Positions 1 to 64,000 of a DNA stretch of 64,000 nt are shown here, one piece after another (within the stretch, counting starts at the first letter, position 1; every line of letters begins with the position of its first letter). The DNA lies in assembly GCF_044704955.1 (NCBI RefSeq), contig NC_091980.1, positions 128,526,001 to 128,590,000 on the forward strand, given 5' to 3'. Under the pieces are notes generated by a model, which saw only the letters and a program-made list of their open reading frames with translations, was not told the origin of the DNA and made no database searches. This stretch comes from Pristiophorus japonicus (Eukaryota). The position numbers were made by a program, and so were the translations under genes.

Positions 1-1304
1 GATTCCCAGGCTCAACTCCCAAGTTGGTGGCTTGTGGCCTAGAACTATTAAGTTTATATTCCCACTGTTGATTTCCCTTCCCTAGTCTCATTCTCTTGCT
101 TTGTCCCACATTAAATGCCATTTTCCACCAGCAGCACACCTATCCAGGTCCCTTTATATTGGGTTTGCCTCACCTCTATTATTAGATTCATGCAAACTTG
201 AAATGATGGTTAACTGAGTGTGTTTTCTTTAATGTCTTAAATATCTGAGGAGGCACCTATTTGCACCAGTACATTCCATGTATTTTACATGTGCTGTGGT
301 AAGTCTTGTCTATCTACAGAGGTTAAAGGGCAGGACATTTGTGTCAAGCTGAAGGGATTGGAAGGATTGTGGGAAGAGAGAGAGAAACACTGTGTGCACT
401 GTTGGTTGTGTAGACATTGTCCCACTGGTGTGAAGGGAATATTTGTTTTTTCCTGTGTTTGGTAATGATTAATCTCTCTTGATGTTTGACTGTCCACGGG
501 AAAAGCACAAATGGAAAGAGGCGAGGTGAATACTCTCTGTTGGAATATGTTGAGAGTTACTGATGTTTCCACAAATCTGGTCAGGGAAGGATGGTGCTGG
601 GGCTCCATGGATATCTTTCGTTCCTCATCGGATCAGAACACTGTGGGATCAACAGGAAACAACAGGCTAAGAAAGCACATCAAAGGTGGAACACTATTGA
701 AGGAAGAAGTCAGGAAAAGTGGGGCCGATGGACTGACACGCCCGTGTTCATGTGTTACAGGCAAGTTGCGAATAATCTCTGAATTTCAGTATGGACAAAA
801 CTCAGATGAAGCTGAAAACACTGTGAGCAAGTCTCCAATTGTTTATTCGATAGATACTTGTCTCTATTATCCAACTCTTCAGCCAGCCAATAAGTGACAG
901 CTTTGGAAGTTGGGATCGAGTGCAATATTGCTCCAGGCCAATGGGACTCCATGAAGAGAGTATTGAGGAGGTCATGGGGCTCAGAGCAACAACATTTTAG
1001 TGAGAGACTAGAAATCAGCAAGGGAGATCTGTGGGGTTTCCAAGATTGCAACTGAAATTGGAAGCGTTTTGAAGCCTGTCGGGTCCGGGCTGCTGGAACA
1101 TGTGTTAGAGCTGAGCACAGAGAGAGGCTGGGAAATATAAAACAAGAGTGATACAAACAGCAGGAGCTTGAGTTAAGTGCTACACAGCAAGGGGAAGACA
1201 GGCTGAAGAGATGGAGAAAACAGCCAGGTAACTATAGGAGGAACTGCTGCAGATCAAATCTCACCTTGACAATTTGGATTCAGTTTAAAATGTAAAACAA
1301 CCTG

Positions 1305-3520
1305 ATTGAGCGTGGTCAATGCTTCGATGCTGGGGATGTTGACCTGAGTGAGAACACTGAAGTTGGTGCGTCTGAAGATCGAGAAGAGCGTTGGTGCGAT
1401 GACACAGCCGGGCTTGGCCCCGGTCCGAACATGGAATGGGTCTGTGATGTATCCGTTGGTCAGGATCACGGCTTGCATGTCATCGTGGAGCAGGTGGTGA
1501 AAAACTTTTGATGGTGGCCGAATCTGAGGAGGATGCTCCATAAACCCTCAGGGTTGACAGTGTTGAAGGTTTTTGTGAGGTCAAAGAAGGCCACGGACAA
1601 GGATTGGTGCTATTCCCTGCATTTCTCTTGTATCTGCCGCGCAGTGAAGATCATGTCCATTGTGCCCCTTAGTGGGCGGAATCCACATTGCGACTCTGGG
1701 AGGAGCTCTTCAGCCACAGGGAAAAGGCAATTGAGGAGGATTCTTGCGATGACTTTCCCAGTGGTCGAAAGCAGGGAGATTCCTCTGTAGTTACCGCATT
1801 CGGACTTGTGACCTTTCCTGAAAATGGTCACGATTACAGTGTCTCTGAGATCTCCTGGCATGATCTCCTCATTCCAGATAAGAGAGATGAGATCAGGAAT
1901 CCATGCCAGTAGTGCTTCTCCACAATGTTTAATGCTTCAGCGGGGATTCCATCTGCTCCTGATGTATTGTTTCTTCAGTTGTCGGATGGTCTTTTCAACC
2001 TCGTGCCGGGCTGGGGTTGTGCTGAGATGGTGGTGAGTGGCATGCTGTGGGATGGAGTCGAGGACACTCACATCGAAGACAGAGTCTCGGGTAAGGAGAT
2101 CCTCGAAGTGCTCCTCCCAGCAGGCACTGACTGCCTCTCTGTCCTTGATGAGCAGCTCTCCATGTTCTTGGCCAGCAGTGGGGTAGGGCCTTGTGTGCTT
2201 GGGCCCGAGGTCATCTTGACTGCGTTGCAGAATCCACAAAAGTCCTGGTTGTCGGCTAGCTGCTGGATTTCTTGTGCTTTCTCCACCCACCATCTGTTCT
2301 TTAGGTCGCGGGTTTTCTGTTGTACCTCGGCCTTCAGACTGCAGAGCTGTTTTCTTGCCCTCGAGTTGTGTTGCGGCTTCCAGTCCAAAAATACCTTGCG
2401 ATTGCAGCATATTGGCTCCTGGATCTCCTGGTCATTCTCGTCAAACCAGTCTTGGTGTTTCCTTGTCGAGTGACTCAGTGTCTCTTCACAGGTGCTAATT
2501 ATGGAGGCCTTGAAGGCAGAGCAGGCACTGTGGACACTCTGCGTCTCTGGGTCACTGGGAGTCGTCAGGTTGGTAGCGAGGCGTTGGCTGAATAGGGATT
2601 TCTTAGCAGGATCTTTGAGTGCTCCGGCTTTGATTTTCCTGCGGCATTGTTTCTGTTGCTGTCGCTTATTTGGAGCAATGTTGATGGTGATGACAGAACG
2701 AATTAGGCAGTGGTCCATCCAGCAATCGTCAGCTCCTGTCATGACGTGGGTGATATGCACCACTTTGCGGTCCCTCGCTCGGTCGATGACGTAGTCTAGC
2801 AGATGCCAGTGCCTGGAGCGAGGGTGTTGCCATGAGGCTTTATATTTGTACTTGACATGGAACAGGGCATTGTTTATGATGAGGCTGTCTCCGAAGCATT
2901 TCATCAGGAGGAGGGTGCCAATGGATTGGCTTTCCCTACACCCTCTCTGCCGATCTCACCTCCCCAGAGGTCTGTGTCCTTACTGACTCTGGCGTTAAAT
3001 TCACCAAGGAGGATCAGCTTGTCGCCTGTTGGGACTCGGGACAGGGATTCTTCGAGGCTGGAGTAGAATTCCTATTTGGTCTCGTCTGGAACTTCCAGTG
3101 TTGAGGCGTATGCACGGAAGATCATAATTCACTAGTTCTGGGCTAGGGTGAGCTGAAGAGTCATGAGGTGTTTATTTATCCTACGGGGGAGTCTCTGAGA
3201 TGGCCCACAAGCTTGTTTTTTACAATGAAGCCTACGCCATGGAGACAGCGTTCTGCTTCTGGTTTGCCTTTCTTTATTCTTTGAGCTGGCCTTCCCCTGC
3301 CTGCTGGGTCTCGCTTAGGACAGCGATGTCTATGTCAAAGCATCTGAGTTCCTGGGCAAAGATTGCATGTGCGGCGTTCCAGTCTGTTGCTGTTGGGGTT
3401 GTCCATGAAGGTTCTGATGTTCCAGTTCCCGAACTTCTTTTAACATGGGATGGCCATTGCACACCAGCTACCACACGGGCTTGACAGAGCAAGGTCTTGG
3501 TCCCGTGGCAAGGGGATCTG
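1305..3520 (-). mobile_element. RTE-clade (BovB-like) LINE, decayed, internally deleted
   Basis: Minus-strand ORF pieces: endonuclease (ELRCFDIDIAVLSET, HPRSRHWHLLDY), RT (NYRGISLLSTTGK, ESQCGFRPLRGT, GCVIAPTLFSIF). Confidence 0.9.
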
Positions 3521-3589
3521 AGACAAATGGGACTAGGTGTGTGTCAGGATATGGGCAGCAAAGTTTTCGATAAGCTTAAGTTCATAGAA

Positions 3590-3870
3590 CACGGAAGGCC
3601 GACATGAGAGCACTGAAATAGTCAATTCTAGAGTTAAAAAGGCACAGATGAGGGTTTCAGCAGCAGAAGAGCTGAGGCAGGGGTGGAAACACATGATGTT
3701 ACATAGGTGGAAGTAGGCAGATTTAGTGATGGAGCAGATATGTGGTCAGAAGCTCAGCTGCGGGTCAAATAGCATGGCAAGTTATGAACTGTCCGGTTCA
3801 GCATGAAATAATGGCCTGGAAGAGGGATGGAGGCTGTGGCTAGGAACGGAGTTTGTGGTCGGGAAGTTTA
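3590..3870 (-). mobile_element. L2-clade LINE fragment
   Basis: Reverse strand encodes an LSSSAAETLI..F.TLELTI-like remnant of the L2 RT C-terminal region; related pieces at ~17000-17125 and ~57110-57200. Confidence 0.6.
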
Positions 3871-5169
3871 TTTTAAAAATAAGTGCCTGATTTGTGTGGG
3901 CAACATTTTACTTCAGTCAATTTAACAACGTTTTTTGTACAGTTCTAATCCTGAGCTGACCGCACTCTAGAAATATTACCAAATAGTGCAAGACATTGAC
4001 CTATTGTGGCACCATATTTTGATTTTTCGAAACTTAGAAAATCTACAAACCAGAAACACCTCAAATTTAGGTTTCACGCTAATTTCCATGAGGTATGTTT
4101 AAACTGGTGGTGATATCCACAACCTGACTCTCCACTCACTGACTGTTGACACATTCTTCAGTTGCTGCGGCCCTTCATTGCTTGTCCCTCCCTGTATTGT
4201 GAATGAATACATTTGGAAGGGGAATTACAATCTGAGCCTCCATACATATATGAATTTGCATTTATTTTGAGTGGTGCTGACTGTGTATTTTAGTTGGAGC
4301 AGTGTTACAAATCCACCTGTGTACATTCATCCAAATCCAGATCTCCCCATTATAAACAGACTGATGGGGGACCTTTCTGTGTATAAATTGGCTGCTACAA
4401 ATCAGAGACTGAACTCCAAAAGAACTTCATTAGCTATGAAGTGCGTTGGGCTGTCCTGATAAAAAAAGCATCATATAAATGCAACATTTGATTAACCTTG
4501 GCTCAGTTGCTAACACTCTTGTCTCTGAGTCAATAGGTATCAGCACAGGGAATTAAAGGATATCGCAATCGGGCAGGGAAAGTGCAGTTGACTATCAATC
4601 ATGATTTTATTGAATGGCTAAGCAGGCTCAAGGTGCCATTGGGCATGCTCCTGCTCCTAATTTTGTTCTTAAGTTATTAGCATGAAGTGGGGAGAACATT
4701 GACCTGATATATTTTGTGATGCGTACGTAAACAGTTAACCATTAGCGCAGTTCTGAGCTCAGAGCGAGGAATGCCTGCAGCTGAACCTCATCGTGTTCAG
4801 CATGTTAAATTTGTATAAAACCTTGGCGAGATAACACTTGGACTCCTGTGCACAGTTCTGGTCTCCACAGAATCATATAAGAGTAAAGCACAGAAGGAGG
4901 CATTTCAATGAACAATAATCCATTTAGTCCAGTTCTTTCCCCATAAACTCTGCAATTTTTCTCCTTCAAGTAACCTAATTCCCTTTTGAAGGCGACTATT
5001 GAATCTGTTTCCACCACGCTATCAGGCCGTGCATTCTGAATCCTAGTAATTCATTGAGTTAAAAGTTTTTCTTCATGTCGCCTCTGGTTACTTTGCTAAT
5101 GACCTTAATTCTGTGCCCTCTGATTATTGAAGCAGTTTCTGTTGATTGACAGAGTTCAGTGATCCCGCA

Positions 5170-6670
5170 ATCAATGGATCAGACCAAAGCCCTGCAGTCC
5201 TGCCACATCCAGTCGTGAATGATGGTGGATCATTAAAGCACTAACGGAAGGAGGAGGCTCCATGAATATCTGCATCCTCAATGATGGCAGAGCCCAGCAA
5301 AAGACAAGTCTGAGCCATTTGCAGCCATCTTCTGCTAGAAGTGCCTCATGTATGATCCATCTCAGCTTTCTCCTGAGGTCCCCACCATCACAGAAGGCAG
5401 TCTTCAGCCAATTCAATTCACTTGACATGATATCAAGAAACAGCTGAATGCACTGGATACAGGAAAGACTATGGGCCCCGACAACATCCTGCTGTCCTGC
5501 TGAACACTTGTGCTCCAGAACTAACAGCGTCTCTAATCAAGCTGTTCCTGTACAAAACTGGTATCTACTCGAAAATGTGGAAAACTGCCAAGGAATGACC
5601 TGTCCACAACAAGGAGGACAAATCCAATCCAGCCAATTATTGCCGCATCAGTCTACTGTCAACCATGAGCAATGTGATGGAAGGTGTCGTCGACAGTGTT
5701 ATCAAATGTCACTTACTCACCAATAATCTGCTCAGTTTGGGTTTGGCAAGGACACTCGGCTACAGACCTTATTACAGCCTTGGTCCAAACATGGACAAAA
5801 GGTGTCAATTCCAGAGATGATGTGAGAGTGACTACCCTTGACATCAAGGCAGCATTTGACTGAGTGTGGCATCATGGAGCCCTGGTAAAATTGAAGTCAA
5901 TGGGAATCAGGGGGGAAACTCCACTGACTGAAGTCATACTTGCACAAAGGAAGATGGTTGTGGTTGTTGGAGGGCAATCATCTCAGCCACAGTACATAGC
6001 TGCAAGAGTTCCTCAGGGCAGTGTACTAGGCCCAACCCTCTTCAGCTGTTTCATTAATGACTTTCCCTCCATCATAAGGTCAGAAGTGGGGATGTTCGCT
6101 GATGTTCGCAATGTTCAGTTGGATTTGCAACTCTTCAGAAAATGAAGCAGTCTATGTCCACAGGCAGCAAGACTTGGGCATCATTCAGGCTTGGGCTGAT
6201 AAGTGGCAAGTAACATTTGCGCCACACAAGTGCCAGGCAATGACTATCTCCAACAAGTGAGAGTCTAACCACCTGGCCTTGCTTTCAACAGCATTACCAT
6301 TGCCGATTCCCCCACTGTTAATACCTGGGGCCCACCATTGACCAGAAACTCACATAAATACTGTGGTAACAATAATGGGTCAGAAACCGGGTATCCTCCG
6401 GCAAGTATCTCACTTCTTGACCCCTCCTTTCCATCATCTGCAAGGCACATTCAGGAGTGTGATGGGACACTGCATTTGCTTGGACGAGTGCACCTCCAAT
6501 AATACTCATGAAGCTCGACAGCATCCAGGACAAAGCAGCCCACTTGATTTGCATCCCATGCACCACTTTCAACATTCACTGCCTTCACTGTGGCTACAGT
6601 GTGTACCATCTACAAGATGCACTGCAGCAACTGACCAAGGCTTCTTTTGCAGCATTTGTTTACCTGCGAC
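5170..6670 (+). mobile_element. CR1-group LINE (shark HER1-like family), RT region, decayed
   Basis: VPQGSVLGPTLFSCFIND, MFAD motifs; same family as 42170-45720. Confidence 0.85.
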
Positions 6671-6680
6671 CTCCACCACA

Positions 6681-6748
6681 ACTCTTTTAAAGGAGACAAA
6701 TCAACATTAAGTCAAGTGACCCCCGATCTGGGGGACACTCCAAACACA
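6681..6748 (-). mobile_element. Tx1-family 3'-terminal fragment
   Basis: ACTCTTTT..CCCCGATCTGGGGGACACTCC, the same architecture as the array unit ends at 32.9-34.7 kb. Confidence 0.7.
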
Positions 6749-6749
6749 G

Positions 6750-7430
6750 GAGAGGGCTCTGAGCTAGTTAGAATGGGTGAGAGCTCAGATGAACAGGATC
6801 CCAAGAAAGAATGCAGGAGGCAACAGAGCAGAGTAGCACTGAGGTAAGTGTAAACCACAAGGTGATAGGAAGGGACAATATGTATGAATATTAAGGGGCT
6901 GCAGGAGGGGTCAAAACTAAAAATCATGGTTTAAAAACTAGTATTAAAACACTCGACCTAAACGCACGCAGCATTCGAAATAAAGTAAATGAGTTGACGG
7001 CACAAATCATTACAAATGAGTATGATTTGGTGGCCATTACAGAAACGTGGTTGCAGGGTTGCCAAGACTGGAAATTAAACATACAGGGGTATCTGACAAT
7101 TCGGAAAGATAGACAGGAAGGGAAAGGAGGTGGGGTAGCTCTGTTAATAAAGGAAGATATCAGGGCAGTTGTGAGAGACGAGATTGGCTCCAATGAACAA
7201 AATGTTGAATCATTGAGGGTGGAGATTAGAGATAGTAAGGGGAAAAAGTCACTGGTGGGCGTAGTTTATAGGCCCCCAAATAATAACTTCACGGTGGGGC
7301 GGGCAATAATCAAGGGAATAATGGAGGCATGTGAAAAAGGAATGGCACTAATCATGGTGGATTTTAACCTACATATCGATTGGTCAAATCAAATCGCACG
7401 GGGTAGCCTTGAGGAGGAATTCATAGAATT
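6750..7430 (+). mobile_element. CR1 LINE fragment (ORF2 endonuclease N-terminus)
   Basis: LNARSIRNK..YDLVAITETWL..RKDR..GGGVALL..GVVYRPP. Confidence 0.85.
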
Positions 7431-7539
7431 CCTTGCACTGCTCTTCCTGCTGGCCTTCCATTCCCTAGCTGGCTGTGGACCTACTGGATATCTGTTTGTC
7501 CCCTTCTCATTCATGAATGGATTCAAATGTTGTCAATAG

Positions 7540-9080
7540 AAACATAGAAAATAGCTGCAGGAATAGGCCATTTGGCCCTTTGAGCTTGCACCATCATTCA
7601 ATAAGACCATGGCTGATCATTCACCTCAGTACCCCTTTCCTGCTTTCTCTCCATACCCCTTGATTCCTTTAGCCATAAAGGCCATACCTAACTCCCTCTT
7701 GAATATATCAAATGAACTGGCATCAACAACTCTCTGCGGTAGAGAATCGCACAGGTTCACAACTCTTTGAAGAAGTTTCTCCTCATCTCAGTCCTAAATG
7801 GCTTGCGCCTTATCCTTAGACTATGTCCCCTGGTTCTGGACTTCCCCAACATCGGGAACATTCTTCCTGCATCTAACCTGTCCAGTCTCGTCAGAATTTT
7901 ATATGTTTCTATGAGATCCACTCTCATTCTTCTAACCTCCAGTGAATACAAGCCCAGTCGATCCAGTCTCTCCTCATATGTCAGTCCTGCCATCCCGGGA
8001 ATTAGTCTGGTGAACCTTCGTTGCACTCCCTCAGTAGCAAGAACATCCTTCCTCAGATTAGGAGACCAAAACTGAACACAATATTCCAGGTGAGGCTTCA
8101 CCAAGCCCTGTATAACTGCAGTAAGACCTCCCTGCTCCTATCCTCAAATCCCCTAGCTATGAAGGCCAACATGCCATTTGCCTTCTTCACCACCTGCTGT
8201 ACCTGCATGCCAACTTTCAATGACTGATGTACCATGACACCCAGGTCTCGCTGCACCTCTGCTTTTCCTAATCTGCCGCCATTCAGATAATATTCTGCCT
8301 TCACATTTTTGCCACCAAAGTGGATAACCTCACTTTTATCCACATTATATTGCATCTGCCATGCATTTGCCCACTCACCTAGCCTGTCCAAGTCACCCTG
8401 CAGCCTGTTAGCATCCTCCTCACAGCTCACACTGCCACCTAGCTTAGTGTCATCTACAAACTTGGAGATATTACACTCAATTCCTTCATCAAAATCATTG
8501 ATGTATATTGTAAATAGTTGGAGTCCCAGCACCGAGCCCTGCAGCGCCCCACTAGTCACGCCTGCCATTCTGAAAAGGACCCGTTTATCCTGACTCTCTG
8601 TTTCCTGTCTGCCAACCAGTTCTCTATCTACGTCAATATATTACCCCCAATACCATGTGCTTTAATTTTGCACAACAATCTCTTGTGTGGGACCTTGTTA
8701 AAAGCTTTTTGAAAGTCCAAATATACCACAACCACTGGTTCTCCCTTGTCCACTTTACTAATTACATCCTCAAAAAATTATGGAAGATTTGTCAAGCATG
8801 ATTTCCCATTCATAAATCTCTTCCTGTCACTGCTTTCCAAATGCGCTGCTATTTCATCTTTACTAATTGATTCCAACATTTTCCCCACTTGGAGATAGTC
8901 AGGCTAACCAGTCTACAATTCCTCGTTTTCTCTCTCCTTCCTTTTTTAAAAAGTGGTGTTACATTAGCTACCATCCAGTCCTTAGGAACTGAACCAGAGT
9001 CGATAGACTGTTGGAAAATGATCACCAATGCATCCACTATTTCTAGGGCCACTTCCTTAATTACTCTAGGATGCAGACTA
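7540..9080 (-). mobile_element. CR1 LINE, 5'-truncated (RT + 3' tail)
   Basis: QGSVLGLQLFTIYIND, KFVDDTKL, PHLEYCVQFWSP; tail near 7540 (AGAAACATAGAAA). Confidence 0.9.
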
Positions 9081-10019
9081 TTTTTGTCAGGGGATAAAAA
9101 AACGGTCACTAGAGTGGAGACAGCCCGATGGTCACGAAAGTGGATACTGAAGTTAGTAAAATGGTCCAGATTAAATGAGCTTATCAGTATTAGGAAGTTC
9201 TGAGGAATCAGGAGTTCCTCAGTATTCCGGTAGGGATTGTGATTGACCGATTATATAAAACTCGCTTATGTATGTAAAGCACGCTTATACACTCGCTTAC
9301 ATTTGTTAAGAAGAAGGAAGCAGCAATGAACTATCCATTGTATTAATCTTAATTTAGACTGATGGAAGTGTCCATAGTCAGTCCCGAATAAGGACACACA
9401 TTTTTTGGAACATAGATTATTATAGCATGGGATCAGGATGGTAATGACTGGTAGTTTTGACTCGAGGTCTTGGGAGAGGCATAAGGAGGCACCACACTGG
9501 AAAACAAAGTTAATCTATACATCATGAGAAACTGAAGCAAAGATGGCACCATTGAATAACACATTCCAGAAGGGTGACCTGTGATGGGAGATGGACTGGG
9601 GCAGGGGAAGAACCACTCAGAGCTCGTCTGATAAGAGTCAACAAATCAATGTAACTTCACTGATAGCAGTAGGTCAATCGATGGTTTTGCAGGAGAGTCA
9701 CACACCTCAGAAAATATATAACTGTCATTACAAACTGTTGTTCTGGGAATTGGTCATGGGAACCCTTCCCCTGCATGCTTGAATAAAGCTGGTTAACCGA
9801 GGTTTTGTTTGAATGATTCCGTGGTCGCTATACCAAAATGGCGGGTGTCCATTCCTTATATCAGGGAGTCCACCTAGAGGAAGAGAAGTCTTCCTTTTAC
9901 CCCAACAATGCTGGAGCTCCAATAATCCTGTGTTTACAAGTTAATTAAGGAACTTTGCTGAGAACTGCACAGGGTGCAATTAAATTGTTTCCTTTAGTCT
10001 TTCCATGTTAATGTCTTTT

Positions 10020-10290
10020 TTATTCCTCGAGGGCTGCGGGTGTCGTTGGCAAGGATGGCATTTATTGCCCATCCCTAATTTTACTTGAGAAGATGGTGGT
10101 GAGCTGCTTTCTTAAACTGCTGCAGTCCTTGTATTGAAGATACTCCCACAGTGCTGTTATAGAGGGAGTTACATGATTTTGACCCAGTGCCGATGAAGGA
10201 ATGGCGATATATTTCCAAGTGAGGATGGTGGAGGGGAAATTGCAGGTGATGGTGTTCTCATGCACCTGCTGCCCTTTTCTTTCTTGTTGG
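10020..10290 (-). mobile_element. HER1-like LINE 3' end
   Basis: TTTATTGCCCATCCCTAATT..GAGAAGATGGTGGTGAGCTGC tail shared with 15170-15740 and 42170-42420. Confidence 0.65.
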
Positions 10291-10294
10291 TGGA

Positions 10295-10988
10295 GGTCGC
10301 CCTTTCAGTTCTGTGCGTAGGGGTTTCCTCTCCGGGCTGCTCCTGCACACTCTCAACTTTGCCATCCTTGTCTGCCATCCGGACACGCCTTGGTGCACCA
10401 TCTTGCCACCGGTGGAGGCGGGGATCCCCACTGGAGTGCTCTCTACGCCGGAGTCCTCTCTTTATTTATTGGGGACTTGACCTGGAGGGTGTTGCGTGGG
10501 GCAGTCTCGTGCAATCGATTTTTAAGTCGGTTCACGGATTCCCAGGCCGCCTGTAATTTCTGTGGTCTGGAGGACGCCCTGTTCCATATTTATGTCAAAT
10601 GTATGAGTTGCAGCCCCTCCCTCAATATTTGAAGGGGCTGCTCCTCAAATTCGGTTGCACGTCTGTGCAAAGCTCCTGATCTTTGGGCATCCTGTGTGGC
10701 AGGGAGTGGTCAGGTCGGAAGGACTCCTCGTAGGTCCTGGTCCAGGTAACGGGCGGTTGAGAGGGTCGTTCAGCCCAACTGCCTGCCTCTCTTCCGCGGT
10801 TACATTCGAGTGAGGGGTGTCCCTGGAAATGGAGTGAGAGGTGGGCAGCGGAGGGACTGAATGCATCATCACCCCAGCAAACAATTTTAATTTGACCTTT
10901 TATTGTTCAGAAAGTTTTATTGGTTAATTTTTCAGTTCTAGTGCCCCTTTAAAGGGGACAATTGATTTATTGTTTTACAAAAGTAGTT
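10295..10988 (+). mobile_element. Tx1-clade LINE 3' fragment (old)
   Basis: DLTWRVLRGAVSCNRFL..ACNFCGLED..FHIYVKC zinc-knuckle region, followed by the Tx1 ORF2 C-terminus and 3' UTR. Confidence 0.8.
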
Positions 10989-11106
10989 GCAGACTCACTG
11001 ATCTGTTTGGATGTTGCATCAAACACGCAGATACCTGCAAATGACCAACCCACAGAACCATTCAGAACTATTGAAAAGACACTGACTCGCAAACAACAGA
11101 GGATGT

Positions 11107-11583
11107 CAAGGTGGCCATTATCTGGTCCGATCAGAGCGCGGTCGATGGGATGATCTCTCCGTCTGCCTGCCTCTCTTCCACGGCTATGTTCGTACCCAGG
11201 TGTCCCTGGAGAGTGTCTGCCGAGGCTTGAGGCTTGAGGCTTGAGGCTTGAGGCTTGAGGCTTGAGGCTTGAGGCTTGAGGCTTGAGGCTTGAGGCTTGA
11301 GGCTTGAGGCTTTCCGTGACCGATGGGCACCAGAGGGACTGGAGTGCAGCGTAGATACAGGGAACTAAAAGGTTTTATGTTCGTATTGTCACCAGTTGGA
11401 CTTATTATTTATTCCCCCTTATAAAGGGGGCAATTATGATTTAAATTTTTCAAATAGCTGATTTAATCATCCCAATTAGGGCAGTGGGCCTATCTGCGAG
11501 TTGGCACAGGCTCAATGAGCCGAATGGCTTTCTTCCCTGCTGCAACTATTCTATGATTCTATGAATTGATTTGTCTAAAGAGT
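11107..11583 (+). mobile_element. Ancestral Tx1 3' fragment upstream of ferritin copy 1 (with heptamer expansion and CR1-tail insert)
   Basis: Orthologous fragments at 21729-22040, 34983-35292, 47418-47722; ends AAAGAGT. Confidence 0.75.
11222..11312 (+). repeat. (GAGGCTT)13 perfect tandem repeat
   Basis: Direct reading; paralogous positions have one unit. Confidence 0.95.
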
Positions 11584-11654
11584 AGAGGATTCAATTAAAC
11601 TTGTGATTCTGGATATTTGAACTGTGTTCAGGACAATTGTGATCCTTATTGAGT

Positions 11655-11810
11655 TGTCAACCAATGATGCTCATTCGTCAAAGATCTGACTGGCTCTGGG
11701 AATCCATTCCCCTCCTCCCTTTACTTGATTGGTGCTCTGAGAGGCTGCAACTTCTGATTGGACATTTATCTAGGCTGCCGCGCCCTGGATTATCCAGCAG
11801 TATAAATACA
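11655..11810 (+). promoter_or_regulatory. Ferritin copy 1 proximal promoter (three CCAAT boxes + TATA)
   Basis: CCAAT 11661-11665, ATTGG 11728-11732 and 11757-11761, TATAAATA 11801-11808; the block is conserved upstream of all four copies. Confidence 0.75.
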
Positions 11811-11835
11811 AGGGTTTGAGGTTGGTTAAATTTTA

Positions 11836-11862
11836 GTTTGGTACTTCATCAAAGTTTAGACT
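11836..11862 (+). promoter_or_regulatory. Degenerate IRE-like element, copy 1 5' UTR
   Basis: TAC-TTCAT-CAAAGT-TTAGA vs canonical ferritin IRE TGC-TTCAA-CAGTGY-TTGRA; lies between TATA and ATG. Confidence 0.55.
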
Positions 11863-11884
11863 TCAATATTTAAAAAAAAATAAG

Positions 11885-13967
<2,083 letters not shown>

Positions 13968-14102
13968 ACTGCTTGGGATCAAGCTTATTTTGTTTAGTAT
14001 TTCCAATTTATATAATTGGGACCCCCGTGCTGTTGGCAATGATGGCTTTGTACAAAGAGCTCTGAGATCTGGGCTCCTGATGTGAAATGTAGCATAACTG
14101 TA

Positions 14103-14108
14103 AATAAA
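14103..14108 (+). terminator. Polyadenylation signal, copy 1
   Basis: AATAAA ~135 nt after the stop, followed by a GT/T-rich tract; conserved at 25203, 37908 and 50062. Confidence 0.75.
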
Positions 14109-15169
14109 CTGTTCAACATCGGACTGGGTTTTGTCTTTTTTGTATGTTTTGAGCAGTTACTTATTTTTGATTGATGTGACTTTGCTCATATCAAAGCATT
14201 GCCTAAGGATTTAGTTTGAAATTTCATACATTAATGAGCCATGAGTTGGCCTGTGATTGACAGCTTACTATTTCCCAAATTGTCTTTGGCTCTCACTATC
14301 AAAAACTTTACATCTGCCTGTGTTTTCAGAATTGCACAGAAAACTGGTGTTTGTTTTGGACCTATTAGCATATCTTTCTATTCCTTTCTGCCTCCTGTGT
14401 TTATCTAACTTACCTTTTTTGCATTCAGAGTGAGAACTGTGGATAGCTTAGTAAACTAAACACACTGCTGCTATAGACTTCTTCTTAAACTATGTGGGCA
14501 AAGGGCAAGTGACATCATACAGATCAGCAATGTCTGAGCTTAAGGCCAGCATTTATTTCTGTCTCCAATTGCCCTTGAGCGTGAGTCACCTGATACAACT
14601 GAGTGGCTTGCTCGGGCAGTTAAGCATCAAACCACCTGGCTATGGGTATGGAGTGCCATATAAGCATGCTAGTGTAAGTTGGCAGATTTCCTTTCCTAAA
14701 CATTACTGATATGGGTTTCATGATCACTGGTACTGATAATTGCTTTAATTTTAAATGTTAATTTAACAAAATTTAAATTATGCAGCTGCCAGGGTAGGTT
14801 TTGTCTCTTGGATCAGTGGATATATCAAATTACGATCCTCTGGGAGGAGTAAATGTATGAAGAAAAACACTGACATTAAAATAGATAACTGTTCCATCAA
14901 CTTATAACCCAATACTAGCAGCTCCTCCATATTTGCATTTAGTCCTGTTGTGCAATTCATACCAAACAGCAATCATCCTTTCCAAATCCCTTTGGCTCTC
15001 TTTGTCCCCTTCTCATTCATGAATGGATTCAAATGTTGTTAATGCTGGAGCTGCAATATTCCAGTGTTTGCAAGTTATTTGAGTAACTTGGCTGAGAATT
15101 GCACTGGGTGCAATTATATCTCAATCTTTAGTCTATCCATGTTAATGTCTTTTTTTTCAAAAGTTTGTT

Positions 15170-15740
15170 GTGGGCATCAGTGGAAAGGCTAGCATTTATT
15201 GGCCCCTCCCTAATTGCCCATGGAAACGTGGTGGTAAGTTGCCTTCTTGCAGTCCTGTGGTGAAGGTACATCCACAGTGCTGTTACGGAGGGAGTATCAT
15301 GATTTTGACCCAACGGCGATATATTTACAACTTGCAGGGGAAATTGCAGGTGATAGTGTTCCCATGCACATGGTGCCCATGTCCTTCTAGTTGGTAGAGC
15401 TCGCGGGTTGGCAGGTGCTGCTGAAGAAGCCTTATTGAGTTGCTGCAGTGCATCCTGTCGATGGTACGCCGGTGGTGGAGGCAGTGAATGTTGACGGTGA
15501 TGGATGGGGTGCCAATTAAGTGGGCTGCTTTGTCAGGGATGGTGTTGAGCTTCTGGGGAATTGTTGGAGCTGCACTCATCTAGGCAAGTGGAGAGTATTC
15601 CATCGCACTCCTGACTTGTGCCTTGTAGATGGTGGAAAGGCTTTGGGTTATCAGGAGGTGAGACACTCAACACAAAATACCCAGCCTCTGACCGGTCTTG
15701 TTGCCACAGTATTTGTGTGGCTGGTCCAGTTAAATTTCTG
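15170..15740 (-). mobile_element. HER1-like LINE 3' fragment
   Basis: Homologous to 42170-42780 (KLNTIPDKAAHLIGT). Confidence 0.75.
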
Positions 15741-16268
15741 GCCTTCAGTCCCACGCTACTGATCTTTGGGCATTCTGTGCGAAGGCGAGTGGGTAGGTCG
15801 GAAGGCTTCCTTGTAGGACTGCTGCTGGGCATTGCCAAGGTGACCATTAACTGGTCCAGGCAGCGGGCGGTCGAGGGGGTCGTTCAGCCTGACTGCCTGC
15901 CTCTCTTCCGTGCCTACATCCGGGCCAGGGTATCCCGAGAGATGGAGCACGCGGTGTCCACCGGTGCGATCGCATCCTTCCGCGAGAGATGGGCGCCGAG
16001 GGACTGGAGTGCATCATCACCCCCGGCAACCAAATTTTAATTTGATTTTATGTTTTAAAGTTTAATTTGTTTTCATTGCCGGGATTTTAGTGTCCCCCTC
16101 CACTTTTATAGGGGGCACTTGTAAAATATTGAATTTTAATGCCCTTAAAAAAAAACACAAAAAAAACCCCCAAAAAAACAAAAAAAGAGGGCTGTTATAA
16201 GTGTCTGGAGTGTCCCCCAGATCGGGGGGCACTCGATCTAATGTTTATTTGTACTCCCCAAAAAGAGT
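15741..16268 (+). mobile_element. Tx1 LINE 3' end (young tail) within a ~390-bp duplication
   Basis: FSPTLLIFGH..GLLLGIAK..DCLPLFRAYIRARV..FRERW (Tx1 ORF2 C-terminus); 3' UTR hairpins; ends AAAAGAGT. Confidence 0.85.
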
Positions 16269-16520
16269 TATTGACGGTGATGGATGGGGTGCCAATCAAG
16301 TGCCCTGCTTTGTCAGGGATGGTATTGATCTTCTGGGGAATTGTTGGAGCTGCACTCATCTAGGCAAGTGGAGAGTATTCCATCGCACTCCTGACTTGTG
16401 CCTTGTAGATGGTGGAAAGGCTTTGGGTTATCAAGAGGTGAGACACTCAACACAAAATACCCAGCCTCTGACCGGTCTTGTTGCCACTGTATTTATGTGG
16501 CTGGTCCAGTTACATTTCTG

Positions 16521-16795
16521 GCTTTCAGTCCCACGCTACTGATCTTTGGGCATTCTGTGCGAAGGCGAGTGGGTAGGTCGGAAGGCTTCCTTGTAGGACT
16601 GCTGCTGGGCATTGCCAAGGTGGCCATTAACCAGTCCAGGCAGCGGGCGGTCGAGGGTCATGTTCATCCCTACTGCCTGCCTCTATTCCATGGTTACGTT
16701 CAATCCAGGGTGTCCACCGGTACGCTCGCGGCCTTGCGTGAGAGGAGGACGCCGGCGGGACTGGAGTGCACCATCACCCCCAGGAACAGAATTTA
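16521..16795 (+). mobile_element. Tx1 LINE fragment (older resident copy)
   Basis: Same 5' junction as 15741 but diverges after ~16660. Confidence 0.75.
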
Positions 16796-17124
16796 TACTA
16801 GGTGTGTCTAACCTCCTAATGCCCCATGGTTTAGTGAGTGTTAGTACTCTAGAATATGGTGTCACAACAGGTCAATCTCTTGCACTATTCTGTAATATTT
16901 CTAGAGAGTCGTCAGCAGCACAACAAACTTTGTTATATCCATTCAATAAAAGTATTACAACAAAAATCAGGTATTTATTTTTAAATAAACTTCCCCGCCA
17001 CAAACTCCGTTCCCCAACCACGGACTCCATCCCTCTTCCTGGCCACTATCTGAGGCTGGACCAGACTGTTCACAACCACACTATCCAATTTGACCCTGAG
17101 CTGAGGTTTCAACTCCATATCCTC

Positions 17125-18180
17125 TCCGTGGTGGACATGGCTCTTGATCATGTCTGTCCATTTCCCGCAGCTCTGCTCTCACCCCTTCCCTCCCTCCCAG
17201 AACCACAATACTGTTCCCCTTGTCCACAACTTTACCCCACCAGCCATCACATTCAATGGATAATCATCCACCATTTCCACCACTTACCTTCCCCTCCCCT
17301 TTCAGCATTCCTAAGGGACCTCTCCCTCCGTGACACCCTGGTCCACTCCTCAATCACCTCCAACACTCCCTCCCTTTTCTGTAGCACATTCCTGTGAAGG
17401 AGATGCAACACCTGCCCTTTTATCTCCTCCCATCCCACTGTTCAGATCCTCAAACACTCCTTCCAGGTAAAACAGCGATTTACTTGTGTTTCAGTTCAAT
17501 TTAGTATACTCTATTCGCAGCTCACGATGTGGTCTCCTCTACACTGAGAAGAGCAAATGCAGATTGGGTGACCGCTTTGCGAAATACCTCTGTTCAGTCC
17601 GCAATTGTGACCCAGATTTTCCGATCGTCTGTAAAGTTAATTCTCCATTCCACTCTCAATCTGACCTCTCTGTCCTCAGCCTCTTGCACTGTTCTAGTGA
17701 AGCTCAACATAAGCTCCTCAGCTTTCTATTAGGCATGTTACAACCTTCTGGACTCAACATCGAGTTCAACAATTTCAGATCAGAACCTCTGTCCATATTT
17801 TTTTCAGATAGCAGCTGTTGATGATCCTGCTGCACCCATTTACACCTCTTCTAGACCCATCTTTTGTTCCTTTACTTGTCCCATTGCATCTCCTTTTGCT
17901 TTGTACTATCATACCTTGTGTCATTTAATCATTCCGGCCTTCCACCCTATCACAGACCTTCCCTTTTGTTCTTTCCTCCCCTCCCCCACCCCTTTCCCTG
18001 CCCCTGCATTTGCTTAAAATCTGTTACATCACTAACCTTTTCCAATTCTGGTGAAATGTCATCCTGAAACGTTAACTCTGTTTCTCTCTTCACAGATGCT
18101 GCCTGACCTGTTGAGTATTTCCAGCATTTTCTGTTTTTCTTTCAGATTTCCAGCACCCGCAGTATTTTGCTTTTGTTCCT
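17125..18180 (+). mobile_element. Penelope-like element fragment (GIY-YIG endonuclease)
   Basis: NLVYSIRSSRCGLLYTEKSKCRLGDRF (GIY-YIG-like), GLNIEF; paralogues at 26080-26478 and 57200-58458. Confidence 0.75.
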
Positions 18181-19004
18181 TTTCTTCTTTTAAGTAACTG
18201 AACACATTTTCAGATCAATGCCGTGTGACCTTGCATTAAACAAGAATTACTACTGCTGAGAATTTGATTGTGATCTTGATCAAACCTGATTTGCTTGGGC
18301 ATGTGGCTGTTTTAATCTCTTCCCCTCCAGAATATTGCCTTTGGTTCAGTGGTGGCCTAAGATGGTCATAGCTACAATTCTAATCTTAGCCTTTAACTGG
18401 TTTTAAACTTGGGTGAACTGGAGAAAGAGATTTCAGTGTAATCTGGTCACGGTAAGACCTTGCCCCTCATGTTTGAACCACTTTGCCAAGGGCGTACTGT
18501 TCCAGTCCAGAGTCTGCACCTTCAAGAATTACTGCTGAGAGTCTTTCTATTTTGGGAACAGCAGGAAAGTGTTCGCTGAAACTGGTGTCGAACCAAAGCA
18601 AAAGGAACGCTGGATGAGGCCTCACTAAATGCACATATCATATGGAAAGGAAGAATTGGTAACATAGTTAGATATCTTAATGTAAACTGCTAATCTATAT
18701 ACTACCAGCCTCTGTGAACTAGGCCAATGATCACAGAGAATGATTTAACATAGTGCAATTTTCTCTTCGAGTCATATTCATCTAAATGTAATTATTGACG
18801 ATAATGGACCAAAATAGTGAATTTGCAATTAATGGATATGAGCCTTTCCCTCAGTTATGAAATAACTAAACTGTTGTTTGAATTCAAATACCAGTGGTTA
18901 CCAGGATGTAATAGGTGCGGAATCACCTCAGTCTCATTGCAGCCTTTAAACCTCCCTGACTCAAAGAGGAAAAGAGGAGATTCAGCCTTTGTTCAGCTAT
19001 ATGT

Positions 19005-20670
19005 TCGAGGTACAATAGTGCAGTGGTTATGTTACTGGACTATTAATCCAGAGGCCTGGACCAATAATACACGGAATGTGAGTTTAAATCCCACCATCAT
19101 TTGGATTCAGTTTAAAATGTAAAACAACCTGATATCAGGAACCATGGACTTTTTGGATTGTTGTAAAAATCCAACTGGCTCACTAATTTCCTTTTAGGGA
19201 AGGAGACCTGCTGTCCTTACCCAGTCTGGCTTATATGTGACTCCATTTGCACAGTAATGTGGTTGATTCTTACATAAGAACATAAGAAATAGGAACAGGA
19301 GTAGACCATATGGCCCCACGAGCCTGCTCCACCATTCAATAAGTTCATGGCTGATCTGATCATGGACTCAGCTCCACTTCCCTGCCCGCTCCTCATAACC
19401 TCTTATCCACTTATCGTTTAAGAAACTGTCTATTTCTGTCTTAAGTTTATTCAATGTCCCAGCTTCCACAGCTCTCTGAGGCAGCAAATTCCTCAGATTT
19501 ACAACCCTCTGAGAGAAGAAATTTCTCCTCATCTCAGTTTTAAATGGGCGGCCCCTTATTCTAAGATCATGCTCCCTAGTTCTAGTCTCCCCCATCAGTG
19601 GAAATATCCCTTCTGCATCCACCTTATCAAGCCCCCTCATAATCTTATATGTTTCGATAAGATCACCTCTCATTCTTCTGAATTCCAATGAGTAGAGGCA
19701 CAACCTTCTCAACCTTTCCTCATATGTCAACCTCCTCATCTCTGGAATCAACCTAGTGAACTTTCTCTGAACTGCCTCCAAAGCAAGTACACCCTTTCGT
19801 AAATATGGAAACCAAAACTGTACGCAGTATTCTAGGTGTGGCCTCAGCAATACCCTGTAGAGCTGTAGTAAGACTTCCCTGCTTTTATACTCCATCCCCT
19901 TTGCAATAAAGGCCAAGATTCCATTGGCCTTCCTAATCACGTGCTATACCTGCATACTATCCTCTTATGTTTCATGCACAAGTATCCCCAGATCCCACTG
20001 TACTGAAGCATTTTGCAATCTATTTTCCATTTAAACAATATATTGCTCTTTGATTTTTCTCTGCCAAAGTACATGACCTCACACTTTCCAACATTATACT
20101 CCATCTGTCAAATTTTCTCCATTCACTTAGCCTGTCTATGTATTTTTGTGTCCTCCTCACACATTGCTTTTCCTCCCATCTTTGTATTGTCAGCAAACTT
20201 GGCTACATTACACTCAATCCCTTCTGCAAGTCGTTAATATAGATTGTAAACAGTTGGCAGCCCAGCACTGATCACTGCAGCACCCCACTAGTTATTGATT
20301 GCCAACCAGAGAATGAACCATTTATCTCGACTCTCTGTTTTCTGTTAGTTAGCCAATCCTCTATGCATGCTAATATATTACCCCCAACCCTGTGAACTTT
20401 TATCTTGAGCAATAACGTTTTATGTGGCAACTTGTCAAATACCTTCTGGACTTCCAAATACACCACATCCACTGGTTCCCCTTTATCCATCCTGTTTGTT
20501 ACAGCCTCAAAAAATTCCAGCAAATTTTCTCTGAAGTGACCGAGCACGGTATCTCTCAACCATTGAGTACCTGAACATGGTTCAAAGAAGGAGTCTCACC
20601 AGCACCTTCTCAGGGCAACTAGGGATAGGCAATGAATGTCGGCCTTGCCAGCGACATCCAAACTTGGGCA
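19005..20670 (+). mobile_element. tRNA-derived SINE (HE1-like) split by a CR1 insertion
   Basis: A-box-like TAGTGCAGTGG and B-box-like GAGTTTAAATCCC; tail shared with the HER1-like LINE; uninterrupted paralogue at 31650-32045. Confidence 0.7.
19273..20527 (-). mobile_element. CR1 LINE, 5'-truncated
   Basis: ORF 19368-19940 (RPHLEYCVQFW..RRNFFSQRVV); ACATAAGA tail repeats at 19273; absent from the paralogous SINE. Confidence 0.9.
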
Positions 20671-20974
20671 TGTTACGAAGTTCAAAGCAATGAGACCAAA
20701 TCTCCAGTAGTTCCTCCTACAGTTACCTGGCTGCTTTCTCCATCTCTTCAGCCTGTCTTCCCCTTGCTGTGCAGCACTTGGCTCAAGTTCCTGCTGTTTG
20801 TATCAATCTTGTTTTATATTTCCCAACCACTCTCTGCGCTCAGCTCTAACACGTGGTCTAACACGAGAGATGAGACTGGGATCACCGGAGGCAGATAAAT
20901 TTGAGATTTCACAGATGATTGAGTTAGTTATTGGCAGAGTGGGTAACAGAGAGCTTTTAGTTTCGGGGATCAGT

Positions 20975-21395
20975 CAGGTGGACTCAGTGGGTAGCACTCT
21001 CGTCTCTGAGTCAGAAGGTTGTGGGTTCAAGTCCCCACTCCAGAGATGTGAACACAGAATCTCGGCTGACACTACAGTGCAGTCATGAGGGAGTTTCAAT
21101 CGTGGCCCTGACTGCCCTCTGAGCTGGACATAACAGATCCCATAGCAATACTTTGAAGAAGAGCAGGGGAGTTATCCCCGGTGACCTGGCCAATATTTAT
21201 TCCTCAACCAATGTCACTGAAAACAGATAATGTGGTCATGTTCACCTTGCTGTTTGTGGGGCCTTGCTGCGTGCAAATTGGCTGCAATATTTCCTACATT
21301 TCAACAGTCACTGTGCTTCAAAACATACTTCATTGGCTGTGAAGCGGTCAGGGTCAGCCTGAGATTGTGAAAGGCGCTATATAAATGCAAGTCTT
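20975..21395 (+). mobile_element. tRNA-derived SINE with L2-type tail (SacSINE1/Deu-like)
   Basis: GACTCAGTGGGTAGC..GGGTTCAAGTCCC head; GTGAAAGGCGCTATATAAATGCAAG tail; paralogue at 32345-32800. Confidence 0.6.
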
Positions 21396-22119
21396 CCGTT
21401 TTGGCCTGCAGTCTATTTCATTGCTTCTAAAATTTAATGATAAAAAACACGAACTGAACATCCTATGGTCCCTTCCACATTCTAGCTGATGTGTGTACTG
21501 GTGCTCACGAAACTTGGAAGTGATGGAGTATCTGAGCACTTGTGTTTGACACATTGATCACGAGCACTTTGAATTCATCTGACCCACTGTTGGTTCCTTT
21601 GCACACTCACTGATCTGTTTGGATGTTGCAGAAAATCGCAGATACCTTCAAATGACCAACCCACAGAACCATCCAGAACTATTAAAAAGACACTAACTCG
21701 CAAACAACAGAGGATTCAATGAACCTTTCAAGGTGGCCATTAACTGGTCCAGGCAGAGCACGGTCGATGGGGTGTTCTCTCTGTCTGCCTGTCTCTCTTC
21801 TGCGGCTATGTCCGTGCCCGTGTGTCCCTGGAGAGGGACCACGCGGTGTCTGCCGGTATGTTGGAGGCTTTCCATGAACGGTGGGCACCAGAGGGACTGG
21901 AGTGCAGCGTGGATACAGGACACTAAATTATAATTTTAAAAGTGCTTGTTAGTTTTGTCATATTTGGAACTTATTGTTTATTCATCCTTATAAAAGGGAC
22001 ATTTGTTTTAATTTTTTCCCAATTGATTAGCCGAAAGAGTAGAGGATTGCTTTCAACCTGTGATTCTGAATATTTGAACTGTGTTTGAGGAAAGTTAGGA
22101 CAGTTGAGATCCTCATTGA

Positions 22120-22295
22120 GTTGTCAACCAATGATGCTCATTCATCAAATATCTGACTGGCTCTGGGAGTCCAGCTCCCCTCCTCCCTTTAGTTGATTGG
22201 TGCTCTGAGAGGCTGCAATTTCTGATTGGGTAATGAGGAATGTCATTTATCATCTAACCTGCCACACCCTGGATTATCCAGCAGTACAAATACAG
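22120..22295 (+). promoter_or_regulatory. Ferritin copy 2 promoter, TATA mutated to TACAAA
   Basis: Paralogous CCAAT/ATTGG/ATTGG block; TACAAATA at 22285. Confidence 0.65.
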
Positions 22296-22362
22296 GAGTT
22301 TGCGGTTGGTTAATTCTTAGTTTGGTGCTTCAACAAACTTTGTTTTGGGAAAAAGAATCAAG

Positions 22363-25055
<2,693 letters not shown>

Positions 25056-26479
25056 ACTGTCTGACTGACTGGATCAAGATTATTGTGTTTAGTACTTGTA
25101 TGTATAATAACTGAGACCCCTGTTCTGTAAGGAATGATGGCTTGTGATGTTGGACAAAGATCTGAGACTGAGGCTCTTGGTGTGAAATGTAACATTACTG
25201 TAAATAAACTGTTCAACATTGGACTGGGTTTTGTCTCCTTGTATGTTTGAGTGGTTGTTAAATTAAAAATAACATGACTGACATCAGACAAGAATTACAC
25301 TGAGTTGTGCAACAGTGTTATGGGTTTCAGTTGTATGAAATTTGTTTTTCCTCTGGGGTTTGAGTTGTATATTCAGACACTTGTTGCAGGGTGTGAAATG
25401 GTTGAGGGTGTGTTTAGACCGTTAACAGCCACATGAGATATTGACTGAGGAGAGACAAATCATGGTCAGAGGTAGGTTTTAGGGAGTGTCTTAAATAGGT
25501 TCAGAGAGGGAATGGCAGAGCGTGGTATTTAGTCAGCAGATTAAAAATACCTGTTCCCACGAGTGAACATTCTCTCTACCATTACATAACTGATAACTCC
25601 ATACCACAAAATAAAGGTTGCTGTAACAAGTTAAACACCAGCAATATTTCCTACTCAATCAGTCTTACCATTTCAGATCAGTAAAGGAAAAAGTCCAGGA
25701 TTAGCATCTTATTAAATAAGTATATTGGCCCTGGAATTAGCAGTTTGTATTCAGTCACTGCTGCAGATCCTGTTCAGTTATTATTGCAGGTTGTTTAGTA
25801 ACTGAACTCACCACTGCTGCTGTAGACTTCCTGTTAAGCTTTGTAAGCAGACTAGCAGCTGCTGTACAGACCACCAGTGTCCGAGTGCATTGAACCCCGG
25901 GGACAATTGGATGAGGAGGGAAAGCAATAATTGGTATCAGCTTGCTGTCACAGCTTCATTGGTTAGTGTGGATACCCTCGTGTGGTGGTTCTGGGACAGC
26001 TTCTCTTCTGCCCGCTCCGATCATGACCGAATAACTTGGCCTCCTGATCAATGCTCACATGAATGCCTGCCAGTGCCGCTGGACTCCATTTCCCACAGTT
26101 ATACACCAATCCCTTTCCCTCACTCGCAGATCCACGATGCAGTTCCCCTTGTCCTCACCTTCCTTACCAGGAGCGTCCACATTCAACGAATCATCCTCTG
26201 CCTTTTCTGCCACCTCGGGCAACCCGACTCGCTAACACAACTTCCCTTTCCCTCCCCTTTCAGCATTGTGAAGTGACCTGTCTGGCCGTGACACTCTGGT
26301 CCTCAATCACCCAAAAGACCCCCTTCCTTTCCCACGGTACATTCCTGTGAAAATGCAGGAGATACTTATTGAATCGGATGCTCCTTTTCCCACTGTTCAG
26401 AGCACCAAACACTCCTTCCAGTTCAAACAGCAAATTAATTGTACTCCTTGCAATTTAGTATATTGTTTTCGCTGCTTGA

Positions 26480-29400
26480 TGTCATGTATCTTACATTATT
26501 ATATATAACTGTATCCTAACATGCTATACATGACTATAATAAGATATGACCTGTAACCACCAGCATACCTTACCACCAGGGGTGCACTGGCAAGAGACAG
26601 GTATATAAGGACAGGTCTGAGGCAAGTGCAGCATTCCAGAGCTGTGAAATAAAGGTGCAGGTCCAGAGTGACCTTGACTTCACAACATGCCTCGTGTGAA
26701 TCTGTACTGAGGGGACAGGACTTTACAGTGGCGACGAGTTACGGGATTACAGAATCCACAGAATGGCGAACAACGGATCAGATGAAAAGTACAATGCGGG
26801 AGACAATTGGGAGGACTTTATAGAAAGGCTCCAGCAAAGCTTGTAAGCAAAGACTGGTTAGGCAACGATAAGGCAGACAAGAGAAGAGCCCATCTCTTGA
26901 CCAGCTGTGGCTCGAAAACATCTGCTTTAATGAAGGATCTGTTGGCACCCGAGAAACCAGCAAGCAAGTCGTTTGAAGAATTGAGCACACTGGTAAGAGA
27001 CCACCTGAAGCCAGCGAGCAGCCTACACATGGCCAGACACAGGTTCTACAACTACAGACGCTGTGTGGGCCAGAGCATACCCGACTTCGTGGCAGAACTT
27101 CGGAGGTTGGCTAGTTTATGTGAGTTCTCCGATGAACTGAGGAGAGAAATGCTGAGAGACTTTTTCATTGAAGGAATAGGCCACGCAGACATATTCTTAA
27201 AGCTCATAGAGACCAAGAACCTGACCTTAGAGGCAGCAGCACTGGTTGCACAGATATTTTTGGTAGAGGAAGAAGAAACGAGGTTGATTTACAATGCAGG
27301 TACGACAACTAACAAAATATCGGAACAAGAAGTTCACAGCACTAAACAAGCTGCTACCCACACACACAGGCTCTCGACAGCAGGCAGAAGCCATCAAGGG
27401 CCACAGGAACGGCCGTTCACACCTCATCAACCCACAATGCGAGCAATCAACTACAAACTGAGAGAAGCTCAAGAGAGATCAGCCAGACGCAGAACAGGTC
27501 TGTGCTGGCGGTGTGGGGGTGGGCACTCATCAAGGGGATGTCGATTTCGGCAGGCTGTTTGCAGAAATTGTAAATATACAGGGCATTTGGCCCGCATGTG
27601 CAAGAAAACGGCAGCTCGGCTGGTATACGAATCAGATGGGTCGGAAAGCGGACCAGAAGATGGTGGGGACAGTACCCGGGACACCGATGTACAGCGGGTC
27701 AACACGATCAATGGCTGCTGCTCCTACAACAGGACGCCTCCTATAATGATGAGGGTCCTACTCAACGGGATATCTGTTAACATGGAGCTGGATACGGGAG
27801 CGAGTCAATCTCTCATGGGCGCTCAACAATTTGAACAACTGTGGCCGCATAAAAGAGACAGACCAAAACTCACAAGGGTCGACACCAAATTAAGGACCTA
27901 TACCAAAGAAATCGTACCAGCCCTCGGCAGCGCCATGCTCTCTGTCACACACAAAGAGACAGTAAACCGACTTCTCCTGTGGATTGTCCCCAGAGACCCC
28001 CCAGCACTGCTGGGGAGAAGCTGGCTGGCAAAACTAAACTGGAAATGGGATGATGTCCATGCTATGTCACTAGAGGAACGGACCTCCTGCTCAACAGTTA
28101 TAAAGCGATTTGAACATCTCTTTCAGCCAGGTGTGGGCACTTTCAAAGGGGCCAAAGTCAAAATCTAGATCACACAAGATGCTAGACCGGTCCATCACAA
28201 GGCCAGAGCTGTACCCTATGTGATGAGGGAAAAGATTGAACACGAACTAGACAGGCTTCTGCGGGAAGACATTATATCACCTGTGGAATTTAGCGACTGG
28301 GCAAGTCCCATCGTCCCAGTACGAATCTGTGGGAACTACAAATCTACCATAAACAGAGTCTCCCGACAGGACCAGTACCCGCTGCCCAGAGCGGAGGACT
28401 TATTTGCCTCATTGGCTGGAGGTAAACTTTTCTCAAAATTAGACCTCACATCTGCGTATATGACGCAAGAATTGACCGAGGAATCCAAGCTACTCACCAC
28501 CATCAACACACATCGAGGCCTTTTCATGTACAATCGATGCCCATTCGGCATCAGGTCGGCAGCTGCTATATTCCAGCGCAATATGGAGAGTGTGCTCAAG
28601 TCCATCCCGGGGACAGTTGTATTTCAAGACGACATACTTATCACGATCAGGGATACCGACTCCGATCTCCGTAATTTGGAGGAAGTACTGAAGCAGTTGG
28701 ATCGGGTAGATCTACGAGTCAAGAAATCCAAATGCCTGTTTCTTGCACCCGAGCTTGAATTTTTGGGCAGAAGGATTGCCGCTGATGGAATCCGGCCAAC
28801 AGAGTCCAAAACAGAAGCAATTTGCCTGGCACCCAGGCCCCGGAATGTCTCAGAACTGCATGCCTTTTTCGGGCTAATCAATTACTTTGCAAACTTTATG
28901 CAGAACTTAAGCACGCTGCTGGAGCCTCTCCATGTGCTACTCAGGAAGGGCTGCGATTGGTTTTGGGGGGACGCCCAGGAACGCGCCTTCAATAAGGCAC
29001 GCAACCTTCTGTGTTCCAACAGTGTTCTGACTTTCTATGACCTAGGTAAAAAGCTAGTTCTCACATGCGATGTTTCAGCGTATTGGGTCGGGTGCGTTTT
29101 GCAACATGTCAATAGTGCGGGCAAATTACAACCCATAGCTTATGCCTCCAGGTCACTTTCGTGGGCAGAGCGCGGGTACGGAATGGTAGAGAAGGAAGCG
29201 CTCGCGTGCGTGTACGGTGTCAAAAAGATGCACCAATACTTTCTCGGGGCCGAGTTCGCATTAAAAACCGACCACAAGCCCCTCACATCCCTCCTATCTG
29301 AGAGCAAGGCAATAAACGCCAACGCCACGGCGCGAATTCAACGGTGGGCACTCATTCTGGCGTCCTACGACTATACCATAAGGTACAGACCAGGCACAGA

Positions 29401-31137
29401 CAACTGTGCCGACGCGCTTAGCAGGCTACCCCTGGTGACCACGGAAGGGTCTGATGAACAGAACTGTGTGATAGTCATGGCAATCAATGCCTTTGAGTCC
29501 ACAGGCTCGCCAAATCAGAGCCTGGACGGCCAGTGACCCCACGTTATCCTTCGTAAAAAGATGTGCCCTAACCGATGACTGGGCAGAGGCTCGCGATGCC
29601 TGCCCCGAGGAATTAAAACCCTTTCACAGACGCATGCATGAGCTATCACTACAAGCAGACTGCCTGATGTGGGGCAGCCGAGTAGTCATGCCCCTGCGAG
29701 GCAGAGAGGCATTTGTCCGGGAGCTCCACCGCGAGCACCCGTAGATCGTTCTCATGAAGACCATGGCCAGATCCCACGTCTGGTGGCCTGGTATTGACAC
29801 AAACTTGGAGCTCTGCGTCCGAAGGTGCACCATTTGTGCCCAACTCAGCAATGCCCCCAGGGAGGCTCCATTGAGCCCCTGGCCTACCAAACCGTGGTCG
29901 AGGGTGCACGTAGACTATGCGGGCCCATTCATGAGCAAAATGTTCCTCGTAGTTATAGATGCATTTTCAAAGTGGATCGAGTGCACCATTTTAAACTCGA
30001 GCACAACCTCCACCACTGTGGAGAGCCTCGCAACCATGTTTGCAACGCACGGAATCCCTGACATATTGGTCAGTGGCAATGGTCCGTGCTTCACCAGCGC
30101 AGAATTCCAAGACTTTATAATTGACCACGGCATAAATCATGTCAAGACAGCACCGTTCTAGCCGGTCTCCAATGGCCAGGCGAAGAGAGCAGTGCAAATC
30201 ATTAAACAAGGCATGCTTAAAATCCAAGGTCCCACGCTGCAGGGTCGCCTGTCATGACTGCTACTGGCATGCAGATCTCGTCCGCACTCACTGACTGTGA
30301 TCCCCCCCGCGCAACTGTTGATGAAAAGGACTTTAAAAACATGACTCTCATTAATCCTCCCAGGCATGCACGAAATCTTTGAGGCAAAGCGCCGTAAGCT
30401 GACTGAGTACCATGACAGAAATTCAAGGGGGAGATGGAATGAGATAGGGGACAAAGTGTTTGTACTAAACTATAGCAGGGGTCCCAAATGGCTTGCAGGG
30501 ACAGTAACGGGCAAGGAAGGAAACAGGCTACTGGTAGTACAAATGGACAATGGCAAAACCTGGCGGAGGCATGTAGACCAAGTCAAAAGCAGATTTACCA
30601 ACAACACTGCGGAACCAGAGGCAGACTACAATATGGAACTCGCACCACACCTGGTGGACAGACAGAGGGGACAACCTGAGGAAAGGGCAATCCCAACAGA
30701 CAGCCCAGGTGAGTCAACAACAATCACACCAATCGAAACAGACAGCCCAAGCGAGATACCAGCAACCACACCCAAAGAAAAACAGACACCAAGGCAAACA
30801 GCTGAATCACAACTCAGACGCTCCAAGCAAGAGCGTAGACCACCTGAGAGACTGAACCTATAAAGACAATAAGACCTTGGGGGAGGGTGATGTCATGTAT
30901 CTTACATTATTATATATAACTGTATCCTAACATACTATACATGACTGTAATAAGATATGACCTGTAACCACCAGCATACCTTACCACCAGGGGTGCACTT
31001 GCAAGAGACAGGTATATAAGGACAGGTCTCAGGCAAGTGCAGCATTCCGGAGCTGTGAAATAAAGGTGCAGGTCCAAAGTGACCTTGACTTCACTATATG
31101 CCTCGTGTGAATCTGTACTGAGGGACAGGACTTTACA
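26480..31137 (+). mobile_element. Ty3/Gypsy LTR retrotransposon, full-length, lightly decayed
   Basis: LTRs 26480-26727 and 30891-31137 (TGT..ACA; ~8 substitutions + 1 indel by eye); PBS TGGCGACGAG at 26729; PPT GGGGGAGGG at ~30879; gag with zinc knuckles, protease LDTGA, RT FQDD, RNase H, integrase HVDYAGPF; several stops/frameshifts. Confidence 0.97.
26807..30863 (+). pseudogene. Gypsy gag-pol, disrupted
   Basis: ORFs 26807-28168 (gag-PR), 28220-29536 (RT-RH), 29754-30161 and 30366-30863 (IN), separated by stops/frameshifts. Confidence 0.9.
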
Positions 31138-31649
31138 GGCATGTGGCTATTTTAATCTCTTCCCCTCCAGAATACTGACTTTGGTTCAGTGGTGGCCTAA
31201 GATGGTCATAGCTGCAAGTCTAATCTTAGTGTTTAACTGGTTTTAAAGTTGGGTGTACTGGAGAAAGAGATTTAAATGTAATCTGGTTACGGTAAGACCT
31301 TGCCCCTCATGTTTGAACCACTTTGCCAAGGGCGTGCTGTTACAGTACAGAGTCTGCACCTTCTGAATAGACAACCCCCAAGAATTACTGCTGAGAGTCT
31401 TTCAATTTTGGGAACACTAGGAACGTGTTTGCTGAAGCAGGTTCCGATCCAAAGCACAAGGAACGTCCGATGAGGCCTCACTAAATTTATCTATCGTGTG
31501 GAAAGGAAAAATTGGGAACATAGTTGGGTATCTTAACGTAAACTGCTAATATATACACTGGACATAATTACCAGCCTCTGTGAACTAGGCCAATGTTCAT
31601 GGAGATTGAAAAGTGAAGAGTCAGCTTTTTTTCAAGCTGTATGTTAGGG

Positions 31650-32045
31650 GTACAATAGTGCAGTGGTTATGTCACTGGACTAGTAATCCAGAGGTCTAGA
31701 CCAATAATATACAGAATGTGAGTTCAAATCCCACCATCATTCGGATTCAGTTTAAAATTTAAAACAAACTAATATCAGTAACCATGGACTTTTAGGATTG
31801 CTGTCAAGATACAACTGGCTCACTAATTTCCTTTTCGGGAAGGAAACCTGTCGTCCTTACCCAGTCTGGCTTATATGTGACTCCATTTGCACAGTAATGT
31901 GGTTGATTCTTACCTGCCCTCTGAAGTGACCGGGCAAATTGAGCACCTGAATATAGTTCAAGAAGGAGTCTCACCAGCGCCTTCTCAGGGCAACTAGGGA
32001 TAGGCAATAAATGTCGGCCTTGCCAGCGATATCCAAACTTGGACA
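31650..32045 (+). mobile_element. tRNA-derived SINE (HE1-like), uninterrupted
   Basis: Paralogue of 19005-20670 lacking the CR1. Confidence 0.7.
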
Positions 32046-32344
32046 TGTTCCAAACTCACATGAAGTTCTAATCTCCAGTAGTTCCTCCTATAGTTACCTG
32101 GCTACTTTCTCCATCTCTTCAGTCTGTCTTCCCCTTGCTGTGCAGCACTTGGCTCAAGCTCCTGCTGTTTGTTTTAATTCTGTTTTGTAATTCCCAGCCT
32201 CTCTCTGCACTCAGCTCTAACACGTGTTCTAACATGGGAGATGAGTCTGGGAACACCGGAGGCAGATAACGTGGAGATTTCACAGATTATTGAGATAGAT
32301 ATTAGCGTAATGGGTAACAGAGAGCTTTTAGTTTCCAGGATCAG

Positions 32345-32800
32345 TCAGAGACTCAGTGGGTAGCATTCTCATCTCTGAGTCAGAAGGTTGTGGGTTCAAG
32401 TCCTCACTCCAGAGACGTGAGCACAGAATCTCGGCTGACACTACAGTGCAGTAATGAGAGAGTGCTGCACTGTCAGAGTTGTCTTTCGGATGAGATGTAA
32501 AACCGCTGCCCCGTCTGTCCTCCGAGCTGGACATAAATGATCCCATGGCACTACTTTGAAGAGGAGCAGGGGAATTATCCCAGGTGACCTGGTCAATATT
32601 TATTCCTCAAACAATGTCACTGAAAACAGATAATGTGATCATGTTCACCTTGCTGTTTGTGGAGCCTTGCTGTGTGCAAATTGGCTGCCACACTTCCTAT
32701 ATTACAACAGTGACTGTGCTTCAAAAAGTACTTCATTTGCTGTAAAGTGCTCAGGGACATCCTGAGTTTGTGAAAGACGTGATATAAACACACATCTTTC
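32345..32800 (+). mobile_element. tRNA-derived SINE (SacSINE1/Deu-like)
   Basis: Paralogue of 20975-21395. Confidence 0.6.
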
Positions 32801-32857
32801 TTTTTGGCCTGCAGTCTATTTCATTGTGTCCAAAATTTCATGAACTGAACATCCCAT

Positions 32858-34732
32858 GGTCCCCTCCACAACTCTTTTTTGGGGGAGACAAAATAAACAT
32901 TAGATCGAGTGCCCCCCGATCTGGGGGACACTCCATCCAGACACTTTTAACTGCCCTCATTTTTTATTTTTTTGTTTTTTGTTTTTTTTTGTGTTTTTTT
33001 TTGTGATTTTTTTTGGGGCATTAAAATCATATAATTTACAAGTGCCCCCTATAAAAGGGGAGGGGGACATTAAAACACGGCAATTAAAACAAATTCAACT
33101 TTAAAACATAAAATCAAATTAAAATTTGGTTGCCGGGGGTGATGATGCACTCCAGTCCCTCCGGTGCCCACCTCTCGCGGAAGGCCGCGAGCGTACCGGT
33201 GGACACCGCGTGCTCAGGTCCCCTCCACAACTCTTTTGGGTAGGAACAAAATAAACGTGAGATCAAGTGCTCCCCGATCTGGGGGACACACCAGACACTT
33301 AACTGCCCTTTTTTTTAATAAATGTTTTTTTTGGGTTTTTTTGGGGGGTTTTTGTGGGGTTTTTTTGTGATTTTTTGGGGGCATTAAAATCATATAATTT
33401 TCAAGTGCCCCCTATAAAAGGGGAGGGGGACATTAAAACACGGCAATTAAAACAAATTAAACTTTAAAACATAAAATCAAATTAAAATTTGGTTGCCGGG
33501 GGTGACAATGCACTCCAGTCCCTCCGGTGCCCCCCTCTCGCGGAAGGCCGTGTGCGTACGGGTGGACACCGCGTGCTCAGGTCCCGTCCACAACTCTTTT
33601 GGAGTTAACAATAAACATTAAATCATAAACATTAAATCGTGCCCCCCCGATCTGGGGGACAGTCCAAACATTTCCCAAGGCCTTTTTTTTTGTATTTTTG
33701 TAGGTTTGTTTTGTGTTCTTTTTTGGGCTCTAAAGCCATAATTTACAAGTGCCCCCTATAAAAGGGGAGGGGGACACTAAAAACCCGGTAATTAAAACAA
33801 ATTAAACTTTAAAACATAAAATCAAATTAAAATTTGGTTGCCGGTGGTGACAATGCACTCCAGTCCCTCCGGTGCCCACCTCTCGTGGAAGGCCGTGAGC
33901 GTACGGGTGGACACCACGTGCTCAGGTCCACTCCACAACTCTTTTTGGGGAGTACAAAATAACATTAGATCGAGTGCCCCCCGATCTGGGGGACACTCCA
34001 GACACTTATACCTGCCCTCTTTATTTTTTGTTGTTTTTTTTGTTTTTTTTTTTGTTATTTTTTTTTGTGTTTTTTTCCTTTTGTGATTTTTTTTTGGGCA
34101 TTAAAATCATATAATTTACAAGTGCCCCCTATAAAAGGGGAGGGGGACACTAAAGGTCCCCTCCACAACTCTTTTTGAGGAAAACATAATCAATTAAATC
34201 AAGTGCCCCCCGATCTGGGGGACACTCCAAACACTTTTCACGTGTCCTTTTTTTTGGTTTTTTTTGGTTTCCTTTGGTGATTTTTGTGTTTTTTTTTTGG
34301 GCACTAAAATCATAGTTGTTTTCCAAGTGCCCCCTATAAAAGGGGAGAGGGACACTTAAAATCCGGCAATTAAAACAAATTAAACTTTAAAACATTAAAA
34401 TTTGGTTGCCGGGGGTGACAATGCACTCCAGTCCCTCCGGTGCCCACCTCTCGCGGAAGGCCGTGAGCGTACGGGTGGACACCGCGTGCTCAGGTCCCCT
34501 CCACAACTCTTTTTGGGGAGTACAAAATAACATTGCATCGAGTGCCCCCCCGATCTGGGAGACACTCCAGACACTTATACCTGCCCTCTTTTTTTTTGTT
34601 GTTTTTTGTTTGTTTTTTTTTGGTATTTTTTTATTTTTTTTTCCTTTTGTGATTTTTTTTGGGCAATAAAATCATATAATTTACAAGTGCCCCCTATAAA
34701 AGGGGAGGGGTACACTAAAGGTCCCCTCCACA
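32858..34732 (-). repeat. Tandem array of six 5'-truncated Tx1 3' ends separated by the target repeat GGTCCCCTCCACA
   Basis: Target repeat at 32858, 33217, 33580, 33925, 34155, 34493, 34720; units ~215-350 bp; empty site GGTCCCTTCCACATTCTAG at ~21467 in the paralogous unit. Confidence 0.92.
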
Positions 34733-35371
34733 TTCTAGCTGATGTGTGTACAGGTGCTCACTAAACTTGGAAGTGATGGAGTATCTGAGTATTTATGTTT
34801 GACACATTGATCACCAGCAATTTGCATTCATCTGACCCACTTTTGGTTGATTTGCACACTCACTGATCTGTTTGGATGTTGCATCAAACCCGCAGATACC
34901 TTCAAATGACCAACGCACAGAACCATCCAGAACTATTAAAAAGACACTGACTCGCAAACAACAGAGAATTCAATTAACCTTTCAAGGTGGCCATTAACTG
35001 GTCCAGGCAGAGCACGGTCAATGGGGTGTTCTCTCCGTCTGCCTGACTCTCTTCCGCGGCTATATCCGTGCCCGGGTATCCCTGGAGAGGGAGCACGCGG
35101 TGTCTGCCGGTATGCTTAAGGCTTTCCGTGACCGGTGGGCGCCAGAGGGACTGGAGTGCAGCGTGGATACAGAGAACTAAATGATAAATTGAAAAGTGCT
35201 TATGTTAGTTTTGTCATGTTTGGAACTTATTGTTTATTCCCCCTTATAAAGGGGACACTTATGGTTTAAGTTTTTCCCAATGCCTAAAGAATAGAGGATT
35301 CATTTAAACCTGTGATTCTGGATATCTGAACTGTGTTTGAGGAAAGTTTACACAATTCAGATCCTCATTAA

Positions 35372-35545
35372 GTTGTCAACCAATGATGTTCGTCCTTCAA
35401 AGATCTGACTGGCTCTGGGAGTCCATCTCCCCTCCTCCCATTCCTTGATTGGTGCTCTGAGAGGCTGCAAGTTCTGATTGGGTATTGAGGACTGTCACTC
35501 ATCCTGCAGTGTGCCACACCCTGGGTTGTTCAGCAGTATAAATAC
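35372..35545 (+). promoter_or_regulatory. Ferritin copy 3 promoter (three CCAAT boxes, TATAAA 35537-35542)
   Basis: Paralogous to the copy 1 promoter. Confidence 0.65.
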
Positions 35546-35643
35546 TGGCATTTGCAGTTGTTTGAATTTCTACAGGTGTTTGAGGTTGACTACGTTTCAG
35601 TTTGTTGCTTCTACAAAGTTTAGATATGTGAAAAAGAATCTAG

Positions 35644-37793
<2,150 letters not shown>

Positions 37794-39039
37794 ACTGACT
37801 GTTTCAAGCTTATTGTATTTGCCTACAGGACTGGGGTCCTAATTATATAATGATGGCTTATGACTTTGTACAAAGAGCTAAGATGTGAAATGTAACATAA
37901 CTGTGTAAATAAACTGTTCCATATTGGACTGGGTTTTGTCTCCTTGTATGTATGAGTGGTTGTGTATCTTTCAATTAAACAGAATTACACTGAATTATGG
38001 AACAATGTTATGGGATTGTCAAATCAAATTTGGTTTGCTGATATGTTGAAGTATTGAGTTTGGTTATTCAGAAATGTATTGCAAGGTCTAAAAATGTTCA
38101 AGGGGATGTTAATGGTCTGAACACATTCATGAGATGTTGACTGAGGGATACAGCATGGTCAGAAGTAAGTTTTAGGGAATGTTATAATAGGTTTAGAGAC
38201 AGAATGGCAGAGCTTAAGCTTCAGAGATGTATAAAAATAGCTGTTCCCTCTAGTGAATATTCTCTTGGCTATTATATATATTTACTTTTAATTTAACAAA
38301 ATACAAGTTGTTTTAACGCACTAAACAGTGGCAGCATTTTCCAGTAAATCAGAGTTTCACTCTTTCAGTCTATGGAAGAAAGTGACCTGGATTAACATCC
38401 TCTTTAATATTAGCCCTGGAATTAACAGTTTGTTTTCAATATTTGGAGCAGATCCTATTCAGTTATTATTGCAGTTTGTTCAGTAACTGAACTGACTGCT
38501 GCTGTAGGCTTTGTATGCAAAGCAGCAATTACTGTATAGACCAGTAATGTCTGAGTGCATTGAATGTTGGGAACTACAATTGGGTGAGCAGGGAAAGCAA
38601 CAGGTGGCATCAGCTTGATGTCATAGCTTCATTGTTTAGTGTGGATACCCGAGCGTGGTAGTTCTGGGACAGATTCTCTTCCGCCTGCTCCCATCGTGAT
38701 TGAATCACTTGCCAACATGATCTATGCTCACGTGAAAAAGGTACTGAAGGATAACCTGTGCAACTACAGTCCAACAAAATATAATCCTGCTGGAAGAAAC
38801 AGTAAATGTATTTCTTTAAATGTAGAAAGCAAGAGGCCCAAGATTTTAAACACAAGGCTCTAGAAAAACATTTGCCCCATCCTGAGCCTCAATGCCAAAT
38901 ACCTGAATTCATCAACCCAATGTGTCCAGTTGCATTTGCTCCCATTGTGCATTTCATACCAAATAGTAATCAATCCTGTCCAAATCCCAGTGGATCTCCA
39001 TTTTATTGCTTCACCCCGTGAATAGATTCAAATGTTAAT

Positions 39040-39970
39040 GCTGAACTCCAAGCCATCGTCAACACCCTCACCGAGGCGTACAAAAGTATTAACCTTACGC
39101 TAACCATCCGTAAGATAAAGATCCTCCACCAACCTGACCCCACCACACAGCACTCCCCATGGTCATTAAAATCGCCCACATGGCCTGGGACAACATGGAC
39201 CATTTTCCATATCTCGGGAGCCTACTGTCAGCAAGGGCAGACATCGATGATGCGGTCAACACCGGCTCCAGTGCGCCAGCGTTTCCTTCGGTCGTCTGAG
39301 GAAAGGAATATTTGAAGATCAGGACTTCAAAACTGGCATCAAGCTTGTGGTCTGCAGGGCTGTAATGATAGCCGCCCTCCTATGTGGCTCAGCGACGTGG
39401 ACTACATACAGAAACCAGCTCAAAACACTGAAGAAGTACCACCAGCACTGCCTTAGCAAGATCCTGCAAATCCATTTGGAGCAAAGACGCACCAAAATCT
39501 CTGTTGTTGCTTAGGCCAACATCCCCCCGGCATCGAAGCACTGACCATGCTCAATCAGCTCCGTTGGGCTGGTCACATTGGCCGCATGTGTGACACGAGA
39601 CTCCCAAAGCAAGCGCTCAACTCGGAGCTTCGTCACAGCAGGTTAGCTCTAGGTGGGCAGAGGAAACGCTTCAAGGACACCTTCAAAGCCTACTTGATAA
39701 AATGCAACATCCCCACCGGCACCTGGGAGTCACTGGTCGAAGACAACCCAAAGTGGAGGAACAGCATCCGGGAGAGCGCTGAGCACCTCGAGGAGTCTCA
39801 TCGCAGAGAGCAAGCAGAAACCAAGCGCAGACAGCAGAAGGAGCGTGTGTCAACTCAGGCTCCCCAGCCCCGCTTTCCTTCAATTACTTTCTGGCCGACT
39901 TGTGACAGGTCCCACATTGGTCTCTTCAGCCACCTGAGAACTCACTTTTCGAGTGGAAGCAAGTCATCCT
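39040..39970 (+). mobile_element. RTE LINE 3' fragment
   Basis: QLRWAGHIGRM.DTRLPKQ..GGQRKRFKD..C..HIGLFSH. Confidence 0.85.
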
Positions 39971-40009
39971 CATTTTTGACTCTGGATCATTAGTCCAGGC
40001 CTCTGGATT

Positions 40010-41655
40010 ACTTATGTAAGATCATATAAAATAAGAGCAGGAGTAGCTCATTTGGCCCCTCGAGTCTGCTCTGCCATTCAATAAGATCATGGCTGATCTG
40101 ATCATGGCCTCAACTCCACTTCCCTGCCCACTCCTCACAACCCTGGCCTCCCTTATCGTTCAGAAATCTCCACCTTTCATATATTCAGGCTCCTGATATA
40201 TGGGAAGTGGTTCACGTTGTCCAGGGCCGCGCCGTGGACGTTGATAACTTGGGGGGGCAGTGCTGTGCAGTGAGGACAGCATATCTTGGGAGCCTCCTAT
40301 CATCAAGAGCAGGCATTAATGACGAGATCCAACACCGCCAGTGTGCCAGTGCAGCCTTCGGCCGCCTGAGGAAAAGAGTGTTTGAAGACCAGGCCCTCAG
40401 AACTGCCACCAAGCTCATGATCAACAGGGCTGTAGTAATACCTGCCCTCCTGCATGCCTCAGAGATATGGACCATGTATAGTAGACACATCGAGTCGCTG
40501 GAGAAATATCACCAACGATGTCTCCGCAAGATCCTACAAATCCCCTGGGAGGAGAGATGCACCAAAATTAGCGTCCTCAACCAGACCAACATCCCCAACA
40601 TTGAAGCACCGACCACAGTTGATCAGCTCTGCTGGACAGGCCATATAGTTCGCATGCCAGACACGAGACTCCCAAAGCAAGTAGTCTACTCGAAACTCCT
40701 TAATGGCAAATGAGCAAAGGTGAACAGCAGAAGCGTTACACGGACACCCTCAAAGCAACCTGATAAAGTGAGACATCCCTACTGACACCTGTTCAAAGAT
40801 CACCCGAAGTGGAGGAGCATCCGGGAGGGCGGTGAGCATGCAGAAATCAAGCGCAGGCAGCGGGAAGACCGTGCGGCAAACCTGCCCCACCCACCCCTTC
40901 CCTCAACTACTATCTGTTCCACCTGTGACAGAGTCTGTGGCTCTCGAATTCGAATGTTCATCCACCCAAGAACTCATTTTAAGAGTGGAAGCAAGTCTTC
41001 CTCGATTCCGAATGACTGCCTATGATGATGATGATGACATATATTCAGTGACCCAGTCTCCACAGATATCTGGGGTAGAGAATTCCAAAGATTCACAACC
41101 CTCTGAGAGAAGAAATTCTTCCTCATTTCTGTTTTAAATGTGCGTCCCCTTATTCTGAAACTATGCCCCCTAGGTCCAGTTCCCCCATGAGGGGAAACAT
41201 CCTCTCTGCATCTACCCTGTCAAGACACTTCAGAATCTTATATGTTTCAATAAGATCACCTTTCAGTCTTCTAAACTCCAATGAGTATAGGCCCAACCTG
41301 CTTATCCTTTCTCCATGTGACAACACCTTCATCTCAGGACTCGACCTCGTGGACCTTCTGTGAACTGCCTCCATTGCAAGTATATCCCTCCTTAAATAAG
41401 GAAATCAAAGCTGTATGTCGTACTCCAGGTGTGGTCTCACCAACGTCCTGTACAGTTGTAGCAGGACTTGCTTACTTTTATATTCTGTCCCCTTTGAAAT
41501 CAAAGACTACATTCCATTGCTTTCCCAATTAAATGCTGTACCTGCATACTAACTTTGTAAGTTTCATGTACAAGGACCCCCAAATTCCTCTGTATTGCAG
41601 CATTTTGTAATCCCTCCCTATTTAAATAATAATTTGATTTTTTATTTTTCCTACC
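40010..41655 (-). mobile_element. CR1 LINE 3' fragment, interrupted by an RTE
   Basis: RLGLYSLEFRRLKGDLIETYKIL; flanked by HE1-like SINE sequence (39975-40010 / 41655-41690). Confidence 0.8.
40189..41037 (+). mobile_element. RTE LINE insertion with 5' inversion, (GAT)n tail and 11-bp TSD
   Basis: TSD CATATATTCAG at 40178-40188 and 41038-41048; tail ATGATGATGATGATGA; 40189-40276 inverted. Confidence 0.88.
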
Positions 41656-42169
41656 TATTTATCCAGTAGCATAACCACGATTCTACCATATCCCACATCG
41701 GTACCCTATTGTTCTTGTTGCTGGGACCCATCCCACTGCACCTCATGGTTGACTAATCTGCCAACACTCAGTGACTCGGCTCCCACATGAATAAGGAATT
41801 AGGCAAGGATTAAATGCATAAAGGAAAACACCCAAATTAAATAGATACTTCTCCTGAAAGCCTTCCCCCTGTTGTCCCCAACCATGCCTATTCCATCAAT
41901 TTATAACCCAATACCAGCAGCTCCACCATAAATGTATCCATTTGTATTTCATCCTGTTGTGCATTTCATACCATAAGCAATCATCCTTTCCAAATCCTAC
42001 TGGATCTCCATTTGTCCCCTTCTCGTCCATGAATGGATTCAAATGTTGTTAATGCTGGAGCTGCAACAATCCAGTGTTTACAAGTTAATTAAGGAACTTT
42101 ATTGAGAACTGCACTGGGTGCAATAAAATTGTCTCCTTTAGTCTTTCCATGTTAATGTCTTTTTTATTC

Positions 42170-45100
42170 ATTGCGGAATGTGGACATCACTGGCAAGGCC
42201 AGCTTTTATTGCTCATCACTAATTGCCGTTGAGAAGGTTGTGTTGAGCCGCCTTCTTGAACCACTACAGTCCTTGTGGTGAAGGTACTCCTACAGTGCAT
42301 TTGGGAGAGAGTTCCATGATTTTGTACCAGCGACGATGAAGGAATGGCGATATATTTCCAAGTCAGGATGGTTTGTAACTTGGATGGAAATACGGTGTTC
42401 CCATGCGCCTGCTGCCCTTGTCCTTCTAGTTGTTAGAGTTCGCGGGTTCGCAGGTGCTGCTGAAGAAACCTTGGTGATTCCTGCATTGCAGCTTGCAGAT
42501 GGTGCAGCCATGGTACGCTGGTGGTGGAGGCAGTAAATGTTGAATGTGCCAATCACGTGGGCTACTTTGTCATGGATGGTGTTGAGCTTCTTAAGTTTTG
42601 TAGTAGCTACAATCATCCAGGCAAGTGGAGAGTATTCCATCACACTTCTGACTTGTGCCTTGCAGATGGTGGAAAGGCTTTGGGGAGTCAGGTGGTGAAA
42701 CACTTGCCATAAAATTCACAGCCTCTGACCCGCTCTTGTTACCACAGTATTTATGTGACTGGTCCAGGTACGTTTCTGGTCAATGGTGACTCCCAGGTGT
42801 TGATGGTGGGCGATTCTGTGATAGTAATGCTCTTGAATGTTAAGGGCAGATGGTTAGACTCTCGCTTGTTGGAGATAGTCATTGCCTGAACCTTGTGTGG
42901 TGCAAATGTTACTTGACATGTATCAGCCCCACACTGAATCTCATCCAGGTTTCTGCATTTGCCATGGACTGCTTCATTTTCTGAGGAGTTGCGAATGTAA
43001 CTGAACACTGCAATCATCAACAAACATCCCCACTTCTGACCTTATGAAGGAGGGATGCTCATTGATGAAGCAGTTGCTGATGGTTGGGCCTCGGACACTG
43101 TCCTGAGGAACTCCTGCAGTGATGTCCTGTGGCTGAGATAATTGACAACCATCTTCCTTGGTGTTAGGTATGACTCCAGCCAGTGGAGAGTTTTCGCCCT
43201 GATTCCCATTGACTTCAATTTTACCAAGGATCCTTGATGCCACACATGGTCAAATGCTGTCTTGATGTCAAGGACCGTCACTCTCACCTCACATATAATT
43301 CTGCTCTTTTGTCCGTGTTTGAACCAAGGCTGTAATGAGTACTGCAGATGAGTGGTCCTGGGCGAACCTAAACTGAGCATCAGTGTACAGCATATTAGTG
43401 AGTAAGTACTGCTTGATAACACTGTCGACTACACCTTCCATCACTTTGCTGATGGGTGAGAGTAGACTGATGGGGCAGTAATTGGCTGGATTAGATTTGT
43501 CCTGGCTATTTTGGGCAAGACATACCTGGACAGTTTTACTCATTGTCGGGTAGATGTCAGTGTTGCAGCTGTACTTGGAACAGCTTGGCTAGAGGCACGG
43601 TTCGTTCTTGCTGCATCTAGTGAGCTCAGCCGTTTCTTGATATCGCATGAAGTGAATTGAATGGTCTGAAGATTGGCTTCTGTGATGGTGGGGACCTCAG
43701 CAGGAGGCTGAAATGGATCATCCATGAGGCACTTCCGGCTGAAGGTCGTCGCAAGTGCTTCAAGCTTGTCTTTTGCACTCGTGCTGGGCTCCGCCATCAT
43801 TGAGGATGGGGATATTAATGAAGCTTTTTCCTCCAGTTAGTTGTTTAATTATCCACCATCATTCATAACTGGATGTGGCAGGAATGCAAAGCTTTGATCT
43901 GATCCGTTAATTGTGGGATCGCTTAGCTCAGTCAATCAACAGAAACTATTTCCAATGGCTGAAAGGTCAATTATTAGAAGGCACAGAATTAAGGTGATTA
44001 GCAAAAGAACCAGAGGCGACATGAAGAAACATTTTTTAACTCAACGAGTGATTTAGGATATGGAATGCTCTGCCTGATAGGGTGGTGGAAACAGATTCAA
44101 TAGTTGAATGAGCTGACACAGATTCGATGGGCCGTATGGCCTCTCCCTGGAATTTAGCTCTTTTGTCCATGTTTGGACCAATGCTGTAATGAGGTCTGGA
44201 GCTGAGTGGTCCTGGCAGAACCCAAATGAGCATCAGTGATCGGGTTATTGGTGAGTAAATAACACTTTGTTAGCACAATTGATGACACCTTACATCACTT
44301 TGCTGATAATTGGGAGTAGACTGATCGGGGAAGTATTTGGCCGAATTTGCTTTGTCCTGATTTTTGCGGACAGGACATACCTGGGCAGTTTTCCACTTAG
44401 TCGGGTAAATGCCAGTGTTGTAGCTGTACTGGAACAGCTTGGCTCGAGGCACGGCTAGTTCTGGAACACAAGTCTTCAGCACGACAACCGGAATGTTGTC
44501 GCAGCCCATCGTCTTTTCTATCTCCAGTGCACTCAGCCATTTCTTGATATCACGTGACGTGAATTGAATTGGCTGTAGACTGGCTTCGATGATGGTGGGG
44601 ACCACAGCAGGAGGCTGAGATGGATCATCCATGAGGCAATTCTGGCTGATGATGATTGCAAACGCTTCAGCCTTGTCTTTTGCAGTGACGAGCTGGGCTC
44701 CTCCATCATTGAGGACAGTGATATCCATGGAGCCTCCTCCTCCCGTTAGTTGTTTAATGGTCCATCAATATTCACGACTGGATGTGGCAGGACTGCAGAG
44801 TTTTGATTTGAGCCATTGATTGTGGGATTATTTAGCTCTGTCTATAGCATGCTGCTTCTGTTGTTCAGCATGCATATATTCCTGTGTTGCAACTTCCCCA
44901 GATTGGCACCTCTATTTAGGTACAACTGGTGTTGTTCCTGGCATTCTCTTCTGCACTCCTCCTTGAACCAGGTTTGGTCCCTTGCCTTGATGGTAATGAG
45001 TGAACAATATGCCGACCATAAGGTTACAGATTTTGGTGGAATTCAATTCTGCGGCTGCTGATTGCCCACAGCACCTCCTGGATGCCCAGTTTTGAGATGC

Positions 45101-46020
45101 TAGATCTGTTCAGAATTGATTCCATTTAGCACAGTGGTAGTGCCACACAGCAAGATGGGGAGTGTCCTCAGTGTGAAGACCGGACTTCATCTCCATAAGA
45201 ACAGTCTGGTGGTCACCACTACCAATGCTGTAATGGACAGGTGCATCTGCGACAGGTAGATTGAGGAAGACAAGTTCAAATAGCTTTTTCCCTTCCATTG
45301 GTTCTCTCACCACTTGTCGCAGGCCCAATCTGGCAGCTATGTCTCTCAGCTATGCTCATGCTTTATCTGAACCCATGAGACTTCATGCGATCTCGAGTCA
45401 ATGTTGAGGACTTCCAGGGAAACTCCTTACCGATTGTATACCACTTTACCACAACCTCTGATGTTTCTGCCCTGATGGTGGGGCAGGACATACCCAGGGA
45501 TGGTGATGGAGGAAGCTGAGACATTGGCTGAAATGTATGATACTGTGAGTATGACTATGTCAGGCTGTTGCTTGACTAGTCTGTAGGACAGCTCTCCCAA
45601 TTTTGACACAATTCGCCAGACAGTAGTGAGGAGGACTTTGCAGGATCGACTGGGCTGGGTGTACTGTGGCCGATGCCAGGTGGCTCGTCCTGTTTTATTC
45701 TTATTATTGTTTCTCATAGCGGTTTGTTAAAAATTGAGTGGCTTGCTAGGCCATTTCAGAGGGCAATTAAGAGTCAACCACATTGCTGTGGGTTTGGAGT
45801 CATATACAGGCCAGACCGGGGAAGGGTGGCAGATTTCCTTCCCTAAAGGACATTAGTGAATCAGATGGGATTTTATGAAAATCCGATAGCTCCCTGGTCA
45901 ACATTACTGATACCAGCTTTTTATTCCAGATTTTTATTTAATTAACTGAATTTAAATTCCCCAGCTGCTGTGGTGGGATTAAACATTAGTCGAGGTCTCT
46001 GGATTATTAGTCCAGTAACA
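42170..46020 (-). mobile_element. HER1-like CR1-group LINE, near full-length with internal duplication; 5' end continuous with a tRNA-SINE head
   Basis: EN start KVLLTTVW..QQPDIVILT (45427-45717), RT NYCPISLL, VPQDSV.GP; 43240-43930 repeats 44145-44850; CR1 tail piece at 43935-44145. Confidence 0.85.
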
Positions 46021-46022
46021 TG

Positions 46023-47265
46023 GGGCTCAATTTTGCCCAACCCGTTTTTTGGCGCACTTACCTTAAATGCGGCGACTTTGCACGCTGGAAACGGTGCCGG
46101 AAAAAATTCGCCCCATCCTGGCCGCTCTTCCGAGTCCCCGGAGTCCCAGCGTGGCGTGCATTGTACAATGGGGGGTGGACCAACAGGCCAGCGCAGAAAG
46201 CATTGCCGGCAGCTGCGCGCATGCGCAGTGAAGTCTGCACGCATGCTCCTGCCATCCCAGCCTGTCCTGCGGGCTGTGAGCTGGACCTGATGTTCGCAGC
46301 CCCTATCCCCGGCCAAAGGGACGGCCTGATCTCGTCGGACCCTATCCCCGGCCGAGTGGCCTCCCACACCGGCCGGCCGGCCCGCTTTGTTCGCGGGCGA
46401 GGTAGGACTTGGTTTTATTTTTTATTTATTGATAGTTGTGCTTGAGAGTTTTCATTGGTGGGAGGGGGAAGAGAAGGAGAGTTTTTTTGGCGGGGGGGGA
46501 AAAAGAACGTTTGGGGGCGGGGGGAGAAAGCGTGTTTTGATGCGGGGCTGTGGGGGAGAAAGAGTGTTTTGATGGGGGGGGCGGAGAGAAAGAGGATTTT
46601 GAAGTGGGAGGTGGGGGGAGAAAGAGTGTTTTGATCGGGGAGGGAGAGAAAGAGTGTTTTGATAGGGGCGCAGAAAGGGAGAAAGAGTGTTTTGATCGGG
46701 GAGGGAGAGAAAGAGTGTTGTGATCGGGGAGGGGAGAGAAAGAGTGTTTTGATCGGGGCGCAGAAAGGGAGAAAGAGTGTTTTGATGGGGGGGTGGGCGG
46801 GGGTGGAGAAAGAGTGTTTCGATGGCCGGGGGGAGAAGAAAGAGTGTTGTGATGGCGGCGGGGTGAACTTTAAAAAAAAAACTTGATTCTGTCATAAAGG
46901 CATAAAAATTTGTTGTTGATTGATTGCTTATTACTTTTTGTGATTTGTTTAGTGCTTTGTAAGTCTTGGTGCTTTAAATGTACTAACCTGCACCGATTTC
47001 TTAACTGCCCGCAATGTTTTTCAGAGCTGGCCACATATGCTGACCTAAGTCGATTTGGAGTAAGTTTTTGCTGGCCAAAGTGGAATAAATGGTGTAAGTG
47101 TCTGGGAACGCCACCTTTTGAAAAAAAAACTGAACTCAAAAAAATCGCACCAAACTGACTTACTCTGGAGCAAATTTTGGGGGGAAAATGGCATGTTTTA
47201 ACTTACGCCAGAAAAAACAACTTACTCCAAAAAAATTGATGCAAATCATTGTCAAAATTGGGCCC
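46023..47265. mobile_element. PIF/Harbinger-like non-autonomous element (same family as 22549-23425) with internal minisatellite
   Basis: Ends GGGCTCAATTTTGCCCA / GTCAAAATTGGGCCC; shared subterminal sequence (TTTTTGGCGCACT; TTTCAGAGCTGGCCACATA); degenerate 3-bp TSD ATG/ACA. Confidence 0.8.
46555..46860 (+). repeat. Purine-rich minisatellite with core GAGAAAGAGTGTTTTGAT
   Basis: About 9 imperfect ~30-42 bp units. Confidence 0.85.
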
Positions 47266-47801
47266 ACAACCACTATGTTTTGATGTTACAACAAACCCAC
47301 AGATACCTGCACATGACCAACCCAATGAACGATGGGGATCCTCATACACGCACTGAAGCATCCAGAACTATTAAAAAGACACTGACTCGCAAACAACAGA
47401 GGATTCAATTAACCTTTCAAGGTGGCCATTAACTGGTCCAGGCAGAGCACGGTCGATGGGGAGTTCGCTCCATCTGCCTGCCTCTCTTCACAGCTATGTC
47501 CATGCCCCGGCTGTCCCTGGAGGATTGTCTGCTGGTATGTTGGAGGCTTTCCGTGACAGGTGCGCACCAGAGGGACTGGAGTGCAGGGTGGATACAGGGA
47601 ACTAAATTATAATTTGAAAAGTTTTTATGTTACTTTTGTCACATTTTAACTTATTGTTCAATCCCCTTTATAAAGGGGACACTTATGGTTTAAGATTTTC
47701 CCAATTGATTTGCCTAAAGAGTAGGGGATTCATTTAAACCTGTGATTCTGGATATCTGAACTGTGTTTGAGGAAAGTTAGGACAATTTCGATCCTCATTG
47801 A

Positions 47802-47975
47802 GTTGTCAGCCAATGATGCTCATTCTTCAAAGATCTGACTGGCTCTGGGAGTCCATCTCCCCTATCCCTTTAGTTGATTGGTGCTCTGAGAGGCTGCAAC
47901 TTCTGATTGGGTATTGAGGGCTGCCACTCATGATCTCAACTGCCACACCCTGGATTATACCGAAGCATAAATACA
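47802..47975 (+). promoter_or_regulatory. Ferritin copy 4 promoter (three CCAAT boxes, CATAAA 47966-47971)
   Basis: Paralogous to the copy 1 promoter; TATA variant CATAAATA. Confidence 0.65.
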
Positions 47976-48000
47976 GGCTTTTAAGGTAAGTTACATCCCA

Positions 48001-48028
48001 GTTTGTTGTTTCAACAAAGTTTAGATTT
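48001..48028 (+). promoter_or_regulatory. Degenerate IRE-like element, copy 4 5' UTR
   Basis: TGT-TTCAA-CAAAGT-TTAGA (48007-48025); homologues at 22326-22344 and 35606-35624. Confidence 0.6.
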
Positions 48029-48044
48029 GTATTAAAGAATCAAG

Positions 48045-49927
<1,883 letters not shown>

Positions 49928-50061
49928 ACTGACTGACGGGATTTGTTTAGTTCTTGTATTCCTAAAATTTAGACTCCTGTCCTGTCGGCAATTAAGGCTT
50001 ATGACTTTGTACAAAGAGCTGTGTGACCTGTGTGCTTGATGTGAAATGTAACATAGCTGTC

Positions 50062-50067
50062 AATAAA
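50062..50067 (+). terminator. Polyadenylation signal, copy 4
   Basis: AATAAA at the paralogous position with a downstream T/G-rich element. Confidence 0.75.
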
Positions 50068-50899
50068 ATGTTCAACATTGGACTGGATTTTGTCATCTTG
50101 TATATTTGAGGTGGTTGCTTATTTTTCAATTAACATAATGTGGTTTACATCAAATAAGAATTACACTGAGTTGTGTAACAGGTTTTTTTTATAGATTAAG
50201 TCCGATGAAATTTATTTTTCCTCTGGTGTATATCCATGGATACTCATACATGTGTTCCTCGCTCTGAACTGAGGACTGTGCTAATGGTTAACTGTTCATC
50301 TATATAATAACCTAAATATATTGGGTCAATGTTCACCCCACTCCATGCTAATACCTAAAAACAGAAGTAGGAGCATGCCCAATTGCACCTTTTGCCTGTT
50401 CCACCATTCCATAAGATCATAGTTGACTGACAACTGCGTGAGCGCCTGAGTCAAGGTTAATCAAATTTTGCCTTGATTTGACGCCTTTCATACAGGACAG
50501 CCCAAAGGACGTCATAGCCATTGAAGTTCTTTTGCTGTTCAGGCAACTTTTTTTTTTGTAGTGGCCAATTTACACACAAATATCCCCATCAGTGTGTGCA
50601 ATGGGGCAATCTGGATTTGGATGAAAGTACACAGGTGGATTTGCAACACTGCTCCAACTATAGGAAACACTCTGCACTACTCACCCGTATGTATGTATGG
50701 AAGCTCAAATTATAATTCCCCTTCCAAATGTATTCATTCACAATACAAGGAGGAATAAGCAATGAAGGGCTACAGCAACTGAGGAATATGCCCACAGCCT
50801 GTCAGTGGAGTGTGAAAACTAAATTTAAGGGGCATCTCATTTGTAAATTTCCAAACCCTTACATCAATTTTTTTTTTAAGTCAAAATAATTCCTGTCCT

Positions 50900-53800
50900 A
50901 TTCAAAGATGCAGCCTGATTTTAACCTGCTGTCCACGGCAAGGGGGTCTATCTCTCCTCCATGGAGAAATACTATTAATTAAAGCTCATCCTAGATAAGA
51001 TCATTTTCCACTCTTCTCTGGCTACAGGTGTGATGACAAAGTACTGGAGGACTGCTAATGTACATCTGTTTAAAAGGAAAGAAATGGATTGACCGAGTAA
51101 TTACAGGCCAGTCAGCCTAATCTCTGTGGTATCTTCTCTACAACATCACAAACACATACTTGGAAGATGGCTTCAACACAGCAACTTGTCAGGTGACCTG
51201 CCACCTGTTGTTTTTATTGTATTTCCAGCAATGGCTGCATTACCACAGTAGTCCACTTGATGGAGCTCTATTACATTTCTCCCTCCTTTAATGAAGAAGT
51301 AATCATAACAAAATCATCATCATACATAACTTGCATAGTTATACATAACAAAAGATATTGACTTATTTTGCCATATTTACAAATCGAACTTCACTTGTTC
51401 TCGGTTTCGAAGAGGATACCTGTTTCTCGAACAGAACTTAGCAAACATGGTGTCGAACTTAGATTCATTCCAGGCTGAGCCGGAGGAAAGTTTTCCTCCA
51501 AGGAATGCCCTTGATCTACATTTGAATTCGACAACTTCAGACTGTTTGTCTGCCTGACTCAGATTCTGATTTTCTCTTGGGCTTGTTTCCAGTACATCTG
51601 ATGTAGGATTTGCTATTGGTATTCTACTTGTAACAAAACTATCCGATGAGTCGGAATTAATCAAATCATTCCAACTTTCAACTGCTTCCATATCTGTAGG
51701 TACAGTACGATCAAGGTGACAAAACCTAACCTTTCCATGATCAAAAATCTTTATCAAATATGTGCGAGGACCACATATCTTCACCACTCTTTCTGGTAAC
51801 CACTTTAACCATTTATGGTGATGGTTCTTCACTCTCACCTTCTGATTTAATTTCACACTTTTCTCTCCTACTCTACCTCTATCATGATGCTCTTTCTGTC
51901 TAAATTGTTTCTCTTCTACTGACTGTACCAAGTTTGGCTTTAACAACGAGAACCTGGTTCTTTGTTGTCATTTGAGAAACAACTTTGTTGGTGTTCTACC
52001 AGTAGTTGGATGAGGAGTATTTCAATAAGTAATTAGAAAATTAGCCAATTTGTGGTCCAACGACAGCTACTGTTTGTTTGGATTTGAATAAAACATTTGT
52101 TTGATGAGGGCACATTTTACAATTTGTAATGTGCGCTCTGCTGCACCATTTGAAGCACGGTGGTATGGTGGAACATTGATATATTTCACACCATTTCTGC
52201 TCGTGCACTATGCAAATTCTTCTAAACAAAATTGTGGTGCATTATCAGACACAATTTCTTCTGGGAGAAGAAAATTATATTTGCAAATTGTCTACTGTTT
52301 TATTGTTATTTTACACATTGGAAATACCTCGACCTGCTTCGAATGGCTTTCAATCACAATGAACAATTGCTCTCCTTCTAGCTCAGCAAAATCGATATGG
52401 AACCTTTGCCACACCCTGGGAGGCCATTTCCTTCGCTGTAATAGTACTGATGGTGGTTTCATGTTTACCGATTGACATGTTGTAAACTGACTAATGATGT
52501 ACTCTATATCTTTATCTAGATCTGGCCACCATAAATAACTGCGTGCAAAACTCTTGGTCAAGCACATTCCCAGGTGCTGATCATGAAGATCTCCTCATGA
52601 TCTGGACCTGAATTTATTTGGTATATTCGCTCTTGTGCCCCACATGATACAATCTTTATCCACTGATATTATATTCCTACAAACGAAGTATGGATGAATA
52701 CATGGTTTGGCCAGCCATTTGCGATGTAATCATACAACTTTGACATAACTGGGACACGTTTGGTTGCTCTACCAGTCTCTTCAGCTGTGAATTTCACTTC
52801 ATCAATGTATGAAATATAGAACACTTCTTCCCTATTGGCTGTAACTTCTGATGGGGAAGGCAATCTAGACATCGAATCAGCACTATTGTGATCAGCTGAT
52901 CGTCTGTATTCAATGTCATACATATCTGCTGACAGAATCATAGCCCATCTCTGCATTCGGGCTGCAGCTAAGGTTGGAATTGGGGACTTTGGATGGAGGA
53001 TCACTATCAGATGCTTATGGTCTGTAACAATGCTAAACTTACGAACATACAAGTATTTGTGGTGCTTCTTGACACCAGAAATTAATGCCAAAACTTCCCT
53101 TTCGATTTAGCGCATATTTACGCTCACTGGCACAAAGAATGCATGAAGCAAAAGCAATTGGTCTCTCCGCCCCACTGTGTAGTACATGAGAGATCACTGT
53201 CCAAACTCCATACTGAGAGGCATCATATGCTCATTTGATCTCCTTAGAAACGGCATAGTGAGCTAACAGCTCATTCAGTGGATGTAACACTGTAGCCAAA
53301 TTTGGTACGAACTTTCCATAATAGTTAAAAAGACCCAAAAATGATCGCAGTTCAGTGACATTCTTGGGTGTGGGTGCATTTCTAATTGCATCCAGCTTTC
53401 CCTTGGTTTCATATAAACCATCTTTGTCGACTCTGTGCCCTAAGTGCGCCACCGAGTTTTGAAATAACTCACACTTGTGCTCAGTCACTCGTACTCTGTG
53501 CTTCTCTAGCCATTTGAGCACTTCATTCAATACGTTATAGATTTGCCTGTTTGTTGCTGAAATGAGTATGTCATCTTAATAACATACTACCTCTTCAATG
53601 CCTTGCAAAATCTGGTTCATCACTCCTTGGAATGTGGTGGGGGCAGAAGACACTCCAAATGGTAGCCTATTAAATTCATCGAGGCCTAGATGAGTATTTA
53701 TAATCAACTATGACTTGGACTCCTCATCGAGTTCACGTTGTATGTAGGCATTTGTGAGATCTAACTTTGAGAAGATCTGATCATCTGTCAGCGTTGTGAA

Positions 53801-55970
53801 CAAATCTTCTACATTTGGCAATGAATTTGGGAGCTTACCTTCGAGAACCTGGTTTACCGTTACTTTATAATCACCACACAACCTCACCTTACCATCTGAC
53901 TTAGGTAGAACAACAATGGTGTAGCCCAATTACATAAATCGACCTTAGAGATAATGGTCTCAATTTCTTGTCTTTTGAGTTCTTGCTCAACTTTCTCCTT
54001 GAGTGCGTATGGGATGGGACATAGTTTGCAGTAAACTGGTCTCGCGTCCTTCTGTACCCTGACACTTGCCTTGAGATCATGGATCGGACTGCCTGTTTCA
54101 CAAAACACCTTCCTTGAATGCAAATCTCGTTTCAATAAGAAAATCTCATTCCAATCCAACTTCAGTGATCCCAACCAATTTCTACCAAGTAAGGCAGGTT
54201 TGTCTCTTGCCTCTACAAATAGAGGGAAGCTCTGAAATTGATCCTTATATTTCACCGGTATGTTGATACGTCCTACCGCAGGGATTTTCTCTCCTGATTA
54301 GCCTTTCAGCTCCATCTTTGACTGTGGAAAATCACTCAACTTGTCAAGATTTAGCGATTCCGGTACTACATCACGGATTCACCAGTGTCGATTTCCATGG
54401 GTATCCTGGTTCCTGTAATGTCTACTTGGATGAGGATACTTCCCGAATCGCTGTTAGATATCCTCGTGCCCCTGATGACATGTTTCTCTTCATCCTGTTG
54501 CTTTTCTTCAATTCTCTGTAGTCTCTGGGGATTTTTACTTATAGCCTTGAAAGTTGATGTACTCTTCAGTCAGCATGCCTTTGCAAGATGCACAGTTTTC
54601 TTGCAGAAGAAACACTCTGCCTTCACATACGGACAACTTTGATCAATGTGTTGTCCCATCGATAGCACGATTTCAATGCTCTGTTAACTTGGCCAGTTGC
54701 TGAGGCATTGGGGCCCAACTGCCTTTCACTTTTAACCTGTAAGTGTTTCACCCTCAGTTGTCCGACAACTGGAAATGGTACAAAATTCTCGTGAATATTG
54801 GCTGGCCATATCCATTGAAATAGCTGTCTGACAAGTTAGGGGTTGTCAACAACTTTCTTCTGATCACTTCATTTTTCATGCCACAAACAAAGTGGTAACG
54901 CAATGCTCGGTCCTGAAAGTTTCTGAAATGACAGTAAATGGATAGCTTTTTTAATGCTACAATGTACTCACTGATACTTTCGTCAATGAATTGATCTTGT
55001 TTCCCAAAACGGTAACTTTCAGCAATTTCCAGTGGCTCTGGACTGCAGTGCTAATCTCCGTAATTGATACGTCCTATGGCTTGACGGGAAGAAGCAACAT
55101 TTTCAGGGTTTCATACACCTCGGGGCTTGTTTCAGTCAGGAAAATATCCCATTTTCTTTCTAAAACAACCCGGTTATGGTTTTCATCCTCGCGGACTTCG
55201 ATGATACTATTTGCAGTAAAAAAACATTTCTAGCCGCTCCACATACATTCCAAAAGTCTCTTGGCCTTAATGAAATCCACCCAAGTGACCTATTATTCCT
55301 ATCGGCGCAGCCATCTGGACTCTTCATTTCATCCAAGTGTGCTTGTAATTTACCTTGTATGTTTAGCTGTTAACACAAAGGACCTCTCTAGTCTCTCTGC
55401 TGTTTGGCTGAAATCATCCACCAACAAAAATTTCAGCTGGGGTATCCAGGAATCTGATCCTTCATCCTTCATCTGATCCTTCATCGCCAATGTGGTATAT
55501 TCTCTACAACATCACAAACACACACTTACAAGATGGTTCAACACAGGAACTTGCTTTTATTGTAGTTCCAGCAATGGCTGCATTGCCACAGTAGTCCACT
55601 AGGTGGAACAGTAGTCCACCAGATGAAGCTCTTTGTTCCAACTTCAGTGGTGGGAATGTTTTTGGAAAAAATCCTGAAGGACAGAATAAATCTTCACTTG
55701 GAAAGACATGGATTAATCAAGGGTAGTCAGCATGGATTTTTTAAGGGAAGGTCGTGTCTGTAACTTGATTCAATTTTTCAAGGAGATAACCAGGAGGGTC
55801 GATGAGGGTAGTGCATATGATATGGTGCATATGGATTTTAGCAAAGTTTTTGATAAGGTCCCACGTGACAGATTGGTCATAAAAGTAAAAACCCATGTGA
55901 TCCAGGGCAAAGAGGCAAGTTGGATCCAAAATTGGTTCAGGAACAGGAAACAAAGGCTGATGGTTTACTA
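50900..55970 (+). mobile_element. CR1 fragment split by a Gypsy insertion (50900-51124 and 55641-55970)
   Basis: NYRPVSL on the left continues as TSVVG..SQHGF..DFSKVFDKVP on the right. Confidence 0.75.
51125..55640 (-). mobile_element. Ty3/Gypsy LTR retrotransposon, heavily decayed
   Basis: LTRs ~51125-51275 and ~55491-55640 (TGTGGTAT.TTCTCTACAACATCACAAACAC); PBS TTGGCGATGA (rc 55481-55490); PPT rc ~51276-51289; pol remnants VRLCGDYK, FSKLDL, VTDHK, HIDFAE. Confidence 0.9.
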
Positions 55971-57199
55971 ATCTTCAAAAAAACACAGACCATGAACTAA
56001 AAATTGATTGATCCAAGTATTTGAATGAATCTGGACAATTAAGGTCATTCTGTGGTCAAGGACATAAAACTAACTTCATGCATAACAACAATGGAGTTGT
56101 TACGTGATGCTTTGAACTTGATTGACCTTGGGTGGGGAAAACAGCCACTGGAGACATCGAGTCTGTAAAAAGACCGGACAACAAAGGACCCCATGGAATG
56201 CCAATTTTTGGATATCAGCATAAGGAAATATCTTTTGCATTGTCGACTCCGTGTGCAAATTAGTAGCCATTCAAACACATCACCACAAACAGTTAAACAG
56301 ATCACCATATCGATAATCAGATCTCGGCCCAGTGGGGAAACTTATTCAAAAATATGCGAGCAAAAAGCAGCTCACAAGAAGGAGGACAGACAACTGAAGA
56401 AGGACTGGCAACAGAAGACGGACAGGCAACACAAGAAGAAGCAGCAGAAAAGGAACAGAAACTGCAGAGAAAAGCTGGAAGAAGAAACAGCAGGCCACGG
56501 AATCAAGGACCACGAATCTTTGGTGATTGTATGTCTAGTTCTGTAGTTTTAGTTAGTTGGATGTGCACTTTAAAATGCCGGAACCTACAGGGCTATGGAC
56601 CAAGAGCTGGAAAATAGGATTAGGCTGAATAGCTCTTGGTCGGCCGGCGCGGACACAATGGGTCAAAATGGCCCCCTTCCGTGCTGTAAATTTCAATGAT
56701 TCTAAGAACGAATCCAAACTGCTTTTCTCCAGTGCTAACCACTACCTCTGACATCACTTGCACCCTCCATTAACTTGACACTCAGTGTGAGCTCATAGAC
56801 TGCTTTACCCCTACATAGTCATCTCAGCTGCTTCTGTCTCACGTTCTTCCGAATAGGCCAATGAGGCCAAAACAAGGAAAGAGAAAATATCCATGTTGAG
56901 TATAGACCCATCTTGTCTCTTACACTCGGTATATTTAACCTCCTAATGTCCCATGGTTCAGTGAGTATTAGCATTCTAGAATATGGTGTCACAATAGGTT
57001 AATGTCTTGCACTATTCTGTAACATTTGTCGAGTGCGATCAGCTCAGCTTAAATCTATTTAACAAAAGTCTTACCAACATGAATCAGGCACTTATTTTTA
57101 AAATTAACTTCACCACCACAAACTGCATTCCCTAGCCACCGACTCCATCCCTCTTCCAGGCCATTTGACCCTGAGCTGAGATTTCAGCCTCATATCCTC

Positions 57200-58458
57200 T
57201 CCATGATTGACATGGCCCTTGACCATGTGCGTTCCATTTCCCGCAGTTCTGCTCTCAGCCCTTTCCCTCACTCGCAGAACCACGATACAGTTCCTCTTGT
57301 CCTCACCTTCCACACCGCCAGCCTCCACGTTGAACGGTTCATCCTTCTTCATTTTTGCCACCTTCAGAGCGATCCTACTAGCAAACACCTCTTCCCTTTC
57401 CCTCATCTTTCAGCATTACGAAGGGACCTCTCCTTCCATGACACACTGGTCCACTCCTGAATCACCTACAGCACTCACTCCCTTTCCGACAGCACATTCC
57501 CGCAAAAGTGCTGGAGATGCAACACCTGCCCATTTACCTCCTCCTTTCCCATTGCTCAGAGCATCAAACACTCCTTCCAGATTAAACAGCAATTTACTTG
57601 TACTTCTTGCAATTTAGTATACTGTATTCACTGCTCACAATGTGGTCTCCTCTAAATTGGGGAGACCAAATCTTTTTTGGAAGTCATGTGTCAGTCATGC
57701 GGACGATGTGGCTCATCCAGCGGAGCTGATCGAGCGTGGTCAATGCTTCGATGCTGGGGTTGGAGGCCTGAGCGAGGACACTGATGTTGGTGTGCCTATC
57801 CTCCTAGTGGATTTGCAGGATCTAGCGGATTAAACGTTGGTGGTACTTCTCTAGTGTTTTAAGGTGTCTGCTGTACATAGTCCATATCTCTGAGACATAT
57901 CGGAGGGCAGGTATTACCACTGCCCTGTAGACCATGAGCTTGGTGCTGGGTTTGAGGTCCTGGTCTTCAAACACTCTCTTCCTCAGGCGACCGAAAGCTG
58001 CACTGAAGGCGGTGTTGGACCTCGTCGTCGATGTCTGCCCTTGTTGACAGGAGGCATTGGGGAGACCAAATGCAGATTGGGTGACCGCTTTGCAAAACAC
58101 TTCTGTTCATTCTGCAAACTTCCAGTCGCCTGGCACATTAATTCTCCGCTCCCCTCCCACTCTGACCTCTCTGTCATCGGCCTCTTACTCTGTTCCAACA
58201 AAGCTCAACATAAGCTCCTCAGCTTTCTATTCGGCATGTTATCGCCTTCTGGACTCAGCATCGAGTTCAACAATTTCAGACCAAAACCTCTGTCCCTATC
58301 TTTTTCAGATGGCAGCTGTTGATGATCCTGTTGCAACCATTTGCATCTCTTCTAGACCCATCTTTTGTTCCTTTACTTGTCCCATTACCATCGCCTTTTG
58401 CTTCGTACTTTCATACCTTTTGTCATTTAATCACTTCGGCCTTCCACCCTATCATAAA
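57200..58458 (+). mobile_element. Penelope-like fragment (paralogue of 17125-17955)
   Basis: IGETKCRLGDRF..GLSIEFNNFR; interrupted by an RTE piece and followed by a Gypsy LTR. Confidence 0.75.
57672..58055 (-). mobile_element. Short internal RTE fragment with 16-bp TSD
   Basis: TSD ATTGGGGAGACCAAAT at 57656-57671 and 58056-58071; encodes AAFGRLRKRVFEDQDL. Confidence 0.85.
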
Positions 58459-61400
58459 TGTTATGTCCACAATAAATCCACAGGACTGCATTGTAAGCTC
58501 AAACTGTTGTGACCTTGGTCTCTTTATTCAGACTCCAGACTGAGGATGCAGCATGGTGAATCCCCTTTTATAACTGCTTGGCCCAGGGTGCACAGGTGAC
58601 CCTTAGGTCTCCCACAGGTGTGCTGCCTCATGGCAAGTCTTATATTTTGGTAAGGTTTACATACATACATAACATCACTCCCCCCAAAGTCTTATGTACA
58701 AGTTATTTGTAAGTTGAGACGATCTGGCGCCCCACGTCCCCGGGTCGATCACCTGGGTTGAAGTCCTGATGTGGCGGGTTCATCGATGGTGAAGTTGATG
58801 GTGTTAGTGGGTCGTTGGGGTCAGGTTCTTTCACAATGGTTCCTGGTTATCTGTAGTTCGCAGTTTGGGCTTGTCCAAATGCTTTACTCATTAGCGCGGT
58901 ACATGGTTTCATAATAAACGACTCCGTTTTCATCACATACACTCCGTTACCCCCTTGGCTAAAGCGGTGCTAGCAGCCCAACTGGGGCCCTGAACATGGT
59001 CTACATCACTTAATCTGATGTCGTGTGGAGGGGCCGTGCAATTATGGTGCATTCTCTGCTGACGGCACATAGAAGGCTCGGTTCTGAGTGATTCTGTCTG
59101 GTGACTGCGTTGCACACAGGCTAGCCGTGTCCATAGGGAGTCTACCGTGACACGCGTGGTGCTAGGTTTAGTGATTTGGGCTGCCTCCTACAAGCTATTG
59201 TCGCTGTCCCTGAGGTCTGGCAAGCCCAGGATGGCCACAATGGCCTTGAGACTTTGGGTAGAGGCGCGGGGCCTAGTGGTCCCCGTGGAACTTCGGCCGT
59301 AATATGGGGGCCCCGGACCACTGACTGTGTGTAGCCACCCTGCCTTACTTTGCAACGTTGGGATGGGTCTTTCTTCTCTGTTCTGTTTGGAGAAAGAGTC
59401 AGACTGAACACTGTGAGCTTAAAGTATTGTGTGAACTTAGTTTTTTATTGCAGGTCTCCAGAGTGCCTCCCCAAACTGTGAGGCCTCCTAAATACCTGTG
59501 CTCCCAAGGGATTATGGGATCCAGGGGATGAACCCTCTGATGGCTGTACAGAGCATATACAAGTATACATATATAACAACACTCTCCCCCAAAGCCAACA
59601 GTGTAACTATTTACAATGTGAGTCGATCTGGGGCTCTTCTTGCCCTGGTTCATCGTCTCGGTGTGAAAGCTGGTGTTAGAGAATCAATTGTTGGGCCCTC
59701 ACTGGTCTGCCATGCAGCTAGCCTTGCTGGGCTGCCTAATGTGGTCGGTCCTGTTGGGCTGCTGCGGATGATGGGTTCTGCTTCGTGGTCAACCGTGGTG
59801 CTGGTTGGCACTGGCGTGTATGTTGGGGGGTCAAAGAAGGTAGGGTCCAAAGTGGATTGCTCAGGATAGTCCGTTAATCTGAGTTTTATTTGGTCCAAGT
59901 GTTTCCGGTGAATGAGTCCATTTGAAAGTTTGACCCGAAACACCCTGCTTCCCGCTTTGGCCACAACAGTGGCGGGAAGCCACTTGGGATCTTGGCCATA
60001 ATTCAATACAAATACAGGACCATTGATTTCAATTTTGCGTGACACATTCATGGTATGCACTTTGTTGAAGCCGCCTGGTCTCTACCTGTTCATGTAGATC
60101 AGGATGAACTAACGAGAGCCATGTCTTAAGTGCTCTTTTCTTGAGCAGTTCAACAGGTGGGATCCCAGTGAGCGAGTGGGGTCTCTGGCAGTAGCTAAGC
60201 AGGACTCGGGATAGGCAAGTCTGCAGTGAGCCTTCCGTTACCCTCTTGGTTTGCACTGCTCTCTCTGCCTGATCATTGGACATTGGTTTAAACGCAGCAG
60301 ATGTGACATGTTTGATCCCTTGCGGGTCATGAATTCTTTGAACTCAGCACTGGTAAAACATGGCCCGTTGTCGCTCACCAGCACATTGGGTAGGCCGTGT
60401 GTGGCAAACATGGCGCGCGGGCTTTCATTAGTGGCAGCGGACGTGCTAGCCGACATTGTCTCACATTCAATCCATTTGGAGTACGCATCTACAACGACAA
60501 GGATCATTTTAGCCAAGAACGGGTCTGCATAGTCGACATGTACCCTAGACCACGGTTTGGTGGGACAAAACCATAAACTGAGCAGCACCTCCCTCGGTAC
60601 TTTGCTTAACTGCGAACATGTATTACATCTGTGCACACAGGACTCAAGTCCGCATCAATACCGGCCCACCACACGTGGGATCTGGCTATCGCTTTCATCA
60701 TTACAATGCTTGGGTGGGTACTGTGCAGGTAACTGATGAAGGTGTCTCTGCACTTCTTAGGTACCACTACATGATCGCCCCACAGAAGGCAGTCTGCCTG
60801 TATAGACATTTCATCTTTGCACCGCTGGAACGGCTTTATTTCTTCCTGCATTTCTACAGGGACACTGGACCTGCTCCCATGAAGCACACAGTTTTTGACG
60901 AGGAACAATAGGGGATCCTCGCTCGTGCAGATTTTGATCTGCCGGGCAGTGACGGGTGAATGCTCACTCTCAACTGCTTCCATAACCATGGCTAAATCTG
61001 CGGGCCGCGCCATTTCCATCCCCGTGGTGGGCAATGGCAGTCTGCTGAGAGCATCAGCGCATTTGTCTTTGCCTTGCCTGTGGCGGATGGCGTAGTTTTA
61101 TGTGGACAATGTGAGCACCCATCGCTGGACGCAAGCCGATGCAATCGTATTTATCCCTTACTCTCGGAAAACAGGGATATGAGTGGCTTATGGTCAATTA
61201 CCAATTCGAATTTTAGCCCAAACAGATATTGATGCAATTTCTTTACCCCATAGACATACGCTAATGTTTCTTTTTCAATCATGCTGTCGGCTCGCTCAGC
61301 CTTCGACAGACTCCTGGATGTGTAAGCAACCAGTTGCAGTTTCCCAAAATCATTAGCTTGTTGCAATACACACTCGACGCCATATGATGACGCATCACAT

Positions 61401-64000
61401 GCTAGTACCAAATGCTTACATGGAATATATAACACAAGCAATTTGTTTGAGCATAACAATTTTCTCGTTTTTATGAAGGCATTTTCTTGGCTTTTGCCAC
61501 ATGCCCATTAATCCCCTTTTCACAGTAAGACATACATTGGTTCTAACAGTGTGCTGAGACCCGAAAAGAAGTTACCAAAGTAGTTCAGGAGTCCTAGAAA
61601 CGACCGCAGCTCTGTCATGTTCTGTGGCCTCGGTTCTTCTCGATTGCCCCCTTCTTTGAGTTGGTGGGCCTGATGCCATCCGCCGCAATCCTGCTTCCCA
61701 AGAACTCCACTTCAGGCTGCAGGAAAATGCACTTCTAGCGTTTTAACCTGAGCTCATGCGGTTGAGTTGAGTAAGAACATTCTACAGGTTCTGCAGATGC
61801 TTGACTGTGTCCCAACCTGTGACCAAGATGTCGTCCTGGACGACCACGATGTGCAGGACCGACTTCAGTAAGCTTTCCATGTTTTTCTGGAATATCGCCG
61901 CAGCTGATCGAATTCCAAACGGGCATCAGTTATAAATAAAAAGACCATTGTGCGTGTTGATGCAGGTGAGGCCCTTAGATGATTCCTCCAGTTCCTACAT
62001 CATATAGGCTGAAGTCAGATCCAGCTTTGTGAACAGCTTTCCTCCCGCCAGCGTTGCAAAGAGGTCGTCGGCCTTTTGGTAGTGGGTATTAGTCCTGCGG
62101 GGAGAAATAATTAATAGTTACTTTGTAATCGCCACAGATTCTGCCGGTGCCGTCTCCCTTGAGGACTGGGACAATCGGACTGGCCCACTCGTTGAACTCG
62201 ATTGGTGAAATGACACCCTCTCTTTGCAGCTGGTCTAGCTCAATCTCTCCCCTTTCTCTCATCATGTACGGTACTGCACTCGCCTTGTGATGGATGTGTT
62301 GCGCCCCCGAAATTAGGTGGATCTGCACTTTTGTTCCTTGGAATTTCTCGATGCCTGGTTCGAACAGCGAAGGAAATTTGTTCAAGACCTGGGCACACGA
62401 AGTGTCATCAGTGGGCAATAGTGCTCGGACGTTGTCCCAGTTCCAGCGTATCTTTCCCAGCCATCTCCTGCCGAGCAGCGTGGGACCATCGCCCCGGTAC
62501 CACCCACAGTGGTAGGTTATGCACCGCTCCACCATAGGAGACCTTTATGGTAGTACTGCCGATTACAGGAATCAGTTCTTAGTTTCGTGCAAACTGGAAT
62601 TAAGACTGGCCTTGAGGCCTTGCTGCACACAATTTTCGAAAGTCTTTTTTCCCATGTGGGACTGGCTCGCGCCTGTGTCCAGCTCCATTTACACCGGGAG
62701 TCCATTTAGTTCAACATTCAGCATTTACGGGGGACACTTTGTAGTGAATGTGTGCACCCCATGTACCTCTGTCTCCTCGGTCTGGGGCTCTGGTTCATCG
62801 TGATCCTCCGTGGATCTGTCCTTATCTACAACATGGTGGTTTGCAGGATTAACAGGATTTGCAGCTCTCCTGCACATACGTTGGAGATGTCCCATTGTTC
62901 CACAGCCCATGAAAACGTACCCTATGAATTGGCATGAATGGAAATGATGATCACCCCCGCAGCGCCAACAAGGTGTTAATGGACTAGCATTCATCACCCT
63001 TGATGGTGGAGACATCTGCGGACGTGCAGCTGCAAGCATGTGTGACATGCCCTGTACATTGCAATTTGAAAACAGCATCACTTTGTTCACAGTACTTGTA
63101 GCAGCACTCATGTGCTGAGAGATTTGCTTAGTATTGTCACTGGTGGCAATTAACGCCTGGGCTATCGCTATGGCCTTGTTCAAGTTTGGGGTCTCGACAG
63201 TCAAAAGTTTGCGAAGTATGGTTTCGTGGCCAATGCCAAGTACAAAAAAGTTTCTGAGCATGTGCTCCAAATGTCCTTCAAATTCGCAATGTCCTGCAAG
63301 ACGTCTTAGCTCGGTGGCATAACTCGCCACTTCCTGACCTTCAGAACTTTTGTCGGTGTTGAACGGGTATCTCGCCATTAGAACACTTACCTTTGGGTTC
63401 AAATGCTCTCAGACCAGTGTGCACAAATCATCTTATGATTTCTCCGTGTGTTTCGCTGGAGTAAGCAAATTTTTCATGAGGCCATATGTCGTTTGGCAGT
63501 GTTCTCATCTCCATCTAGCTCGTTGGCTCCGAATTATTGGTCGAGTCGCTCCACATAAGTTTCCCAATCATGTCCCTCCGAGAATTTCTCCAGGATGCCC
63601 ATTGTTCTCTGCATCTTTGGGTTCACTATCTGTATCTCGTCGCCAGTTGTTATGTCTGGAGAAAGTGTCAGACTGAACACTGTGAGCTTAAAATAAAGTG
63701 CAACCTTAGTCTTCTATTTCATGTCTCCAGAGCGCCTCTCAAACCTGTGAGGCCTCCTTAAATACCTGTGCTCCCAAGGGATTATGGAATCCCTTGGGAC
63801 TCCAGGGGATGAGCCCTCTAGTGGCTGTACAGAGCATATACAAGTATACCGATATAACAGTCTCTGCGATGGCTAGGTTGCCACATCCCGTCAAGCAGTT
63901 CACCTTTGGCAACTGGTAACCTGGGATCCTGGCATGTCCAGGTCCTAGGCTGGGGGGCCATTACGGTTGACCCCTTGCTTTCTAGGAATTCCACGACCGT
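58459..64000 (-). mobile_element. Host Gypsy element (3' LTR 58459-58674, internal 58675-59378, resumes at 63860 to window end)
   Basis: TGTTATG..ATAACA LTR, PPT rc TCACTCCCCCC, degenerate integrase C-terminus (GPSW..). Confidence 0.7.
59379..63859 (-). mobile_element. Ty3/Gypsy LTR retrotransposon nested in another Gypsy; related to the 26.5-31.1 kb element
   Basis: LTRs 59379-59578 and 63648-63859; PBS TGGCGACGAG (rc 63636-63645); TSD TTCTC/GTCTC; gag CWRCGG, RT RICGDYK, IN HVDYADPF. Confidence 0.93.

Follow-up and report, generated by a model that had tools for sequence, protein, structure and literature searches.

In the 28S rDNA of Drosophila, tandem R1 elements form when a new copy enters the target-site duplication (TSD) that has been regenerated at a resident's 5′ end (Stage and Eickbush 2009, PMC2718515). 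SINEU-3 elements were found as tandem insertions at a target that they share with crocodilian Tx1 families (Kojima 2015, PMC4494074). Tandems of transposable elements (TEs) that arise by double insertion are described as precursors of satellites, and distinct 5′ truncations are taken to mark independent insertion (McGurk and Barbash 2018, PMC5932611). Finally, chimeric L1 elements have been explained by SDSA-like annealing of the cDNA (Gilbert et al. 2005, as cited in PMC8087252 and bioRxiv 10.1101/2024.08.27.596794).

The locus described here occupies positions 32858 to 34732 of the window, i.e., the whole 64-kb stretch of DNA that was analysed, and consists of six minus-strand Tx1 3′ fragments interleaved with seven copies of a 12- to 13-bp target. 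Like the R1 arrays, it is composed of head-to-tail non-LTR copies with a TSD between them; the accessible text on R1 does not describe copying of a neighbour's junction and ascribes identical D. melanogaster junctions to the amplification of one event (PMC2718515). With SINEU-3 it would share the target preference of the Tx1 clade, and it does share sequential insertions that sandwich a TSD, whereas the SINEU-3 copies are SINEs of almost full length that sit in a transposon target, and the available portions of that paper mention for them neither inherited truncation junctions nor chimeric units (PMC4494074). The TE tandems, too, include non-LTR copies in tail-to-internal arrangement whose junction contains a duplicated target, but contrary to the truncation rule set out in the accessible part of that study, independent RNAs in the present array share one truncation (PMC5932611). 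As in chimeric L1 insertions, the 3′ end would stem from an RNA and the 5′ part plus flank from a genomic homologue or nearby DNA, with genomic sequence being duplicated; as far as the citing papers relate them, those insertions are single, rare human events, with a CDKL5 donor 230 kb away, whereas here the donor would be the adjacent resident, the nick re-used, and the event repeated. The array combines and iterates two known processes, tandem insertion of the R1/Tx1 type and formation of chimeric L1. Full-text literature searches, with a coverage that takes in few subscription papers and Repbase notes, returned no report of arrays in which neighbour copying is iterated and truncations are inherited, and the accessible parts of PMC1920257 and PMC5105311 contain nothing on a neighbour-copying mechanism.

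The array lies approximately 0.9 kb upstream of the third of four ferritin copies, in vertebrate DNA rich in fragments of LINEs, SINEs, and LTR retrotransposons. Its target copies are located on the minus strand at 32858..32869, 33217..33228, 33580..33591, 33925..33936, 34155..34166, 34493..34504, and 34720..34731; five of the seven are exact, and those starting at 33580 and 33925 contain one mismatch each. The first copy is the original 3′-side TSD and adjoins the host flank, and the seventh adjoins the host flank on the 5′ side of the element, with the nick context intact. A search of the window for the target with up to two mismatches gave 11 matches versus 1.75 expected, a number reached in none of 100 shuffles. 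The units, numbered U1 to U6, are found on the minus strand at 32870..33216 (347 nt), 33229..33579 (351 nt), 33592..33924 (333 nt), 33937..34154 (218 nt), 34167..34492 (326 nt), and 34505..34719 (215 nt), resulting in unit periods of 359, 363, 345, 230, 338, and 227 along the array. Tx1 copies of the window outside the array are designated T15, T16, D6, D10, F21, and F35. The same 9-nt motif terminates all six units as well as T15 and D6 (6680..6747, minus strand, a dispersed 68-nt Tx1 3′ end with a beta-type tail that served as an outside comparator), and the element ends in this fixed motif without poly(A). The copies are thus truncated at the 5′ end, have an intact common 3′ end, and are flanked by TSDs. 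Tandem Repeats Finder, when applied to the window, missed the array as a whole; its output at this place was confined to T-tracts and a 14-bp duplication in U3. An assembly artefact was considered and rejected, as read error is far exceeded by the substitutions between units and the empty paralogue is itself intact.

The identity of the element was deduced from the C-terminus of its ORF2, which in U1 comprises the last 33 codons (33117-33215, minus strand). Compared with YTX2 of Xenopus, D10 showed 49% identity over 59 amino acids, T15 37% over 83, and U1 42% over 26. By tblastn, the copies of the window map to residues 1081 to 1292 of Xenopus YTX2, and a profile calculated from 10 of 63 T15 homologues gave three matches, YTX2_XENLA among them (E 1.9e-33). 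A predicted protein of Pristis pectinata contains a homologous Tx1 segment, which, together with the style of the repeats, makes a cartilaginous fish a likely host. On the strength of the ORF2 homology, the element is Tx1-like and probably belongs to the Tx1 clade of non-LTR retrotransposons, the window holding only the ORF2 C-terminus and the 3′ untranslated region (3′UTR). Other searches were less informative: a direct protein search with the 84-residue T15 fragment yielded no match, the ESM Atlas only unnamed matches below 0.9, and Pfam, for D10, a zf-RVT match that was weak and below the cut-off (E 0.0026), with noise or no match for the two other fragments. Among 11 of the 63 T15 homologues submitted to Pfam, one showed a weak RVT_1 match, one was a dynein gene model bearing the fragment, and nine were blank. 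Rfam, at gathering thresholds, detected no match in the whole window. Near the Tx1 3′ end, a stem-loop is predicted on the minus strand at 32870-32950 in U1 and at 34167-34245 in U5 (z of -4.57 and -3.55 versus shuffles), and this stable structure is a candidate recognition signal for the reverse transcriptase. The conserved 3′UTR block upstream of it folds no better than shuffles (z of -0.85), and the same applies to the tail of U3 (z of -1.12). With respect to the context of the putative nick, the sites of the array and of T15 agree at seven of eight bases and D6 has the four downstream bases of the array, a comparison comprising three sites only.

Only two 5′ junctions occur among the six units. 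U1, U2, U3, and U5 are joined to the target at the identical base, and the shared junction includes one T, a base that is G in T15 and F35, both outside the array; a CpG-type change is present near it in U3. A second, shorter breakpoint is common to U4 and U6. In this respect the array departs from the R1 type, in which copies are likewise separated by a regenerated TSD, as its units lack individual 5′ junctions. In the neighbouring ferritin unit, the paralogous target (21467..21478, minus strand) is empty, with one mismatch and continuous flanks, which differ from those of the array at 44 of 336 and 122 of 1,074 positions. The array is therefore younger than the gene duplication. With the same 9-nt end motif in all units, T15, and D6, the target duplication, as seen against this site, comes to 12 bp plus one ambiguous base; the base is counted as ambiguous because the dispersed copy at 6680 suggests an element end ..GAGTT. 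An earlier note on this DNA had described the seven target copies, two of them with one mismatch, alternating with six minus-strand Tx1 3′ ends, the break common to U1, U2, U3, and U5 and the different one of U4 and U6, and the empty paralogous site at ~21467. All of this was borne out, by the coordinates, the shuffles, and the similarity to YTX2 for the first claim, by the shared T among other features for the second, and by the continuous flanks of the one-mismatch site for the third.

For comparison of the units, we distinguished segments A (ORF end), B (3′UTR up to the conserved block), C, D (an A-rich tract), and E (the terminal ~80 nt). A and B are referred to as body, C and E as tail; D was left out of the substitution counts. 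Between the four long units, the bodies differ by 5 to 11 substitutions in 168 to 178 columns (3 to 6%), the tails by 10 to 20 in 98 to 103 columns (10 to 20%). Specifically, body and tail values were 8/178 versus 20/98 for U2/U3, 5/168 versus 15/100 for U2/U5, 7/169 versus 14/98 for U3/U5, 11/178 versus 20/100 for U1/U3, 8/168 versus 14/103 for U1/U5, and 7/178 versus 10/103 for U1/U2. The contrast had p<0.05 in five of these six non-independent pairs (Fisher), U1/U2 giving p=0.068, and identity steps at a level of 11/500 permutations or fewer were present in four of five array comparisons, the step of U1/U2 being weak (11/500). U4 and U6 differ by 5/140 and, in the tail, by 4/104, without an identity step (347/500 permutations), and the independent control pair U1/T15 showed no step either (11/176 versus 9/104; 264/500 permutations). 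As U4/U6 differ at only 4/104 tail positions and U1/T15 is stepless, the tail is not hypermutable in place. The divergence along the units is not uniform, as it would be in a satellite or minisatellite, except in U4/U6.

According to the earlier note, the tails differ markedly among U1, U2, U3, U4/U6, and U5. This stands for U3 and U5, whose tails are 14 to 20% from those of the other long units, is weaker for U2 (10/103 from U1), and is overstated for U1 and U4, which are separated by 4 indel events and by 2 substitutions in 103 columns. U1 and U4 carry alpha-type tails, U2 a divergent alpha-like 3′ end, U3 a beta-type tail, and U5 a beta-like one. Within a narrow range of ages, the presumed order of the tails (alpha, alpha-like, beta, alpha, beta-like) does not amount to a clean succession of subfamilies of the kind proposed. 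The array had also been likened to a repeat-spacer array. In CRISPR arrays, a short repeat is duplicated with each polar addition of sequence; there, spacers are unrelated and a dedicated integrase and a guide function exist, whereas the units here are homologous retrotransposon ends, and no integrase, leader, or guide function was seen. The likeness is therefore formal only. Nothing suggests a function for the host, and the array is best regarded as the by-product of a selfish element.

The bodies form a mosaic. In segment A, four of four informative sites unite U2, U3, and U5 against U1 and T15, whereas in segment B two of two unite U1 and U2 against U3, U5, and T15; U2 accordingly groups with U3/U5 in segment A and with U1 in segments B and C. 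In segment E, four columns unite U3, U5, and D6 against U2 and the alpha-type tails, and one unites U2 with U5 and D6. U3, in which the 5′ ~74 to 140 nt are U2-like, thus combines segment A of U2 with another B and tail, as copying of the downstream neighbour predicts. Its identity to U2 drops in a step from 11/191 to 27/105 differences (0/500 permutations). The 5′ part of U5 is U3-like (3/97), and the block U6 plus U5, aligned with U4 plus U3, shows 15/335 and then 20/105 differences (0/500 permutations); the order U6-U5-U4-U3 is what a single long duplication predicts. The change-points of U3/U2 and U5/U3 both lie where the conserved 3′UTR block ends, at unit nt ~192, so these steps partly reflect subfamily conservation and are not crossover maps; the comparison includes no independent beta-type body as a control for the step at this position. 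Moreover, U3 and U5 are sisters in the body tree as well as in the tail tree, which makes their incongruence only a matter of degree. In segment A, U2 is similar to U3, its neighbour on the upstream side, and not to U1 on the downstream side. A simple model can accommodate this only if the switch came very early, if mutations followed later, or if a heteroduplex was converted, and the copying may here have run in either direction.

A second locus was found in the window, on the plus strand at 15491-16794. It consists of a host segment X of 254 bp (15491..15744), T15 (15745..16269), X again (16270..16524), and T16 (16525..16794), with T15 and T16 sharing their 5′ breakpoint. X is part of another LINE-like repeat, which continues unbroken upstream of the first X, and no Tx1 remains there. 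T16 is the resident, its 3′ end having been replaced by another repeat. The intact, alpha-type 3′ end of T15 joins precisely at the start of the second X, at a site that equals the nick context of the array in seven of eight bases. The 254 bp of host DNA and 133 bp of the resident Tx1 are duplicated with 13/387 differences (10/254 plus 3/133), and T15 then diverges from T16 at 31/136 positions; the change-point at 15878 was reached in 0/1,000 permutations. In the control comparison, T15 and D10 differ by 20/100 before and 20/123 after the change-point, and hence the 5′ part of T15 is not simply more conserved. The duplication at the second locus, 387 bp long and with a divergence of 3.4% that is near that of U4/U6, starts at a reverse-transcription junction and stops, still in register, within a homologue already resident. 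At both loci, the 5′ part and flank correspond to a donor and the 3′ part to another RNA, as in chimeric insertions. A self-comparison of the window (same strand, within 4 kb, array and a minisatellite excluded) produced five rows, two of which represent this locus; two others are the pair 43297-43936 / 44151-44845, and the last is a 119-bp match at 80%. The pair, one LINE segment, was considered as a third case and rejected, as it is stepless with 13 to 22% divergence in each of seven blocks. By eye, the T15/T16 5′ junction (15735-15750) seems to lie within a short similarity of X to the upstream codons of the element as present in D10, hinting that this family joins its 5′ ends by homology.

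In our view, these structures are probably the outcome of repeated target-primed reverse transcription at one site, mostly resolved by copying the 5′ junction and target of the downstream resident. The founder U1 would have inserted with a 12- to 13-bp duplication, and the intact target thereby regenerated on its 5′ side is seen in the array. The Tx1 endonuclease would then have nicked the outer target again, and a new RNA would have been reverse transcribed there, the tails revealing several sources. In an SDSA-like step, the cDNA would anneal to the resident just downstream and be extended through its 5′ junction and the target up to the nick; the common 3′ ends, the inherited junctions, and the duplications ending in homologous sequence are direct observations. 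The expected product is a target, the resident's 5′ part, and a new 3′ tail, placed upstream of the resident. U2 and U3 would have been made by such neighbour copying, whereas U4, with its own breakpoint, would be an ordinary truncated insertion. For U5, which would contain the youngest RNA, the cDNA primed at the outer target presumably annealed in U3, so that a stretch running from one target through U4 and the next target into the 5′ part of U3 was duplicated and U6 was created in the same event. The order of events would be U1, U2, U3, U4, and then U5 together with U6, with probably five RNA insertions rather than six, as U6 appears to be a DNA copy of U4 duplicated on arrival of U5. The second locus would have resulted from the same reaction with the resident located 254 bp from the nick. 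The suggestion of the earlier note that new RNAs re-use one nick and that the neighbour's junction and target are copied is thus retained as the best explanation, and extends to the second locus; it does not cover U1 as founder, U4 as conventional insertion, and U6 as DNA copy.

The same product, as seen in a single haplotype, could also arise in two steps, by conventional insertion at the regenerated target and later replacement of the 5′ junction through unequal crossover or gene conversion, either between a filled and an empty allele or between array units. Both steps are established, tandem insertion for R1 and expansion by unequal exchange for TE tandems, as far as the accessible parts of these reports go (PMC2718515, PMC5932611), U4 suggests that conventional insertion takes place at this very target, and the mosaic of U2 would follow naturally. 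By parsimony, however, four exchanges within 100 to 350 bp of 85 to 95% identity (one at 15.5 kb and three others in the array), each replacing its parent, are much to ask, and an exchange between two filled alleles would double every tail, whereas only that of U4/U6 is doubled. We therefore consider this route rather unlikely, although it is the most serious alternative to copying from the resident during insertion.

Much less credit is due to the idea that independent insertions were truncated alike because of a similarity between the end of the target and the part of the element immediately upstream of the breakpoint, which we regard as very improbable. The best local match of the target in the old copies does coincide with the breakpoint region (2/500 and 7/500 shuffles for F21, 71/500 and 92/500 for F35), and microhomology may have set the breakpoint of the founder. 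But there is no significant match in T15 (255/500, 317/500) or D10 (331/500, 233/500), the match in F21 depends on a base that differs in F35, and the real junction is ~5 nt out of register, with the same extra T in four units. Besides, the duplication of 254 bp of host DNA at the second locus and the copying of U4 would be left unexplained.

Equally improbable as a general account is that one or two founders were simply duplicated in tandem and that the tails came to vary by slippage and local hypermutation. Simple duplication does describe U4/U6, which are such a DNA copy (5/140), and is compatible with the modest difference between U1 and U2 and the sister position of the U3 and U5 tails. 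The tails of U2, U3, and U5, however, are 14 to 20% apart outside the A-rich tract, as opposed to 4/104 in U4/U6 (p=0.012, 0.0003, and 0.007). Those of U4 and U5 are nearer to dispersed copies than to other units: in segment E, U4 differs at 4/81 positions from T15, 17 kb away, and at 11 to 12 from U2, U3, and U5, and U5 at 5/66 from D6 and at 8 to 13 from the array units, two dispersed tails within 64 kb serving as the outside comparators. Furthermore, tail variation spares the stem-loop and the end motif (deviations from the majority base of a column, 7/179 versus 51/335, p=6e-5), which is the pattern that selected RNA lineages should show. Owing to this divergence, these affinities, and the sparing of the stem-loop, pure tandem duplication fails, and at least four RNA sources appear to have contributed tails. 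The alignment of the units called for in the earlier note speaks against plain duplication through the steps between body and tail, with only U4/U6 being uniform.

Least probable, by a small margin, is re-insertion of a pre-existing short non-autonomous family, or of read-through transcripts of the array, bearing the 5′ end and target, for although R1 transcripts of the melanogaster type carry 5′ target sequence and anneal to the site (accessible text of PMC2718515), no copy with this 5′ end or target, named as a refuting case in the earlier note, exists outside the array in the 64-kb window, other copies in the window have their 5′ ends at 525 and 68 nt from the 3′ end, D10 being longer still, and array transcripts would bring the parental tail instead of new ones.

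The 5′ joining of non-LTR retrotransposons is still argued from junction sequences, and both loci, as natural records from the germline, favour copying from an adjacent resident that is driven by homology. This route has been described for L1 events that are rare and either engineered or disease-causing. If such copying were common, shared 5′ truncations would cease to prove duplication at the DNA level, which would affect the reading of TE tandems and satellite precursors; LINE insertion would produce small host duplications and chimeric elements, confusing subfamily phylogenies and dating; and a pre-occupied target would offer a direct assay, of relevance for repeated insertion in retrotransposon-based gene delivery. 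Since four such events are inferred at two loci within 64 kb, copying from a nearby downstream resident might even be a routine pathway in this Tx1 lineage and not a rarity, a tentative proposal that we would not yet back. In that case, polar arrays with inherited 5′ junctions, and likewise long target-site duplications that end in homology, should be numerous genome-wide, host duplications would reach hundreds of bases, and arrays would log the order of subfamily activity.

The first exon of a ferritin gene is present in each of four paralogous units of the window, at 11885, ~22360, 35644, and 48045. The copy at ~22360 has no ATG and the one at 35644 has lost 2 bp where exon 1 ends, and for these reasons both look like pseudogenes; the latter copy, next to the array, appears to be frameshifted. 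An old plus-strand 3′ fragment of the Tx1 family is present upstream of all four copies (34983-35276, 21729-22020, 11104-11451, and 47418-47700) and therefore predates the duplications of the ferritin gene. In the first ferritin unit only, this fragment contains a perfect 13-copy tandem repeat of a 7-mer (11222-11312). D10 (~10304-10985), with a cysteine-rich ORF2 end and a shorter 3′UTR, abuts the same unit ~130 bp from the position equivalent to that of the array. Remnants of Gypsy-like LTR retrotransposons are located at 26477-31138 and 59400-63900, the first with 252-bp terminal repeats that are 96% identical, and a purine-rich minisatellite with a period of ~30/61 bp extends from 46512 to 46863.
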